Shown here piece after piece: positions 1 to 64,000 of a stretch of DNA of 64,000 bases. The first letter of the stretch is position 1. The number at the start of each line of letters is the position of its first letter. The stretch is from Minisyncoccota bacterium. GTDB taxonomy: Bacteria; Patescibacteriota; Minisyncoccia; Phycocordibacterales; UBA9973. The notes under the pieces were generated by a model. It ran no database searches. It was given only the letters and a program-made list of their open reading frames with translations, and was not told the DNA's origin. The stretch covers positions 9,100-73,099 of the forward strand of contig JBAYFP010000004.1 of the NCBI GenBank assembly GCA_041667145.1, given 5' to 3'. The translations under genes were made by a program, and so were the position numbers.

Positions 1-2086
1 GAAAAAATTGAGAGAGCAGATAGTTTTGTCGAAGAATAAAGCGCACAATATCGATATTTTGGTTGATAGTTTTGCAGTACATGAATTTACTAACAATAAA
101 GAGGGGGCCAGAATGAGATTGCCTGAAGCGTTAGAAAGGGCACTTCTAGAATCTGATGGATTGGTGACGATTTCTTTTGATGTTCCAGCTCAGCATGGTG
201 TTTTTTCTCGGGTCCTCGAGGCAAAGCCCCAGACCAGCTCGAAAAAGCATCATGCTGAGCCTGCACTTTTGGAAGAATTTATAATGTCTTCAAAGTTTGC
301 TTGCAAAAATGATGGTTTTTCTTTTCCAGAAATCGAACCACGTCTTTTTTCTTTCAATTCTCCTTATGGAGCTTGCGAAGTTTGTCATGGATTAGGTTCG
401 AAATATTTCATGGGTGATGAACCATGTGACGCTTGTCATGGTGCACGTTTACGACCTGAAGCGTTGAATGTTTTTATATTTTCCAATTCGCCCCTGCCAA
501 GGGGAGAAAAGAAGAGGGGTCTAAATATTTTAGATATTAGCTCACTTTCTATTGCTGAAGCATCAGAATTTTTTAAAACATTAAAACTTTCTGAACAAGA
601 AAAAGAAATATCTCTTCCTGTTGTTCGTGAGATAGAGGCGCGACTTCAATTTATGTTGGATGTCGGGTTAGACTATTTACAACTTTCTCGAAAGGCAAAT
701 ACGCTCTCGGGAGGGGAGGCGCAACGTATTCGTCTAGCCTCTCAACTTGGTTCTAGGCTTGTCGGTGCTCTATATGTGTTGGATGAGCCTACTATTGGTC
801 TTCATCAGCGTGACAATGATCGCTTGATTAAAACCTTAGAAAACCTACGTGATTTGGGTAATACTATCTTAATAGTTGAACATGACGAGGATACTATTTA
901 TGCGTCTGATTATATAGTGGATATAGGTCCAAAGGCTGGAGTACATGGTGGTAATGTTATTGTCTCAGGATGGCTCGAAGAATTATTAACTGCAAAAAAG
1001 AATACAAATAATTCTAGGACACTTGCTTATCTTCGTGAAGAATTAAAAATAGAAATTCCAGAAAAACGTCGTACATCAAAAGGAGTACTACGAATAATTG
1101 GTGGAAAAGTTTTTAATATAAAAAATTTAAATGTTGACATACCTCTTGGGGTGATGACATCCATCACGGGTGTTTCTGGTTCTGGGAAAAGTTCTTTGAT
1201 GTATGAAATTTTATATAAAAATTTGCAAACACGATATGAACGTAAATATCGTACAGCTAAAGTTTTCAATTGTGCTTCATTTTCTGGTACTGAATATTTG
1301 TCACGAGCTATCCTCATTGATCAATCTCCCATAGGAAGAACGCCACGCTCTAACATAGCCACGTATACTGGGACGTTTACTCATATTCGTGATTTATTTG
1401 CAACGACTGAAGAAGCTCGACTTCGTGGATGGAAAGCAAACCGTTTTTCTTTCAATGTGAAAGGCGGACGTTGTGAAGCTTGTGAAGGTAATGGCCAAAT
1501 AGCTGTAGAGATGCATTTTTTACCAACAGTTTATGTCACTTGTGATGTTTGTAATGGTAAACGTTTTGATAAAGAAACACTTACAGTAAAATATAAGAAG
1601 AAAAATATTTATGAAGTGCTTCGTATGACCGTAGAGGAAGGTTTAGTTTTTTTTAAAGATATTCCAGCTATTTCTGACAGGTTGCACACGCTTATGGGGG
1701 TAGGGCTAGGATACTTAGAACTTGGTCAATCTGCGACAACTCTTTCAGGAGGTGAGGCACAACGTGTAAAGATTTCTAGTGAACTCTACCGTCCACATTT
1801 AGAAAAAACTATCTATCTTCTCGACGAGCCTACTGTAGGCTTACATTATGATGATGTAGTAAAGCTTCTCGAAGTATTAAATAAGCTTGTTTCAAAAGGA
1901 AATACTGTAGTTTTGATTGAACATAACCTTGATATTATCAAAAATTGCGATTATGTTATAGATGTCGGTCCTGAGGGAGGGGTAAATGGGGGAAATTTAG
2001 TAGCTAAAGGTACTCCTGAGGAAATAGCTAATAATCCTAAGAGTTATACTGGGAAATATCTTAAAAGAGCCTTACGAACCAAGTAG
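1..2086 (+). CDS. uvrA: Excinuclease ABC subunit A, C-terminal ~690 aa; the 5' end lies upstream of the window
   Basis: Two ABC signature motifs (LSGGEAQRIRLA, LSGGEAQRVKIS). Zinc-finger CxxC pairs (CEVCHGLG, CDACHG, CEACEGNG, CDVCNG). Walker A GVSGSGKSSL. The reading frame is open to base 1. Confidence 0.92.
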   Translation, partial: KKLREQIVLSKNKAHNIDILVDSFAVHEFTNNKEGARMRLPEALERALLESDGLVTISFDVPAQHGVFSRVLEAKPQTSSKKHHAEPALLEEFIMSSKFACKNDGFSFPEIEPRLFSFNSPYGACEVCHGLGSKYFMGDEPCDACHGARLRPEALNVFIFSNSPLPRGEKKRGLNILDISSLSIAEASEFFKTLKLSEQEKEISLPVVREIEARLQFMLDVGLDYLQLSRKANTLSGGEAQRIRLASQLGSRLVGALYVLDEPTIGLHQRDNDRLIKTLENLRDLGNTILIVEHDEDTIYASDYIVDIGPKAGVHGGNVIVSGWLEELLTAKKNTNNSRTLAYLREELKIEIPEKRRTSKGVLRIIGGKVFNIKNLNVDIPLGVMTSITGVSGSGKSSLMYEILYKNLQTRYERKYRTAKVFNCASFSGTEYLSRAILIDQSPIGRTPRSNIATYTGTFTHIRDLFATTEEARLRGWKANRFSFNVKGGRCEACEGNGQIAVEMHFLPTVYVTCDVCNGKRFDKETLTVKYKKKNIYEVLRMTVEEGLVFFKDIPAISDRLHTLMGVGLGYLELGQSATTLSGGEAQRVKISSELYRPHLEKTIYLLDEPTVGLHYDDVVKLLEVLNKLVSKGNTVVLIEHNLDIIKNCDYVIDVGPEGGVNGGNLVAKGTPEEIANNPKSYTGKYLKRALRTK

Positions 2087-2112
2087 GTGATTCTGTTGAA
2101 TCAAATAATTTT

Positions 2113-3507
2113 ATGGATGTTAAATACTTTAAAAAACTTAAAATTCCAGACAAATCTGGTGTTTATATTTTTAAAAAAAAGAATGAGATTTTGTATGTTG
2201 GTAAAGCGACGTCATTGAAAGATAGAGTAAAAAGTTATTTTGGGAAAGACTTAATAGAGTCCAGGGGGCCAATTTTAGTGGATTTGATTTTTAAAGCAGA
2301 TAAAATAGACTGGCAGGAAACTGATAGTGTTTTAGAAGCTCTTATTTTAGAGGCAGTTTTAATAAAAAAGTATCAGCCGAAATACAATACAAAAGAAAAA
2401 TCAGATAAAAGTTTCAATTATGTGTGTATTACTAAACCTGCCCGCAATGCTTTGCATAGCGATGCAGGCGGGGAAAAATTACCTAGAGTAATTATAAAAA
2501 GAGGGAAGGAAATACTTCAGGGACAGAATAATTTTCGAAACTGCGCCCTCGGAGACAAAAGGACAGGGGACCCACATGTTTCTAAAAATCATTCTGTTCC
2601 TTTCGCTAATACATTTGGCCCGTATCCAAATGGTGGCCAGTTGCGGGAAGCACTGAAAATAGTTCGTAGGATTTTTCCATTTTTGGACGAAAAAAGTAAA
2701 AATTATTTGGAATTTTATAGACAAATAAATTTAGTGCCAGATTTAAATGATCAAAAAATGTATTTACAAAATATAAAAAATATAAAATTATTTTTTTCTG
2801 GTAAAAAACAACAGATTTTTAGAAATTTAAGAAAAGAAATGAAAGAATATGCAAAAAAAAGAGAATTTGAAAAAGCTGGCGAAATAAAAAGACAACTTTT
2901 TGCTCTCAAACATATAAATGATGTGGCGTTGATAAAAAATAGTGGAAATTCGATTTTGAAGCAAAATGTTCTCGAGCGAACCCTTGGTAGGAGCGACGGC
3001 GACGGACAGAGGAAATTTTCAACAGAAAATTTTCGTGGTGAATCCGAGAATAGTTTGCGAAGGGATCGAATTGAAGCTTATGATATTGCGCACATGTCTG
3101 GCGAAAACATGGTTGGGGTTATGGTAGTTTTAGAAAACGGAGAAATAGAGAAAAATGAGTATAGGAAGTTTAAAATAAAAACACAAACAGATGCAAATGA
3201 CACAGGAGCTTTAAAAGAGGTGTTAGAAAGACGTTTTGCTCATCCTGAATGGCGATACCCGAAGCTTATAGTAGTAGATGGAGGGATAGCTCAGATTAAT
3301 ACAGCAAAGGCGATTTTGATGAAAATTGGCTTAAAAATAGGGGTTGTTTCTGTATTAAAAGATGAGCATCACAGACCAAAAAAAATCATGGGGAATAAAG
3401 AATTTGTCCAAAAATATGAGAGAGAAATCTTACTTGCGAACAGTGAAGCTCATAGGTTTGCTATCATTTATCATAAAAAAATGCGTTCGAAGAACTTTTT
3501 GAAATAA
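2113..3507 (+). CDS. uvrC: Excinuclease ABC subunit C (GIY-YIG nuclease, UVR domain, RNase-H-like endonuclease domain). At 464 aa it is short; the C-terminal HhH region appears absent.
   Basis: N-terminal GIY-YIG motif (SGVYIFKK...ILYVGKATSLKDRVKSYF). UVR motif (FEKAGEIKRQLFAL). Conserved EAYDIAHMSGE nuclease core. Sits immediately downstream of uvrA. Confidence 0.82.
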   Translation: MDVKYFKKLKIPDKSGVYIFKKKNEILYVGKATSLKDRVKSYFGKDLIESRGPILVDLIFKADKIDWQETDSVLEALILEAVLIKKYQPKYNTKEKSDKSFNYVCITKPARNALHSDAGGEKLPRVIIKRGKEILQGQNNFRNCALGDKRTGDPHVSKNHSVPFANTFGPYPNGGQLREALKIVRRIFPFLDEKSKNYLEFYRQINLVPDLNDQKMYLQNIKNIKLFFSGKKQQIFRNLRKEMKEYAKKREFEKAGEIKRQLFALKHINDVALIKNSGNSILKQNVLERTLGRSDGDGQRKFSTENFRGESENSLRRDRIEAYDIAHMSGENMVGVMVVLENGEIEKNEYRKFKIKTQTDANDTGALKEVLERRFAHPEWRYPKLIVVDGGIAQINTAKAILMKIGLKIGVVSVLKDEHHRPKKIMGNKEFVQKYEREILLANSEAHRFAIIYHKKMRSKNFLK

Positions 3508-3584
3508 TTTAAATAGGAGTATTATATAAGTATGAATTCTGAAACAAAGATACATTCGGCGAGCTCAGTACAAGTCTGTCAAAA

Positions 3585-3622
3585 CCCCAGTACTAGAGCA
3601 AAGCTCAGTATGGGGCAGGCTG
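3585..3622. repeat. Palindromic hairpin repeat, short-loop copy of an 'ATCCCAGTAsTA...TAsTACGGGACAGG' family
   Basis: CCCCAGTACTAGAGC-AAA-GCTCAGTATGGGGCAGG. Near-identical inverted copy at 5347..5386; related copies at 13542, 51329 and 63240. Confidence 0.55.
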
Positions 3623-3631
3623 TAAAAAGAT

Positions 3632-5347
3632 ATGAGTAAAAATACTGAAAGTAAAATATGTCAGAATTGCAAGGTTGAATTTTTGATTGAGCCAGAAGAT
3701 TTTAAATTTTATGAAAAAATGAAGGTTCCTGCGCCGACTTGGTGCCCGGAATGCAGAACGATAAGAAGAATGATGTATAGGAATGAGCGTTCTTTGTACA
3801 AACAAGATTGTGATCTTTGTAAAAAACCTACGATCTCCATGTATAATCCGGATTATAAATATATTGTTTATTGTACAGGTTGTTATACTTCGGATAATTG
3901 GGATCCTATGAATTTTGGAAAGGATTACGATTTTTCTCGTTCTTTTTTTGAACAACTTGGTGAGCTATTTAGAAGTGTCCCTCGAAGAGCATTGTACCAA
4001 GATTTTGCCGTGAATAGTGAATACACAAATCAAGCAGTTTATATGAAAAATTGTTATCTTTGTTTTGGAGGACATCATTATGAGGATAGTAGTTATTGTG
4101 CGAATGATTTCTTTTTGAAAAATTGTTTGGATGTTGATTTTTCACACAAAAGTGAATTTTGTTTTGAATCATTGCATTTAAAGGATTGTTTCAGAGTGAG
4201 ATATGGATATTATTCCGAAAACTGTATGGATTCTTGGTTTATTTATGGTTGCCGTAACTGTTCTAATTGTGTTGGGTGTACGAATTTATTGAACGAAACA
4301 CACTGTATTTTAAATGAGCAGTACACAAAAGAAGAATATGAAAAAAAATTAAAAGAAATGGATCTTTCTAAATCAGAAAATTTAGAAAAAATGGATAAGA
4401 TATTTTGGGAGAATTCGTTAAACTTCCCAAGAAAGTATGCCAATATAAAAAATATTGTAAATTCCACAGGAGATGACTTAGAGCAAGTTAGAAATTGTAA
4501 ACATTCTTTTTCTCTTACAGAAGATGAAAATATAAAATATTCCTTTTTTGTTCCAACTGGGGCAAAAGATTGTTTTGACTTAGACCATGTAGGGCTTGGT
4601 ACGAGTGAGAGTTATGAACTTCATAGTGCATTTGGAGGTAATAGAGTTTCATTTTCTAATCGGGTTTATTATTCACATGACGTAGAATTTTCAGATGATG
4701 TCTATGATAGTGAAAATATTTTTGCTTGTGCAAGCTTGCGGAAAAAATCCCATTGTATTTTTAATAAACAATATTCTAAAGAAGAGTATGAAATATTGAT
4801 AAAAAAAATAAAGGAACACATGGATACAATGCCATATGTTGATAAAAATGGAAGAATGTTTAAGTATGGCGAATTCTTTCCTATAGAGATCATACCTTTT
4901 AGTTATACAGATTCAGTAGTGCATGAATATTTTCCTTTGACAAAAGAAAAAATATTAGAAAAAGGGTATAAGTATACAGAACCTGAAACAAAAAACTATA
5001 AACCAACTATTTTACCCCATCAATTACCTTCAATAGAAAATGCAGATGAAAAAATTTTGCAAGAAATTATTCAATGTGACCATATGAGAAATTGTAATGA
5101 TAGGTGTACTCTGGCTTTTAGAATAATTCAAAATGAGTTAAACATTTGTAAAATGTTAGGAATTCCATTGCCAAAATTGTGTCCGAATTGTCGTCATATG
5201 TCTAGAATGAATCTTTTGAATCCACCGAGATTATATTCTAGGAAATGTATGAAACCTGATTGTACCAATGAATTTGAAACTCCTTATTCTCCTGACAGAC
5301 AAGAAATAGTATACTGTGAAAAATGCTACCAGCAAGAAGTATATTAG
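3632..5347 (+). CDS. Cysteine-rich multi-zinc-ribbon protein, unknown function (paralog A)
   Basis: 571-aa ORF. N-terminal CxxC...CxxC (CQNCK...WCPECR). Internal repeated CxxC modules followed by (Q/E)Y(T/S)KEEY. C-terminal CxxC...CxxC (CPNCR...CEKCYQQE). About 40-45% identical over its full length to ORF 45183..46886. Confidence 0.8.
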   Translation: MSKNTESKICQNCKVEFLIEPEDFKFYEKMKVPAPTWCPECRTIRRMMYRNERSLYKQDCDLCKKPTISMYNPDYKYIVYCTGCYTSDNWDPMNFGKDYDFSRSFFEQLGELFRSVPRRALYQDFAVNSEYTNQAVYMKNCYLCFGGHHYEDSSYCANDFFLKNCLDVDFSHKSEFCFESLHLKDCFRVRYGYYSENCMDSWFIYGCRNCSNCVGCTNLLNETHCILNEQYTKEEYEKKLKEMDLSKSENLEKMDKIFWENSLNFPRKYANIKNIVNSTGDDLEQVRNCKHSFSLTEDENIKYSFFVPTGAKDCFDLDHVGLGTSESYELHSAFGGNRVSFSNRVYYSHDVEFSDDVYDSENIFACASLRKKSHCIFNKQYSKEEYEILIKKIKEHMDTMPYVDKNGRMFKYGEFFPIEIIPFSYTDSVVHEYFPLTKEKILEKGYKYTEPETKNYKPTILPHQLPSIENADEKILQEIIQCDHMRNCNDRCTLAFRIIQNELNICKMLGIPLPKLCPNCRHMSRMNLLNPPRLYSRKCMKPDCTNEFETPYSPDRQEIVYCEKCYQQEVY

Positions 5348-5386
5348 GGGTGCCTGTCCCGTAGTGAGCTTTGCTCTACTACTGGG
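5347..5386. repeat. Palindromic hairpin repeat, inverted copy of the 3585 element
   Basis: Its reverse complement, CCCAGTAGTAGAGCAAAGCTCACTACGGGACAGGCACC, matches 3585..3622 at about 32 of 38 positions. Confidence 0.55.
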
Positions 5387-5412
5387 ATTATCAACGGGAG
5401 GTGTATTAAAAA

Positions 5413-5889
5413 ATGAAAAAACAACAAAATATTTTAATAATTCATGATGTGAGAAGTGTGACAAATGTCGGGGCGATGTTTCGTACTGCTGATGCGGCTG
5501 GCATAAATAAAATTTATTTGACTGGATATACACCTACTCCACTTGATCGCTTTGGGAAAATTCGCAAGGATATGGCAAAGTCTGCCCTTGGAGCAGAAAA
5601 TTTTGTGTCTTGGGAATATAAAAAAAATGCATTGTTATTTGTTGATAAACTAAAGAAAGAGGGGTATTTGATTATTGGTATTGAGCAAAGTAAAAAATCA
5701 ATTGATTATAAAAAAGTGAAAACAAATAATAAAAATGTTTTTATTATGGGTGCTGAAGTGACAGGAATACCCAAAAATATACTCAAGAAATGTGACATAA
5801 TTGCCGAGATTCCAATGTTTGGGAAAAAAGAATCCCTTAATGTTTCAGTTGCCTGTGGAATTGCTCTTTTTGGAATTTTAAGAATATAA
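5413..5889 (+). CDS. SpoU/TrmH-family RNA 2'-O-methyltransferase (SPOUT)
   Basis: 158 aa. TrmH-like motifs (NVGAMFRTADAAG, IMGAEVTGIP, ESLNVSVACGIALF). SD GGGAGGTG lies upstream. Confidence 0.8.
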   Translation: MKKQQNILIIHDVRSVTNVGAMFRTADAAGINKIYLTGYTPTPLDRFGKIRKDMAKSALGAENFVSWEYKKNALLFVDKLKKEGYLIIGIEQSKKSIDYKKVKTNNKNVFIMGAEVTGIPKNILKKCDIIAEIPMFGKKESLNVSVACGIALFGILRI

Positions 5890-5920
5890 AAAATATGAGA
5901 AATAAAATTTTTGCCGGTAC

Positions 5921-5946
5921 GGATTTTTTGAAGCTTAAAAAATCCT
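5921..5946. terminator. Bidirectional stem-loop terminator between convergent genes
   Basis: GGATTTTTTGAAGCTTAAAAAATCC, a perfect 9-bp stem flanked by T and A runs. Confidence 0.5.
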
Positions 5947-6159
5947 GAAATTCTCGCGCCAGTCGCGCTCGAAACCCCTTAAAAACTTTATTTTCTCACA
6001 TTTTTTAGTGAAGCAGAAAAATATAAAATTTAGAAAGCCTTGCGCAGGAGCTTAGAAAATAAAGGAGGTATTCCGACTCTTATTTTCTTGAGCGACGAGC
6101 AGTTCGCTGGCGAAGCTTTGCCAGATAGATTGCTTTATAAATTTTGATATCTTTCTGCT

Positions 6160-7026
6160 TTACTTCTGATGCACGGAACAAAAGTGTGCACTTCGGCCAT
6201 TTATCATTTTTCTTAAAATTATACCTTTGCAACCACTTTTTCTACATCTTTTTCCAGTACGTCTGTAGGCTTGATGGTAAAGTTGGAATTTACCTTTTTT
6301 ACCAAATAGATTTATATAATCCGACATTGAATCACCACCTAATTTAATACTTTTATTTAAAATTTCTTGTATTGCCTTGAATATTTTTTTAAACTCTTCT
6401 TTTTTAATTTTTGCTACTTTTTTTCCTGGGTGTATTCCTACTTTCCAGAGTATTTCATCAGAATAAATATTGCCTATGCCGGCTATTATACTTTGATCCA
6501 TTAAAACTGTCTTTATCTTCCCATTCGGTTTTTTGATTAATCTGGCTTCAAGATCTTTGGCAGTAAAATTCTTATCTAAAGGTTCTGGACCAAGATGAGC
6601 AAGATAACCGATTTTTGTACCTGCCCGGTAGGAAGTGCCCTTTCCTTTGGGGTGGAGTAGCGTTATCTTTCCAAATTTTCGTATATCAGAAAAAGCAAGA
6701 AAATTTCTGTTTGATAAACTGAAAAGAACATGAACGTATTTATCTTTATTGTTGTAGAGCAAATGCCCTGTCATTTTCATATGAATAAGGATAGTTTTGT
6801 CTCCAGACAAGTTTATTAAAATATTTTTTGCTTTTCTTTCTACAGATAGAATTTTTTTGTTTATTACCTCCTTTTTAAATACAGGAAAATACTTCGGATT
6901 TGCAACCGTATCTTGCTGACGTTTGTCTTTAGTTGCTAGATCTGTCCAAACATCTTTTATTGCAAGGTTTATGATTGTTTTTTTTAAGCCCCTAACTGTT
7001 GTTTCTACTTCTGGAAGTTCAGGCAT
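6160..7026 (-). CDS. mutM: Formamidopyrimidine-DNA glycosylase
   Basis: N-terminal MPELPEVE catalytic motif. C-terminal zinc finger (CRKSGCKG...CSVHQ). 288 aa. Confidence 0.9.
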   Translation of the reverse strand: MPELPEVETTVRGLKKTIINLAIKDVWTDLATKDKRQQDTVANPKYFPVFKKEVINKKILSVERKAKNILINLSGDKTILIHMKMTGHLLYNNKDKYVHVLFSLSNRNFLAFSDIRKFGKITLLHPKGKGTSYRAGTKIGYLAHLGPEPLDKNFTAKDLEARLIKKPNGKIKTVLMDQSIIAGIGNIYSDEILWKVGIHPGKKVAKIKKEEFKKIFKAIQEILNKSIKLGGDSMSDYINLFGKKGKFQLYHQAYRRTGKRCRKSGCKGIILRKMINGRSAHFCSVHQK

Positions 7027-7028
7027 AA

Positions 7029-7616
7029 CTATTTATTACTGAGAATTTTCAAAGCCTCACGTATTTTTGTATTCGTATTTGCATCTGGAGAGCATTTTTT
7101 CAAAGCATCTCGTGCTTCGTTTTGAGAATAGCCTAGTGATTTTAATGCTTCGAGTACGTCGAGTTCTCCTTGTAGGGAAGTACCAGTTTTTTCTTCTCCC
7201 ATTTTGTCTCTCAATTCTATGATTATTTTTTCTGCAGTTTTTTTACCAATGCCGGATATTTTTGTGAGATATGCAATGTCTCCTGTACCTATAGCTTTTT
7301 TTAATATTTCTATGGAAGCGATTCCTAAAATACCCAAAGCGCCTTTTGGTCCGATTCCAGAGACATTTATTAGCATTTCGAAAAATTCCAATTCCTGACG
7401 ATCTAAAAAACCATAAAGGTCTAATATATCTTCACGTACATGCGTGTGTATCCAAAATGATGCGTCGGCATCATTTTGTCCCGAGTCTTTGCGAGGGGCA
7501 GAAAGTCTTGATAATGTGTCTAAAGATACATTTATCTTATAGCCAACACCACTAGTTTCAACTATGACAAATTTGTCAGTTTTTAGAATTATTTTACCTT
7601 TTATACTTCCGATCAT
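7029..7616 (-). CDS. ruvA: Holliday junction DNA helicase subunit RuvA
   Basis: MIGSIKGKI...VIVETSGVGYKINVS N-terminal OB domain. HhH GIGPKGALGIL and ISGIGKKTAEKI. 195 aa. Confidence 0.9.
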   Translation of the reverse strand: MIGSIKGKIILKTDKFVIVETSGVGYKINVSLDTLSRLSAPRKDSGQNDADASFWIHTHVREDILDLYGFLDRQELEFFEMLINVSGIGPKGALGILGIASIEILKKAIGTGDIAYLTKISGIGKKTAEKIIIELRDKMGEEKTGTSLQGELDVLEALKSLGYSQNEARDALKKCSPDANTNTKIREALKILSNK

Positions 7617-7644
7617 ATTTCTATTATATCATGGAGATAGGTGT

Positions 7645-7672
7645 TTGCATTTTATAGGGTTTTCTGTTAAAT
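7645..7672 (+). promoter_or_regulatory. Candidate sigma70-type promoter for rpsT (TTGCAT-N16-TTAAAT); the -10 ends 7 nt before the ATG, so the mRNA may be leaderless
   Basis: The hexamers and their spacing were read directly from the sequence. No SD is present. Confidence 0.3.
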
Positions 7673-7679
7673 TACATTT

Positions 7680-7934
7680 ATGCCTATAATAAAATCAGCT
7701 AAAAAAGCAATTCGTGGATCTCTTCGCAAGAAGGCTTTTAATGATCGTCAAAAACGAGCAATGAAAGATGTAATAAAGAAAATCGAGAAAACTGTGAAGA
7801 CAGATAAGGCAGGAGCAGAAAAATTGTTAAGTTCGGCTTTTGCGATTATTGATAAAGGAGCTAAAAAAGGTGTTATTAAGAAAAATAATGCTGCTCGCAA
7901 GAAGTCTCGTTTATCAAGACTAATCACCAAGTAG
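7680..7934 (+). CDS. rpsT: 30S ribosomal protein S20
   Basis: MPIIKSAKKAIRGSLRKKAFNDRQKRAMKD... is the typical S20 N-terminus. 84 aa. Confidence 0.9.
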   Translation: MPIIKSAKKAIRGSLRKKAFNDRQKRAMKDVIKKIEKTVKTDKAGAEKLLSSAFAIIDKGAKKGVIKKNNAARKKSRLSRLITK

Positions 7935-7961
7935 GTGATTTTACTAAATCAAATAAAAAAT

Positions 7962-7990
7962 CAAAAAAGCCCCATAAGGGGCTTTTTTGA
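7962..7990. terminator. Bidirectional rho-independent terminator serving rpsT (+) and cspA (-)
   Basis: AAAAAAGCCCCATAAGGGGCTTTTTTGA, a GC stem flanked by A and T runs. Confidence 0.75.
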
Positions 7991-8007
7991 TTAGATAAAG
8001 TTAAATG

Positions 8008-8205
8008 TTACGCACGTTGTACGTTTGTAGCATTTAATCCCTTTGGGGATTCCTCTGTTTCAAAAGAAACAGCATCGCCTTCATGCAATTCGTCAAAGCT
8101 TACGCCGACGAGAGAATTACTATGAAAGAATAAATCTTTCTGTAGTCCTTCTGCAGTGATGAAACCGAAACCTTTATCAGTGAGTCTTTTTATTGTACCA
8201 GTCAT
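8008..8205 (-). CDS. cspA: Cold-shock protein (CspA family)
   Basis: MTGTIKRLTDKGFGFI (RNP1) and DLFFH (RNP2). 65 aa. Confidence 0.9.
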   Translation of the reverse strand: MTGTIKRLTDKGFGFITAEGLQKDLFFHSNSLVGVSFDELHEGDAVSFETEESPKGLNATNVQRA

Positions 8206-8316
8206 TGATATTTTTATTAGATTGTTAAATTACAAAATAAGTTTGTTTAAGAAATCGACTCCTTTTACTTATTTAAGCTATTAACTCAAATAGGCAAATG
8301 ACTTATTTGCTCTCTA

Positions 8317-8345
8317 AGTATAGTATATTGTAAGCAATTTGTCAA
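8317..8345 (-). promoter_or_regulatory. Near-consensus sigma70 promoter of cspA (TTGACA-N17-TATACT, read on the minus strand) with a ~100-nt 5' UTR
   Basis: The reverse complement of 8340..8345 is TTGACA. The reverse complement of 8317..8322 is TATACT. The spacer is 17 nt. A long leader is typical of csp genes. Confidence 0.5.
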
Positions 8346-8351
8346 TGTTTT

Positions 8352-9014
8352 TTAATTGAGCGTTCCTCCTAAGAATATAGTCAGTTCTTCACCTTTTATC
8401 TCTCGAAGAGTGTTTGATTTTAGATTACCTAATTTGATATTCATTATCCTTTCTCGTTTTAGATCAGCGACTTCTTGGAAAAGGGCAGAGCACATCCTTC
8501 TGATTTGGTGTTTTTTGCCTTCGGTCAATATTACCTTAAATGTGTGGTCGTTTACTATCGTTACTTTACATTTTTTGGTGAGGTATCCCTCTATGTTTAC
8601 ACCTGTTTCCATTTTTTGTTTGAAATTGGAACGTAATTTGTTTAGAGTCTTTACAACATATTCTTTCTCGTGAAAGTATTTTGGATCTAATAATTGGTCT
8701 GTGATCCGTCCATCATTAGTCAATATCATAAGTCCATGCGAAGCTTTATCAAGTCTCCCTAGAGGGAATAGATCTATCCTAGGGGAACTGGTTTCAATTC
8801 CTATTGGTTTATTGTACGCAAAATAAATATATTTTTTCTTTTCCGCTCCTTTTACTTCTACCACATCATCTTTTTCTACTTTACCTCCAAGCACTGCGAG
8901 CTTGCCATTAATAAATACTTTCTTTTTTTCTACTAGTTCATCAGCACCTCTTCTTGTTGAGATTTTTTTTGAAGCCAGATATTTATTTATACGCATTGGA
9001 TACAAGTTATCCAT
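8352..9014 (-). CDS. Pseudouridine synthase, RsuA/RluB family (S4 domain plus catalytic domain)
   Basis: MRINKYLASKKISTRRGADELV is an S4 domain. YFAYNKPIGIETS...GRLDKASHGLMILTNDG is the catalytic Asp motif. Confidence 0.8.
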   Translation of the reverse strand: MDNLYPMRINKYLASKKISTRRGADELVEKKKVFINGKLAVLGGKVEKDDVVEVKGAEKKKYIYFAYNKPIGIETSSPRIDLFPLGRLDKASHGLMILTNDGRITDQLLDPKYFHEKEYVVKTLNKLRSNFKQKMETGVNIEGYLTKKCKVTIVNDHTFKVILTEGKKHQIRRMCSALFQEVADLKRERIMNIKLGNLKSNTLREIKGEELTIFLGGTLN

Positions 9015-12008
9015 TTAGCCGTGTTTTTTACTTGTTTCTTCAGGTGCAACAACCATTCGTTGAGATCCGTAATATGCTTTTCTTATTGCTAAAGCTAACA
9101 AGACGAGGAATAGAATAATTAAAAGCCAGCCCAATAAAGTATTGGGTAAAAAACCACTACCTGCTAGAAGTGCTAGTGCTCCTAGTGGGGTAGTATTGTT
9201 TTCTTCTGTTGTTGTAGGTTCACTCCAAACTTGTGCAGAGACATTGGCATTTACTGATTGTGGCTGACCTGAAGGATCAATATAACTCAATATTGCAGGG
9301 AAATTCAAATTTGTTCCGGCGGGGATGTTGTCGCGCACTCGTACTCGGACTGTCACTGTGCCTTGCCCATTTGCTTTCAATGTTCCTAAGTTAAAGATTA
9401 AATTATTACCAGAAATATTTGGGTTACTTGGTGTTGAGGATATGTAGTTTACTTCGTATGGGAGAATCATTTGTAGAGTAAGGTTGGTGATTGCTCCTGT
9501 ACCAATATTTTGATAATTTACAGTGTAATTAATTTCATCTCCCGGACGTGGTCTAGTATTATCTATAGTAGGAACTATTGGTTGATTGCGGTCAACGGAA
9601 GAAGTGATAAGTACTAGAGATGTCGGAGCAGGTTTTGGATTGTTATTAGTAATTACTTGTGCGCGTACATTAACCATTACAGAATCGGTGGATGTTCCGA
9701 AACTATTACTACAAGTGATGGTGTATGTTTTGCTCCCACTCAACGATCCAGTGTAAAAACTAGCTGGGCCAATACTTTTTTCACCTGCCCATCCGATAGA
9801 TCCACCACTTGCATAACAAGATGTTGCACTAATTGTGCCCCATCGTATTGAAGTTGATCCATTGTAAGCTAGATTTGTTTGGTCTGCATCAATGACTACT
9901 GTCGGTTGGTTGTTGATCACTATTGGTATTGGTTGTTGTTGAGTCACGACGTTCACTGTCACTGACTTTATGTCAGAATTACCATTGTAATTTGAACAAG
10001 AAATAGTGTAAGTCGTAGTATATGTTAAAGGGCCAGTGTTAAAAGTATTAGAATAAATGTTTCGTGACCCTGCCCAACCATTACTGCCACCGCTTGCATA
10101 ACAAGATGTCGCATTGATCGGGTACCAACGAATTATAGTACTTCCATTATAAACGACATTTTGTTGATCGGCTGTGAGACTGACGCTTACTGTCGGTCGA
10201 TAATTATTGTAATAATAGTCGCAAGGCAATGTCCCTCTGTAGTTTGTTGCATCGGGGTCCTGACAAGTTGAAACTCGGTGGTAATAACTACATGGTAACG
10301 TTTCTCTGTAGTTTGTTGCATTTGGGTCTTGGCAAGTTAAGATTCGTCTGTAGTAGTCGCAAGGCAATGTTCCTCTATAATTTGTTGCATTTGGGTCTTG
10401 GCAAGTTAAGACTGGTTGGTTTCCGACATAAACTGTTACTAGATCAGAATCTGACCCGACATTATTTGTACAAGTAATACTGTAAGTCGTAGTTGCATAC
10501 AATGCTCCAGTGTAGAAATTACTTGATAAACTATTGTTTGTATTGAAGTTTGTTCCATAACAAGATGTTGCTCTTTCTGATTTCCAAGTGAGGTAAGTGG
10601 AACCACCATAAGAAAGGTTTGTATCAGTCGCTTTTAGTGTCACAGTTGGGGCTTGTGGTATTACAATAGATGAACATGTACTCCCATTCCATGAAGTTCC
10701 TGAAGCACAACTTGAAGTTGCTGTCGCTTGGTCGAGAAGAATAGAACTATTATAAAGATAAAAAGTTTGAGAACTATAAGGAATCGAAACCGATAAATTA
10801 TATCCTGAATTTGCATTGGAAATATTTACGTTTCCTGATTTAGTGACAGCAGAAATACCTTGTGGATTTATTGTGTCCCATGTGAGATTTACATTACAAC
10901 TATTATTTCCTGAAGGGATGATACATGAAGAAGGGTTGAGAGTAAGACTACCAGACATTTGTAATTGCTGTTGACGGACTGTTATGTCCACGAATTCTGT
11001 GGCGTTTCCCCCTGGCCCAGTACATGTGATTGAGTAAGTTTTATTTGAATATAAAGCTCCAGTTGATTCAGTTGTTGTGTTAGAAGAAGCTGTTTTTGGT
11101 CCATACCAAGAACCAGTTGCATTACATGATGTTGCATTAGTTGAAGACCAAGATAATGTAGAAACACCACCGTATGATACTGTCATTGGAGACGCAGTTA
11201 GTGTGACAGTAGGGCGAGGTGTGACTTGTCCATTTACAGTTACACTTGTAAAAGCTTTTGCTTCTCCTGCACTATTAGTACAAGTAATATTAAAAGTTTT
11301 TGTTGAATATAAAGCTCCTGTAGCTTGGCTACCAGAATTTGCTCTGCTTCCAGACCAACCATCTCCACTTGCGATACAAGTCGGATTATTGGTTGAAGAC
11401 CAAAAAATAGTAGAAGAACCTCCGTAAGGGACTTGTGTAGGATTTGCATAAATAGTGACAGTAGGAGGATATGTGATTACAACACATGCTGGATTTGTAT
11501 ATGTTTGAGAAGAAGGACCTGAACAAGTTGCTCCTCCATTAGCAGGACTTGGGTTTGTACATGTACGAGTTTGAACTCCTGAGATTCCACAAGAAGTGTC
11601 TTTTGCACTCCAATCACTCCAGCCACCGTTTATGGGAGTTGGGGTTACGGGGCATGCGGGGGTGGTAAAAGTTTCAGTTGTAGCAGGTATATAAGTACCA
11701 TCACTTTGCACAGCTAATCTATAATAGTAGTTGGTATTTTGGCTTAATCCTGATAAATTAGCACTTACTTCTTTATCATAATTAAATTGCTGATATCCAA
11801 TTCTTGTTCCGTTACCATTTTGGACTGTTGTTCTATCATTTCCCCATTCAAACCAAGCATTCACAGTAGTGTTGTTTGGCCATACATTCCCATATATAGT
11901 TGCACTATTACAGGTGACGTCTGGAATTCTGGCGAAAGCGGTGTTGACACCACAAAAGAGCCCTATAAGAGTTAAAGCGATTAATATGTTTGATTTGATT
12001 TTAGTCAT
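9015..12008 (-). CDS. Large secreted or cell-surface protein with repeated Ig-like/fibronectin-like domains and an LPxTG-like C-terminal anchor
   Basis: 997 aa. N-terminal signal peptide (MTKIKSNILIALTLIGLFCGVNTAFA). Several ~90-aa repeats (…YGG.STL.WSSTNATSC…TGALYS.KTY.ITCT). Three ~24-aa tandem repeats (TCQDPNATNYRGTLPCDYY). C-terminal LPNTL, then a hydrophobic helix and a KAYYG basic tail. Confidence 0.8.
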   Translation of the reverse strand: MTKIKSNILIALTLIGLFCGVNTAFARIPDVTCNSATIYGNVWPNNTTVNAWFEWGNDRTTVQNGNGTRIGYQQFNYDKEVSANLSGLSQNTNYYYRLAVQSDGTYIPATTETFTTPACPVTPTPINGGWSDWSAKDTSCGISGVQTRTCTNPSPANGGATCSGPSSQTYTNPACVVITYPPTVTIYANPTQVPYGGSSTIFWSSTNNPTCIASGDGWSGSRANSGSQATGALYSTKTFNITCTNSAGEAKAFTSVTVNGQVTPRPTVTLTASPMTVSYGGVSTLSWSSTNATSCNATGSWYGPKTASSNTTTESTGALYSNKTYSITCTGPGGNATEFVDITVRQQQLQMSGSLTLNPSSCIIPSGNNSCNVNLTWDTINPQGISAVTKSGNVNISNANSGYNLSVSIPYSSQTFYLYNSSILLDQATATSSCASGTSWNGSTCSSIVIPQAPTVTLKATDTNLSYGGSTYLTWKSERATSCYGTNFNTNNSLSSNFYTGALYATTTYSITCTNNVGSDSDLVTVYVGNQPVLTCQDPNATNYRGTLPCDYYRRILTCQDPNATNYRETLPCSYYHRVSTCQDPDATNYRGTLPCDYYYNNYRPTVSVSLTADQQNVVYNGSTIIRWYPINATSCYASGGSNGWAGSRNIYSNTFNTGPLTYTTTYTISCSNYNGNSDIKSVTVNVVTQQQPIPIVINNQPTVVIDADQTNLAYNGSTSIRWGTISATSCYASGGSIGWAGEKSIGPASFYTGSLSGSKTYTITCSNSFGTSTDSVMVNVRAQVITNNNPKPAPTSLVLITSSVDRNQPIVPTIDNTRPRPGDEINYTVNYQNIGTGAITNLTLQMILPYEVNYISSTPSNPNISGNNLIFNLGTLKANGQGTVTVRVRVRDNIPAGTNLNFPAILSYIDPSGQPQSVNANVSAQVWSEPTTTEENNTTPLGALALLAGSGFLPNTLLGWLLIILFLVLLALAIRKAYYGSQRMVVAPEETSKKHG
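10205..10425. repeat. Three ~72-bp tandem DNA repeats inside the surface-protein gene; they encode the TCQDPNATNYRGTLPCDYY repeats
   Basis: The repeated unit …ctctgtagtttgttgcatygggtcytgrcaagtt… appears three times. Confidence 0.7.
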
Positions 12009-12106
12009 TTTATTAATATGTTATTTTTAAAGAGTTTATTAGACTCTCCAAAATGGTCGATATTGATTCTACAATCAAGTAATTATATCAATAACTTTGG
12101 AGAATC

Positions 12107-12140
12107 GTGGAAGCTTTATTCTAAAAAGATAAAGCTTCCA
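12107..12140. terminator. Strong stem-loop terminator downstream of minus-strand gene 12157..12918
   Basis: TGGAAGCTTTAT-TCTAAAAAGA-ATAAAGCTTCCA, a 12-bp perfect stem. Confidence 0.6.
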
Positions 12141-12156
12141 CAAAACATTTTTGATC

Positions 12157-12918
12157 TTAAAACAATGCAACATTTAGCAAGTAGGTGATCAGTCCACTTG
12201 CTGCACCGCATCCTATTGCGGCCACTACATTAAATTTTTTCTCTTCGGTCACATTGACCTTATTCGGACCGAAGACAATAGTACCGTCTCCGCTTTGGAG
12301 ACTTACTCCAGGGACAACGACAACATTTGTTGTTGTTGTCTGGAATAGATAACCACCGGCCACTGTACCAAGGCCAGCCCCAAGAATTGTGGTGAACGTT
12401 TTTGTGGTCGTCCACGACTTTTCTTCTGAGAATGTTGGTGGTGCGGGGGGTGAAGATTTCACCCCCTCGAAGAGCATCAACTTGAGCTCTGCGAGATTAT
12501 AGGATGTGGGACGCCGGAGGAGTTCATCCATTCCCTCCTGAAGACTTTTTAACCTTGACAGCATATCTTCACATGCTGACTTATAGTTATTTTCGTCTTC
12601 GAAAGAGATTTCTTTCCCTTCAGGCCTCCAGTTAGCGGTAACGACATCGTTTCCGCAAACCGCTACCCACTTTGCAATATGAGTTTCTCGGTCACATATG
12701 ACCAAGACCCCCGCCACTAAGTGGTTAGTGTACTCCCTCCCTCCCTCCCCTTTTATCGTGATCGTGGGGGAATCATGAGACAAAACGATTCCTATCTCGT
12801 TTTCCCAATCAGGGACCTTGGAAGGATCCTGAGGATTTCTGTTCAGCAGAAACTGAGCCGAACATGTTGTCGTCCCAAGAAGGACAACAACCATTAGAAA
12901 CAATAATGAATTTTTCAT
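12157..12918 (-). CDS. Hypothetical secreted or membrane-anchored protein (N-terminal signal peptide, C-terminal TM helix). The coding DNA is unusually GC-rich.
   Basis: Start moved to MKNSLLFLMVVVLLGTTTCSAQ, which is preceded by AAGGAGGG 7 nt upstream. C-terminal hydrophobic AAIGCGAASGLITYLLNVALF. GC-rich tracts such as ccccctccctccctcccc. Confidence 0.55.
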   Translation of the reverse strand: MKNSLLFLMVVVLLGTTTCSAQFLLNRNPQDPSKVPDWENEIGIVLSHDSPTITIKGEGGREYTNHLVAGVLVICDRETHIAKWVAVCGNDVVTANWRPEGKEISFEDENNYKSACEDMLSRLKSLQEGMDELLRRPTSYNLAELKLMLFEGVKSSPPAPPTFSEEKSWTTTKTFTTILGAGLGTVAGGYLFQTTTTNVVVVPGVSLQSGDGTIVFGPNKVNVTEEKKFNVVAAIGCGAASGLITYLLNVALF

Positions 12919-13082
12919 ATTCAGAGGCCCTCCTTTTGAGCCTTCTAAAACATTGTTGTAAATAACATGATTTAAAATCTTATTGTAGTATATCAGACTT
13001 GACAAGAAAAGTCAAGACATGTACTACATATCCATTACAGTTGACGTGTTAGCCGTAATATGTTTACATGACAAAAAAATAC

Positions 13083-13541
13083 CTAAAAATTAGATGTTTT
13101 TACTTGAGGTCTTATCTGAATTGTTTTTGCAGTAATACTGCCGTCTGTGTTTGCAGTACCTGTAACTATGATTTGTGTGCCAGTTGCCAAATCATTTAGA
13201 GAACCAGTAATTGTTTTTGTAACTTCAGTACTAGTACCTAAAAGAATAATTTTTGAACCAACTTGAGTGTTTGTGGAATTTGGATCTATATTATTTATTT
13301 TGACTGTGACACTATTTGCATCTTTAGAAAGTATTTCTCCTGAAACAAAACCACTACCATTCATTCTGCCATTTCTGTTTCCCATACCAGGTTGTCCGGT
13401 TCTGTTTTGTCCGTTTTGGTTGAATCCATTTGATCCAAACAGTGGAATCTGACTTTTTCCATAAGTCATACCCCCATAAAATACTCCCATTAAAATTATA
13501 ATTCCTACTATTGCATAAATAATTGTGTTTTTATTTTTCAT
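13083..13541 (-). CDS. Small N-terminally anchored protein, paralog of 17248..17751
   Basis: 152 aa. N-terminal TM helix. C-terminal domain alignable with 17248..17751 (G.I..I....I...T..V.LL..T....S.L.D.IIV.G..N..G.I.AK.I...P). Confidence 0.6.
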   Translation of the reverse strand: MKNKNTIIYAIVGIIILMGVFYGGMTYGKSQIPLFGSNGFNQNGQNRTGQPGMGNRNGRMNGSGFVSGEILSKDANSVTVKINNIDPNSTNTQVGSKIILLGTSTEVTKTITGSLNDLATGTQIIVTGTANTDGSITAKTIQIRPQVKTSNF

Positions 13542-13654
13542 CCCAGTACTAAAATTTTATTTACTATTAATAATATTGACCTTTTTTATCTCCCATCCTT
13601 TATTTTTAATATTTATGTAATTTAATTAAAAATTTAGTACGGGACAAGTATTTT
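13542..13654. repeat. Long-loop member of the CCCAGTACT/AGTACGGGACAGG hairpin family, abutting the start codon of 13083..13541
   Basis: CATCCCAGTACTAAAATTTTA...AAAATTTAGTACGGGACAAGTATTT. Both arms are nearly identical to the copy at 63240..63316. Confidence 0.55.
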
Positions 13655-13658
13655 TTTT

Positions 13659-13680
13659 CTAGAACCTAGAACCTAGAAAC
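13659..13680. repeat. Short tandem repeat (CTAGAAC)x3
   Basis: ctagaacctagaacctagaaac. Confidence 0.4.
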
Positions 13681-13684
13681 TAAT

Positions 13685-14908
13685 TTACTCATATCTCAAA
13701 GCATCTATCGGATTAAGTTTTGATGCTCTTGTTGCCGGATAATATCCGAAAACGATACCAATGATTGCTGAGACACCAAAGGCAAGCAATATGGAACTGA
13801 TAGAAACTTTTGTAGTGATCAGACCAGTTTTGGTTATGACGAAGGATATGAGCCAACCAAGAATTACCCCGATGACTCCACCGATGAATGTGAGCATTAC
13901 CGCTTCTAATAAAAATTGACTGCTGATGTCTTTTCTTTTCGCACCGATTGCTTTTCTTAAACCTATTTCGCGTGTTCGCTCTGTCACTGTAGTAAGCATC
14001 ATATTCATAATTCCTATCCCGCCGACGAGAAGAGAGATACCAGCTATCGCAGCGAGAAGTGTCGTGAAGGTACTTGTTATAGATGAAGCAGTGGCTAAAA
14101 TATCTGCTTGATTAAGTGTAGAAAAATCAGCAAGTGCTGGGTCTCCTATATGATGTCTTGCGAGAAGGAGAGTAGTAACATCATTTTGTACTTGAGAAGT
14201 TGTATCTGAACTTTCAGCAGATACACTAATGGAGGTGACGTATTGATCTCCAGAAAGGTACTTTTGAGCCGTGGTTATAGGAATAAATATCATGTCGTCT
14301 GAATTACCAAAACCAGTTCCACCTTTTGTTTGAGTTACTCCTATGACTTTGAATTGCATATTTCTTATACGAATTATTTGCCCAAGTGCTTCTCCTCCGG
14401 TTCCCCATAAATCATCTCGTACAGCTGGGCCTACCACAGCGACTTTAGCTCCACTTTCAATATTTGAATCAGTTACGAATGATCCTTCGTCGATTTGTAT
14501 ATTGTGTATGTCGGGATAATTTGAAGTGACACCATCGACAGTAGTGTTGGTATTTGTTCCTTTTGCTGTCACTTGATAGCGCCCAGAAACTTCTGCTCCA
14601 GCAGCTTTTACAGAGGACACTTCTTTGGAGATAGCATTAGAATCTTCTATCGTTAAAGATTTTGCTGTTCCACGTCCTGTATTTACTTGTGTTCCTGCTC
14701 CACGTGGAGCCCCAGGACGGATGGTTATGAGGTTTGATCCGATAGATTGAATAGAATCAGTGATAGAACTTTGTGCTCCCGTGCCTATCGCTGTCATGGC
14801 TATCACAGAACTGATACCTATCACAATGCCGAGCATCGTAAGACCCGATCGAATTTTATTCGAAGAGAGAGCACTATATGTTTCTTCTAGTATATCTTTT
14901 ATTTTCAT
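13685..14908 (-). CDS. ABC transporter permease, FtsX/MacB family
   Basis: 407 aa. N-terminal TM helix, large periplasmic domain, then three C-terminal TM helices. The C-terminus LNPIDALRYE is typical of MacB/FtsX permeases. Confidence 0.85.
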   Translation of the reverse strand: MKIKDILEETYSALSSNKIRSGLTMLGIVIGISSVIAMTAIGTGAQSSITDSIQSIGSNLITIRPGAPRGAGTQVNTGRGTAKSLTIEDSNAISKEVSSVKAAGAEVSGRYQVTAKGTNTNTTVDGVTSNYPDIHNIQIDEGSFVTDSNIESGAKVAVVGPAVRDDLWGTGGEALGQIIRIRNMQFKVIGVTQTKGGTGFGNSDDMIFIPITTAQKYLSGDQYVTSISVSAESSDTTSQVQNDVTTLLLARHHIGDPALADFSTLNQADILATASSITSTFTTLLAAIAGISLLVGGIGIMNMMLTTVTERTREIGLRKAIGAKRKDISSQFLLEAVMLTFIGGVIGVILGWLISFVITKTGLITTKVSISSILLAFGVSAIIGIVFGYYPATRASKLNPIDALRYE

Positions 14909-14910
14909 GA

Positions 14911-15594
14911 TTAATTTTTTTTAATATCACTTACGATCATTCCGTCTTTAATATGAATTATTCTATCTGCATGATCTGCGACATCTTGTTCGTGAGTGAT
15001 CAGAATAATAGTACGTCCAAAATTGCGGTTAAGTTTTTGGAATGTGTCTAGAACTATCTCTCCAGTTTTTGAGTCGAGATTTCCTGTAGGTTCATCGGCA
15101 AGAATGAGCGTGGGATTATTTACGAGGGCGCGAGCTATAGCTACACGCTGGATTTGTCCACCCGAGAGTTGATTAGAGAGATGTCCAAAATGTGTTTCCT
15201 CTAACCCTGCATCAAGAAGTGCAGTTTTTGCCCGTTTATCTCGTTCTTCACCGTGGATTCCTTCATAAACAAGTGGTAAAGAAACATTACGTAATACTGT
15301 GGCACGAGGGAGAAGATTAAATGCTTGAAAGACAAAACCTATTTTATCTCTTCTTATATCTGCTAGCTCATCATCGGAGAGAGTAGAGACATCTTTACCA
15401 TCCAAGAGATATGTTCCAGAGGTTGGGCTGTCGAGTGCACCCAAAATATGCATGAGAGTTGATTTACCTGAACCAGATGGCCCCATAATTGCGACATATT
15501 CTCCATCATTAATGGTAAAACTTGCACCTTTGAGGGCGGTGAAATCTTCTACGCTACTTTTATAAATTTTTGTGATGTCTTTTACTTCTATCAT
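14911..15594 (-). CDS. ABC transporter ATP-binding protein (MacB/LolD-like)
   Basis: Walker [10 protein letters not shown]. Signature [15 protein letters not shown]. Walker [12 protein letters not shown]. Confidence 0.9.
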
Positions 15595-15600
15595 GAATTT

Positions 15601-17241
15601 TTATCTTTCAAAACCTCCTGCACCTCCTATGGCACGAGTGCCGCCACCTCCTAGTAGGGAAGAAGTTGATGCAGTGCTCGTCGTGGTACTGGTGATAGTA
15701 CGAGAAACTATTTGATCGCCCTCCTTTAAACCAGAGACAATTTCTGTGTTTGTATCATCTGAAATTCCTGTTTCTACTATTACTTGAGAAGGCGCCACCT
15801 TTGAAGGTGTTCCAAGTGAACCTGTGGTTGGTGAGGCGAGTGGTGGTGTAAACATTTGAACATATTTTGTAACACCTTGATTTTTTATGGCGCTTGAAGG
15901 TACTATCAGTACGTCTGTTTTTGAATTGGTGATGATGGAAGCTGAGACACTCATCCCTGGTTTCACTTGGCTATTTTCAGTATCAAAAGCAATTTTTACA
16001 TTATATGATACGACACCTTGGGAAACTGTACCTATGGTGTCGATTTGTGCTACGTAGCCAGTCAATGACAGATTGTCTATTGCATCGAATGTAATTGTCG
16101 CTTTTTGTCCGAGTTTTATTTTTGCGACATCTACTTCATTCATGGATAAGGTAGCTATTTGTTGATTCGTTATTATAGAACCAAGTGTACCTGAAGATGT
16201 ATCTCCGACTTTAGCTATCACACTTGCTATAGTTCCATTGAATGGAGCGAAAACATAATAATCTTTTAATTTATCTTTAGCGTCTTGTAGAGCATTTTCT
16301 TTTTGCTTCACAGATAATTCTGAAGATTGTAAATCTAGATCAGTGTTAGTGAATGAATCTTTAGAGTTTTTTATGGTTGTTTCTGATGTTAGTAGATCAT
16401 TATAATATCCAGTGGTTGTATTTTTGTATGTTAATAAAGTACTTTGATAAGAAGAGAGTGAAGAATTATTTTCAGTATCTTCTGTCATAAAAACTATGTA
16501 GGTTCGTAAATTTTTTATTGCATCATTTGTAAGACTAGTCATTGCATAAGTTTGATTGATTATTTTTTCTATATCTTCTTTAGGAGAGTCATGTGTGAGC
16601 GTAATATAATACCTTCTATTTTCATCGAATGAATTTTTTGCATCATAGTATGTATCCTCGGCTTTGTTTCTGTAATCTAATGCGGTTTTTCCATTCATTC
16701 GAGCGACATTATCTGAGAGTTCTTGATTATTAAGAATACTTTCAATACCAGTCATTACGTCTGATAAATCTAAGAATGTGTTTGAAACTGTATTAAAGCC
16801 ATCCTCATAAGCTTTTGATAGATCAGTATTTAGACTATCATTTGAATTTTGGAGTTTAAATTTATCCAAAGAAATTTGTGCAGACTGTAAGTTTATTTCT
16901 GCATCACGAACAGCTTTTTGTGCATCTCCATTATCGATAGAGAAAAGTGTTTTTCCTTTATAAACAATATCTCCGGGTTTAACTCCAACGTAAGTGATGG
17001 TGCCTGATACATTTGCTTTTAAATCAATTTGATTAGAACTTTCCACTTGTCCGCTTGCAGAGACAGATGAGACGATGGTGCCTTTTTGTACTGTTGTTGT
17101 CACATATTGTGTTTCGCCAGTTGTGTTTGTAGCTTTTCCGTAGCCCCAATACCCTATATATAAGACCATTATCAAGACGATGATGCTTATTATTTTATGG
17201 GAAAAAATATAAAATTTTATTTTTTTAATGTATTCTTGCAT
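15601..17241 (-). CDS. HlyD/MacA-family periplasmic adaptor (membrane fusion protein)
   Basis: 546 aa. N-terminal TM helix, long coiled-coil segment, beta-barrel and lipoyl-like segments (VQKGTIVSSVSASGQVES…). It leads the ABC ATPase-permease operon. Confidence 0.7.
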   Translation of the reverse strand: MQEYIKKIKFYIFSHKIISIIVLIMVLYIGYWGYGKATNTTGETQYVTTTVQKGTIVSSVSASGQVESSNQIDLKANVSGTITYVGVKPGDIVYKGKTLFSIDNGDAQKAVRDAEINLQSAQISLDKFKLQNSNDSLNTDLSKAYEDGFNTVSNTFLDLSDVMTGIESILNNQELSDNVARMNGKTALDYRNKAEDTYYDAKNSFDENRRYYITLTHDSPKEDIEKIINQTYAMTSLTNDAIKNLRTYIVFMTEDTENNSSLSSYQSTLLTYKNTTTGYYNDLLTSETTIKNSKDSFTNTDLDLQSSELSVKQKENALQDAKDKLKDYYVFAPFNGTIASVIAKVGDTSSGTLGSIITNQQIATLSMNEVDVAKIKLGQKATITFDAIDNLSLTGYVAQIDTIGTVSQGVVSYNVKIAFDTENSQVKPGMSVSASIITNSKTDVLIVPSSAIKNQGVTKYVQMFTPPLASPTTGSLGTPSKVAPSQVIVETGISDDTNTEIVSGLKEGDQIVSRTITSTTTSTASTSSLLGGGGTRAIGGAGGFER

Positions 17242-17247
17242 AATTGT

Positions 17248-17751
17248 TTATTGATTCAATAGATTAGGTCCTCCTCTCATCATTAGTTGAGGTGAGGGCA
17301 TTACTCTAATAAACTTTGCTTCTATTTGACCTTGATTATTTGGAGAACCTATGACTATTATGTAATCGTCTAAGGATAAGTCTGTGGATTTTATATTTGC
17401 CATCATTTCCTGTATTTGAGTGTTGTCGCTTAGGAGAATCACCTTTTCTGTGTTGTTCTTGTCTCGCACTATTATTGTTGGTAATGTTATTTTTATAATT
17501 TTACCTATAGCGCCATTAGCATTTGGAAAATTATCTTTTCCAAAACCAGACATAGGACCACTTGGTCTCATTCCAAAGTTTTTCTCATAATTTTCTCCCC
17601 AAGCACGACCGAAAGATGCTTTATGAAAACCGACAGAAACCCCAGCAGAAAATATTAGTATTACTATTATGATTGCTCCTATTAAATATATAAAACCTGT
17701 AGAAACTTTCGACTCAAAAACCTTTTTTATGTCTTCGTATATTTTTTTCAT
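17248..17751 (-). CDS. Small N-terminally anchored protein, paralog of 13083..13541
   Basis: 167 aa. N-terminal TM helix. The C-terminal domain is homologous to the 13083..13541 product. Confidence 0.6.
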   Translation of the reverse strand: MKKIYEDIKKVFESKVSTGFIYLIGAIIIVILIFSAGVSVGFHKASFGRAWGENYEKNFGMRPSGPMSGFGKDNFPNANGAIGKIIKITLPTIIVRDKNNTEKVILLSDNTQIQEMMANIKSTDLSLDDYIIVIGSPNNQGQIEAKFIRVMPSPQLMMRGGPNLLNQ

Positions 17752-17756
17752 ATGGT

Positions 17757-18173
17757 TTATGCTATGCCATAGGTATTACCCATGTTGCTATTATTAATAA
17801 TTTGCTTTGCTATGTACTTGATTGACATGAGGATGATGAAGATAAGGGAGAGAGAAAGCACAATGCTCATTGTGGGCAATGATTCAATGATAGAGAGTGA
17901 AAGTTCTTGCCAATAAGAAGTGATAGAGCTTCCATTAGAGAATATTAAAGATAAGTATTCATAAAAACCTGATTGCGTAAGGTCATTAGATAATATCTGC
18001 CAAGCGGGGAAGAGCCCTATTAGTGAGGCGACCCCGATAGAAGAAAATGCCCATAATTTTATATAAGCTATACGTTTATTACGTAAAAGTATATTGTTCC
18101 AAACATTAAGAGATAAACCAGATTTCTCTTTATATCTGGCATTTTTAAAAGCTTTTGATAGTTCTTTTTCCAT
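17757..18173 (-). CDS. Hypothetical integral membrane protein
   Basis: 138 aa with two or three hydrophobic helices. Tightly packed in the operon. Confidence 0.45.
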   Translation of the reverse strand: MEKELSKAFKNARYKEKSGLSLNVWNNILLRNKRIAYIKLWAFSSIGVASLIGLFPAWQILSNDLTQSGFYEYLSLIFSNGSSITSYWQELSLSIIESLPTMSIVLSLSLIFIILMSIKYIAKQIINNSNMGNTYGIA

Positions 18174-18221
18174 ATACTATATATACGGACGGAGAACCTA
18201 TTTTGGTGCATTTTTATGAAT

Positions 18222-18938
18222 TCACCTTATGACTTCCCATTCTTTACTATATGAACCCCCTCTAAAGACTGCAGAAAGATAATTAAAAAACCATTCCATT
18301 AATAATTTAGGCCAACCTATTTTGTGTGCTCTTCGCCCTGTGTGATATATGGTTAGATCTTTAGCGAAATATGTTTTTCCTATTTTTGCTATCCTATTGA
18401 AAAATTCGTAATCTTCTCCTGCTACTAAGTTCTCATTATATCCTTTTGCTTTTTGGAAAATACCTCTTTTTATCATTTGAAATTCTCCTATAGCGGCCCC
18501 TTTTTTAAAATAATTATTCAAAATAAAGTTACAGAAGTTTAATATTGAGAAAATAATTTTGTCAGCAAAAGTTTCTTGATCCCTAAATACTCTTATAGGT
18601 ACAGTGAGACCGACGAGATCTTTATTCGACTCAAATATTTGTAAAGTTTTTGGGAAAAAAGAATTTATATCTGGTATGTAAACATCTGCATCAATAAAAA
18701 CCAAATATTCACCCTGAGCAATTGAGGCCCCCTTGTTTTTACCCTCACTGATTTTTTGGCGTTCTGTTTCTTTATGCTCCAAAACTTTTGCATATTTTTT
18801 TGCGATTAATACTGTATTATCTGTGCTTTGTCCGTCTGAAACTATTATTTCTTTTTCACCATGATATGAAGAAAGGCATTGAAGAATTTTTTTGATGACT
18901 TTTTCTTCATTTTTAGTTGGAACAATAAATGAGATCAT
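18222..18938 (-). CDS. Family 2 glycosyltransferase
   Basis: MISFIVPTKNEE...IIVSDGQSTDNT...FIDADV (DxD). Confidence 0.8.
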   Translation of the reverse strand: MISFIVPTKNEEKVIKKILQCLSSYHGEKEIIVSDGQSTDNTVLIAKKYAKVLEHKETERQKISEGKNKGASIAQGEYLVFIDADVYIPDINSFFPKTLQIFESNKDLVGLTVPIRVFRDQETFADKIIFSILNFCNFILNNYFKKGAAIGEFQMIKRGIFQKAKGYNENLVAGEDYEFFNRIAKIGKTYFAKDLTIYHTGRRAHKIGWPKLLMEWFFNYLSAVFRGGSYSKEWEVIR

Positions 18939-19543
18939 TGTAATTCTTTTTCAATAAGAATATTTCGTGCATACTTTATAAAGTAATATATTAAGAGTCC
19001 TATCACAGTAAATGTACCTATTACGAAATATATTTTCAGTGTATTATCTATAGAGTTGTATAGTTGCCCAAAGAAATAGCCGATAGAGAGCAACACACTT
19101 ACGAGAATAACTTCTCCTAAGAAATTCAACATAAGATATTTTTTCAATGAAGTATGAGTAGCCCCTGCTGCCATAAGGGTAGCAAGTGACATACCTAGTC
19201 CAATAGTTATTTTTGATATAAACAATATTTTTTCATGATGTTGGTTGAAAACCTTTTTAGCCCTTTCAAATATTTCAGGAGTTATTTTAAAGAATTTTCC
19301 ATAATTTCTTAAAAATGGTTCAGCAAAAAAATAACCGATATAGTACCAAATGATATCTCCTAAAAGATCACCTGTGATGATTACAATAAAAGCAGGCACA
19401 AGGTCAAAAAATTTGTTGTGGATTAGAATACCGGCAGCCACCATGAGTATTGGCCCCTCAATAACAGTGCCCATAAAAAGCAACAAGTATTTATAGCTAG
19501 TTAAAAAAAATAAGAAATTTGGAATTAATAAATCGAGCGTCAT
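18935..19543 (-). CDS. DedA/VTT-family membrane protein
   Basis: 202 aa, multi-TM. IITGDLLGDIIWYYIGYFF is DedA-like. Overlaps the GT2 gene by 4 nt. Confidence 0.7.
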   Translation of the reverse strand: MTLDLLIPNFLFFLTSYKYLLLFMGTVIEGPILMVAAGILIHNKFFDLVPAFIVIITGDLLGDIIWYYIGYFFAEPFLRNYGKFFKITPEIFERAKKVFNQHHEKILFISKITIGLGMSLATLMAAGATHTSLKKYLMLNFLGEVILVSVLLSIGYFFGQLYNSIDNTLKIYFVIGTFTVIGLLIYYFIKYARNILIEKELQ

Positions 19544-19582
19544 GTTGTGTCCTTATTAAAAGTTATTTTAGTGGTTCGCTCA

Positions 19583-20140
19583 TTATAACATCTTTCGTAG
19601 TTTGATGAGTGCACGACGATGTTGACTTTTCACTGTGTTTAGAGGCTTATTTATAATTTCTCCTATTTCATTAAAAGTCATGTCTTCTTGATAATGAAGT
19701 GTGAGTATTGTTTTATAAGCTATTGGTAGATTATCTAAAATTTTATTTAATAGGTTAGAATCTTGTAACTTTTGTAACATTTCGTCGGGAAGTAATTCTT
19801 CATCAGGAATGTTTTCAGAAAAAGAAATCATATCATCATCTGCTTCGAGATCAGAGAATAGTAGATTTTTTTTCTTTCTAGAAAAATCTATTGCAGTATT
19901 TTTTGCTATTGTAAAGATCCAAGTTTTAAAACTGGATTTAGAAGAATCAAATTTATTTAAATTCCTCCAAATTTTTATGAAAGTTTCTTGGACTATATCA
20001 GGTGCGTTGTTTTGGTCAGTCAAATGTGCAACAAAGTTATAAATAGGGGAAGTATATCGATCTATCAGGTCTCTGAACGCATATTCTTTGCCGTTTTGAT
20101 ATGAAGCTATTATTTCTTCATCACTTTTATCGTATGACAT
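19583..20140 (-). CDS. RNA polymerase sigma factor, ECF (sigma-70 regions 2 and 4)
   Basis: Region 2 (DIVQETFIKIWRNLNKFD...FKTWIFTIAKNTAIDFSRKK). Region 4 (TILTLHYQEDMTFNEIGEIINKPLNTVKSQHRRALIKLR). Confidence 0.85.
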   Translation of the reverse strand: MSYDKSDEEIIASYQNGKEYAFRDLIDRYTSPIYNFVAHLTDQNNAPDIVQETFIKIWRNLNKFDSSKSSFKTWIFTIAKNTAIDFSRKKKNLLFSDLEADDDMISFSENIPDEELLPDEMLQKLQDSNLLNKILDNLPIAYKTILTLHYQEDMTFNEIGEIINKPLNTVKSQHRRALIKLRKML

Positions 20141-20230
20141 GTCATTAAATATAACACGAATATTTGTAACATTTTACTTTGGTGGTGCATTATACTTTAT
20201 ATAGTCGTGATTAATTGTTATATTAAATAA

Positions 20231-20719
20231 ATGTTTTTAAATAAAGACGATATTGCTGTGTTATGGGACACCATCACACCTAAATTATATGGGTATCTTG
20301 TCCATGTGCTTCATGATAAAAATCTGGCTGAAGATGTTTTGCAGACCACTTGGCTTAAAGCCATAGAAGCACTACCTAATTTTAAAGAGCGGGCTGGTGC
20401 TAGTTTTTCTTCTTGGTTATTTGCGATTGCACGAAACGAGTGTAAACAACACTGGCGAAAAGTGGGCAGGGAGGTATCATTTGATCCGACTATTCATGAT
20501 AAAGAAATATTTAATTCTAAAACAGAGGATTTAATTTTTGTGGATCAGATTATGAAGCATTTATCTTCAAAAGATCGAGAGCTAGTACGGTTACGTTATA
20601 TAGCTGATTTGCCTTTAAATGAAATTGCCAAGATTTTAAAAGTTAGCCCTATAACGATAAGGGTTAGAATGCATCGTACATTGGCATTTATAAAAATTAT
20701 TCTTAAAAATCAACAATAA
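20231..20719 (+). CDS. RNA polymerase sigma factor, ECF
   Basis: Region 2 (DVLQTTWLKAIEALPNF...FSSWLFAIARNE). Region 4 (LVRLRYIADLPLNEIAKILKVSPITIRVRMHRTLAFIK). Confidence 0.85.
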   Translation: MFLNKDDIAVLWDTITPKLYGYLVHVLHDKNLAEDVLQTTWLKAIEALPNFKERAGASFSSWLFAIARNECKQHWRKVGREVSFDPTIHDKEIFNSKTEDLIFVDQIMKHLSSKDRELVRLRYIADLPLNEIAKILKVSPITIRVRMHRTLAFIKIILKNQQ

Positions 20720-20721
20720 TT

Positions 20722-21747
20722 ATGATTAAATATAAAAAAATTGACGATCTATTTGAATCTTGGGGGAGAGACAAGGTAGAAGTACCTCTCAATAATGATA
20801 TCTTAAAAAAAGAAATTTTAGCAAAGATTCCTGACGATTTATCTCTTAATAAGAAAATTTCTTTTAAGCGCAATTCCTACATTTGGTTTCCTTTTGCTTT
20901 TTCTGCTATGGCTGTATTTGTTATATTGTTTAATACCTTTGATTATAAAAATAATACAAATGTACAGGATATTATTCAAACTGGGTATGGAACGGGAATT
21001 TCGCAAAATTCTGATATGTATAAATCGATAGGTGCACCTTCTGTGGATCTCTATCATAGAGAGGAGTTACCTATTACTGATAATAGAGAATTTTTAAAGG
21101 TTAATTATAATGCCACACTCCGTACTAGAAACGTAATTGATTTAAGAAATAGATTAGAGATTATTATTCGTGGTTTTGGTGGGCGTGTGGATTCTTCAAA
21201 TAGTGGAGAAAAGAATGGATATATCAATTTTGTCATACCTAAAGATAGGCTAGATGCTTTTAAGATAGAAATAGAAGATTTAGTTGGTAAAAAATTTTAC
21301 AATGAACAATTGAGTTCTCAAAATCTTTTGGGAGACAAACAAAGGATTGAAGAAAACCAAAAACAAGCTGAAAAAAATTTGGGTAATTTACAGGCTGAAC
21401 GTGCACAAATTATAAGAGAACATAATCAAAACATCTCTTCTTATCAAAATGAAGTGGATATTATAAATGAAAATAAAAGTTATCAAACAAAAATCAACAA
21501 TATTGATTTAAGTATCAAAAGTATGCAGGCTAGTCTTAAGAAGATTCAATCGCAAGATAAAAATTTTTTAGATAACGTTGCCACAGTAAATGGGTCAATT
21601 TCATTAAATTGGATTAGTCTATGGGAAATGGCAGATATTTATTTACCAGGGCCAATACTTGCGTGGGTTTTCTTTTTAGCAACAATTGTAAGTTTTATTT
21701 GGTATAGATTTACAAGAGTATCGTACGATATATTAGATTTCTCTTAA
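20722..21747 (+). CDS. Putative anti-sigma factor or membrane sensor partner of the ECF sigma (DUF4349-like architecture)
   Basis: Its start follows the sigma-gene stop by 2 nt. Cytoplasmic N-terminus, a TM helix at ~60 aa, coiled-coil region, and a C-terminal TM helix. Confidence 0.45.
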   Translation: MIKYKKIDDLFESWGRDKVEVPLNNDILKKEILAKIPDDLSLNKKISFKRNSYIWFPFAFSAMAVFVILFNTFDYKNNTNVQDIIQTGYGTGISQNSDMYKSIGAPSVDLYHREELPITDNREFLKVNYNATLRTRNVIDLRNRLEIIIRGFGGRVDSSNSGEKNGYINFVIPKDRLDAFKIEIEDLVGKKFYNEQLSSQNLLGDKQRIEENQKQAEKNLGNLQAERAQIIREHNQNISSYQNEVDIINENKSYQTKINNIDLSIKSMQASLKKIQSQDKNFLDNVATVNGSISLNWISLWEMADIYLPGPILAWVFFLATIVSFIWYRFTRVSYDILDFS

Positions 21748-21754
21748 ATTTGTG

Positions 21755-21773
21755 CCCTCGGCAGGGCAATCTT
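21755..21773. repeat. Duplicated fragment of the tRNA-Arg 3' end, a possible att-site remnant
   Basis: GTGCCCTCGGCAGG (14 nt) is identical to the 3' acceptor/T-arm of the tRNA at 21872..21946, which lies 100 bp away. Confidence 0.45.
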
Positions 21774-21871
21774 TCCTTACAGGAACAGTATACCTTTTGC
21801 ATTTTTTTTTAAAAAATAGGCAAAAGCTTTTCGCTTCCTGCATAAAGCCAAGCAGTTGGCTTTACTCGTGC

Positions 21872-21946
21872 TGGTGCCCTCGGCAGGAATCGAACCTGCA
21901 TCATAACTTCCGCAAAGTTACGTCCTATCCATTGAACGACGAAGGC
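21872..21946 (-). tRNA. tRNA-Arg (anticodon GCG, read manually; ACG would be the expected bacterial anticodon)
   Basis: Minus-strand sequence GCCTTCGTCGTTCAATGGATAGGACGTAACTTTGCGGAAGTTATGATGCAGGTTCGATTCCTGCCGAGGGCACCA. Acceptor, D, anticodon (TAACT/AGTTA with loop TTGCGGA) and T arms all fold. CCA is encoded. Confidence 0.75.
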
Positions 21947-22007
21947 ATTATCGTTTTGCAATTTTAGATTAACAGTTTTTAGGTAAAAAATCCACTATTA
22001 ATTTTGT

Positions 22008-22475
22008 CTAGAAACCCAAAGAGTCCATTATTTTTTCTGAGACATGTTCTTTCATTTCCTCTTCAGGTACGTTATTTAGAAGGAAAGCATTTCTTATTTC
22101 TTCTGCATTATATTGTTTTATAGGTATCGAAAGTATTGGTATCAATAATCTTTCTGAATTTATAAAGAGTGTAGGTTTTAGACTGTCTTTTTGTACCCAA
22201 AATGATTTTATATTTTCATAAGGATAAAGACGACTTCTGATTTTTAACCCCTTTTCATTTAATTCATAAAAAACCAGGTCTGGTTTTTTAATAGCGAAAG
22301 ATGCTAGTAGAATCCCGCTGATAATTAGAAGTAATCCAAAAAAATAATTACTATAGATGAATGAAGCGATAGAACCAGCGACGACGACGACACCAAGTGC
22401 CCAGAACCAGTCATTGCCTCGTTCTTTTTCTTCGTATTCTAATTCAGACCATTCTAGTTTTTTATTCTGATCCAT
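22008..22475 (-). CDS. Hypothetical membrane protein (two TM helices, bacterial PH-like topology)
   Basis: 155 aa. WFWALGVVVVAGSIASFIYSNYFFGLLLIISGILLASFAI hairpin TM. Confidence 0.45.
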   Translation of the reverse strand: MDQNKKLEWSELEYEEKERGNDWFWALGVVVVAGSIASFIYSNYFFGLLLIISGILLASFAIKKPDLVFYELNEKGLKIRSRLYPYENIKSFWVQKDSLKPTLFINSERLLIPILSIPIKQYNAEEIRNAFLLNNVPEEEMKEHVSEKIMDSLGF

Positions 22476-22576
22476 TAGTACAATTATACTAACCTTTGAT
22501 ATTTAAAGCAAAATAATATTTGTTGCGGATGGTTTGGTACGCTGTTGGAACTGCTTTATTGATAAATAAGGATATT

Positions 22577-23017
22577 TTAGAAAATTACTCCTGATATAAA
22601 AAAATACGCTGCTATTATTCCCACGATAAAAGCAATTATCGCAATATATCCTATTATTTCTGTGATCAACATTGGTGTTGGAGTTTTGCCATTGTACACA
22701 CCCCATTTTATATCGTTAGCTATTTTGTATTTAGCTGCACCCAGTCTTAAAACATCTTTCATAATTAAGAAATTTCTTATTGAGGATAGTAACATCGAAA
22801 TGACTAAAGATATGAATGTTATCTGGACATATAACTTAGAGCATTTAGTAATATTATTTTGTATTACATCACTGGATAAAAAAGTTATAAACAAAGTTAT
22901 TGCAGCACCAGATAAAAGTGCCCAATGAAAAAAGAATTTTATTGATAATTCTCTAGAAAATTCTACATCTTTTTCTGCCTGCTTTTCGATTTTTTCAACA
23001 GCTTCGTTTGGATCCAT
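22577..23017 (-). CDS. Hypothetical membrane protein
   Basis: 146 aa with three or four hydrophobic helices. Overlaps the upstream gene by 55 nt. Confidence 0.4.
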   Translation of the reverse strand: MDPNEAVEKIEKQAEKDVEFSRELSIKFFFHWALLSGAAITLFITFLSSDVIQNNITKCSKLYVQITFISLVISMLLSSIRNFLIMKDVLRLGAAKYKIANDIKWGVYNGKTPTPMLITEIIGYIAIIAFIVGIIAAYFFISGVIF

Positions 23018-23547
23018 AATTTTATTATATCAAATTTTCTTTTGGTATGTTCGTCTGGTTTGGGTGAAAAAGGATAAAGTTTCACAAACTCAACCATGAG
23101 TTGAACAAATGATTGATGATCCTTATTTAAACTCCATTTAAGGGCTCCCGACACAATCTCATCATTCATTAATGAAGTTGCAATTTTAATATTAGCTCCT
23201 AAGGGAGCTGAAATTGTACCTGCTGGCAGATTTGCTACGTCCACCGGTAGCAAATTTTCTAAATCTATTCCGTGCTCAAAATCATCTCGAATTTTTATTT
23301 TTTTGACTAAATCAATATTTTTACCTTTAAGGTTTGCTACACGAGAATCGTAAGTGGCTGTACTTTCTATCTGTCGAAATAATCTGCGTAAAAGTATTAC
23401 ATAAAAATCTACATCGTGAACAGGTGAAATTTTCTTCTCCCAAAGTTCTTTGTGGGGAGTATTTAAAATACGTTTACGTTGAAATTCTAAGCTATTTAGT
23501 TTTGACTCTACCTCATGTTGAAATAACATCTTATCTCTGTCGTACAT
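22963..23547 (-). CDS. Hypothetical protein
   Basis: 194 aa. No recognised motif. Lys-rich C-terminal tail. Confidence 0.45.
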   Translation of the reverse strand: MYDRDKMLFQHEVESKLNSLEFQRKRILNTPHKELWEKKISPVHDVDFYVILLRRLFRQIESTATYDSRVANLKGKNIDLVKKIKIRDDFEHGIDLENLLPVDVANLPAGTISAPLGANIKIATSLMNDEIVSGALKWSLNKDHQSFVQLMVEFVKLYPFSPKPDEHTKRKFDIIKLWIQTKLLKKSKSRQKKM

Positions 23548-23644
23548 ATTTTTTGCGGGGTATCTCGTGTCAGGACCTTTTCATAACAAGCCCTGCAAGG
23601 TTATTTTTAATAATTTTATTTTACTTTAAGCCGTGACATAAATA

Positions 23645-24076
23645 CTAATGGTTAAAATAGTAAATTACAAAAACTCCCAAGAAAATCATTATTCCTCCGA
23701 GGATAGTAGGGAGAGTGACCTTGTTATTAAATAAAAGGTAACTGAAGATGGCTATAAATATTGGATAAGAAATTTCAATAAGTCCAGCAAGAGTGGCGTT
23801 TTTTGAAACGATAGAAAGACCAATGCATGATTCTGCAATCATAAGAGCAACGATTCCTCCTATGACATACCATAAAAGATTTTTTGATGAATATATGGAG
23901 ACAAGGTCGGATTTTAAAGAATTATTAAAATATGAGATTACTATTGAAATGATGGAAACAACTAAAAATGCTATTCCCAAAGAAGTGAATACTGATATTT
24001 TTTTATAAATTTGTTCACTTAGAACGTAACTTACTCCCCAGAATAATGATGCACTTAACGCAAATATTATCCACAT
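23645..24076 (-). CDS. Small four-TM EamA-like (DMT superfamily) membrane protein
   Basis: 143 aa with four hydrophobic helices. Confidence 0.5.
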   Translation of the reverse strand: MWIIFALSASLFWGVSYVLSEQIYKKISVFTSLGIAFLVVSIISIVISYFNNSLKSDLVSIYSSKNLLWYVIGGIVALMIAESCIGLSIVSKNATLAGLIEISYPIFIAIFSYLLFNNKVTLPTILGGIMIFLGVFVIYYFNH

Positions 24077-24229
24077 GGTTTAATTATAGCTTAATTAGGT
24101 TAAATATGTTAAAAATATGACAGGTAACTGAAACTATGTTAAAAAACTTAAATAAAGAATTCAGAAAAATCTTCACGAAGTCAATGGAAAAAGGTCTTAT
24201 TAAAATAAAAACATTAAACAAATAAATTT

Positions 24230-24559
24230 ATGATAACTATAGAGGATTTTGAAAAAGTAGATATCAGAATAGGTAAAATTATCAGTGTTGAAGATTTTCC
24301 TGAGGCCAAGAAGCCGACATATAAGCTCCGGGTTGATTTTGGAGAGTTTGGAATTAAAAGTTCAAGCGCCAGAATTGTAGACTTGTATAAAAAAGATGAA
24401 CTTATGGAAAAGTTGGTTGTTTGCGTTACAAATTTACCTCCAAGAAAAGTAGGCTCGTTTATGTCTGAGGTTTTAACTACTGGATTCTACCGTGAAGACG
24501 GTTCGGTGGTTTTAGCTATTCCCGAAAAAGAAATACAACTTGGGGCTAAATTAGGGTAA
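24230..24559 (+). CDS. tRNA-binding domain protein (CsaA/Trbp111-like)
   Basis: MITIEDFEKVDIRIGKIISVE...CVTNLPPRKVGSFMSEV is an EMAP/Myf-like OB-fold. 109 aa. Confidence 0.75.
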   Translation: MITIEDFEKVDIRIGKIISVEDFPEAKKPTYKLRVDFGEFGIKSSSARIVDLYKKDELMEKLVVCVTNLPPRKVGSFMSEVLTTGFYREDGSVVLAIPEKEIQLGAKLG

Positions 24560-24562
24560 AAA

Positions 24563-24940
24563 TTAACTTGCAATACGAGTACCTTGGTGAAAAACCATTT
24601 GCCACTTTCTATCAGTTAATTTCCAAATAGAACTACGCAATGACTCATATTTAGTAGCATTTTTGGGATCAAGTTTTGAAGCTTGATATGTCACCAAGAC
24701 AATATCCGAAGACAATTCCTTTACTTTAAAATCTTTTACACTAATCTCCAAATCTACTTTTTCTTCAGCTAAAGATTTTAGTGTATCGTTTTTGTTGTAT
24801 ATATAGCCAGAACTGCCGAACTCAATAAAATCATCAGCAAGTAATTCTGAAACAGCTTTAGGTGAGTTTCTAACCTTTTTACGGTGAAGTTTTGTTTCTA
24901 GATCAAGAAAGAGTTCTAAGCTTACTTTTTGTGGTTCCAT
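24563..24940 (-). CDS. NTF2-like/SnoaL-like (DUF4440-type) protein
   Basis: 125 aa. LADDFIEFGSSGYIYNKNDTLKSL pattern. Confidence 0.5.
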   Translation of the reverse strand: MEPQKVSLELFLDLETKLHRKKVRNSPKAVSELLADDFIEFGSSGYIYNKNDTLKSLAEEKVDLEISVKDFKVKELSSDIVLVTYQASKLDPKNATKYESLRSSIWKLTDRKWQMVFHQGTRIAS

Positions 24941-24994
24941 ACTTAAAGTATATCAGATTTTGATTTTAGAAAAACTTTTATTTATCGCTAGCAT

Positions 24995-25010
24995 GTCGTG
25001 CTAGCACGAC
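24995..25010. promoter_or_regulatory. Perfect 16-bp palindrome GTCGTGCTAGCACGAC in a divergent promoter region; candidate operator
   Basis: Flanked by an overlapping GCTAGCA/TGCTAGC inverted repeat and a CGGGTA-N3-TACCCG hairpin. Lies upstream of a TATAAT box at 25138 that precedes gene 25151. Confidence 0.3.
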
Positions 25011-25150
25011 TATGCGGTGCACTCGGGTATGGTACCCGTGGGTTCAACCCTTGTAAGGACATTTTAGCATCTTTTTGAGAGTAAGACCAAGGCTTGTGGG
25101 TCGCTACTTGCAAATGCCAACAAATGCCAATTTTTTGATATAATGCAAAT

Positions 25151-25846
25151 ATGAAGATGACAGTCGGCGAATTAATAGCAAAAGAAATGAAAGAAGGAAA
25201 AAGCTCTGTAACCCTCCCAAATGGGGTTCTTCCTCCTGGGGCTAAAGAAGCATTTGAATCGCTTGCTAATATGAAGAAAAACATAGAAGAACCACTTAAA
25301 AAACAGCTTGGTGCGATAAGGTCTATAACTGATATATATGGACCACAATTAGAACGAATGGCTGAAGCACATAAAATGGTTCTTGAAAATTACATTATTC
25401 CAGAAGAAAGAATTCAAAATGTTAGAATTATTAACTCTGAAAATATTGGGGCTGGATCAAATAGAAAAGAAAGCAATGTTATAGTTGCATCATACCTATT
25501 GCCTAAAAATGCTAATTGGGAAAGTCTAAGCGTTCAGTTTCTAGATGGGCATGTTGTTAATGTTTCTTATTCAGGAATGAAATCACAAAAGTTTGATTTT
25601 AAAGATATGGGCTTTATGAACATGAAAACAAATAAGCCAGATTTAAAATGGGAATTACTCCAAGCAATTGCAGAAAATAATGGAGCATTAACTAAGTCTA
25701 AATGGAACAGAAAATTTGGGCGAAACGTTAAATATGAACTGAATGAGAGATTAAAGAAATTTTTTGGTATGGATTCAAATCCTATTTCTCACTACACTAA
25801 AAAAGGAGGATATCGAGCCACTTTTTCTCTCACAGAAGTTAAATAG
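25151..25846 (+). CDS. Hypothetical protein, first gene of the AT-rich island
   Basis: 231 aa. TGATATAAT extended -10 lies 10 nt upstream. No recognised motif. Confidence 0.5.
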   Translation: MKMTVGELIAKEMKEGKSSVTLPNGVLPPGAKEAFESLANMKKNIEEPLKKQLGAIRSITDIYGPQLERMAEAHKMVLENYIIPEERIQNVRIINSENIGAGSNRKESNVIVASYLLPKNANWESLSVQFLDGHVVNVSYSGMKSQKFDFKDMGFMNMKTNKPDLKWELLQAIAENNGALTKSKWNRKFGRNVKYELNERLKKFFGMDSNPISHYTKKGGYRATFSLTEVK

Positions 25847-25870
25847 TCATTGGGTGTTAAATGACGATAA

Positions 25871-25906
25871 AGGGACTTTTTCTTGTTTAAGTAAAAGTCC
25901 CTTTAT
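25871..25906. terminator. Stem-loop terminator (12-bp stem)
   Basis: AAAGGGACTTTT-TCTTGTTTAAGT-AAAAGTCCCTTT. Confidence 0.6.
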
Positions 25907-25958
25907 ATTTGGGTTATTTTTAATATCTATTGAATAGAAATAAAAAGAAATTGTCATT

Positions 25959-27293
25959 TTGTCATTCAATGACGAATATGTTTTAGAAGAGCAGCTAAGA
26001 ACCTCTTCCGAAGAACATATTATGAAAAAGCAAAAGTTAGTATGGTCAATTACTTCTCGCAAAGTAAGTGATCTAACAAAAAACGGATACAATCCGAGAA
26101 AACTAGGTGAGGGCGAAAAAAGAGACTTAGAAAAGTCTATCAAGGAATTTGGAACAGTAGTTCCTGTTATCCTTAATATTGGTTCCAGAGCCAATATACT
26201 TATCGGGGGTGAACAGCGCGTAAAAGTCTATGCCGATCTCGGGATAGAAAATGTTGAGTGTATGATACCTTCTCGAGAGTTAACACTTGAAGAAGAAAAA
26301 GAACTCAATCTGAGGCTAAACAAAAACACTGGATCATGGGATGAAGAACTTCTAAAAGAGTTCGACATGGATATGCTTCTTAATGTTGGTTTTGGAGACG
26401 AAGAATTACAAAATCTTTTTGATGACGTAGATCTTGTCGAAGATGATTTTGATATTGAAAAAGCTATTAAGGAAACTACTACACCAAAAGTTAAATTAGG
26501 AGAAATTTGGGAGATGGGAAAGCATCGCCTATTAGTCAGTGACTCCACCAATGAAGATCAAGTTAAAGAACTGATGAAAAATGATATGGCAGATATTATT
26601 TTTTGCGATCCTCCGTTCAATATTTCTTGGAACTATGGAGGAAAATATGGTGGAGAATACAAAGATAATAAAAGTGAGGAAGAATACTCTGAATTCATTA
26701 GTAAAAGCATTGAAACAGCTAAAAAGTTTGCCAAACCAAACTCTCATTTTTTCTATTGGTCAGATCCAAATAGTATAGGGCTAACACAATCTCTTTATGA
26801 TAAATATCAAATAAAGAAAAGACGGGTGTGTCTTTGGATAAAATCAAATCAAAATTGCACACCACAGATTGCTTGGAATAGACTCTATGAGCCATGTATA
26901 TATGGCACACTTGGTAATAAACCATATCTAAATAATAATTTTAGAAATGCTAATGAAATTCTTAATCAAGAAGTAACTACTGGTAATCAAGTCTTAGATG
27001 AACTACAAGATATGATAGACCTTTGGTTGGTTAAAAGAGACAATACTAGAAATTATTTACACCCTACTCAAAAACCTGTCACTTTAAACGAAAAACCATT
27101 CAAAAGATGTTCTGCCCCAGGACATATAATTTTCTCGGGATTCGCTGGAAGCGGATCCGATTTGATTGCATGTGAAGAATTAAATCGTGTATGGCGTGGA
27201 GTCGAAAAAGATTTGATCTTCGCAACTATCATCATAGATCGATGGGAAAAATTTACCAACCTTAAGGCAAAGAAAATCTATGAAAATAAATAA
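25959..27293 (+). CDS. ParB-like nuclease domain fused to a beta-class DNA N6-adenine/N4-cytosine methyltransferase
   Basis: ParB-like domain (KLVWSI...NGYNPRKL...ILIGGEQRVKV). MTase motif IV (IIFCDPPFN), then motif I (IFSGFAGSGSD) and HPTQKPV. The ORF starts at a TTG; an alternative ATG start is at 26022. Confidence 0.85.
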   Translation: MSFNDEYVLEEQLRTSSEEHIMKKQKLVWSITSRKVSDLTKNGYNPRKLGEGEKRDLEKSIKEFGTVVPVILNIGSRANILIGGEQRVKVYADLGIENVECMIPSRELTLEEEKELNLRLNKNTGSWDEELLKEFDMDMLLNVGFGDEELQNLFDDVDLVEDDFDIEKAIKETTTPKVKLGEIWEMGKHRLLVSDSTNEDQVKELMKNDMADIIFCDPPFNISWNYGGKYGGEYKDNKSEEEYSEFISKSIETAKKFAKPNSHFFYWSDPNSIGLTQSLYDKYQIKKRRVCLWIKSNQNCTPQIAWNRLYEPCIYGTLGNKPYLNNNFRNANEILNQEVTTGNQVLDELQDMIDLWLVKRDNTRNYLHPTQKPVTLNEKPFKRCSAPGHIIFSGFAGSGSDLIACEELNRVWRGVEKDLIFATIIIDRWEKFTNLKAKKIYENK

Positions 27294-28029
27294 AGGAGAA
27301 ATCTATAAGGTTGGAAATCATGTGATCGGTTGTGGTGATTCTACAGATCAAGTGTTTGTGTCTAAAGTAATTGGAAAAAATAAAATACGGGCTATTATTG
27401 CCGATCCCCCATACGGCGTTGCGTATGTAGAGAATAAAAAAGGTTTTACTAAGCTTGGAGTTAAAGATGAAAAAATAATTGCAGGCGATCATCTTCAAAG
27501 TGAAAATGAGTATGAAGATTTCACTAGAAAATATTTAGGTGCAGTTATTCCATATTTAGAAGAACATAATGCTTGTTATGTATTCAATGCTGATCCAATG
27601 TTTCCATCTCTGCGTATTGGTATGAAAAATGCAGGTTTTTATTACAGCCAAATGCTCATTTGGATTAAAAATCAACCTGTGATGAGCAGAAAAGATTATC
27701 TATCACAATATGAACTCATTGCATATGGATGGTTTGGTAAACATAAGACAGAAAGATCCAAAGCCAAAAATGTCATATATTATCCAAGACCAAACAAATC
27801 TAAACTTCACCCAACGCAAAAACCGATTGGGTTGCTTCGTAAAATTATTCCTGACAACACATCCATAGGAGATATTATTTACGATCCATTTTTAGGAAGT
27901 GGTTCTACTGCTATTAGTGCTGAACATTTAGGTCGAAAATGTATTGGTATAGAGATAGATGAGGAGTATGTATCTATTGTACTTCAAAGACTAGAAAAAT
28001 TGACTGGAGAAAAACCAGTTAAGATATAA
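27280..28029 (+). CDS. Beta-class DNA amino-methyltransferase (N6A/N4C)
   Basis: Motif IV (IIADPPYGV), HPTQKPIGL, motif I (IYDPFLGSGSTAISA). Overlaps the previous MTase by 14 nt. Confidence 0.85.
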   Translation: MKINKGEIYKVGNHVIGCGDSTDQVFVSKVIGKNKIRAIIADPPYGVAYVENKKGFTKLGVKDEKIIAGDHLQSENEYEDFTRKYLGAVIPYLEEHNACYVFNADPMFPSLRIGMKNAGFYYSQMLIWIKNQPVMSRKDYLSQYELIAYGWFGKHKTERSKAKNVIYYPRPNKSKLHPTQKPIGLLRKIIPDNTSIGDIIYDPFLGSGSTAISAEHLGRKCIGIEIDEEYVSIVLQRLEKLTGEKPVKI

Positions 28030-28033
28030 ATGT

Positions 28034-28408
28034 ATGAGCGAAGAAGACTTTATCAAGGATCCATACAAAAAACAAACATATGAGACGTATGCTCTTTGGA
28101 AGTCTCTCCCTTCATTTTTAAAAGGACAACCAAGAGTAGCTCTTGAAAAATTTGGAATCAGTGAAGAAATAATATTTGAACTTCTATCAATCAAGACTCA
28201 AGCTGAATTTTCAAAGGAATACAATATTGATGTTGGAACACTCACTGATTGGAATAAAAGATTAGAAAAGGATGGTTTAGTCAAAAATATCAATAGTTGG
28301 GCTAGAAAGTTAACTCCAAATGTTATCTTTGCTCTATACAAAAATATTACTAAACATGGCAGAGCTCATGAAGTAAGAGCTTGGTATGAATTAATTGAAA
28401 ATAATTAA
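28034..28408 (+). CDS. Hypothetical small protein with a putative HTH, like a terminase small subunit or transposase HTH
   Basis: 124 aa. IKTQAEFSKEYNIDVGTLTDWNKRLEK resembles an HTH. Confidence 0.45.
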   Translation: MSEEDFIKDPYKKQTYETYALWKSLPSFLKGQPRVALEKFGISEEIIFELLSIKTQAEFSKEYNIDVGTLTDWNKRLEKDGLVKNINSWARKLTPNVIFALYKNITKHGRAHEVRAWYELIENN

Positions 28409-28604
28409 TATGGAAAACATTAATTTAACTGAAATAAATACAATTCTCTCTGATACTCTTCGTAAGGTAGTAGGTAAAGAGATATCACTAAAGCAAGCAA
28501 GTATGATAGCGAAACTTGCCTATACACTTTCAAAGAATATTGTGAATGTGGAATTAAAAGACAGGGTTGAATTCCTTGAACAAGCACTTAAAGCAAGACG
28601 ATAA
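28395..28604 (+). CDS. Hypothetical small protein
   Basis: 69 aa. Translationally coupled, overlapping the previous gene by 14 nt. Confidence 0.35.
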   Translation: MKIINMENINLTEINTILSDTLRKVVGKEISLKQASMIAKLAYTLSKNIVNVELKDRVEFLEQALKARR

Positions 28605-28607
28605 TAT

Positions 28608-30125
28608 ATGAAAAATCTAGCAAACATTTTAAGAAAATCTAACCTTTCTCCCAAAGAAAGAATTATTACTATCGTTCAAAACGAAGTATATAAAGAAAAG
28701 AACGGTAAAGGAACTCTCACTGATTCAGAAATTTATGCTTTATCACAAGGATGGAAACCAAGAGATTCTCGTGAGGTTAAAGAATACAATAGTTATTTAG
28801 ATGCTTCTAAACTGGAAAGATCTATGAGATTAGATGCACGAATGTTTGCGTACCGATCAGAAAATTTCTTATTACGAAATAATATCTTGATTAATTACAC
28901 AACATACTTAGATAATACTTTAGAAGATTTTAAGAAAAATGACACTGTAAATAAATACATATCACAAGAAGAAATAATAAATTTCATTTTAAAAAATACT
29001 TACCTAAGTTATGAAAAATTAATTCATATAATTACTTTTAATAATCTTCCCAAAAATATTAAAGATGACCTACTTCTTCTAGATGAATATGCATCTTACG
29101 ATGGAAAGTATTTAGAGGATGAGGTTTTTCTTTATGAGATATTTAAGAAATCAAAAAAATTAAGTATACAGGATAAAAATATTCTTATTGATCATATATT
29201 TTCTCGTATGTATAATGACGGTTTTAGAAAAATCAAAAATGGCTCTGAAAAAGATGGTTTTATGATGTTACATTCTTTTGCTGAACTTACAATACAAAAT
29301 ATTTTTAAAAAATGGGCAGAATATGCTCATATTAATCTTGATGAGCAAAATATCAGTATCGAAAACTATTTACTTAATAAGTTTGAAGAATATGCAAAAA
29401 ATAGAGATCAAACAATGGAGATGGTTATAAGGGATATATTATCCAAGTGGATAGATGATGGATTGTTTGTGTCTGAATATATGCCAATATTTTTTAGCAA
29501 CAGAAAAGATACATGGAATGGAGATACAAAACTTACCCACAAAGAGATTTTTACAAAATGGTATACAGAATTACAAAAGACAAAAATTTATATTAATAAA
29601 CTTATTTCAAATAATGATATAGAGGTTAAATTTATAGATAGAGAAATTTTTGGTGACACAAAAAAGATTAAAATAGTAACAGGAGAAAGTTTATATAAAT
29701 GTAAAATAGATATTGATTTTGTGAAAGAATATAAAGATCAGATAACAATGCTATCACCAGTAGTGGGTTTATTTTTATTTATCAAAAAGCATAATAACCC
29801 ATTAAGTAGCTATAAAACACTGAAATCTTTTTGCGAGATGGCACAAACTTTTTCTGACATATTTGATATTGATATGACAGATAAGTATACAGAGTCTTTG
29901 CGTTCTTTTGAACAAGAATTATCTATGGTCAATCAAACTTTTAGTAAGTTGCTTGATAAAGTAATTGGACTTTTGTATACAAATGACAACATTAAATATG
30001 TCTTAGAAATAGAAGAAGATAATTTGTCTTTTGATTTAAATAAAGAATCTCTTGAACCGACAGATGAAATGATTAATGATTACAAGGGTGAGCTTAAAAA
30101 GATGGGTTTCGGAACCGATATATAA
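28608..30125 (+). CDS. Hypothetical 505-aa protein, no recognised domain; candidate restriction or defence component
   Basis: Long AT-rich ORF directly downstream of two MTases. No P-loop. Only a weak D..D-x5-EYK element. Confidence 0.55.
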   Translation: MKNLANILRKSNLSPKERIITIVQNEVYKEKNGKGTLTDSEIYALSQGWKPRDSREVKEYNSYLDASKLERSMRLDARMFAYRSENFLLRNNILINYTTYLDNTLEDFKKNDTVNKYISQEEIINFILKNTYLSYEKLIHIITFNNLPKNIKDDLLLLDEYASYDGKYLEDEVFLYEIFKKSKKLSIQDKNILIDHIFSRMYNDGFRKIKNGSEKDGFMMLHSFAELTIQNIFKKWAEYAHINLDEQNISIENYLLNKFEEYAKNRDQTMEMVIRDILSKWIDDGLFVSEYMPIFFSNRKDTWNGDTKLTHKEIFTKWYTELQKTKIYINKLISNNDIEVKFIDREIFGDTKKIKIVTGESLYKCKIDIDFVKEYKDQITMLSPVVGLFLFIKKHNNPLSSYKTLKSFCEMAQTFSDIFDIDMTDKYTESLRSFEQELSMVNQTFSKLLDKVIGLLYTNDNIKYVLEIEEDNLSFDLNKESLEPTDEMINDYKGELKKMGFGTDI

Positions 30126-30141
30126 GACAAATGGCAATAAA

Positions 30142-30170
30142 AAAGGGTGATCATACAATAATCACCCTTT
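30142..30170. terminator. Bidirectional stem-loop terminator between convergent genes
   Basis: AAAGGGTGAT-CATACAATA-ATCACCCTTT, flanked by A and T runs. Confidence 0.6.
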
Positions 30171-30195
30171 TTTATTGCTAGGCATTTACTCGAAC

Positions 30196-31182
30196 TTATT
30201 CTTTACTCCCATCTGCGTAAATGATGGTTGTAACTTCCCATTTATACTTTAAATTAACAAATTCAGTATCTTTTAATTTAACGTCTTCATCCATAAATTG
30301 ATTATAGTCTATTCCTGATTCCCAAACTTTACTTTGGTGCGCAGGAATTGATTTATCATAACCTACACTTATAGCTTTTATTTTATTATCAAAAATATCA
30401 TAAAAAGTTAAGACACCCTCTACTCCTTTAATATCTTTATCTGTTTCATTGGTTAGCTTTAGATTCATTTGAATTTGATCTTGATAAGTACCGTCAGTAT
30501 AATTTGCTTCATAGAAGCTCTTTTTTGTTACTTCAAGACTAACTTTATTTACTTGAGTGATTGGAGCTTGAGTATCTGCTTTAACTACTCCACCTTGTTG
30601 CAAGCTTTTACTTAACTCTTCTTTTGCCTTAGCAACATCAGAAACATGTTTTGCTGTAGAAATTGAACCCATAATAATTGCTAATACAATTAATGCCACA
30701 ATAGAAAGAACTACGCCATGTTTACTTGCTGAAGTTTCTATTTGTTTTATACCTGATGCTTCTGCTTTTTTCTCATATTTCTTTGTAACTAAATGCATAA
30801 TTATTCCTCCCGCAATTCCTACCATGAAAGCGATGATAGTTATAAATGTTCCACCAATTGCAGTTCCTATTGCACCACCAGCCTGTTCAAATTCATTAGC
30901 TGATGAAGAGATAACTTTTGAACCAACAACAAAAGTTAAAACTAATGCGGACACTGGAAGCAAGAAGAAAGATATTTCTGTTAAACGAAAAAATCTTTCT
31001 AAAATATGATTCTTCTCTGTGAATTGATATACATTCCAGATCATTAGAATCCAAATAATTAAGAACCCTATACCCATGTAAGAGTTACCAGTCATCCACG
31101 CATAATTTTGCCAAAAAATTAAAGCTGGTAACAATGCTAACAAAATCTTAAGAGACAAATGCTTTTTGATATTGTTTTCCAT
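30196..31182 (-). CDS. Hypothetical multi-pass membrane protein with a C-terminal extracytoplasmic domain
   Basis: 328 aa. Five predicted TM helices. Ser/Thr/Lys-rich beta-rich C-terminal domain. Confidence 0.55.
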   Translation of the reverse strand: MENNIKKHLSLKILLALLPALIFWQNYAWMTGNSYMGIGFLIIWILMIWNVYQFTEKNHILERFFRLTEISFFLLPVSALVLTFVVGSKVISSSANEFEQAGGAIGTAIGGTFITIIAFMVGIAGGIIMHLVTKKYEKKAEASGIKQIETSASKHGVVLSIVALIVLAIIMGSISTAKHVSDVAKAKEELSKSLQQGGVVKADTQAPITQVNKVSLEVTKKSFYEANYTDGTYQDQIQMNLKLTNETDKDIKGVEGVLTFYDIFDNKIKAISVGYDKSIPAHQSKVWESGIDYNQFMDEDVKLKDTEFVNLKYKWEVTTIIYADGSKE

Positions 31183-31232
31183 ATTTTCTATTTTGCGTTT
31201 TATTTATAAAACCCAGTGATAAGACGCAAAAA

Positions 31233-31340
31233 GCCCACCACATAGGTAGTGACCGAAGTCACTCATATCCGTTTCCAGATACGGCAGATCGTGCGACCCC
31301 ATATGATGGGTTCTTTATGCACGATCTGACTAACTTTCAC
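31233..31340. other. GC-rich, highly structured intergenic patch inside the AT-rich island; candidate ncRNA or recombination/att site
   Basis: Nested inverted repeats: GTGACCGAAGTCAC; CCGTTTCCAGATACGG; GATCGTGCGA-CCCATATGATGGG-TTCTTTAT-GCACGATC. Confidence 0.25.
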
Positions 31341-31467
31341 CATGCCTTTATTCCTAAAGGTTTAGGCTACTTAAACTATTAACTTGTAAAGAAATTATAC
31401 CTTATTTTTTAAGGTCGCACCATATTAGCTCACATTTAAATATTTGTGTAGTCGAGTTATCAACAGC

Positions 31468-34230
31468 TTATTTAATGTGGAATATTTTGATTTTTAGATT
31501 ATCAATAATTAGACTATCAGCGGATAATCCCTTAAAGAATTTAAATACTACGTTTGTTTTAAGTTCTTCAACTTTTGCTTCCTTGTCTTTGATACTATCA
31601 GGATCATTTTCTGTCCATTTCTCAACTATTTTTATTCTTTCCTGTTCAAGAGAAGAAAGATTCGTTATCGAAAGCATAAGACAATCTTCCGCCTTTTCTG
31701 CAAACTTTGTATTATCTTTATCTAAGGTTTTATCTTCTTCAATTTCAAATTCGTTTATTGAGAAAGAATCGTTTTCAAATATAAACATTGTGTCTGGGTA
31801 AGATTTATGTTCTTGGAATTTATATACAATGTAAAAAGGAATTCCATTTATTGATCCTTGGTAATAAGGACCATTATCTTCTCTTGAATTCGTTTCCTGC
31901 CAATGTGGTTTAAAATTTTCAGGATTTGTGTCTTGAATATTGAAATATCCATTAATCCACAGAACGATTGCACTGAGATTATTTTCAGCTGAAACAATTT
32001 GCCCGATTTTTTCCTTTTTTATAGGTATAATTTTACCAAACTTTTTATAAATTGATTCTAGGACTTTATTGTCTTCTGATCGAGCTAAATCTTCACCAAA
32101 TTGATTACCATTAGTATAATGAACATTCGTTTCAGCAATAAATTGTTCTTTATGTAATAAAATATTATATCCGAAACCATCTATCTTTTTTTCAGTATCC
32201 TTAGTGAATTTTTGGACTCTGTATAGCACACGAGCTTTTTCATATGAATCAAAGTTTTCTTTTACAAATTCATTAAATTTGGTATCGTCCAATGATTGTT
32301 CAATTATTTTTTTTCTTACGTCAGTTTCATATTTTTCGGCAATTTGAGAAAAAATGTTGTAAAATTTAATCTTTACAGAGATAAATTGTTCATCTGTTAT
32401 GTGTGTGATAGAAACAAAAGAATGTTGTGTCTTGTTAAGCAGTGGATCAAATTGCTGATTTCCTTCTTTAATATGTGATAACCCATCGTTATAGTTTCCA
32501 TCTTTGATATTAATAGCAAGATTTGGATCATCTACAATAATTTTAAGAATTCTATCAACTAATAAATTTTTAATGTCATCATGAATTGTCACGGTGTAGA
32601 CTTCTCCCTCAGGCATACCCCAACTATCCCAACCGAATGATCCTCTTTTTTCAGAAATTTCAATTGCTTTCAAATAAATAGAAAGATAATAGTTTAAATT
32701 ATCTTCAACATTTCTATAATAATACACTGGGTCTTTTTGTAACGAAGATAAAAGTTTAGAAAAAGCTTCTTTGTAAAAATCTCCTCCACTATTATGTTTA
32801 TATGCCCAAGCAGTAAAACCAAAAATTACAGCTTTCTTTATTAAAATTAATTCATCTAGCTGTGGAAACTCGTCGTGTTCGTAACTTTCACGAGAAAATG
32901 AATTATCTAAAAAAGCTAAGGCTTTTGAAAAAGCTTCTAGATTTTTTTTATCAAAAGCAATCTTTATTTGTCCATTCAAGCTAGAGAGAAAATTTATTGC
33001 GTAATCAATATAATTTTTATCTTTTTTGATCTTTGATTTAATAGAATATTTTGCAACTTCGTTAAGCCATCTAAAGTAGGCATCATGAAACTTAGTTTGC
33101 TCATCAGGACTAAGATCAAAAGATTCATAAAAAGCATGACCAAAATTTCTTAAGAAGATATTAAAAGTCTGAACTGATTTTTTATCTAGGGACTGGTATA
33201 TATAACCCAAAGAGAAACCAACCACTTTCTTTATACAGTCGATATCTCCTTGTTTAAATGAATACTTTTGAAGAGGAAAAATAATATCATCATTTATAAA
33301 CTGAATTATGTCCACATAAGAATCAGCTTTACAAGTAAAATGATCAACAAAACTAGAGAACTCTTTCAGTTTCAACTCAAGCCCCTTAGAATCCTCCATT
33401 TTTATTAAGGAAAACATTTCAGAATAATAAGACCTCATTTCTGCTTCAAGGTATGAAGACGGGTTTTCATATTCATCGCTAATGGAAACAAAGGATCGTA
33501 ATTTTTCCTCGTCTATTTTTTGTCCTTCTTCTTTTTTAATTCCTAATATAACATCATCAAAATCAACAGGTGCTCCATTTGAAATACTGTAAGGTATATA
33601 GTAAGAATACTTTTTAGAAATTTTCTGACTAGTTTCTTTTGTTAAATAAATTTCTTCCGTAAATAAAACATTTATATCAATGTTTGTTATATAACCAGAA
33701 CTCTGTGCCCGAATAAAATAATAAGAATCATTATTTTCATCAAGTAAAAATCTTTCCACATCCTTACCGTCCCTTTTTTCTTCTAGTAATTTCTGAAGTG
33801 CATCATTTTTAATTTTCAAATCCTCAAACTCTTTGAGTTTTTCTTTTATCACTTCTTCTTTGAATTTCTTTACAGCTCTTTCTCCTGAAAGTTCATTTTC
33901 ATTAAATTTAAACACTTCTTTAAAAGCATCAAAAATACTCAACAATAAACTAGCTGATAATATAAAATTTACAAATTCATAAAATGGACTTGGAAAAGCT
34001 AAAAAGCTTAATGCAAAAAATCCTAAACACTGAGTTATAACCTTTTTTATATTTGTATTTTTAGTGAGGGTAATTTTCTCACTTTTATCCTGAAGCCCGT
34101 ATATGTAAACCCCTAGAGAAATAACAATAGTAAAGATTACACCGTAAATTGCTATGAAGGTCTCATTTGCACAAATAAAACCAACTAAGCATGTTTGACT
34201 AATATTGGGAATTACTAAAAGATTTGACAT
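31468..34230 (-). CDS. Hypothetical 920-aa protein with an N-terminal TM region (~3 helices) and a large cytoplasmic domain of unknown function
   Basis: Long uninterrupted ORF. Coiled-coil segment (KLKEFEDLKIKNDALQKLLEEKRD). No NTP-binding or nuclease motif recognised. Confidence 0.6.
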   Translation of the reverse strand: MSNLLVIPNISQTCLVGFICANETFIAIYGVIFTIVISLGVYIYGLQDKSEKITLTKNTNIKKVITQCLGFFALSFLAFPSPFYEFVNFILSASLLLSIFDAFKEVFKFNENELSGERAVKKFKEEVIKEKLKEFEDLKIKNDALQKLLEEKRDGKDVERFLLDENNDSYYFIRAQSSGYITNIDINVLFTEEIYLTKETSQKISKKYSYYIPYSISNGAPVDFDDVILGIKKEEGQKIDEEKLRSFVSISDEYENPSSYLEAEMRSYYSEMFSLIKMEDSKGLELKLKEFSSFVDHFTCKADSYVDIIQFINDDIIFPLQKYSFKQGDIDCIKKVVGFSLGYIYQSLDKKSVQTFNIFLRNFGHAFYESFDLSPDEQTKFHDAYFRWLNEVAKYSIKSKIKKDKNYIDYAINFLSSLNGQIKIAFDKKNLEAFSKALAFLDNSFSRESYEHDEFPQLDELILIKKAVIFGFTAWAYKHNSGGDFYKEAFSKLLSSLQKDPVYYYRNVEDNLNYYLSIYLKAIEISEKRGSFGWDSWGMPEGEVYTVTIHDDIKNLLVDRILKIIVDDPNLAINIKDGNYNDGLSHIKEGNQQFDPLLNKTQHSFVSITHITDEQFISVKIKFYNIFSQIAEKYETDVRKKIIEQSLDDTKFNEFVKENFDSYEKARVLYRVQKFTKDTEKKIDGFGYNILLHKEQFIAETNVHYTNGNQFGEDLARSEDNKVLESIYKKFGKIIPIKKEKIGQIVSAENNLSAIVLWINGYFNIQDTNPENFKPHWQETNSREDNGPYYQGSINGIPFYIVYKFQEHKSYPDTMFIFENDSFSINEFEIEEDKTLDKDNTKFAEKAEDCLMLSITNLSSLEQERIKIVEKWTENDPDSIKDKEAKVEELKTNVVFKFFKGLSADSLIIDNLKIKIFHIK

Positions 34231-34295
34231 TACACAGTAATTATACCATAAAACACGCTAAAATAAAGGCATTTGGGATATTTTAGTTACCAACA

Positions 34296-34345
34296 CTATG
34301 GCAGTGGGACGCTCTGGACTCGTAGGACGGGTTGCGTCATTAATA
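34296..34345. other. GC-rich segment upstream of the recombinase gene; candidate attachment or recombination site
   Basis: GGCAGTGGGACGCTCTGGACTCGTAGGACGGGTTGCGTC in AT-rich surroundings. Terminal inverted repeat GACGC…GCGTC. Confidence 0.25.
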
Positions 34346-34352
34346 TAGGTAT

Positions 34353-35681
34353 ATGAAAATAGATAACCCAAATCAAGAGAAAGGTGTAGAGAAAATCAAG
34401 GTAGAACCAAAGAAGATAAGGTACTGTCTTTATGCAAGAAAATCAACAGAATCAGAAGAAAGACAGGTTCTTTCAATAGACAGCCAAATCAGCGAGATGC
34501 TCCAATTAGCCGATCGTGAGGGGCTTGAGGTGGTCACTATGAAGCGTGAATCGCATAGTGCTAAAGAGACTGGGCAACGACCTGTATTCAATGAAATAAT
34601 TGAGGAAATCAAACAAGAGAAATTCAATGCAATACTCACATGGGCACCCGATCGTATTTCAAGAAATGCAGGTGACCTTGGAAAAATAGTAGATTTAATG
34701 GATTCAGGAAAATTACATATGATACGAACCTTCGGTCAAACATTTGGGAATAATCCAAATGAAAAATTCTTACTGATGATTCTTGGCTCACAAGCAAAAC
34801 TAGAAAATGATAATCGAGGTATTAACGTGAAGCGAGGACTACGAACAAGAGTGGAGATGGGGTTATGGCCTGGGATGGCACCGCTTGGCTACTTAAACCA
34901 AAAGTTAATGGATCGGAAGTGTCAGATAGTGATTGATCCTGATAGAGCACCTATAATAAAGAAAATGTTTGAGAAAGTAGTATATGAACACTGGAGCGGT
35001 AGAAAAGTATACAATTGGTTACGATTTGATTTAAATTTCTATACTCGAGGAAATAAACCCCTGACACTCTCAGGGGTTTATCGTATATTCAATATGCCAA
35101 TCTATTATGGACCATTTGAATATCCTAGAAATTCTGATAATTGGTATCAAGGAAGTCATACGCCAATAATCACTCAGGAGTTATTTGAAAAAGCTCAAGC
35201 ACAATTAAAGAGAGATAGAATCGTGAGAGAAAATAGAGAGTTTGCTTTTACTAAATTATTTACATGTGGAATGTGTAGTTCAGGAATATCTGCTCAAGAG
35301 AAATACAAGGAACTTAAAGATGGAACTACTGCTAAGTATGTTTACTACTCCTGTTCGAAGGCTAGAGATAGAAATTGTAAAAACAAATATATTAGAGAAG
35401 AAGAATTGATTGATGAATTATTTAAAGTTATTGATAAGGTAAGTATTAATGAATTAGGCATGCGAATTAAACTCGAAGAAGAAATTAAACGATTCAATCG
35501 ACTTCAAAGGTTGGCGACAAAAGGTACGCCAAAGTATTCGATCAATGAAGACGATGTAAACACAAGAGAATATGCCAAGTATGTACTTCGAGAAGGCACA
35601 CCCTTAGAAAAGAGAGAATTGCTTGGACATTTAAGGAGTAGGTTGGTGTTGAATGATAAAAAAATCACATTAGTAACTTAA
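34353..35681 (+). CDS. Large serine recombinase (resolvase-family catalytic domain, recombinase domain and zinc ribbon)
   Basis: YARKSTESEERQVLSIDSQ (catalytic Ser region), AILTWAPDRISRN, and C-terminal FTCGMCSSG…YYSCSK…CKNKY zinc ribbon. 442 aa. Confidence 0.85.
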   Translation: MKIDNPNQEKGVEKIKVEPKKIRYCLYARKSTESEERQVLSIDSQISEMLQLADREGLEVVTMKRESHSAKETGQRPVFNEIIEEIKQEKFNAILTWAPDRISRNAGDLGKIVDLMDSGKLHMIRTFGQTFGNNPNEKFLLMILGSQAKLENDNRGINVKRGLRTRVEMGLWPGMAPLGYLNQKLMDRKCQIVIDPDRAPIIKKMFEKVVYEHWSGRKVYNWLRFDLNFYTRGNKPLTLSGVYRIFNMPIYYGPFEYPRNSDNWYQGSHTPIITQELFEKAQAQLKRDRIVRENREFAFTKLFTCGMCSSGISAQEKYKELKDGTTAKYVYYSCSKARDRNCKNKYIREEELIDELFKVIDKVSINELGMRIKLEEEIKRFNRLQRLATKGTPKYSINEDDVNTREYAKYVLREGTPLEKRELLGHLRSRLVLNDKKITLVT

Positions 35682-35727
35682 TACTATAATATTTCAAAAA
35701 ATCATTGAAAATGGTAATATTTAATAT

Positions 35728-36408
35728 ATGAAAAAAGTGATTATATTAGGAGCTAGTGACGGTCTTGGCAAGGCAATTGCCAATTTATTTAATAGTGAAA
35801 AAATAGAAGTAATTAATATAAGTAGAACACCTTGTGATATATCAGGTGTTACAAATATTGCTTGTGATTTATCAATAGAAAAAGACATCGATAATGCTGT
35901 TAATACTATAAAAGAAAAGCATAGTGATTTTGATACAATAATAAATTGTGCTGCTATTGTAGCGATGGAAAAGATAAACGAGATTACATATCCTAAACTT
36001 GAAAAAGCATTTAAAATAAACACTATAGCACCATTATATTTTCTATCTTCTCTGTTTGATACTATTGTAAAAAATGAAGCAGATATATTAAACATTGGTA
36101 CAACAGCAGACCTAAAGGCTGGTTTTGTTGATCAATTAGCATACACTTCAACTAAATATGGATTAAGGGGTGGTTCATATAACCTTGGATTAGAATTAGC
36201 AAAAACAAAAAGCAGAATGATATATGTTCACTGTGGTGGTATGAATACACAGATGCATGAAAAAGATTATGGAAAGAAAATAGAAGACCCAACTGAATGG
36301 ATGGATACAAAAGATGTAGCTGGTATAGTTTTGTATTTATTAAAATTACCTAAACAAGTAGAGATAACAGAAATTACTATTAGTCGTAAGAAAAGAAGAT
36401 TAATTTAA
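35728..36408 (+). CDS. Short-chain dehydrogenase/reductase (SDR) family oxidoreductase
   Basis: ILGASDGLGKAIA Rossmann motif and YTSTKYG (YxxxK). 226 aa. Confidence 0.75.
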   Translation: MKKVIILGASDGLGKAIANLFNSEKIEVINISRTPCDISGVTNIACDLSIEKDIDNAVNTIKEKHSDFDTIINCAAIVAMEKINEITYPKLEKAFKINTIAPLYFLSSLFDTIVKNEADILNIGTTADLKAGFVDQLAYTSTKYGLRGGSYNLGLELAKTKSRMIYVHCGGMNTQMHEKDYGKKIEDPTEWMDTKDVAGIVLYLLKLPKQVEITEITISRKKRRLI

Positions 36409-36422
36409 AAAAATAAAATTTT

Positions 36423-37631
36423 ATGATTGAAAATAGTATTGTTTATCGAGACTTCAAAGGAAAATATGAATACCTCCCTATTTCAAAAGCGGAAGGTTCT
36501 TTAATTTGGGATAGAGATGGAAAAAGATATATAGATTTTTCATCAGCTTGGAACGTGACAAATCTAGGATGGAATAACCCAGAAATCAACGAAGCGATAA
36601 TTGAACAAACGAAGAAAAATGTTCAGGGTCTTCTTTGGGGTTCAGATCCGATTCAAGAAGAATATGCCAAGGCTTTGACAGAAGCACTACCCGAAGGACT
36701 CGATGCTTGTATTAAAGAAACAAGTGGCACAGAGTCAATCGAGGTTGCAATTAAAGTTGCTCGTGTTTACACAGAAAGAAAAAGAATCATTGGTTTTAAT
36801 TCCCATTATCACGGACAGTTATTTGCCTCACTTGCTATTGGGTATCCAAAAGATTCACATCAAAAACTTCAACCGTTAGTTCCAGAAATTGAACCTATCC
36901 CATTTCCACACAATAAAATAAGTGAAGAAGATTTCAATAAATTCCTGTCAGATTTTGAAGAATTACTCTCAAAAAAAGATATCGCTGCTGTTGTTACAGA
37001 ACCAGGAATCATAACTGGTTGGGGTTCAACACTTATTGCGTATCCTAGGTTTCTAACAAAACTTCGAGAGATTACTTCAAAGTACGGAACATTACTTATT
37101 GTTGATGAAGTTGGAACAGGTTTTTCACGAACAGGAAAACTTTTTGGCATACAACATGAAAATGTAACACCAGATATGATTGTATTTGCAAAAGGAATAT
37201 CAAATGGGGCTTCTGCTATTGGTGCAGTTGTGGGTAAATCTGAAATGTTCGAAAGGGCATTTTCAGAAGCAATGCTAATCTCTACCTTTGGTTGGACTCC
37301 AATAGCATGTGCCATTTCTTTAAAAGCTCTTCAAATTCATTTAAGAGATAAAACTTGGGAAATGGCAGAGAAGAAAGGAAATTATATACAAGAAAAATTA
37401 AAAGCTCATGTTGGAAATACTGTCGTTGAAGTACGAGGAATGGGATTAGAGATAGGATTACAATTCAAAGATGCAGAAACTTGTAAAAGAATTCAAAAGG
37501 CATGCTTTGCCGACGGACTTCATGTCGTTGTAGGGAGTGGAGATAATATGCAAATTATGCCACCACTTACAATTTCACAAGAATTACTAGATGAAGGTTT
37601 GAATATTTTAATTAAAAATTTGAAAAGTTAA
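36423..37631 (+). CDS. Class-III (PLP-dependent) aminotransferase
   Basis: IVDEVGTGFSRTGKLFG and PDMIVFAKGISNG (Schiff-base Lys region). 402 aa. Confidence 0.85.
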   Translation: MIENSIVYRDFKGKYEYLPISKAEGSLIWDRDGKRYIDFSSAWNVTNLGWNNPEINEAIIEQTKKNVQGLLWGSDPIQEEYAKALTEALPEGLDACIKETSGTESIEVAIKVARVYTERKRIIGFNSHYHGQLFASLAIGYPKDSHQKLQPLVPEIEPIPFPHNKISEEDFNKFLSDFEELLSKKDIAAVVTEPGIITGWGSTLIAYPRFLTKLREITSKYGTLLIVDEVGTGFSRTGKLFGIQHENVTPDMIVFAKGISNGASAIGAVVGKSEMFERAFSEAMLISTFGWTPIACAISLKALQIHLRDKTWEMAEKKGNYIQEKLKAHVGNTVVEVRGMGLEIGLQFKDAETCKRIQKACFADGLHVVVGSGDNMQIMPPLTISQELLDEGLNILIKNLKS

Positions 37632-37642
37632 ATAATAAATTT

Positions 37643-37981
37643 ATGAAAATCATAAAAAAATTAAACGAAACTTTTGTACGTGAAGATGCTCACGGTGGTA
37701 GTGGTGGACGTAAATTATTATTATCAGAAAATGAGATAAATAATGTGCAAGGTATGACATATGGGTTTTTGCCAGCAAATTCTAAATTTGCATGGCATAT
37801 GCATGAAAAAATGAACGAGGTAATGATTGTTTTAAAAGGTCAAGGAAATGTCCGAGACGAAGATGGTATGTATACTTATTCAACAGGAGACGTATTTATA
37901 TTTCCAAAAGATATTTTTCATGAAATTGAAAACGTATCTAGCGAAGAAAACGAATATATTTTTGTACGAGTTTATGAATAA
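37643..37981 (+). CDS. Cupin-domain protein
   Basis: 112 aa. HMHEKMNEVMIVLKG...GDVFIFPKDIFHEIEN two-motif cupin pattern. Confidence 0.55.
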   Translation: MKIIKKLNETFVREDAHGGSGGRKLLLSENEINNVQGMTYGFLPANSKFAWHMHEKMNEVMIVLKGQGNVRDEDGMYTYSTGDVFIFPKDIFHEIENVSSEENEYIFVRVYE

Positions 37982-38032
37982 AAAAAGAATTAGTATACAA
38001 CAAGGACCGTTCTTGTTGTATACAATATAACT

Positions 38033-38716
38033 ATGGGAGAAATAACAAAATTTTATAAAGAAGAAGAAATTGCGAAAAAAGTAATAGATTTTTGTTTGGG
38101 GAAATATCAACTAATATTTATTTCTGGTAACGGAGGATCTGGGAAAACAACTCTTAGTAAACAATTAGTAAAAGAGATTAATTCACGTGGACTAGAGGCT
38201 AATTGTATTGATATGGATGATTTTATGATTGACAGTAAAATACGTAAAAGCACTCAAAAGGAATGGATTGATGTAAAAAACAACAAAAGAGTTAGTTATC
38301 ATACATGGGCATTTAAAGAATCATACCATTTAGACTCTTTGGAAACTTTAATTCATTTATTGATGAACGGAAAGGATTGTTCTTATAGACATAAAAGCGG
38401 AGAAGAGACAGAACTAAAATCAGAATTTCCTTTAACAATAATTGAAGGAGTAGGTACAGCTTTTCTTAAAAAAGAGGAAATGATGTATGGAATTTTTGCA
38501 ATGTGTGATTTTAAAGTTGAAGTTGATAGACGAATAAAGAGAGCCCGTGATGGTGAAGATAATTTGTCACGTGAAGAAGTTGAAGAAAAAGCCACTGAAA
38601 GAAATGAACAATTTGAAGTAACAATCCTACCTGAGAAAAATAAATTTGATTTGGAATTGTGGAGTTTAGAAGACTACTCTTTTAGAGTGGAGCGAGACAA
38701 TTTAAATATACTATAA
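38033..38716 (+). CDS. P-loop nucleoside/nucleotide kinase (uridine-kinase/PRK-like)
   Basis: Walker A ISGNGGSGKTTL. Later IIEGVG. 227 aa. Confidence 0.55.
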   Translation: MGEITKFYKEEEIAKKVIDFCLGKYQLIFISGNGGSGKTTLSKQLVKEINSRGLEANCIDMDDFMIDSKIRKSTQKEWIDVKNNKRVSYHTWAFKESYHLDSLETLIHLLMNGKDCSYRHKSGEETELKSEFPLTIIEGVGTAFLKKEEMMYGIFAMCDFKVEVDRRIKRARDGEDNLSREEVEEKATERNEQFEVTILPEKNKFDLELWSLEDYSFRVERDNLNIL

Positions 38717-38730
38717 ATCATAGTAAAAAT

Positions 38731-39177
38731 ATGGAAAACTTAATTCAAAACATAGTTAAAAATGCCGAATCTTTAAAGAATAAATACACTGATCAAAAAA
38801 ATATTCCAGTTAACTATGCCTGTATTTTTTGCCAATCTAAAGAAGAACAAACTAATTTTTTAGAAGAGGCACATAAACTAGGTATGGTAATACAAGAAAC
38901 TCCAAGCGGTCCACTCTTTAAAATATCTTTAGAAACTGTTGCTGGTAAATTACAATTATTAAAAATTAGAAAACCAGATTCAACTCGACAAGAACGTGGA
39001 GATGCTGATTTTACGGTCGTTGATTATCCCTCCTTTAAAGAAAAGTATTTAAATAAAGCTGGATTTTCACTTATACAAAAAGAAAATTTTGAAATGATTG
39101 AACTGTACGAAAAAGACAATAACGTAAGAGTATATTTTTCATTTCCTCCTTTAGATAAACAGTTAAATTTGATATAA
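38731..39177 (+). CDS. Hypothetical protein
   Basis: 148 aa. No motif recognised. Confidence 0.45.
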   Translation: MENLIQNIVKNAESLKNKYTDQKNIPVNYACIFCQSKEEQTNFLEEAHKLGMVIQETPSGPLFKISLETVAGKLQLLKIRKPDSTRQERGDADFTVVDYPSFKEKYLNKAGFSLIQKENFEMIELYEKDNNVRVYFSFPPLDKQLNLI

Positions 39178-39184
39178 TTAAAAT

Positions 39185-40087
39185 ATGAATAAAATAGTGG
39201 TCACCCAAGATTTGGGCTTGAATGACGAAGAAAGAGAAAAACTAAATAAACTTGGTGAAGTTAAATATTACGAAGATTTACCAAAAACACCAGAAGAATG
39301 GTTAGAAAGATGTAAAAATGCTGATGTTATTTGTTCTGGTAAATTTGGGTTAAAACTTAAATATCAAGAATTAGAAAATGCTTTTTTGTCCTTGCCTTTT
39401 GTTGCAACAGACTTTTTAAATAGAGATATATTAAAGGATAGAAATATAAAAGTTTCGAATTGTCCTGGGTGCAACAAAGAAGCTGTAAGTGAGTGGATAA
39501 TTGCAATGGTTCTTGATTTGTTAAGAGATTTACCAAACTGGATAAATAGAAAAGAATCTGACAGTATCCCAAAAGAAACAAAGGGATTAGTTGGTAAAAA
39601 TATTACAATTTTAGGTAAGGGTAATGTTGGGTCTAGGGTTGGTAAAATATGTGAAGCATTGGAAATGAATGTTAAATATTTTACAAAGAATGATAATCTA
39701 ATTGAATCTATAAAAGATGCTGATGTGATAGTTGATACCTTAGGTTCAAATGAGACAACCAAAGGTTTACTAAATAAAGAATTCTTTAATTCTTTTAAAA
39801 AGGGTTCGTATTTTATAACTGTAACTAGCCCTAAAATATATGATATAGAAGCGATGATTGAAGCTTTAGATAAAAATATTTTAGCAGGTGTTGCTAGTGA
39901 TTGTGCTTCAATACAAGTCGGTGATGTTAATGATCCTTTCTATATTAAACTAGCTAATCATCCAAAGGTTTTAGCTACTCCACATATAGCTTATAATACT
40001 GATGCAACTGATAGAAAAGCTAGCAAAATGATGATTGATAATATTGAAGCTTATTTGAAGGGGGTGCCTATAAATCTAGTTGAATAG
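39185..40087 (+). CDS. D-isomer-specific 2-hydroxyacid dehydrogenase family protein (NAD-binding)
   Basis: GKNITILGKGNVGSRVGKI Rossmann motif. Catalytic His region (ATPHIAYNT). 300 aa. Confidence 0.8.
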   Translation: MNKIVVTQDLGLNDEEREKLNKLGEVKYYEDLPKTPEEWLERCKNADVICSGKFGLKLKYQELENAFLSLPFVATDFLNRDILKDRNIKVSNCPGCNKEAVSEWIIAMVLDLLRDLPNWINRKESDSIPKETKGLVGKNITILGKGNVGSRVGKICEALEMNVKYFTKNDNLIESIKDADVIVDTLGSNETTKGLLNKEFFNSFKKGSYFITVTSPKIYDIEAMIEALDKNILAGVASDCASIQVGDVNDPFYIKLANHPKVLATPHIAYNTDATDRKASKMMIDNIEAYLKGVPINLVE

Positions 40088-40102
40088 TTTTATGATATCA
40101 AA

Positions 40103-40133
40103 AAAGAGCAACAAGGGTTGCTCTTTTTTATAT
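40103..40133. terminator. Rho-independent terminator
   Basis: AAAAAAGAGCAAC-AAGG-GTTGCTCTTTTTTAT. Confidence 0.65.
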
Positions 40134-40203
40134 AACTTGTAGCTTTGTGGGTCACGCTTAGTACATAACTAAATGGGTCATCAAAACTAACAGGTTGTCA
40201 ATG

Positions 40204-40288
40204 CGGAGGCGGTGAGATTCGAACTCACGGTGCCTTTCGACACTCCGGTTTTCAGGACCGGTGCACTAAACCGCTATGCGACGCCTCC
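40204..40288 (-). tRNA. tRNA-Ser (anticodon UGA, long variable arm); CCA not encoded
   Basis: Minus-strand GGAGGCGTCGCATAGCGGTTTAGTGCACCGGTCCTGAAAACCGGAGTGTCGAAAGGCACCGTGAGTTCGAATCTCACCGCCTCCG. Acceptor GGAGGCG/CGCCTCC. Anticodon stem CCGGT/ACCGG with loop CCTGAAA. Extra arm GTGTC-GAAA-GGCAC. Discriminator G. Position 33 reads C, which is unusual. Confidence 0.7.
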
Positions 40289-40335
40289 CATCTACGCTTC
40301 ATAACATTACTTTATTTAAAGTGTTTTTTCAAGTT

Positions 40336-40575
40336 TTATTTTTTAGGTAAAATTCCTTGCAGGGATTTTTGGATATCACTTATTTTCTTTTTAGCGATAA
40401 AAAAGATGTAGAAAATTTCAAGAATCCCAAAGGTATTCACTATCATAAGAATGACAAACCACCACTTTTCATTTCTTTTTGATGCAGTCCAAAGTGAATA
40501 AGCTTTCCAAGGAAGAACCCAGAAAATAGTTATTAGTAATATTATTAAATTCTCGTTTGTTAATTGGTACATCAT
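40336..40575 (-). CDS. Small two-TM membrane protein
   Basis: 79 aa with two hydrophobic helices. Confidence 0.4.
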   Translation of the reverse strand: MMYQLTNENLIILLITIFWVLPWKAYSLWTASKRNEKWWFVILMIVNTFGILEIFYIFFIAKKKISDIQKSLQGILPKK

Positions 40576-40621
40576 ATAAAAATAATATCAGAAAAATCTA
40601 TTTTATGCTAGTATTCCTCGT

Positions 40622-41077
40622 ATGAGTATTAGAAGATTTCTAGGAATTGATTATGGAACAAAAAGAATAGGTGTGGCTATTTCAGACGAAGAAAGAGTTT
40701 TGGCTTTTCCAAGGGAAATCGTATTGAATGATCTAAACACCTTAGATAAATTAGGGGAAATTATAAAAGAAGAGAATATTGGAGAAATCGTGGTAGGGGA
40801 GTCAGTAGACTTTTCGGGGAAATTGAATGTTTTGTCTGCAAGGATTGATGTTTTTATTTTAGAACTCAAAGATAAGTTTAATCTACCTATTCATAAGCAG
40901 AAAGAATTCTTAACTTCAGTGGAAGCTCGTAAGGCAGGGGATAGTAAAAAAAGTTTGAATCAATCACAAGCTCATAGTAAAATAAAACAGATTAAAAGTG
41001 GGAGGATAGATGCATCAGCCGCCGCTTTGATATTGCAGAGATATTTAGATCGAAGATCCCGACAAATAGAGGGATAA
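40622..41077 (+). CDS. ruvX: Holliday-junction resolvase-like RNase H-fold nuclease YqgF/RuvX
   Basis: FLGIDYGTKRIGVAISD N-terminal catalytic motif. 151 aa. Confidence 0.85.
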   Translation: MSIRRFLGIDYGTKRIGVAISDEERVLAFPREIVLNDLNTLDKLGEIIKEENIGEIVVGESVDFSGKLNVLSARIDVFILELKDKFNLPIHKQKEFLTSVEARKAGDSKKSLNQSQAHSKIKQIKSGRIDASAAALILQRYLDRRSRQIEG

Positions 41078-41100
41078 AATAAATAATGTAAAAAAATAAG

Positions 41101-41430
41101 ATGATAAATATAGAAGATTTTAAAAAAGTTGATATTGTAGTTGGAGAAATATTGTCAGCAGAAAAAGTTCCTGATACAGATAAATTATTAAAATTATCTG
41201 TTGATTTAGCTGAAGAGAAACCAAGACAAATAGTTTCTGGTATTTCTTTGTATTTTCCAGATTGTAGTGTTTTGGTTGGTAAAAAATGTATGTTTATCGC
41301 TAATCTCGAAACGAGAGTGATTCGTGGCATAGAAAGCCAAGGGATGATATTGGCTGTTTCTACTTCAGATGATAAATTTTCTTTACTCGAGCCAAATGGT
41401 GAAATTCCTGTTGGCACGCGAGCAAGATAA
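41101..41430 (+). CDS. tRNA-binding domain protein (CsaA-like), second, divergent paralog
   Basis: MINIEDFKKVDIVVGEILSAEKVPDTDKLLKLSVDL. About 30% identical to 24230..24559. 109 aa. Confidence 0.75.
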   Translation: MINIEDFKKVDIVVGEILSAEKVPDTDKLLKLSVDLAEEKPRQIVSGISLYFPDCSVLVGKKCMFIANLETRVIRGIESQGMILAVSTSDDKFSLLEPNGEIPVGTRAR

Positions 41431-41441
41431 AGAGTATAATA

Positions 41442-42530
41442 TTGTATATGTTTAGAGATTTATTTAATAGATTTTTTCCTACACCCAAATTTCTCGTGTT
41501 GCCTTCTTTCGGTTTAGATATCTCAGATGAATCTATAAAATATATAGAATTAATAAAAACAAAAAATGGAATTAAGGTGAATCGTTATGGAGAGAAAAAA
41601 ATTCCAATGGGTGTTATCGAATCAGGTAAGATCAAAGATACCAAACGTATGGGCGGTATTTTGACATCTTTGAGAAATGAAGAAGGGTTGAAATCTGTTC
41701 GTGTCTCTTTACCAGAAGAACAAGTCTATCTTTTTAATTTAAAATTAGAAAAATTAGGTTTGGAAAGTATTAGGGAGGGGATAGAGCTTTCTCTTGAAGA
41801 ATATATTCCAGTTCCTGCTGAAGATGCCATATTTGATTACGAAATTTTGAGTGAGAATGAACAGACTTTTAAATTACAGGTTGCTGCTATCCCTAAAAAT
41901 GTTATTGAAGAGTATTTATCGGTTTTTAAAAATTCTCTCATATCTGCAAAATCTTTTGAGCTTGAAGCACAAGCTGTAGCTAGGTGTGTCATTAAAAAAG
42001 GAGATTTGGAAACATATATGTTGGTAGATTTTGGGAAAAAACGCACGGGGATATTCATAGTTTCTGGGGGGATCGTAGTATTTACTTCTACTTTAGATAT
42101 GGGGGGGTTTATGCTTACTAGCATGATAGAGAAAAATTTCAAAATAAGTTTTGAGGAAGCAGAGAAAAGAAAAAAAGAATTTGGTTTGAAACGTGACCCC
42201 GCTAATGCAGAAGTGTTTTCTGTGCTTTTAAATGGTGTCTCTATTTTACGTGATGAAATAGCAAAACATTTTTTATATTGGCATACACACAAAGATGAAG
42301 AGGGGAAAGATAGGCCGATAATAAAAAAAGTGATTCTTTCTGGTGGAGATTCTAATCTTATAGGACTTTCTGAATATTTTTCTGTAAGTATGAAAACTCC
42401 AGTGGAGATAGCTAATGTTTGGGTCAATATATTACAAGCAGGAGAATACATCCCAGACATAGATTTAGATGAATCGTTAACATTTGCAACAGCCCTAGGA
42501 CTTGCCTTGGGGGATTTTGAACATGATTAA
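41442..42530 (+). CDS. pilM: Type IV pilus assembly protein PilM (actin-like ATPase fold)
   Basis: FGLDISDESIKYIEL, LVDFGKKRTGIFIVSGG, VILSGGDSNLIGL. 362 aa. Followed by PilN/PilO-like genes. Confidence 0.8.
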   Translation: MYMFRDLFNRFFPTPKFLVLPSFGLDISDESIKYIELIKTKNGIKVNRYGEKKIPMGVIESGKIKDTKRMGGILTSLRNEEGLKSVRVSLPEEQVYLFNLKLEKLGLESIREGIELSLEEYIPVPAEDAIFDYEILSENEQTFKLQVAAIPKNVIEEYLSVFKNSLISAKSFELEAQAVARCVIKKGDLETYMLVDFGKKRTGIFIVSGGIVVFTSTLDMGGFMLTSMIEKNFKISFEEAEKRKKEFGLKRDPANAEVFSVLLNGVSILRDEIAKHFLYWHTHKDEEGKDRPIIKKVILSGGDSNLIGLSEYFSVSMKTPVEIANVWVNILQAGEYIPDIDLDESLTFATALGLALGDFEHD

Positions 42531-43065
42531 TTTAATTCCAAATGAAGAAAAGAAGGAAATGTCTAGAGATTTTTATCTCAGGCTTATAACCGTATCATTT
42601 AGTATGATCGGGATATCTTTTTTTATTGCTTCTATTTTAATTTTACCATCTTATTTTCTTTCTTCAGTGGAGGAGAACGCTATCAATGCAAAATTAGAAT
42701 TACAGAAAAATGAACCGATTCCTGTTCCTGACCAAGGCACTCTAATTACGATTAATGATTTAAAGGGTAAATTAGGTTTAATTGAAAATATACAAAAAAG
42801 TAAGATTATTTTTTCTCAAAGGATAATTAATGAAATAATATTAAAGAAAATTCCTAGTATTAAGATTACAAACATTTCCTATCAAAACAATTTACCAACA
42901 AACGAGAAAATAAATATCAGCGGCAGAGCTCCAAATCGTGAAGTTTTACTATCATTTCGTCGCGCACTCGAGAATAATATAGCTTTTTCAAAAGTCGATT
43001 TACCAATTTCCAATTTTGTTAAGGGCTCTGATATTAGGTTTAGTTTAAGTTTGATTCCATCATAA
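42502..43065 (+). CDS. pilN: PilN-like pilus assembly protein
   Basis: 187 aa. N-terminal TM helix followed by a periplasmic domain. Overlaps pilM by 29 nt. Confidence 0.55.
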   Translation: MPWGILNMINLIPNEEKKEMSRDFYLRLITVSFSMIGISFFIASILILPSYFLSSVEENAINAKLELQKNEPIPVPDQGTLITINDLKGKLGLIENIQKSKIIFSQRIINEIILKKIPSIKITNISYQNNLPTNEKINISGRAPNREVLLSFRRALENNIAFSKVDLPISNFVKGSDIRFSLSLIPS

Positions 43066-43069
43066 TTAT

Positions 43070-43594
43070 ATGCAATTCCTTAATCAAAAAAAATCTTTTA
43101 TCTTTTCTGTAATATTTTTTGTCTGTTCTGTTTTGGGATTTTTTTTCTTGTATGGAATTATAAATGATAAGAAAGAATCGACATTATTAGCACAAGAAAC
43201 GTGGCAGATAGAATCTTCAAAGAGGAATGATGTGAGGTCTCTTATTAATTCAGTAAAAACAACCGCCGGAGAGAGGGCGCTACTCGATACATATTTTATT
43301 AGGAGTTCTAACGTTGTGCCATTTTTAGATACTATCGAAAGATTGGCAAAGGAGGTGAATGTCGGTGCTGAGGTAACATCTGTAGATATTGCTAAAGATA
43401 ATTCTTCACTTTTAGTTGGTATGAAAGCTACGGGGGGTTTCCAAATGATTTATAAATTTATAAATCTTTTAGAAAATTCTCAATATATTCTTGAATTTAT
43501 TTCAGTTGATATTCAAAATTCAAGTACTACTGTTGGTAAAACCTCACAATGGACAGCTGATTTTAAGATAAAACTTTTGAGTTTTAATAATTAA
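43070..43594 (+). CDS. pilO: PilO-like pilus assembly protein
   Basis: 174 aa. N-terminal TM helix plus periplasmic domain. Operon position supports the call. Confidence 0.5.
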   Translation: MQFLNQKKSFIFSVIFFVCSVLGFFFLYGIINDKKESTLLAQETWQIESSKRNDVRSLINSVKTTAGERALLDTYFIRSSNVVPFLDTIERLAKEVNVGAEVTSVDIAKDNSSLLVGMKATGGFQMIYKFINLLENSQYILEFISVDIQNSSTTVGKTSQWTADFKIKLLSFNN

Positions 43595-43601
43595 TAAATT
43601 T

Positions 43602-43913
43602 ATGAATTTTAATTTAAAGTTTTTAAAAAAGAAAAAAAAGTTTAGAAAGGGGGGTTCGGGGATAAAACCAGACCTTTATTGGAGATATATTCTTTGCATG
43701 ACATTTGCGTTAGTTTTGATTTTTTGTATTTTTGGTTTTTATTTTTTTATGGAGATAAATAAAGAGTCAGTCTCTTTATTCCCTGGTGTCAGTGGAAAGG
43801 AAACAATAAAAAAAGAAAGGATTGATAAAGTATTAGAATATTTTAAAGAACGTGAAAAAAAGTCTGTTGAAATAATAAATTCTCCAGCACTCATTATTGA
43901 CCCATCGTTGTAA
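43602..43913 (+). CDS. Small membrane protein, possibly pilus-associated
   Basis: 103 aa with one TM helix. Confidence 0.4.
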   Translation: MNFNLKFLKKKKKFRKGGSGIKPDLYWRYILCMTFALVLIFCIFGFYFFMEINKESVSLFPGVSGKETIKKERIDKVLEYFKEREKKSVEIINSPALIIDPSL

Positions 43914-43940
43914 AAATGCTAATTTAAATAGGTATTTAAT

Positions 43941-44013
43941 GCGCGGTTAGCTCAGTTGGTAGAGCGCTTCATTTACACTGAAGATGTCGGGGGTTCGAGC
44001 CCTCCACCGCGCA
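43941..44013 (+). tRNA. tRNA-Val (anticodon UAC)
   Basis: GCGCGGTTAGCTCAGTTGGTAGAGCGCTTCATTTACACTGAAGATGTCGGGGGTTCGAGCCCTCCACCGCGCA. Anticodon stem CTTCA/TGAAG with loop TTTACAC. Confidence 0.85.
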
Positions 44014-44039
44014 CACCCACGCTTATGGCGGGGCAAGTA

Positions 44040-44111
44040 GCCCTCGTAGTTCAATGGATAGAACAAGGCTCTTCTAAGGCCTTGATGTAGGTTCGATTCC
44101 TACCGAGGGCA
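44040..44111 (+). tRNA. tRNA-Arg (anticodon UCU)
   Basis: GCCCTCGTAGTTCAATGGATAGAACAAGGCTCTTCTAAGGCCTTGATGTAGGTTCGATTCCTACCGAGGGCA. Anticodon loop CTTCTAA. Confidence 0.85.
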
Positions 44112-44117
44112 CACACA

Positions 44118-44897
44118 ATGAAAATTGAGGTTTTATATGAAGATAAAGATATTTTAGCTATAGATAAGCCGTCTGGTATTTTGGTACACCCCGTACCAGA
44201 ACAAGTTCGGTACGGGGCAGGTCCAGATAAAGAAACTGTTATAGACATATTTAAGAAAAAATATCCCAAACTAGAAATCGTGCATAGATTGGATAAAGAA
44301 ACTTCCGGTGTTTTACTTTTGGCAAAAAATAAAAAAGCACATGAGTTTTTAAAAGATCAATTCAAGAACAGAGAAATAAAAAAAACTTATAATGCTGTCG
44401 TTTCAGGGAATGTAAAAAATGATCATGCCACAATAAATAAACCGATAGGCAGAAGTCCAAAAGATTTTCGTAGACGTCTCGCTGGGCGTGGAGTGAGGGG
44501 GGAACTTCGTGAAGCTATCACTGAGTACAGAGTTTTGAAAAGGTTTGAAACGCAAGCGGAGCATCATAAGATTTTTTATGTGCGAGGGTCCCAACCCGTA
44601 CTCGGGGAAGGGCGCAGTGCTAAAAAATCTTATGATGCTCCGCTGAAGTTTACCTACCTAGAAATTCATCCTAAAACTGGTAGGACACATCAGATCCGTG
44701 TTCATATGAAATTTATAAATCACCCAGTAGCTTGTGATTCTTTGTATAATCCAGATGGTCCATGTTTAGAAGGGTTCAAAAGACTAGCTCTTCACGCGAA
44801 ATCCATAGAGTTCAAAGATCTCAAAGGTAAAATAATAAAAGTGGAATCACTGTTACCGAAAGAATTCAAGAAAATTTTGTTACTAAAAGATAAATAA
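44118..44897 (+). CDS. RluA-family pseudouridine synthase; contains a ~29-aa insertion encoded by a palindromic element
   Basis: LAIDKPSGILVHP, HRLDKETSGVLLLAKN (catalytic Asp), TGRTHQIRVH. Insertion …ETQAEHHKIFYVRGSQPVLGEGRSAKKSYDAP…. Confidence 0.85.
   Translation: MKIEVLYEDKDILAIDKPSGILVHPVPEQVRYGAGPDKETVIDIFKKKYPKLEIVHRLDKETSGVLLLAKNKKAHEFLKDQFKNREIKKTYNAVVSGNVKNDHATINKPIGRSPKDFRRRLAGRGVRGELREAITEYRVLKRFETQAEHHKIFYVRGSQPVLGEGRSAKKSYDAPLKFTYLEIHPKTGRTHQIRVHMKFINHPVACDSLYNPDGPCLEGFKRLALHAKSIEFKDLKGKIIKVESLLPKEFKKILLLKDK
44556..44643. repeat. 88-bp GC-rich palindromic element inserted in-frame in rluA (comparable to Rickettsia RPE-type in-frame palindromic elements)
   Basis: Perfect 15-bp terminal inverted repeats GCGGAGCATCATAAG / CTTATGATGCTCCGC. 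Inner AGATTTTTTA / TAAAAAATCT. Contains CCCAACCCGTACTCGGGGAAGGG. Confidence 0.55.
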
Positions 44898-45182
44898 AAA
44901 AAGGAATATTTCTATCCCTTTTTCATAACTTCATAATAAATTGGCTTAAACTTCCCAAAAGGGAAGCTTTCCTTCGCCCTTTCTTTCCATTTTTTTACCT
45001 GTGAACGGGCTTCTTTTTTATCTTTACATTTCTTGATGTAAAGTGTCCCATTCACGTTTAAAATAACTAGAATCATAACTACTCCTTTATATTTATAAAT
45101 TCAAAAGAAATAATAATGCGTGTCTTTTTTGAATTTACACCCCGTAATAGCAAAAGTCAAAATAATGTATAATATATGAGTA

Positions 45183-46886
45183 GTGGATACAGAAACTAAA
45201 AATTGCCAAAATTGCAAGAAAGACTTTACAATAGAGCCGGAAGATTTTAAATTTTATGAAAAAATAAACGTGCCAGCACCTACATGGTGTCCAGAATGTC
45301 GTGCTATGCGGCGTTTTTCTTTTATGAATGTTTGGAGTCTTTATAAAAGAATTTGTGCTAAATGTGGAGGTGATACTTTATCAGTTTATTCTTTAGATAA
45401 GCCTAATATTGTGTATTGTAACCCTTGTTGGTGGGGTGATTCTTGGGATGGCAGGGAATACGGAATGGATTATGATCCCACTAGATCTTTTTTTGATCAA
45501 CTATATGAGTTGTTTTTAAAAACACCATGGCAAGCTCTTGATAATGAATATGTTAGTAATAAAAATAGTAAATATGTGAATGGTGTTGCCTATCAAAAAG
45601 ATTGTTATATGAATTTTTGGGCAGATTTTTGTGAAAATGTTTTTTATTCATCTTATGAAAATCATTTGAAGGATTCTGTTGATTGTTTGAGAATGATCGA
45701 TTCAGAACTTTGCTATGAGTCCATAGGGTGCAACAAATGTTATCGCGCATTCTTTTCAGAAGAATGTGATTCTTGCACGGATGTTTGGTTTTCACGTGCT
45801 TGTTCTGGATTAGTGAATTGTTTCGGCTGTATAAATTTAAGAAATAAAAGTTATTGCATCTGGAATGAACAATATACCCGTGAAGATTATTTTAAAAAAT
45901 TAAAAGAGTTTTCTATTGATTCTAGAAAGATGTTAGATCAGTTAAGAAAAACTGCTTTTGAATTTTGGATGAAATATCCGAATAGATTTTACATTGGTAA
46001 TAGTCTAAATGTAAATGTTTCTGGGAACTACATATATGAATCAAAAAATACCCACGATTCATATCTTGTTTTATCTGTAGAGGATTCTCGTTTTGTTCAA
46101 TTTGTCAGTGTGGCTTCCACTAAAGGTTGTTATGATTATACTGGTTGGGGAAACGGAGTAGAAAAAATTTATGAGTCTTCGGTTGTAGGAGAAGGAGCTA
46201 ATAACATTAGGTTTTCTCATCAATGCTGGCCCGATGTCTTAGATATAGAATATTCTATTTATGCTAACGCTTGCAAGAATGTGTTTGGTTGTGTCAATCT
46301 CAAAAAGAAAAAATATTGTATCTTAAATAAAGAATATACAAAAGAGGAATACGAAAAACTTAAGAACAAAATCATAGAAGATATGAAAAAGAATCCATAT
46401 ATAGATGAAAAAGGGAGGGTTTGGGCTTATGGAGAATTTTTGCCATTGAAATTTGCACCTTTCGCTTACAATGAGACGATTGCAGGTAATTTTTTTCCAA
46501 TGACAGAGGAGGAGGCTTTGAATAAAGGTTTTAAATGGCAGGAGAGTAAAGAAAATGAGTATAAAATTACAAAAAAAACAGAAAGTTTACCCGATACTAT
46601 ATTAGAAACAGAAGATTCAATTTTGAATGATGTTTTTGCTTGCTCGTCGTGTGATAGGGCTTATCGTTTTACTTTGGGTGAATTAAATTTAATGAAAAAA
46701 CTCTCTTTACCTCTTCCTCGAGAATGTTTTAATTGTAGACAAAGTTTTCGTTTGACTCGTGTGAACTTACCTAAATTATATGAAAGAGATTGTCAAAAAT
46801 GCGGGAATAAGATAAAAACTTCTTATGCTCCTGACAGACCTGAGATTGTTTATTGTGTTAAATGTTACCAGCAAGAATTCGCTTAA
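45183..46886 (+). CDS. Cysteine-rich multi-zinc-ribbon protein, unknown function (paralog B); apparent GTG start
   Basis: 567 aa. Aligns end to end with 3632..5347 (CQNCKKDFTIEPEDFKFYEKINVPAPTWCPECR… / …SYAPDRPEIVYCVKCYQQE). TGTATAAT extended -10 lies 12 nt upstream. Confidence 0.8.
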   Translation: MDTETKNCQNCKKDFTIEPEDFKFYEKINVPAPTWCPECRAMRRFSFMNVWSLYKRICAKCGGDTLSVYSLDKPNIVYCNPCWWGDSWDGREYGMDYDPTRSFFDQLYELFLKTPWQALDNEYVSNKNSKYVNGVAYQKDCYMNFWADFCENVFYSSYENHLKDSVDCLRMIDSELCYESIGCNKCYRAFFSEECDSCTDVWFSRACSGLVNCFGCINLRNKSYCIWNEQYTREDYFKKLKEFSIDSRKMLDQLRKTAFEFWMKYPNRFYIGNSLNVNVSGNYIYESKNTHDSYLVLSVEDSRFVQFVSVASTKGCYDYTGWGNGVEKIYESSVVGEGANNIRFSHQCWPDVLDIEYSIYANACKNVFGCVNLKKKKYCILNKEYTKEEYEKLKNKIIEDMKKNPYIDEKGRVWAYGEFLPLKFAPFAYNETIAGNFFPMTEEEALNKGFKWQESKENEYKITKKTESLPDTILETEDSILNDVFACSSCDRAYRFTLGELNLMKKLSLPLPRECFNCRQSFRLTRVNLPKLYERDCQKCGNKIKTSYAPDRPEIVYCVKCYQQEFA

Positions 46887-46925
46887 TTTGCCTTTGAAGC
46901 TCGTTTATGTTAGATTAAAATAACT

Positions 46926-47333
46926 ATGGCAGGAAATAAAGTAGATAAAACAAAACTCAGTCCAGTAAATATTGAGGAAAGAAAAAAGCTAGATTTTAGT
47001 GCTGGAGACACTGTCCGTGTCTGGTCTAAGGTTCTAGATGAAAAAGGTAAAATACGTTTACAGGCTTTTGAAGGTATCGTACTTGCCCGTAAGCATGGGA
47101 CAGAGATAGGTGCTACCTTTACTGTTCGCAGAGTCGCTTCTGGTGTTGGCGTAGAAAGAATTTTCCCATTATATTCTCCAGCGATTGATAAAATAGAAGT
47201 CACCAAACAATCTCGTGCTCGCAAATCAAAACTTTACTATGTTCGTGCAAAAGCTGTCAAAGATGTTCGCCGAAAATTACGCTCAGTAGTTTCTCAAGAG
47301 GATGAAGTAGTTACAGAAGAAGCAGCTAAATAA
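46926..47333 (+). CDS. rplS: 50S ribosomal protein L19 with a C-terminal extension
   Basis: FSAGDTVRVWSKVLDEKGKIRLQAFEGIVLARKHGTEIGATFTVRRVASGVGVERIFPLYSP. Confidence 0.9.
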   Translation: MAGNKVDKTKLSPVNIEERKKLDFSAGDTVRVWSKVLDEKGKIRLQAFEGIVLARKHGTEIGATFTVRRVASGVGVERIFPLYSPAIDKIEVTKQSRARKSKLYYVRAKAVKDVRRKLRSVVSQEDEVVTEEAAK

Positions 47334-47349
47334 AAACCTAAAAATAAAA

Positions 47350-47372
47350 ACCTCAGGAAGCTGAGGTTTTTA
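47350..47372 (+). terminator. Rho-independent terminator after rplS
   Basis: CCTCAG-GAAG-CTGAGG followed by a T run. Confidence 0.65.
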
Positions 47373-47402
47373 TTTTATTTAATTATGCTAAAATCAAAAA
47401 AT

Positions 47403-47484
47403 GCCCAGGTGGAGAAACTGGTAGACTTACTACCTTGAGGTGGTAGCGCCGAAAGGCATGGGGGTTCGAGTCCCCCCCTGGGCA
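47403..47484 (+). tRNA. tRNA-Leu (anticodon GAG), long variable arm
   Basis: GCCCAGGTGGAGAAACTGGTAGACTTACTACCTTGAGGTGGTAGCGCCGAAAGGCATGGGGGTTCGAGTCCCCCCCTGGGCA. Anticodon loop TTGAGGT. Confidence 0.85.
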
Positions 47485-47597
47485 CATCGTTTAATTTGTT
47501 TTTATTTATACCCTTATTTTGTTTGACTTAAATATTGTGACGTGGTATATATGATCCATAATCCACATAGTTAGTTCATCAATAATTAAGGACATTT

Positions 47598-48011
47598 ATG
47601 TCAAAAGATACAGGTACTCTGATTCTTGAAGGGTCAGAGAAGTTGACACCTGCACAGAGAGCTGAGATTCTCTCTGTTGTTAGCGAAGAATTAAGAGCGT
47701 TTCTTGAGGATTGCGATAGTCGTAGGGAAACCGCCTCTGAATATATTGGTAGCGGTAAATTTTCTGAATCTCGTGAGAAAGGGTCTCAGAGTGATGAGGG
47801 TTTAATTCTTCTTCATAGATCCTCTGAGAGAGTTTCTGTATTATCAAGAATAAAAAAACGGTTGGAGCAGGAAGATCCGACCTATGGGTTGTGTTCGTAT
47901 ACAGATAAATCTAAAAATGTATGTGGCAAACCCATAGACCCAAATGTTCTTAAAATAATTCCTGAAGCTTCAAGATGCCCAGAGTGTATCTTGAAGTCGG
48001 AGGAAAAATAG
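47598..48011 (+). CDS. DksA/TraR-family C4 zinc-finger protein (putative)
   Basis: C-terminal YGLCSYTDKSKNVCGKPIDPNVLKIIPEASRCPEC matches the TraR/DksA CG.PI…L..P….C..C pattern. N-terminal part (LTPAQRAEILSVVSEELRAFLED) is coiled-coil-like. 137 aa. Confidence 0.45.
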   Translation: MSKDTGTLILEGSEKLTPAQRAEILSVVSEELRAFLEDCDSRRETASEYIGSGKFSESREKGSQSDEGLILLHRSSERVSVLSRIKKRLEQEDPTYGLCSYTDKSKNVCGKPIDPNVLKIIPEASRCPECILKSEEK

Positions 48012-48035
48012 AAAAAAATCGTTGTAAAAAAGTTT

Positions 48036-48070
48036 TGTAACCCCGTTCTAGGATCTAGGACGGGGTTATC
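48036..48070 (+). terminator. Stem-loop terminator
   Basis: AACCCCGTTCTAG-GAT-CTAGGACGGGGTT followed by a T-rich tract. Confidence 0.5.
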
Positions 48071-48091
48071 TTATTTTTAGTGTGATATAAT

Positions 48092-48922
48092 TTGAATATG
48101 AAAATCGCAATTTTGGGAGGAGGAATATATGGTTCTGCTATGGCATCTTATTTATCTGGTATAGGGCATAATGTTTCTGTCGATACTATAGATGGGGGTG
48201 ATATGATATTTGTCTGTGCTTCTTCCAATATGGTTTTGCCTTCACTTTTAAAATTTGAAAAAGAGATTACTGATCAAAAAATAATAATTTGTTCAAAAGG
48301 TTTTGCAGGTGACGGAAGGCTTATCTCGGAAGCTTTAAAAGAAAAATTTATAAATGAAGTATTCTTTTTATATGGCCCTACTTTAGCAGAAGAATTGGGT
48401 AAAGGATCTCCTTCGTGTATGGTCTTGGCAGGAGGTGAGGGTAAAGAAGAAATAAAGAAACAAATTGAATCAGAGAATTTACGGATAGATCTCTCAGACG
48501 ATGTGGTAGGAGTAGAGATAAGTGCGGCATTGAAAAATGTCATGACCATACTTATAGGTATAGTAGAAGGTGCAGGATATGGGCAAAATACTAAAGCGTA
48601 TGTTTTTACAAAGACAATTCAGGAGACGAAAGATATAGGTCTTGCTTTAGGAGGCAAGATTGAGACATTTTTGGGTTTGTCGTGCATCGGTGATTTTTCT
48701 CTTCCATCTCGTAATAGATTTTTAGGTATTGAACTAGGTAAAGGATATAAATTAGAGGAAATCGTGAGAGAGACGAATTATACTCCAGCAGGAGTCTATG
48801 CTCTTAAGGATGCTAAAAAAATGGTTGAAAAGTTGGGTATAGATGCACCACTTATAAGAGTGCTTTATAAAATAGTTTTTGAAAATTATTCTATTAAAGA
48901 GGCAATAAAAGAGATCGATTAA
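48092..48922 (+). CDS. gpsA: NAD(P)H-dependent glycerol-3-phosphate dehydrogenase
   Basis: MKIAILGGGIYGSAMA Rossmann motif. SAALKNVMTILIGIVEG, FLGLSCIGDF, SRNRFLGIELGKG. Confidence 0.75.
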   Translation: MNMKIAILGGGIYGSAMASYLSGIGHNVSVDTIDGGDMIFVCASSNMVLPSLLKFEKEITDQKIIICSKGFAGDGRLISEALKEKFINEVFFLYGPTLAEELGKGSPSCMVLAGGEGKEEIKKQIESENLRIDLSDDVVGVEISAALKNVMTILIGIVEGAGYGQNTKAYVFTKTIQETKDIGLALGGKIETFLGLSCIGDFSLPSRNRFLGIELGKGYKLEEIVRETNYTPAGVYALKDAKKMVEKLGIDAPLIRVLYKIVFENYSIKEAIKEID

Positions 48923-48923
48923 A

Positions 48924-51317
48924 ATGTTGACAGGTTTAACAAAAGAAGAGGCTCAAAATAGGTTAAAGAGAGATGGTAATAACACTATAGTATCTAAAAA
49001 GCCTGAGTCTGCTTTTTTTATTTTTTTAAATGAATTCAAAAGCCCGCTTGTCCTCCTTTTGATGGGTGCTTCCTTTATTTCTCTCATGACTGGCTCTTAT
49101 ACCAGTGCTATTTTGATCATTATAATTATTTTAATTAGTTCTGCTATTAATTTTTTTGTTTCATACAAATCACAAAAGGCTACGAAAGCACTTTTAAGAA
49201 AAGTTGCCTTACAGACTGTCGTAGTTCGCGATGGAAAAGAGGAAAAAATATTGGCTTCAGATATCGTGGTGGGAGATATTGTTGTGATAGAAGCAGGTAA
49301 TGTCATTCCGGCTGATGGAATAGTACGTGAAGGACGGGATCTCTTCGTGAATGAATCTTCTCTGACTGGGGAGTCTTTACCTGTTGAGAAAAATGTTGAC
49401 GATGCAGTGTATTTGGGTAGTAGCGCTGTGACAGGTCATGTATATGTGGAGATAACAGCTATCGGTAAAAATACAAAATTCTTTAAAATTGTTTCTTTAT
49501 TGGAAGAGAGGGAGAGGACAGGTGAATTTGAGAGAGGTATTAAGGATTTTAGTTTTCTTATTGCGAAAGTGGTGATACTCATGGTTATTTTTATTTTTTT
49601 TACAAATGCTTTTTTGAAACATGACATTCTGCAATCACTTATCTTCGCTTTAGCCATTGCTGTCGGAGTCACTCCCGAATTATTACCGATGATTATCGCC
49701 TTAAATGTTTCTAAAGCTTCTATAAAGATGGAGAAACATGGTGTTATCGTTAAAAAATTATCAGCTGTCGAGAATTTTGGCAGCATGGATATACTTTGCA
49801 CAGATAAGACAGGGACATTGACGGAGGATAAAATTACTTTGGTAAAATATTTAGATCTAGAGGGAAAAGATTCTGAAGAAGTTTTGAAATATGCTTTTGT
49901 AAACAGTATTTTTCATACCGGAACAAAAAATCCTCTTGATGCTGCTATCGCCAAGTATCGAGATTTTGACATTTCTTCATATGAGAAAATTGATGAAAAA
50001 CCTTTTGATTTCGAACGTAAGCGTGACAGTATAATCGTCAGGTATAATAATGAGATTATTCTTATTGCCAAAGGTGCCCCAGAGCAGATTTTCCCAGTAA
50101 CCGATTTGTCTTCTATTCAAATTAAACAAGCAGAAAAATTGTTTGATTCTCTATCAGAAGATGGATATAGAGTCATAGCTATTGCTACTAAGAATTTAAA
50201 TTCTTCACAAAAATATACTATTACTGATGAATCGAGTCTCACTTTTCATGGTTTTATTGCTTTCATTGATCCACCTAAAAAAGGTGTAAAAGAAGTATTA
50301 GATGAGCTTGAATCCCTTGGAGTAAATATAAAAGTGATCACAGGGGATCATGTTCTTGTCGCAGAAAAAATTGTTAAAGAGATTGGTTTACCAATCCTCG
50401 GAGTACTAAATGGAGAAGAAATTGAAAAATTATCTGATGAAGAACTTGCTAGTGCATCAGAGGGGACTAACATATTTGCGAGAGTAAATCCTGTGCAGAA
50501 AAATCGTATAATAAAAGCACTTCAATCTCGTAAACATGTCGTCGGGTATATGGGTGACGGAATAAATGATGCACCGTCACTGCGTACAGCAGATGTGGGT
50601 ATATCTGTAGATAACGCCGTTGATGTAGCAAAAGAATCTGCTGATATAATTTTATTGTCGAAAAGTTTTCGTGAATTGATAGATGGAGTTATCGAAGGGC
50701 GTCGTACTTTTGCTAATACAAATAAATATATTTCGATGGCTATCAGTTCGAATTTTGGCAATATGTTTTCAATGACTGGGGCATCTATTCTTTTACCATT
50801 TTTGCCAATGTTGCCGGTTCAAGTATTGTTGAATAATCTGCTTTATGAAAGTTCACAATTCTCTCTTACTTTTGATAGAGTAGAGAAGTCTATCTTATCT
50901 CGTCCTAACCCGTGGAATATAAAATATATAAAAAAATTCATGTATTTTTTTGGAGGTATCAGTTCTATTTTTGATTTTTTGACATTTTTTGTATTGTACA
51001 AAGTTTTGATGTTATCAGGCTCTTCTTTCCAGACAGGTTGGTTTATCGAATCTTTTGCCACGCAGACACTCGTTATATTTTTGATTCGTTCTCGTAAATT
51101 TATATTTAAATCCATTTCCCCTCATCCTGCTGTCATCTGGGCTACTATTTCAGCAGTCGTTATAGCATGGGTTGTAGCATTGACTTCACTTGGTCAATTA
51201 TTTGGCTTTACCCCACTTTCAACTTTAGCTGTTTTATCAATAGTTGGAATAGTAATTACGTATTTGATTATAGTTGAAATAGGTAAGAAGATTTTCTATA
51301 AAGTTTTTAAATTTTAG
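48924..51317 (+). CDS. P-type cation-transporting ATPase (Mg2+/Ca2+ type)
   Basis: Phosphorylation site CTDKTGTLT. Hinge GDGINDAPSL. TGES and ten TM helices. 797 aa. Confidence 0.9.
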   Translation: MLTGLTKEEAQNRLKRDGNNTIVSKKPESAFFIFLNEFKSPLVLLLMGASFISLMTGSYTSAILIIIIILISSAINFFVSYKSQKATKALLRKVALQTVVVRDGKEEKILASDIVVGDIVVIEAGNVIPADGIVREGRDLFVNESSLTGESLPVEKNVDDAVYLGSSAVTGHVYVEITAIGKNTKFFKIVSLLEERERTGEFERGIKDFSFLIAKVVILMVIFIFFTNAFLKHDILQSLIFALAIAVGVTPELLPMIIALNVSKASIKMEKHGVIVKKLSAVENFGSMDILCTDKTGTLTEDKITLVKYLDLEGKDSEEVLKYAFVNSIFHTGTKNPLDAAIAKYRDFDISSYEKIDEKPFDFERKRDSIIVRYNNEIILIAKGAPEQIFPVTDLSSIQIKQAEKLFDSLSEDGYRVIAIATKNLNSSQKYTITDESSLTFHGFIAFIDPPKKGVKEVLDELESLGVNIKVITGDHVLVAEKIVKEIGLPILGVLNGEEIEKLSDEELASASEGTNIFARVNPVQKNRIIKALQSRKHVVGYMGDGINDAPSLRTADVGISVDNAVDVAKESADIILLSKSFRELIDGVIEGRRTFANTNKYISMAISSNFGNMFSMTGASILLPFLPMLPVQVLLNNLLYESSQFSLTFDRVEKSILSRPNPWNIKYIKKFMYFFGGISSIFDFLTFFVLYKVLMLSGSSFQTGWFIESFATQTLVIFLIRSRKFIFKSISPHPAVIWATISAVVIAWVVALTSLGQLFGFTPLSTLAVLSIVGIVITYLIIVEIGKKIFYKVFKF

Positions 51318-51328
51318 TAATTTTAGGT

Positions 51329-51375
51329 ATACCCTGTAGTAGATTTTTGTCAAAAAATTCACTACGGGGTATACT
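51329..51375. repeat. Hairpin repeat related to the ACTACGGG family; terminator-like
   Basis: TATACCCTGTAGTAGA-TTTTTGTCAAAAAATTC-ACTACGGGGTATA. Confidence 0.5.
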
Positions 51376-51381
51376 GTCTAT

Positions 51382-51942
51382 ATGTTATATACAAGAAAAG
51401 GGGATGGTGGAACAACTAAAACCTTCGGATGTGATCAACGTATCTCTAAAAGCTCGATCATAGCTGAAGCCCTTGGCTCTCTTGATGAGATAAATTCTTT
51501 TCTTGGTCTTTGTAAAGTTAAAGTCGCTGAAAAAGGCCAGACCTTAAATCTGGGGAAAGGTCTGGCCTTGGTGGATTTAATTCATGGTATTCAAAAAAAT
51601 CTATTTATTGTCCAAGCGGAGCTCGCAGGGGCGTCTATGTCTATAGATGAAGAAAAAATAGAAGAAGTAGAGACTTTTATAGATACTATTGAAAAAGAAC
51701 TTCCACCAATAAAAACTTTTTTCATTTCTGGTGGTACAGAACTTGCCGCTACTTTTGATATAGCACGTACCATCTCTCGTAGGGCAGAAAGGAGAGTCGT
51801 GGGTGTGACGGAAGAAGGGAAAACCCCAGTAAATAAAAATACTCTTGCGTATCTAAATCGTCTCTCGAGTCTTCTTTATGCCTTTGCTAGATTGGCAAAT
51901 TATAAGGCTGGAATAAAAGAAGAGGGCCCAGACTATAAATAA
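51382..51942 (+). CDS. PduO-type ATP:cob(I)alamin adenosyltransferase family protein
   Basis: MLYTRKGDGGTTKTFGCDQRISKSS…IEALGSLDEINSFLGL is the classic PduO/MMAB N-terminus. 186 aa. Confidence 0.8.
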   Translation: MLYTRKGDGGTTKTFGCDQRISKSSIIAEALGSLDEINSFLGLCKVKVAEKGQTLNLGKGLALVDLIHGIQKNLFIVQAELAGASMSIDEEKIEEVETFIDTIEKELPPIKTFFISGGTELAATFDIARTISRRAERRVVGVTEEGKTPVNKNTLAYLNRLSSLLYAFARLANYKAGIKEEGPDYK

Positions 51943-51985
51943 AAGTGGCATTTATCCATATTTTTTGATATAAATAGCACTGTAT

Positions 51986-52060
51986 GGTGCCTATGGTGTA
52001 ACGGTTAGCACTAGGGTTTGTGGAACCCTCAGTTCGAGTTCAAATCTCGATAGGCACCCA
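51986..52060 (+). tRNA. tRNA-His (anticodon GUG) with G-1 and encoded CCA
   Basis: G-GTGCCTATGGTGTAACGGTTAGCACTAGGGTTTGTGGAACCCTCAGTTCGAGTTCAAATCTCGATAGGCAC-C-CCA. An extra 5' G pairs with C73. Anticodon loop TTGTGGA. Confidence 0.85.
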
Positions 52061-52064
52061 TTTT

Positions 52065-52637
52065 ATGGAAATTGAATACGAAGCGACATTTTTAAATATA
52101 GATAAAAATGAAATTAGAAAACGCTTAAAGAATACGGGTGCGATATTATTACGACCTGAATATTTGCAAAAAAGAATCCCTTTTAATTTACCAAAGGAAA
52201 CACACTCGAAGGATAAATTTGTGAGAGTCCGTGATGAAGGTGATAAAATCACTATGAGTTTTAAAATGTTTGATGGTGATAAGATCGAGAATCAGAAAGA
52301 AATATGTCTTACCGTAAATGATTTTAATGACGCTGTAGACCTTTTGACACAGATTGGATGCGAACCAAAATCATATCAAGAAAGTAAAAGAGAACTTTGG
52401 AAATTAGATAACGTAGAAATTATGATAGATGAATGGCCTTTCTTAGAGCCGTTTATAGAAATAGAAGGGAAGAGTGAAAAAGATGTAAAAAAAGTTTCAG
52501 AAAAATTAGGATTTGATTATTCTAAAGCATTATTTTGTCCAACTGGGAAAATTTACCAAATGAAATACAATATTCCAGAAAACAAAATAAATACAATACC
52601 AAAAATAGTTTTTGACATGAAAAATCCATTTTTATAG
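52065..52637 (+). CDS. CYTH-domain protein (class IV adenylyl cyclase / triphosphatase-like)
   Basis: MEIEYEATFLNIDKNEIRKRL…RVRDEG…EIMIDEWPFLEPFIEIEG. Start moved downstream to an ATG just 3' of tRNA-His; the tracked ORF start overlapped the tRNA. Confidence 0.7.
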   Translation: MEIEYEATFLNIDKNEIRKRLKNTGAILLRPEYLQKRIPFNLPKETHSKDKFVRVRDEGDKITMSFKMFDGDKIENQKEICLTVNDFNDAVDLLTQIGCEPKSYQESKRELWKLDNVEIMIDEWPFLEPFIEIEGKSEKDVKKVSEKLGFDYSKALFCPTGKIYQMKYNIPENKINTIPKIVFDMKNPFL

Positions 52638-52680
52638 TATTTTACTATTCAATTTACAACTGAACTGATATAATAAAAGC

Positions 52681-54024
52681 ATGATTAATCAACAATTAAT
52701 TAGTTTTATTAGGCAACAATTACAATTAGGTACAACTAAAGAAAAAATATCAAGTGAGCTTCTGGCTAATGGCTGGAGCTCACAAGATGTAGAAGAAGGA
52801 TTTAAGGCTGTCGATATTCCTGTCCCGACTCCAAATACAAACCCGACACCAGTTTCTAATAGTTCTTCTTTTAATAATAATTTATTTTCCGCTAGTTCTA
52901 CAAAATTAGTGAATCATTCTGGTAATAAAATATTTTTAGTGGCACTAATAATATTTTTATTATTAACTGGTGGGGCATCTGCCTATTATTTTAAGGATAC
53001 TTTGTTGAATTTACCTGTTATTAAGGATCTAGTTGGAAATAATGATGTAATCAAGGATGTTATGACGCCAGAAGTTACTCAAGTACCAACAGAGCCGATA
53101 AATTGCCCCAATGATGACTTGAGTTGTTTTATAGATGCAGCTAAAAATTGTTCTAGGGCTACAGTTGTGTGGAATGCATCGATGACTATGGCCGGTAAAC
53201 AAAATGCTAGATTGAAACTTGATTTAAATGGGTTTGATTCCTCTGGGAAATGTGCCTTTTCTAATCTCATTGAGGATGTAAGTATAAACTTTACTCCAGA
53301 AATGAAATTAGAGGCAAAAAATTCAGGTATGACAGACGCAGCAATAGAACAAACAATAAAAACTACTAATGAATTGATTAAACCTATCATTGGAACTGTT
53401 ATTAAATGTTCCTTTTCAACAAGTGAACTTATTCAAAAACTTACAAATTGGTCAGTGGGTACTCTCAATTCAGATGATCTTACTTCAAATGATTGTACGA
53501 CAAATAATAGTATGGTTAAACTTTATACAAAGCCTTCAACGACACTTCCTGTAAAAATCACAGCGCCACTAGATATTTCAACTTGGAAAACGTATAAAAA
53601 TACTGAGTATGGATTCCAATTTAAATATCAACCTTCAGATCCTGCGCCTACAGTCAGGATTATCGATCCACTAGAAAAGGGTCAAGATAAGGTTGTTTCT
53701 ATTAGTATAGGAAGTTATACATTATCAATTACAGGAATTTATGATTCAGTATTGAAACGTAATATGACGATGGATGAATTACTAAAGAGTTTTTATATGA
53801 GTTCTTCTACCAAAGAAGATGTCATTATTAATGATATTAAGGCTGTGAGAACCTCAAAAGATTATAATTCTACTTCGTTTCACTCAGTCGAAGTCTATAT
53901 TCCTCGTTCTTCTACGCAATTTATTATTATTTCCTATGGTTGGATTTTAAATAATGATAATTCTGTAAATAAAAATAAAGATATATATGAATCCATGGTA
54001 GCTAGTTTCAAATTTATTAAATGA
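52681..54024 (+). CDS. Hypothetical membrane-anchored protein with a large extracytoplasmic domain
   Basis: 447 aa. Cytoplasmic N-terminal domain, TM helix (IFLVALIIFLLLTGGASAYYF), then a Cys-containing extracellular domain. Confidence 0.5.
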   Translation: MINQQLISFIRQQLQLGTTKEKISSELLANGWSSQDVEEGFKAVDIPVPTPNTNPTPVSNSSSFNNNLFSASSTKLVNHSGNKIFLVALIIFLLLTGGASAYYFKDTLLNLPVIKDLVGNNDVIKDVMTPEVTQVPTEPINCPNDDLSCFIDAAKNCSRATVVWNASMTMAGKQNARLKLDLNGFDSSGKCAFSNLIEDVSINFTPEMKLEAKNSGMTDAAIEQTIKTTNELIKPIIGTVIKCSFSTSELIQKLTNWSVGTLNSDDLTSNDCTTNNSMVKLYTKPSTTLPVKITAPLDISTWKTYKNTEYGFQFKYQPSDPAPTVRIIDPLEKGQDKVVSISIGSYTLSITGIYDSVLKRNMTMDELLKSFYMSSSTKEDVIINDIKAVRTSKDYNSTSFHSVEVYIPRSSTQFIIISYGWILNNDNSVNKNKDIYESMVASFKFIK

Positions 54025-54131
54025 TATTTGCAGTGGCTTTAATAATATAACAATTCAAGAGGAATAATCATTGTTTGGCATAGTATCTAAATACCTTGAT
54101 AAAAAGGGGTTTATTATATAGACTTCTTATT

Positions 54132-54599
54132 ATGCTTTCGAAAAATATTAAAGAAACTGAAAAAATAGCTAAAATATTTCTGAATAAAATATTAAAGTCT
54201 AAAAAAAGTAACGATAGAGCTTTAGTTGTTGGGCTTTCTGGTGATTTAGGTGCGGGGAAGACTGCTTTTACAAAATCTGTAGCTAAGCATCTTGGTATAA
54301 AAGAGAAGATCTTTAGTCCTACTTACGTAATTTTCAAAAAATATCTTCTCCCCCTGCGAAGGGGGAGTGCCCAAAGGGCGAAGGGGTCTAATTTTAAATT
54401 CTTTTTTCATATGGATGCTTATCGTTTGGAAAATGAAAAAGAATTATTAAATTTAGGGTGGGAAGAAATAATCAATAACAAAGAGCATTTGATTTTTATT
54501 GAATGGCCTGAAAATATAGCAGAAGCTATGCCTCTTCACTCTAAGTATGTTTATATTTCTGATAAAAAAAGTGGACACAAAGATTTTAAATTTAAGTAA
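54132..54599 (+). CDS. tsaE: tRNA threonylcarbamoyladenosine biosynthesis protein TsaE (YjeE), with a short GC-rich insertion
   Basis: Walker A GDLGAGKTAFTK. SPTYVIFKKY…HMDAYRL. Start set at the internal ATG (MLSKNIKE…). Confidence 0.7.
   Translation: MLSKNIKETEKIAKIFLNKILKSKKSNDRALVVGLSGDLGAGKTAFTKSVAKHLGIKEKIFSPTYVIFKKYLLPLRRGSAQRAKGSNFKFFFHMDAYRLENEKELLNLGWEEIINNKEHLIFIEWPENIAEAMPLHSKYVYISDKKSGHKDFKFK
54345..54392. repeat. GC-rich palindromic insertion, in-frame within tsaE
   Basis: CTCCCCCTGCGAAGGGGGAG hairpin plus GCCCAAAGGGCGAAGGGG, inside an otherwise AT-rich gene. Encodes LLPLRRGSAQRAKGSN between the conserved SPT(F/Y) and H.D.YRL motifs. Confidence 0.45.
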
Positions 54600-54607
54600 T
54601 TTTTAAA

Positions 54608-55195
54608 ATGGAAGAAAATTTATGGAAAGATAAAAATTTAATAAAAGTACTTCGGGAAGATGGGGTAGTTATTATGCCTACGGACACTATTTATGGAATG
54701 GTTGGGAAGGCTCAAAGTAGAAATGCGGTGGAACGTATTTATAAAATACGTCAAAGAAGTCCGGATAAACCGTGCATTATTCTCATTGGGGATATTGAAG
54801 AGCTTCAAAAATTTTCAGTAGTTTTGTCAGAAAAGCAAAAAGAAGAAATAAAGAAATATTGGTTTACCCTGAGCGAAGTCGAAGGACCTAGAGCGACTAG
54901 TATTGTCTTAGATTGTATTGATGATGATTTTGAATATCTGCATAGGGGAACTAAAACTTTAGCATTTCGAATGCCTTTTCAAAAGTTATTACGTGAGTTG
55001 CTTTTGAAAGTTGGTCCACTTATTGCTCCTTCTGCAAATCCGGAAGCAAGGCTTCCAGCTTTGAATATTGATGAGGCGAAAGAATATTTTGGGAATTTAG
55101 TGGATTTATATATAGATGGAGGGACTGTTTTAAACAAACATTCAAAACTCATTAAATTGAATGAAGATGGTTCTATCTCTGTGCTTAGAGAATAG
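54608..55195 (+). CDS. tsaC: L-threonylcarbamoyladenylate synthase (YrdC/TsaC family)
   Basis: VIMPTDTIYGMVGKAQ…ERIYKIRQRSPDKPCIILIGD…APSANPEA. 195 aa. Confidence 0.8.
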   Translation: MEENLWKDKNLIKVLREDGVVIMPTDTIYGMVGKAQSRNAVERIYKIRQRSPDKPCIILIGDIEELQKFSVVLSEKQKEEIKKYWFTLSEVEGPRATSIVLDCIDDDFEYLHRGTKTLAFRMPFQKLLRELLLKVGPLIAPSANPEARLPALNIDEAKEYFGNLVDLYIDGGTVLNKHSKLIKLNEDGSISVLRE

Positions 55196-55220
55196 AATTG
55201 TGTCATAATATGGAGATATT

Positions 55221-56591
55221 ATGAAGAAAAGCATTTTAGAAAAGATTTTTAGTGCGCCGGCTGAAGTACTGGAAAAAGGTATTGAACTTGAACGTGATAT
55301 TAAGAATGATATAGAAAATGAGCGTCCGGTAAAAGAAGCTAGAGAATATTGGAAAACATTGGGCCCTGGGCTCACGACTGGTGCAGCTGATGATGATCCT
55401 TCAGGTATCGCCACGTATTCTCAGATGGGTGCGTCACGTGGTTTTAATCTGATCTGGCTTTCACTTTTTTCTTTTCCTTTAATGGCGACTGTTCAGGAAA
55501 TGTGCGCACGTATTGGGCTCACGACTGGTGTTGGTCTTGCTACTAATATCAAGAGACATTTTTCTAAGAAAGTTTTATATTTCTGTACAATACTTTTACT
55601 CTTTGCAAATGTATTTAATATCGGGGCAGACTTGGGTGCGATGGCAAAAGGAACTCAGCTTATTTTCCCTAATGTTGGGTTCACTTTTTTAGTTTTTGGA
55701 TTTGCAATACTTTCTCTCTTGCTTCAGATTTTTATTTCATACAAAGAATATTCAAAATATTTAAAATATTTGGCTTTAGTTCTTTTTGCGTATGTATTTT
55801 CTGCTTTTTCGGTTTCAATAAATTGGGGAGATGTGTTTAATCACTTGGTCGTACCGACTGTTTCTTTCTCAAAGGATGAAATAATTTTAATCTGTGCAGC
55901 ATTCGGAACGACTATCTCGCCTTATTTATTCTTCTGGCAAACCTCACAAGAGGTGGAAGAGCAAATATTAAAAGGGGAGAAAACAGAAGAGATGCGACGT
56001 ACTTTGAATACGAAAGAAGATATTCATAAAATGAGGATAGATGTCTGGTCTGGAATGTTTTTTTCAAATTTAATAATGTTTTTTATTATTGCGACTTGTG
56101 CCGCGACTTTATTTGGAAGTGGTGTTGTAAATATAGGCACAGCAGCGGATGCAGCGCTCGCTCTCAAACCTTTCGCAGGTGATTTTTCATTTACTTTATT
56201 TGCTATTGGTATTTTAGGTGTGGGGCTCTTGGCTATTCCAATTCTCGCAGGTTCAGCATCTTATGCATTATCTGAAGCATTCAATTGGAAGACAGGACTT
56301 TACAGGAAATTGAAACAGGCGACTTCTTTTTATGGAGTGATTATAGTAGCAATGATTTTAGGGATTATTTTGAATTTTGTTGGTCTTGATCCCATAAAAA
56401 CCCTTATTTATGCTGCTGTTTTTAATGGTATAATTTCACCAGTCATTTTGTTTTTTATTGTTCGTATAAGCGCTGATGAAAAGATAATGGGAACTTTTAA
56501 AAACAGGAAATTTACAAATGTTGTGGGTTGGTTTACTGTAGCGTTATTGTTTGTGGTCAGTATTGGCACTATTATTTTCCTTTTTAATTGA
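55221..56591 (+). CDS. mntH: NRAMP-family divalent metal cation transporter
   Basis: LGPGLTTGAADDDPSGIATYSQMGA…MATVQEMCARIGLTTG is the NRAMP signature. Eleven or twelve TM helices. 456 aa. Confidence 0.8.
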   Translation: MKKSILEKIFSAPAEVLEKGIELERDIKNDIENERPVKEAREYWKTLGPGLTTGAADDDPSGIATYSQMGASRGFNLIWLSLFSFPLMATVQEMCARIGLTTGVGLATNIKRHFSKKVLYFCTILLLFANVFNIGADLGAMAKGTQLIFPNVGFTFLVFGFAILSLLLQIFISYKEYSKYLKYLALVLFAYVFSAFSVSINWGDVFNHLVVPTVSFSKDEIILICAAFGTTISPYLFFWQTSQEVEEQILKGEKTEEMRRTLNTKEDIHKMRIDVWSGMFFSNLIMFFIIATCAATLFGSGVVNIGTAADAALALKPFAGDFSFTLFAIGILGVGLLAIPILAGSASYALSEAFNWKTGLYRKLKQATSFYGVIIVAMILGIILNFVGLDPIKTLIYAAVFNGIISPVILFFIVRISADEKIMGTFKNRKFTNVVGWFTVALLFVVSIGTIIFLFN

Positions 56592-57637
56592 ACTTTATGA
56601 AGATTATTGAAAATTATGATTTAACAAAATTAAATACTTTTGGAATATCAGCTAAGGCGAATCTTTTTGTTGAACTGGAGGATGAATCTGACCTGGAAGA
56701 GCTTTTGAAGTCTCCAGAGTTTAAGAATAATGAAAAACTATTTTTAGGTGGAGGAAGTAATGTTTTATTTATTAAAGATTTTAAAGGAATTGTTGTTTTA
56801 AACAAGTTAAAAGGTATTGAAATATCAAAAGAAGATTCTGAAAATGTGTTAGTGAGAGCAATGGGAGGAGAAATGTGGCATGATTTGGTGATGTTTATTG
56901 TCGAAAAAGGATATTGGGGTATTGAAAATTTATCTTTGATACCTGGCACTGTCGGGGCTGCTCCAATACAGAATATAGGGGCATATGGTGTGGAGCTTAA
57001 AGATATTTTGGAAAATGTGGAGGTATATGAGATAGAGACTGGTGAAAAACGTGTTTTTAAAAAAGATGAATGTGAATTTGGTTATCGAGAGAGTATATTT
57101 AAAAATAAAGTAAGAGGAAAATATTTTATTTCGGCCGTAACTTTGAGATTAAATAAAGAAAAGATAGAAAATACAAGTTATAAAATGTTGCAAGAATATT
57201 TAGATAAAAATGAGATTAAAATTAATAATCCCAAAGATGTGAGCGACGCTGTGGTGGCTATCAGAAAAAGTAAATTACCTGATCCGAAAGTTTTTGGGAA
57301 TGCAGGAAGTTTTTTCAAGAATGTTTATATCGAGAAAGAAAAATTTGAAAACTTATTGAAACTTCATGATGATATGCCATTTTTCAAGGAAGGAGATGGG
57401 ATGATAAAGATTCCTGCTGGTTGGCTCATTGAAAAATGTGGCCCACGCCAGGGCGGGGCAAGTTGGAAGGGTTATAGGATTGGGAATGTCGGGGTACATG
57501 AAAAACAGGCCTTAGTTCTTGTGAATTATGGAGGAGCCACAGGAGAAGAAGTAATGAATTTGTCTAAGCAAATAATAGATTCTGTAAGTTCCAAATTCGG
57601 CTTAGTTTTAGAAAGAGAAGTGAATTTGATCTCGTAG
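56588..57637 (+). CDS. murB: UDP-N-acetylenolpyruvoylglucosamine reductase
   Basis: LNTFGISAKANLFVE…FLGGGSNVLF (FAD binding)…GNAGSFFKN…REVNLIS. 349 aa. Confidence 0.85.
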   Translation: MNFMKIIENYDLTKLNTFGISAKANLFVELEDESDLEELLKSPEFKNNEKLFLGGGSNVLFIKDFKGIVVLNKLKGIEISKEDSENVLVRAMGGEMWHDLVMFIVEKGYWGIENLSLIPGTVGAAPIQNIGAYGVELKDILENVEVYEIETGEKRVFKKDECEFGYRESIFKNKVRGKYFISAVTLRLNKEKIENTSYKMLQEYLDKNEIKINNPKDVSDAVVAIRKSKLPDPKVFGNAGSFFKNVYIEKEKFENLLKLHDDMPFFKEGDGMIKIPAGWLIEKCGPRQGGASWKGYRIGNVGVHEKQALVLVNYGGATGEEVMNLSKQIIDSVSSKFGLVLEREVNLIS

Positions 57638-57762
57638 TGAGTTTTGGTAATACACAAAGCGTATTTTAAAAATTTTATACAAAATACACTTATGAGATTG
57701 ATTTAGTAGTGGTATAGTATACAATTAATTTATTAAAAGCTTAATTTTTTTAATATAAATAT

Positions 57763-58218
57763 ATGAAAGAAACATTTTACAACGATGATGGTCACGGAGG
57801 TGATTTCAATAAAAAAGAAGTTGTTGACACTTTTAATTTTAATGAAGATATAGTTACAGAACCCAAAGAAGGTGATTTGGCATTATGTGCAAAGACAGGT
57901 GAAAGAAACTCAAAAAATGAGTACGAATGGGCACTTTTACCTATGCAATCTCAATTTGAGAAAGAGCACAGAGTTGTATTATTTTTTGGGAAAGAAGAAT
58001 CGGATGATTTTATAAAAAAAGCTGTTCGTTTTTTAGTAAAGAATTATCCTAAGATGGAACCTGGCGTTTTCAAAATTGATATGGATGCTTACAAGTATTT
58101 TAAAGAAGAATCAGAATTTTCGGATGTACTTTTTGTTAAAGTTACTCCAGAGAATTTTCATGAAAGAAATGTAATCACTGGTTTTGAGGATTTAAATTTT
58201 GGTAAAGAAAATATTTAA
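57763..58218 (+). CDS. Hypothetical protein
   Basis: 151 aa. Acidic. No motif recognised. Confidence 0.45.
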   Translation: MKETFYNDDGHGGDFNKKEVVDTFNFNEDIVTEPKEGDLALCAKTGERNSKNEYEWALLPMQSQFEKEHRVVLFFGKEESDDFIKKAVRFLVKNYPKMEPGVFKIDMDAYKYFKEESEFSDVLFVKVTPENFHERNVITGFEDLNFGKENI

Positions 58219-58296
58219 ATGAGAGCTAGGGTAGAACTTTGAAAAAGTTTCATTACGGGGTATAATTAAAATATTATAAAATAAATTTCTTAAATT

Positions 58297-58794
58297 ATGT
58301 CAAAAGAAAAAATAAAAATGGTTGTTTGGTTTTTGATAGTCATCATAGTAGTCGGTGGTTTAGTTCTCATTACTATTAACAATAAAGGAGCAGAATCTGT
58401 TACTGATACATCATCAGGCACAGGACAAGAAAATATGCAAAATACACAACAAGTGGAAGGAGTTAAAATTACAATTGTCAAAGAAGGGACGGGAGCTCAG
58501 GCTAAATCAGGTGATACTGTTGCTATGAATTACACAGGAAAGCTCGTAGATGGCACTGTTTTTGATTCAAATGTTGATCCTAAATTTAATCATGTACAAC
58601 CTTTTGTTTTTTCATTGGGAGCAGGACAAGTCATTAAAGGTTGGGATGTAGGAGTAGCGGGGATGAAAGTCGGAGAGAAGAGGATCTTAGAAATTAATCC
58701 AGATTATGGTTATGGTGCGACTGGCGCTGGAGGAGTCATACCACCAAATGCGACCTTGGTTTTTGACGTCGAATTATTAGGAATTAAAGAATAA
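58297..58794 (+). CDS. FKBP-type peptidyl-prolyl cis-trans isomerase, membrane-anchored
   Basis: N-terminal TM helix. GDTVAMNYTGKLVDGTVFDSN…FSLGAGQVIKGWDVGVAGMKVGEKRIL…PNATLVFDVELLGI. Confidence 0.85.
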   Translation: MSKEKIKMVVWFLIVIIVVGGLVLITINNKGAESVTDTSSGTGQENMQNTQQVEGVKITIVKEGTGAQAKSGDTVAMNYTGKLVDGTVFDSNVDPKFNHVQPFVFSLGAGQVIKGWDVGVAGMKVGEKRILEINPDYGYGATGAGGVIPPNATLVFDVELLGIKE

Positions 58795-58799
58795 TTTAT

Positions 58800-59582
58800 A
58801 TGCAATTATCTCAAGAACAAAAAATAAAATTATATCGTGTTATTAAGATTGCTCTTATCGCTTTTATTGTCGCATTTGCTGTAAATATTATATTTGAGCT
58901 TACTTCCGATCATAATAGATACGGTAATAATCCAGAGAATACTATAAGTTTTTCTGGACACGGAGAGGTCACGGCTGTGCCTGACATTGCTAGCGTCTAT
59001 TTTACTATTAATAAAGATGCTAAGACAGTCAAAGAAGCGCAAGCGCTTGTCGCAGGGATCGAAAAGAAATCTTTAGATTTCTTGAAAACTAATAATGTCT
59101 TAGATAAAGATATTCAAGCTTCAAATGCTTCTTTTAGTCCAAAGTATGAATACAGATACGATACGAAAATATCAATGCCTTATCCAGGAAATAGTGTGAT
59201 CGTGGGTTATACTGCTTCGGAAAGCATAACGGTAAAAGTTAGAAATACTGATGATGTAGGGAAGATCATACAAGGGCTTGGTACATTAGGTGTCACCGAT
59301 CTTAGTGGCCCAAATTTTTCTATAGATAACGAAGATGGATTAAAAGCAGAGGCTAGAAAGAAAGCGATCGATGATGCAAAAGCAAAAGCAGAAGTTTTAG
59401 CGAGAGATTTAGGTGTTCATTTAGGCAAGATTACTTCTTTCAATGAATCTGGTAATTATCCTACCCCTATGTATGCAAAAGGAATGATGGATAGTGTTTC
59501 TAGTGCTCCAGCCAGAGCTCAAGTACCAAAAGGGGAGAATACGATAAGCTCAGATGTCACTATTACTTATGAGATAAAGTAA
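58800..59582 (+). CDS. SIMPL-domain (DUF541) periplasmic protein
   Basis: N-terminal TM helix. TISFSGHGEVTAVPDIASVYF…GYTASESITVKVRN…KAEARKKAIDDAKAKAEVLA. Confidence 0.7.
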   Translation: MQLSQEQKIKLYRVIKIALIAFIVAFAVNIIFELTSDHNRYGNNPENTISFSGHGEVTAVPDIASVYFTINKDAKTVKEAQALVAGIEKKSLDFLKTNNVLDKDIQASNASFSPKYEYRYDTKISMPYPGNSVIVGYTASESITVKVRNTDDVGKIIQGLGTLGVTDLSGPNFSIDNEDGLKAEARKKAIDDAKAKAEVLARDLGVHLGKITSFNESGNYPTPMYAKGMMDSVSSAPARAQVPKGENTISSDVTITYEIK

Positions 59583-59586
59583 ATTT

Positions 59587-59838
59587 ATGGCAGAAGATTT
59601 AAATTTAGAAGGAAATAAAGAAATAGAAGAGGCTTTAAAAAAGCTTGAAATGGAAAATGCTGTCGAAGCTATAGAACGAGTCGCTCCAATTGTGAAAAAT
59701 GCTGACGCCCCTACTATGGTGCGATGGGTGATGAAGCTCTTTGGTGGATTAATAAAGACTCAAAAACAAGCGGAATACGTATTAGTAGTATTTGCGATAG
59801 TGATCTTTGGTATTTCTTTGTATTTATTTTTTAGTTAA
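59587..59838 (+). CDS. Small protein with a C-terminal TM helix
   Basis: 83 aa. Confidence 0.4.
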   Translation: MAEDLNLEGNKEIEEALKKLEMENAVEAIERVAPIVKNADAPTMVRWVMKLFGGLIKTQKQAEYVLVVFAIVIFGISLYLFFS

Positions 59839-59842
59839 TGTT

Positions 59843-60373
59843 ATGAAAAATAAAATTATAAATAGAGGATTTACTCTGATAGAGCTTCTTGTCGTTGTGG
59901 CTATTATTAGTCTGCTTTCAAGTATTGTGATGAGTTCATTAAATTCTGCGAGGAGTAAGGCTAGAGATGCGACAAGGAAGAATGATTTAAGACAGCTTTC
60001 TATTGCAAATGAGTTACGTTTTAGTTCTGGTAATGATTATGCAAGTGCGAGTGGTTGGATTGAACCTAACTCAAATGGTACCCCAGATTCTATCGTTGGT
60101 GAGTTGACTCCAGGGTATATAGCAGAAATTCCAGGTTATCCATTAGCGACAAGGCGCTTTATGTATTTTAGAAAGACTACATCAACGTCTTGGCCTGCTC
60201 TCAATGACTGTTTGACTTTTTATGGGTATACAGGAAATGCATCCAAGTATGGTTTTTACATAAATCTTGAAAACCCTCCTTCTAGCCAAGATCCTAATAA
60301 CGTTGCTAATGGAGATGCATTTGATCTGTGTGTAGGATCTAAATATGGAATGAATTATAAGATTGGGAATTAG
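59843..60373 (+). CDS. Type IV pilin/pseudopilin (prepilin with N-terminal methylation motif)
   Basis: MKNKIINRG|FTLIELLVVVAIISLLSSIV prepilin peptidase site. Start moved to the internal ATG. Confidence 0.8.
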   Translation: MKNKIINRGFTLIELLVVVAIISLLSSIVMSSLNSARSKARDATRKNDLRQLSIANELRFSSGNDYASASGWIEPNSNGTPDSIVGELTPGYIAEIPGYPLATRRFMYFRKTTSTSWPALNDCLTFYGYTGNASKYGFYINLENPPSSQDPNNVANGDAFDLCVGSKYGMNYKIGN

Positions 60374-60395
60374 TTGACTATTTTAGGTAAAAAGA

Positions 60396-60425
60396 GTACT
60401 ATTAAAAGAGCCCTTGAAAGGGGGC
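60396..60425 (+). terminator. Rho-independent terminator after the pilin gene
   Basis: AAAAGAGCCCTT-GAAA-GGGGGCTTTTTT. Confidence 0.6.
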
Positions 60426-60457
60426 TTTTTTAAAAGGTTTAGATTTTATATAAAAAT

Positions 60458-60643
60458 ATGTCGAAAATTACTGAATATTTAAAGGAAACAAAGGCAGAGT
60501 TAAAGCATGTGATCTGGCCAAATAGACAGCAAACTATTTATTATACTTTGATAGTAGTCGCATTGTCTGTCATCATTGCATACCTTTTAGGTATTTTTGA
60601 TTTTATATTCTTACAAGGATTACAGAAATTAATTTCTTTTTAA
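60458..60643 (+). CDS. secE: Preprotein translocase subunit SecE
   Basis: 61 aa. KETKAELKHVIWPNRQQTIYYTLIVVALSVIIAYLLG. Immediately upstream of nusG. Confidence 0.8.
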   Translation: MSKITEYLKETKAELKHVIWPNRQQTIYYTLIVVALSVIIAYLLGIFDFIFLQGLQKLISF

Positions 60644-60646
60644 ATT

Positions 60647-61192
60647 ATGTCAAAACAAGAAACGGAAGGATCAAGAAATTGGTATGCTATTCATACTTAT
60701 GCCGGATATGAAAATGTCGTTCTTCGTAACTTGAAGCAACGCATTGATTCATTGGGGATGAATGACAAGATTTTTAATGTTATTGTTCCGATAGAAAAAA
60801 AGATAAAAATAAAAGGTGGCAAGCGAGTAGAGGTGGAAGAGAAGATATATCCTGGTTATGTGCTTGTCGATATGATCGTCACAGATGATTCTTGGTATGT
60901 TGTTCGTAATACTCCACGTGTCACAGGGTTTGTCGGTGCTGGAGTAAATCCTGTTCCTCTCAAGAAAGAAGAAGTTGATTATTTATTCAAGAAAATGGAT
61001 ACGGGAACTGTCAGACACAACATTGATCTTGCTATTGATGAGATGGTTCGTATTGTAGACGGCCCATTTAAGGACCTTGAAGGTAAAGTAAACGCTGTCG
61101 ATCAAGAACGTGGAAAAGTAAAAGTTTTAGTTTCAATATTTGGTCGCGAGACACCAGTCGAACTCGATTTCTTGCAAGTTAAGAAGACTTAA
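60647..61192 (+). CDS. nusG: Transcription termination/antitermination factor NusG
   Basis: WYAIHTYAGYENVV (NGN domain). C-terminal KOW (GPFKDLEGKVNAVDQERGKVKVLVSIFGRETPVEL). Confidence 0.9.
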   Translation: MSKQETEGSRNWYAIHTYAGYENVVLRNLKQRIDSLGMNDKIFNVIVPIEKKIKIKGGKRVEVEEKIYPGYVLVDMIVTDDSWYVVRNTPRVTGFVGAGVNPVPLKKEEVDYLFKKMDTGTVRHNIDLAIDEMVRIVDGPFKDLEGKVNAVDQERGKVKVLVSIFGRETPVELDFLQVKKT

Positions 61193-61208
61193 GGTAATCT
61201 AAAATAAT

Positions 61209-61634
61209 ATGGCAAAAAAGATAACAAAAAAAATTAAATTACAAATCCAAGCTGCGAAAGCAACCCCAGCGCCTCCATTAGGGCCCGCATTGGGACAAGC
61301 TGGTATAAATATTGGAGATTTCGTTACCAAGTTTAATGCTGCGACTGCTAAAATGGCTGGGGATAAAGTATCTGTAAATATCACAGTTTATGAAGACAGA
61401 AGCTATGATTTCGTTGTGAAAACTCCTCCAGCTACAGGGCTTATCTTAAAAGCAGCTGGCGTGGAAAAAGGTTCAGGGAAAAATGCCACTAGTAAAGTCG
61501 GCAAGATTACCAAAGCTCAAGCTTGGGAAATAGCGGAAAAGAAAATGAAAGATTTGAATGCGAAAGACAAAGAAGGGGCAATCAATATCATCGCTGGCTC
61601 CGCTCGAAGTATGGGGATAGAGGTCAAAGATTAA
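61209..61634 (+). CDS. rplK: 50S ribosomal protein L11
   Basis: [35 protein letters not shown] is the L11 hallmark. 141 aa. Confidence 0.9.
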
Positions 61635-61648
61635 ATAAACATTTTATT

Positions 61649-61683
61649 AAAAAAGCCAATGGAGAAATCTGTTGGCTTTTTTA
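61649..61683 (+). terminator. Strong rho-independent terminator directly after rplK
   Basis: AAAAAAGCCAA-TGGAGAAATCTG-TTGGCTTTTTT. Confidence 0.7.
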
Positions 61684-61706
61684 ATTTTTGGGAGTATGAT
61701 TATGGG

Positions 61707-62207
61707 ATGAAAAAAGTTACTAAAGTTGAAAAACACAAAAGACCTTCTTGGGATGAATACTTTTTAAATATGGTAGAAATGATCGGTACTCGTGGGACTT
61801 GTGATAGAGGATACGCTGGGGCTGTAATCGTGAAAGATAAGAGAATTTTAGCTACAGGGTACGTCGGTGCTCCGGCGGGGCTACCTAGTTGTGATGATAT
61901 TGGCCATGAGATGCATACTGTGATAAATGAAGATGGCACGGAGTCTAGGCACTGTATTAGAACTTCACATGCAGAGCAAAATGCTATAAATAATGCGGCA
62001 AGAGTAGGTGTCGCTATAGAAGGAAGTACTATGTACTGTAAGATGATTCCTTGTTATAAATGCGCACAGAGTATTATCAATTCAGGGATAGTTAGAGTGG
62101 TGGCTTTAAAAGACTATCATGGTGCGAAAAGAACAAAAGAGATTTTTAAACAGGCAAAAATCAAATTTACTATACTCGGAGCAATGGAGATTTATAAGGA
62201 TATGTAA
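61707..62207 (+). CDS. Deoxycytidylate (dCMP) deaminase, CMP/dCMP deaminase zinc-binding family
   Basis: SWDEYFLNMVEMIGTRGTC…HAEQNAI…PCYKCA zinc ligands. Start moved to MKKVTKV, because the tracked start lay inside the rplK terminator. Confidence 0.8.
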   Translation: MKKVTKVEKHKRPSWDEYFLNMVEMIGTRGTCDRGYAGAVIVKDKRILATGYVGAPAGLPSCDDIGHEMHTVINEDGTESRHCIRTSHAEQNAINNAARVGVAIEGSTMYCKMIPCYKCAQSIINSGIVRVVALKDYHGAKRTKEIFKQAKIKFTILGAMEIYKDM

Positions 62208-62212
62208 ATAAT

Positions 62213-62764
62213 ATGACTAAAATAATTTTAGCAGTAGTTGGTTTGTTTGGTTCAGGAAAAACAGAAGCAATTGAATATTTAATAAAAAAAACGGGTTGGC
62301 CGAAGGTTTATTTTGGTGATGTAACTTTTGATGAGATGAAAAGAATTGGGTTGGAGATAAATGAGGCCAATGAACGTAAGACGAGAGAAAGATTGCGTGC
62401 AGAGTTTGGGCAACTTCTTTATGCACATAGAATGATAGAAAAAATTAAAGGCTTACAGAATTCGGAGAATGTTTTAGTAGAAAGTTTATATAGTTGGGAA
62501 GAATATTTAGAATTTAAAAAAGAATTCGGAGACTCTTTCAAGGTTCTTGCGATATATGCCTCTCCAGAGGAACGTATTAGTAGAATAAAAAATAGATCGA
62601 TTCGTCCGCTTAATAGGGAAGATGCAATTTCTCGTGATTATTCACAAATAGAAAACTTACATCAAGCAGGTCCGATAGCACGCGCAGATTTCACTATTTT
62701 AAATGAAAGTTCGAAAGAGAATTTATATAAACAAATTGATGAGATAATTAAGAAGATTTCTTAA
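62213..62764 (+). CDS. P-loop nucleotide kinase (dephospho-CoA-kinase / dNMP-kinase-like fold)
   Basis: Walker A AVVGLFGSGKTEA. 183 aa. Sits between dCMP deaminase and folA, suggesting a nucleotide-metabolism role. Confidence 0.5.
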   Translation: MTKIILAVVGLFGSGKTEAIEYLIKKTGWPKVYFGDVTFDEMKRIGLEINEANERKTRERLRAEFGQLLYAHRMIEKIKGLQNSENVLVESLYSWEEYLEFKKEFGDSFKVLAIYASPEERISRIKNRSIRPLNREDAISRDYSQIENLHQAGPIARADFTILNESSKENLYKQIDEIIKKIS

Positions 62765-63239
62765 TATATTCAACAAATTCTAGGTCATATTTATTTAATT
62801 CATCTTTTGGGTATTTTTTGCTATTTGTTTTCTGCCAAATATTTGTATCAATTGTCGGGAAAAATATATCAGCGTCGGGGAATTCTGCATCGACATGAGT
62901 AATATATAGCTTATCAGCTTTGTTTATAAACAATTTATATATTTGTCCTCCGCCAATAACAAAATTTTCTGTATTTTTATCTAAAATATTATCAAGCTCT
63001 TCTGCAGAATAAATTATTTCTATTCCCTCTGATTTGAAATTTTTATCTAGTGTAAGAATTATGTTTCTACGTTTTGGGAGTGGGCGGCCGATAGATTCGA
63101 AAGTTTTTTGACCCATTATGACAGTGTGTCCGGACGTTGTTTCTCTGAAATGTTTCATATCTCTCGGTAAATTCCAAAGAAGTTCATTCTTCTTTCCTAT
63201 TTCATTATTTTTACCGATTGCAGATATAAGTGAGATCAT
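62748..63239 (-). CDS. folA: Dihydrofolate reductase
   Basis: MISLISAIGKNNEIGKKNELLWNLPRDMKHFRETTSGHTVIMGQKTFESIG…NFVIGGGQIY. 163 aa. Confidence 0.85.
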   Translation of the reverse strand: MISLISAIGKNNEIGKKNELLWNLPRDMKHFRETTSGHTVIMGQKTFESIGRPLPKRRNIILTLDKNFKSEGIEIIYSAEELDNILDKNTENFVIGGGQIYKLFINKADKLYITHVDAEFPDADIFFPTIDTNIWQKTNSKKYPKDELNKYDLEFVEYIKKSS

Positions 63240-63316
63240 CCCAGTACTAAAATTTTAACTAATAATCTTTTATCTTTATATCCCGTAATCAAAAATTTAG
63301 TACGGGACAGGTATTT
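63240..63316. repeat. Long-loop hairpin repeat filling the entire thyA-folA intercistronic gap
   Basis: CCCAGTACTAAAATTTTA…AAAAATTTAGTACGGGACAGGTATTT. Arms nearly identical to the copy at 13542..13654. Abuts the folA ATG and the thyA stop. Confidence 0.55.
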
Positions 63317-64000
63317 AAATGGCTATTTCAAAAGGAATCCGATCGTAACTCTGGTAATTAATTAATTTTGTATCATCAGATTTCCAATCAAAGATGGATT
63401 TCCAATTATTTGTTTCTATTTTTGGCAAGGAATATTTTTCAGGATCACGAGAAAGTTGTTCTTTTGCACCGTCTACATGATTTTCAAAAATATGAACATC
63501 AGCTAAAAATCCTACAAGTTTGCCTTCTTTAAAACCGGTTTCTTTGGCAATCAAATGAAGCAATAATGCGTAGCTTGCTATGTTGAAAGGAAGTCCAAGC
63601 ATTGTGTCTACAGAACGTTGATTCCACATTAAGTTTAATTTATCTCCAATTGTTGTTACTTGAAAAGAATAATGGCAAGGAGGAAGTGCCATTTCGTTAA
63701 ATTGTAATGGATTCCAAGCACTTACTATCATTCTTCTGTCACGTGGATTTGTTTTTAGTGTTTCTATGACTTTTTTAAGTTGATCTATCCCTTTCCCTGT
63801 ATGATCTGAATCATAATTTTCATATGGTGCATTGAAGTGACGCCATTGAAAACCATATATTGGTCCTAAATCTCTTTCCTCGAGCATTTTCTTTTTAGAA
63901 GCTTCATCATGTCCATAGGGAGCTTTTTGAGGTTTTGCCCACTCATCCCAAATATGATTATTTTTGTCTTGTAGCCATTTCTTGTCTGTTATCCCGTTTA
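63315..64000 (-). CDS. thyA: Thymidylate synthase; the N-terminus lies beyond the window end
   Basis: …IWDEWA…LGPIYGFQWRHF…RRMIVSAWNP…LPPCHYSFQ…LGLPFNIASYALL. The reading frame is open to base 64000. Confidence 0.9.
   Translation of the reverse strand, partial: NGITDKKWLQDKNNHIWDEWAKPQKAPYGHDEASKKKMLEERDLGPIYGFQWRHFNAPYENYDSDHTGKGIDQLKKVIETLKTNPRDRRMIVSAWNPLQFNEMALPPCHYSFQVTTIGDKLNLMWNQRSVDTMLGLPFNIASYALLLHLIAKETGFKEGKLVGFLADVHIFENHVDGAKEQLSRDPEKYSLPKIETNNWKSIFDWKSDDTKLINYQSYDRIPFEIAI

Follow-up and report, generated by a model that had tools for sequence, protein, structure and literature searches.

What is a long DNA palindrome doing within the reading frame of a pseudouridine synthase gene? 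The rluA gene of the window (the whole 64-kb stretch of DNA analysed here; Table 1) contains one, which the initial annotation likened to the RPE-type palindromic elements that insert into open reading frames of Rickettsia. We find that it is one copy of a dispersed, mostly intragenic family of hairpin elements of Paceibacteria (CPR), termed family 1 below, and consider how such a family could arise and persist.

Table 1 Coordinates of rluA and of the hairpin elements in the window
Feature	Position	Strand	Details	Basis
rluA, RluA-family pseudouridine synthase	44118–44897	+	intact, 259 aa	ORF list; Pfam; PDB alignment
Small GC-rich hairpin in rluA	44189–44217	+	CCCCGTACC / GGTACGGGG, encodes PVPEQVRYG	
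Maximal imperfect hairpin	44548–44651	+	31-nt arms, 90% complementary, reaching into flanking host codons	
Family-1 hairpin element in rluA	44556–44643	+	23-bp arm, 42-nt core, 23-bp arm	+ strand is A strand
Inserted RluA residues 147–175	codons 44556–44642	+	AEHHKIFYVRGSQPVLGEGRSAKKSYDAP	predicted translation
Left arm	44556–44578	+	outer GCGGAGCATCATAAG, site-specific; inner ATTTTTTA, semi-conserved AT-rich stem	
Conserved GC-rich core	44579–44620	+	TGTGCGAGGGTCCCAACCCGTACTCGGGGAAGGGCGCAGTGC, 42 nt	invariant columns and pair counts
Right arm	44621–44643	+	perfect complement of left arm	
Second family-1 copy, degenerate, in frame in uvrC (2113–3507)	2504–2615	−		covariance model R1, 36.4 bits, E = 5e-5
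Family-2 hairpin element in frame in uvrA	186–262	+	core CTCGGGTCCTCGAGGCAAAGCCCCAGACCAGCTCG	arms 188–207 / 241–260

Results

A perfect palindrome lies in frame in an intact rluA

The host gene is a member of the RluA family by its PF00849 domain (E = 1.2e-30) and by the HRLD catalytic and HQIRVH motifs, identified with Pfam and an alignment to PDB RluD, RluC and RluA; the two motifs flank the insert, one on either side, and the enzyme motifs are intact despite it. An exact protein match (P0001) is annotated 'RluA family pseudouridine synthase, Candidatus Paceibacterota'. Residues ~146–176 have no counterpart in the solved RluD, RluC and RluA structures, whose matches split in two there, and comparison with an orthologue with an empty site (L004) gives a gain of 87 nt, that is, the 29 codons for residues 147–175 (44556–44642), which bears out the in-frame insertion between conserved motifs that had been proposed. 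The AlphaFold model places the element in a surface loop between two β-strands (134–145 and 176–185), with pLDDT below 50 at residues 151–170; the 29-residue loop is probably disordered. Because the insert's length is a multiple of three and the frame in use contains no stop codon, we infer from frame conservation that it is read through as part of the protein. One example of the predicted peptide across the insert is IFYVRGSQPVLGEGR. RluA orthologues range in length from 219 to 290 aa, and the smaller hairpin of rluA is present in some orthologues and absent from others.

The palindrome has the sequence originally described, but its inverted repeat is longer than the 15 bp reported, being perfect over 23 bp (GCGGAGCATCATAAGATTTTTTA / TAAAAAATCTTATGATGCTCCGC, 44556–44578 / 44621–44643); the outer 15-bp and inner 10-bp repeats are present as parts of this single repeat. 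By our arithmetic, chance would give far fewer than 1e-5 perfect 23-bp inverted repeats with less than 50 nt between the arms per 64 kb. An apical stem (44595–44598 / 44603–44606) closes a TACT loop, giving CCCG-TACT-CGGG at 44595–44606. Folding of the + strand yields −60.8 kcal/mol; dinucleotide shuffles yield −26.0 ± 3.3 (z = −10.7), and none of 200 is as stable. This is also the most stable 110-nt segment of the whole window. We refer to the better-pairing strand of an element as its A strand. Covariance model R1 scores the rluA element at 98.3 bits (E = 7e-18). The arms of two orthologous copies (L001 and L002) each differ from those of rluA at five or more positions; in L001 every arm difference is compensated, as is an apical change from CCCG/CGGG to CCGG/CCGG, and in L002 two arm mismatches remain, at the outer end.

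Two assemblies that come from different pipelines, one from ENA (90.9-kb contig) and one from Logan (contig of run SRR6484324), contain the identical gene with its element, which argues against the misassembly that the initial annotation had raised as a concern. We find next to no room for an explanation in which the loop is either such an artefact or an ancestral part of the RluA protein, the nucleic acid itself being of no significance; both are already contradicted. Many orthologues do have an insert in the same loop, as an ancestral segment would predict, but the peptides of these inserts are unrelated, one DNA core being read from opposite strands, and that core recurs in 11 other gene families. 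An artefact is further countered by the presence of the core in roughly a hundred other contigs among those listed. The initial annotation had envisaged related proteins with the same segment and no palindrome in their DNA; this is not what is found, because the orthologous segments are palindromic in DNA, in every orthologue examined.

The palindrome belongs to a dispersed family with a conserved core and covarying arms

Scanning with the core pattern CCCTTCCNNGAGTACNNGNNGGGAC gave matches in at least 119 metagenome stretches, and among the matches listed ~89 are genuine, unique family-1 copies. Most of these listed copies (78 of 89, 88%) sit within frames that run for 150 codons or more without a stop; of the 78, 64 are in B and 14 in A orientation. 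Their hosts fall into 12 families of unrelated housekeeping genes (ten assigned by Pfam, RluA by PF00849 and UvrA recognised by sequence), among them RluA, LeuRS, UvrA, UvrC, UvrD, LigA, PolA, Pol III δ′ and RF; six of the 12 are DNA replication or repair genes. This dispersal through reading frames of many unrelated conserved genes substantiates the comparison with RPEs. At least 12 loci hold two copies each. Copy density is ~1 per 50 kb, as estimated from loci selected for holding a copy, and copy counts overstate independent events because many copies are orthologous. Loci L005–L084 were left out, the genome-contig search with the RluA alignment having given only distant RluAs (≤41% identity). 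A scan of viral contigs for the element gave no match. Rfam gave none on the element at E ≤ 10 (43900–45000) and none over the window at the gathering threshold, and we found no description of the family in Rfam or in the literature searched on CPR bacteria. Family-1 hairpins are thus a widespread and apparently undescribed in-frame feature of essential genes of these tiny bacteria of the CPR.

Each copy, of roughly 80–100 bp, has three layers: a ~34-nt GC-rich core (A-strand consensus G.GGGTCCC.CC..GTACTC..GGAAGGG...AG), a semi-conserved AT-rich stem (AAAATTTTT / AAAAATTTT) and an outer stem of 8–27 bp that has a different sequence at every site. An alignment of 70 copies shows GGTCCC, GTACTC and GGAAGGG to be invariant family-wide. 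Stem pairing is kept by compensatory change: across the 70 copies, 85.6% of cells are paired (63.8% in shuffles), double-sided changes number 722 (271 in shuffles) and the covariation score is 0.584, compared with 0.19 in shuffles and at most 0.186 in all slid controls. Core identity between orthologues averages 0.79 and reaches 0.95–1.0 within a subfamily; the synonymous third positions in flanking codons are at 0.49. Pairing is also strand-biased, 94.2% of cells being paired when the A strand is read and 85.0% when the B strand is; in B-oriented copies, the variable arms have 42 G·U pairs versus 9 A·C mismatches, and the wobble pairs on the favoured strand include an invariant U·G pair.

Within B-oriented copies, 49 of 54 use one codon phase, other phases often containing stops. 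Stop codons as the sole cause of the orientation and phase bias were considered and rejected, other frames being open in 20–60% of copies. In the GC skew near copies, the G-rich strand is in every case the coding strand of the host, so that orientation relative to replication and orientation relative to that gene are fully confounded. The usage of frames bears on whether the hairpin might act as an RNA-level intervening sequence, whose removal by cleavage at the hairpin base and joining of the mRNA ends would yield a mature RluA lacking the insert. The extreme stability of the hairpin, and the coincidence of its base with the insertion boundaries, would suit such excision. It would, on the other hand, make conservation of frame and avoidance of stop codons needless, yet an insert of exactly 87 nt is found in rluA and in uvrA alike, long frames stay open in 88% of listed copies and the single codon phase prevails; we regard excision as very improbable indeed.

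Sites turn over while cores are shared within genomes

Most orthologues have an insert in the RluA loop, whether the same element, in one orientation or the other, or a member of another element family. In 120 homologues we count at least 20 copies in A and at least 37 in B orientation, 34 empty sites and ~29 other inserts, and only 44 of the 120 have the same state as their nearest neighbour. Arms are common to orthologous sites and are inherited with the site; between sites, outer arms are 0.37–0.53 identical. Core variants are common to the copies in one genome, and arms stay with the site: rare core variants are held in common by paralogous copies in L119, L181, L166 and L132, the arms of which are unrelated. 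The likeness to RPEs therefore needs qualifying, in that RluA-loop occupancy is variable, stems covary and cores are homogenised within genomes.

Comparison of filled and empty sites of rluA, uvrA and an FAD oxidase revealed no clear target-site duplication. The idea that one arm is original host flank was not supported, both arms being absent from the empty sites of these three genes. Some mostly intergenic copies have in common a GCTTCG.../...CTTCGC flank, which may belong to the element or represent a target motif, and in a few copies the stem runs on into conserved flanking codons.

Both orientations occur at the same site in rluA, Pol III δ′, UvrC and UvrD. This invites comparison with intragenic invertons, in which inverted repeats in a coding region likewise flank a segment seen in both orientations and open in both; here the 23-bp repeats would be recombination sites and the 42-bp core would flip, recoding ~14 RluA residues in a phase-variable manner. 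The clearest case is a near-identical element (core 93% identical) in opposite orientations at the same RluA codons of different species, stop-free and of equal length in both (L086 and L087). At 42 bp, the invertible segment would be very short for looping by a recombinase. Orientation differences are seen between species only, the two encoded peptides have no conserved function, and among the few rluA loci whose gene tables were read we noticed no invertase gene. Other bacteria do have documented intragenic invertons, as gene-specific, enzyme-mediated switches with longer invertible segments (PMC10028968), whereas family 1 is a dispersed repeat family with covarying arms and not a gene-specific switch. 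We judge a phase-variable inverton very unlikely.

The window holds a degenerate copy and a second family

The copy in uvrC, whose A strand is the − strand, retains its arms and GTGGGTCCC / AGGGCGCAG, with the apical GTACTC part substituted; it occupies the same UvrC site as copies in L109, L115, L144, L151 and L156. With a copy in L100 (site 1), it illustrates that degraded copies are tolerated. The element in uvrA has the family-1 architecture and a different core, scoring only 19.8 bits with R1, and is assigned to a family 2; compared with the empty UvrA site in L157/L130 it adds 87 nt, in a block slightly wider than the palindrome. A blastn-short search with the uvrA core found relatives in L109 (at the same UvrA site), L189 (two copies) and L113.

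A search of the window for the 15-bp repeat, the check suggested in the initial annotation, finds no other copy, because arms change from site to site and conservation lies in the core. Nor does the 13-nt core recur in the window, the apex of the uvrC copy having diverged. The suggested kinship with an intergenic ACGGG hairpin family falls away, as the window contains a single CCCGT...ACGGG hairpin (48042–48064).

Discussion

These observations can be set against several known systems. The passages on RPEs in two accounts (PMC2229807, PMC10969869) describe the elements of Ogata et al. (2000) as short palindromic repeats forming long stem-loops of 105–150 bp, with sequence conserved along their length, including terminal repeats of roughly 12 bp. 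Like RPEs, family 1 consists of multi-copy palindromic stem-loops that are scattered through a small AT-rich genome, lie in frame in many unrelated conserved protein genes and, for family 1 presumably, are translated with the host protein at fold-compatible positions, and in both systems several families coexist. Lineage and length set the rluA element apart (88 bp, in Paceibacteria and not Rickettsiales). Family 1 further differs because its core is conserved and homogenised within genomes, its arms are site-specific and its wobble pairs favour one strand: conservation is confined to the core and AT-rich stem, outer arms are unique per site and covary, and a single site can hold both orientations.

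Intragenic MITEs (ERIC, the 107-bp Correia/NEMIS, YPAL and the Coxiella QMITE) are non-autonomous, hairpin-forming elements of ~100 bp that fuse to open reading frames (PMC2229807, PMC10969869), and family 1 is similarly multi-copy and hairpin-forming, with open frames fused to host ORFs. MITEs, though, have terminal inverted repeats that are common to the whole family, in most cases target-site duplications (TA or others), and an IS element related to them, and they are mainly intergenic, whereas the outer arms of family 1 are not conserved between sites and ~88% of its listed copies are intragenic. REP sequences are extragenic, 20–40 bp long and tagged with GTAG or CGTC at the stem foot (PMC3733652). 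REP/REPIN systems (with RAYT transposases) resemble family 1 in their GC-rich hairpins, a single-stranded form thought to be active and copies alike within a genome; they part from it in that family 1 is intragenic (88%), variable at the stem foot and conserved apically. The GC clusters and double-hairpin elements of fungal mitochondria are GC-rich palindromic mobile clusters in very AT-rich genomes, sometimes in frame in protein genes (such as yeast var1). They belong to a different compartment and lineage.

The reading that we favour, and consider probable, is that family 1 is an RPE-like, translated, selfish hairpin element. Such DNA would persist where translation tolerates the insertion. 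Cores might spread, or be refreshed, among existing hairpins through gene conversion or homing-like copying, for which the AT-rich stems would supply shared homology; recombination from arm to arm would invert a core in place, and flipping of this kind would account for both orientations at one site. The form under selection would be the single-stranded A-strand hairpin, as DNA or RNA, which in this window would be the mRNA-sense strand. Counting against selfishness, we identified neither a transposase or nuclease nor an autonomous parent element for family 1. The origin of the site-specific arms is likewise left unaccounted for by this reading. Copies that last long at orthologous sites, stems that are almost perfect and a core conserved above synonymous sites would be uncommon in junk DNA.

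These same three features fit a host function equally well, and the share of replication and repair genes among the hosts (six of 12 families) could hint at regulation. The elements would then be structured and beneficial to the host, their core a putative site of binding or processing by a protein or RNA that acts in trans. They would act on the A-strand hairpin, either as a DNA hairpin or cruciform in replication or repair or as an RNA, antisense in most copies, so as to regulate or mark host genes, with translation a tolerated side effect; their placement in housekeeping genes would follow because tiny genomes have almost no intergenic space. Covarying stems around an invariant core are reminiscent of functional RNAs, and the excess of core conservation over synonymous sites, the one-sided wobble pairs with their invariant U·G, the persistence of copies at orthologous sites of several genes and the six replication or repair families among 12 all sit well with this explanation. 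Against it, about a quarter of RluA orthologues fare well with an empty site and others with unrelated element families, the same sites hold both orientations, decayed copies are tolerated (uvrC in the window, L100 site 1), and neither a partner nor a matching Rfam family emerged. On balance we think a host benefit of this kind rather unlikely.

A more far-reaching proposal can be made tentatively, though we hold it less likely than not. Instead of passive RPE-like relics, family 1 might represent nucleic-acid elements of a new class, conserved and compatible with translation, in which the single-stranded hairpin of one defined strand, with its invariant GGTCCC / GTACTC / GGAAGGG core, is recognised by a putative trans-acting factor that copies the core between the hairpins of a genome (homing-like concerted evolution) and might use the hairpins as functional sites in CPR replication, repair and translation genes.

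Palindromic elements in frame in essential genes have so far been regarded as peculiar to Rickettsia, apart from scattered MITE cases. The same phenomenon now appears independently, and in several families, in CPR, among the largest and least understood of bacterial groups. CPR phyla are reported to have an exceptionally high density of inverted repeats (PMC13155455), of which hairpin families may account for a part. Hairpin inserts would likewise account for part of the length variation among CPR orthologues, and are relevant to the annotation, alignment and phylogeny of CPR proteins. Covarying site-specific arms, a homogenised core and strand-biased wobble pairing together frame a testable question of how hairpin DNA is maintained and copied, and the host genes offer a natural set of essential-enzyme surface loops that tolerate insertions of ~29 residues.

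A palindromic insertion within rluA

The palindromic element proposed in the initial annotation to lie inside rluA is confirmed as a perfect 23-bp inverted repeat (GCGGAGCATCATAAGATTTTTTA / TAAAAAATCTTATGATGCTCCGC) with a GC-rich 42-nt spacer, in a window of approximately 33% G+C; the two nested repeats described there both belong to this single repeat. Pairing extends imperfectly to 31-nt arms (44548–44651), and no other 110-nt stretch in the 64-kb window folds as stably as the + strand hairpin (−60.8 kcal/mol, z = −10.7 versus shuffles). Protein names and contig titles place the host among the Paceibacteria (candidate phyla radiation, CPR). The same gene and element, identical in sequence, are present in a MEGAHIT contig from ENA and in a Logan contig of SRR6484324. 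The host ORF is intact, encoding 259 aa with a PF00849 pseudouridine-synthase domain (Pfam), and its alignment to solved RluD, RluC and RluA structures breaks at residue ~145 and resumes at ~177. Comparison with an orthologue whose site is empty (L004, ...RF IEKKEK FTYLE...) assigns an excess of 87 nt to the window gene, bearing out the predicted in-frame addition of about 29 aa (29 codons, residues 147–175). The suggested structural check also agrees, an AlphaFold model (pLDDT 71.8) predicting a low-confidence loop (151–170) between strands 134–145 and 176–185. The proposed likeness of the core to an intergenic ACGGG hairpin family is not supported: the window contains a single CCCGT...ACGGG hairpin, which shows no relation to the rluA element.

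Directly upstream of rluA are two tRNA genes, the second ending 5 nt before the start codon, which suggests co-transcription. Directly downstream, and kept there in several relatives (for example, L087 10806–12509 and L088 7594–9297), is a gene for a 567-aa protein rich in cysteine, with many CxxC pairs; the locus gene tables list no Pfam hit for it.

Features of the window
Feature	Position	Strand	Remarks
uvrA family-2 hairpin	186–262 (arms 188–207 / 241–260)	+	in frame inside uvrA (ORF 8–2086)
GC-rich island	683–747	+	uvrA; GC scan only
GC-rich island	2434–2476	+	uvrC; GC scan only; peptides of the islands in uvrC and uvrA, PARNALHSDAGGEKLP and SNSPLPRGEKKRGLN
Degenerate family-1 copy	2504–2615	−	covariance model match; in frame inside uvrC (2113–3507)
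LOOT RNA (Rfam RF03000)	31248–31368	−	73.6 bits, above gathering score
tRNA-Val(TAC) + tRNA-Arg(TCT)	43941–44112	+	
rluA ORF	44118–44897		
Small perfect 9-bp hairpin	44189–44217	+	CCCCGTACC / GGTACGGGG; inside rluA; encodes PVPEQVRYG
rluA palindromic element (family 1)	44556–44643		
567-aa CxxC protein	45183–46886	+	
CCCGT...ACGGG hairpin	48042–48064	+	CCCGTTCTAGGATCTAGGACGGG; sole such hairpin in window

One loop, alternative inserts

Among the best 120 RluA homologues (63–77% identity, 219–290 aa) this loop is empty in ~34, carries window-like peptides (...FYARGSQPVLGEGRSAKK...) in at least 20 and ...NFSSCALPRVRGGTLGDKNF... or variants in at least 37, with other inserts in ~29. DNA from seven orthologous loci reveals that peptides of the second type come from the same core, read from the opposite strand. 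We distinguish orientation A, in which the better-pairing strand is host sense (as in the window), from the opposite orientation B; the cores of L086 (B) and L087 (A) are 93% identical, flipped relative to rluA. Nearest neighbours share a loop state in 44 of the 120 (0.24 expected by chance, by a rough measure of neighbourhood), low agreement that indicates one tolerated site with rapid gain, loss, inversion or replacement.

Between the window copy and those at L001 and L002, the 42-nt core is 95–100% identical, with differences at five or more positions in the arms. Those that separate the L001 arms from the window are all compensated (GAGCATCATAAG / CTTATGATGCTC against GAACCCCAGAAG / CTTCTGGGGTTC), as is an apical stem change in rluA copies (CCCG/CGGG to CCGG/CCGG); L002 retains two outer-end mismatches. 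Core identity, normalized for orientation, averages 0.79, against 0.49 for third positions at conserved residues of the flanking rluA codons.

The small hairpin near the start of rluA is present in some orthologues and missing from others (HPDQKSKEKT); orthologue peptides (PV..RY versus PA..RC) suggest paired codon changes, and in L153 a full family-1 element occupies the site.

A dispersed, in-frame family

Searching with the core consensus CCCTTCCNNGAGTACNNGNNGGGAC matched at least 119 stretches in metagenome contigs and none in viral contigs. After removal of a few GC-rich chance matches, 89 unique hairpin-bearing copies remained among the matches listed, of which 78 (88%) sit in frames running for at least 150 codons without a stop (64 B, with the pattern strand as sense; 14 A); at least five copies are intergenic. 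Grouping with the insert masked gives 12 host families among the matches listed: RluA (several sites), FAD-linked oxidase (two sites), LeuRS, Pol III delta', UvrC, UvrD, LigA, PolA, peptide release factor, SAM methyltransferase, a NusB–NUDIX fusion and UvrA. Ten were Pfam-confirmed together, RluA by a separate Pfam match and UvrA by sequence. In rluA, holB, uvrC and uvrD a single site is found filled in either orientation. A covariance model of 70 copies detects a second copy in at least 12 of 100 loci; ~14 such copies over 750 kb give ~1 extra copy per 50 kb, an estimate biased by loci having been chosen for containing a copy. The degenerate uvrC copy in the window retains arms and core flanks, has its apical part replaced and lies at a UvrC site where other genomes carry intact copies. 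In one subfamily, copies that are mostly intergenic or in short ORFs (L118, L106, L133, L155, L192, L197 and similar loci) resemble one another in their arms (G[CT]TTCTT[CG]C) and in their flanks (AGCTTCG... / ...CTTCGC), unlike the intragenic copies; they may represent a longer 'master' form, or the shared sequence may be a target motif.

Copies are strongly biased in reading phase: 49 of 54 B-oriented copies read ...LP(R/G)V(R/P)GGT... and eight of nine A-oriented copies ...RGS.PVLGEG..., the AT-rich stems giving QNF/KNF in both orientations. Because the remaining frames are open in 20–60% of copies, stop codons alone do not explain this phase bias; tolerance of Gly/Pro/Ser-rich loop peptides, together with common descent of orthologous copies, is the likely source. 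Excision of the insert at the RNA level is argued against by frame conservation, the rluA and uvrA inserts each being exactly 87 nt.

Covarying stems and strand preference

Aligned without gaps in A-strand orientation, 70 unique copies have invariant G39, GTCCC (43–47), C50, GTACTC (53–58), GGAAGGG (61–67) and AG (71–72). Mapping onto this alignment an outer stem, an AT-rich stem, a 4-bp inner stem and two apical stems gives pairing in 85.6% of cells (63.8% in shuffles), 722 double-sided changes (271 in shuffles) and a covariation score of 0.584 (versus 0.19; all slid controls ≤0.186). Over 90% of copies are paired at columns 16–38, where all four Watson–Crick pair types are used.

Pairing is better on the A strand (94.2%) than on B (85.0%), with an invariant U44.G67 wobble and G43.U68 in half of copies. 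Within their site-specific arms, B-oriented intragenic copies have 42 G.U pairs on the A strand against nine A.C mismatches, counts inflated by shared ancestry; A-oriented copies give six against four, similarly inflated and too few to decide. The A strand is antisense to host mRNA in B-oriented copies, which speaks against attributing strand preference in general to selection acting on mRNA structure. By our reasoning, the asymmetry is opposite to that expected from the usual C-to-T bias of the coding or leading strand. The active form may be single-stranded.

Proposed exchange of cores between fixed arms

Orthologous copies have common outer arm ends (TGGAAnC... / ...GnTTCCA in six contigs at FAD-oxidase site 1). 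Paralogous copies within one genome have unrelated arms (0.37–0.53 identity) and common rare core variants: both copies in L119 have apical CAGG/CCTG (CCGG/CCGG in orthologues elsewhere), both in L181 have GGGTGAAG, two old sites in L166 are identical at 62/62 core positions, and core identity in L132 is 0.89. The core thus undergoes concerted evolution, the source of which could be gene conversion or repeated homing into existing hairpins. Comparison of filled with empty rluA, uvrA and FAD-oxidase sites shows both arms absent from empty sites and no evident target-site duplication. At FAD-oxidase site 1, L147 retains both arms with the core gone (...WQKNLK|NSLDFS...) and the copy in L100 is recognizable but decayed; the two seem to capture core loss and decay in progress. 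We infer selfish elements whose cores would spread by conversion or homing and may invert in place.

Further families

The uvrA hairpin in the window (−46 kcal/mol) ranks second for stability and lies in an 87-nt inserted block absent from L157/L130, whose UvrA site is empty. It scores only 19.8 bits with the family-1 model and is treated as a second family, of like architecture with a different GC-rich core. Flanked by arms particular to each site, this core (CTCGGGTCCTCG...CCCAGACCAGCTCG) is found again in L109 (at the same site in UvrA), L113 and L189, where one ORF contains two copies in opposite orientations. The two GC-rich islands may be other small insert families. Further recurrent peptides at fixed sites in RluA orthologues are SQADEPRGSAPRARGDSDP, PLLNKEGRNSSPPAKGE (P0075, P0094, P0098, P0119), SAPALRLKTKSGLAD after QF (P0002, P0007, P0047, P0050, P0089, P0120) and SQA(G/D)EPRGSAPRARGDSDP (P0012, P0056, P0069, P0070); an SQADG...SAP...GDSDP type is also seen in UvrC (L156) and UvrD (L101), suggesting additional element families.

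Relation to known repeats

No Rfam family matches the element, and the literature searched holds no description of such elements in CPR bacteria; a 2026 survey places CPR phyla above all others in perfect inverted-repeat density, leaving the repeats uncharacterized (PMC13155455). The elements differ from MITEs in having no family-wide terminal repeats, and from REP/REPIN sequences, which are extragenic with a GTAG/CGTC tag. The closest analogue is the Rickettsia palindromic elements (RPE), described as short stem-loop repeats that lie in frame within numerous conserved genes and are translated (PMC2229807, PMC10969869). The RPE-type comparison in the initial annotation is right in kind, both being in-frame stem-loop insertions in many conserved genes, but incomplete. 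We reject RPE membership: the present elements belong to another lineage, are shorter, are conserved centrally rather than terminally, have site-specific, covarying arms, occupy one site in both orientations and have cores homogenized within genomes. The rluA palindrome is thus one instance of a phenomenon that is widespread, spans several families and behaves unusually in evolution.
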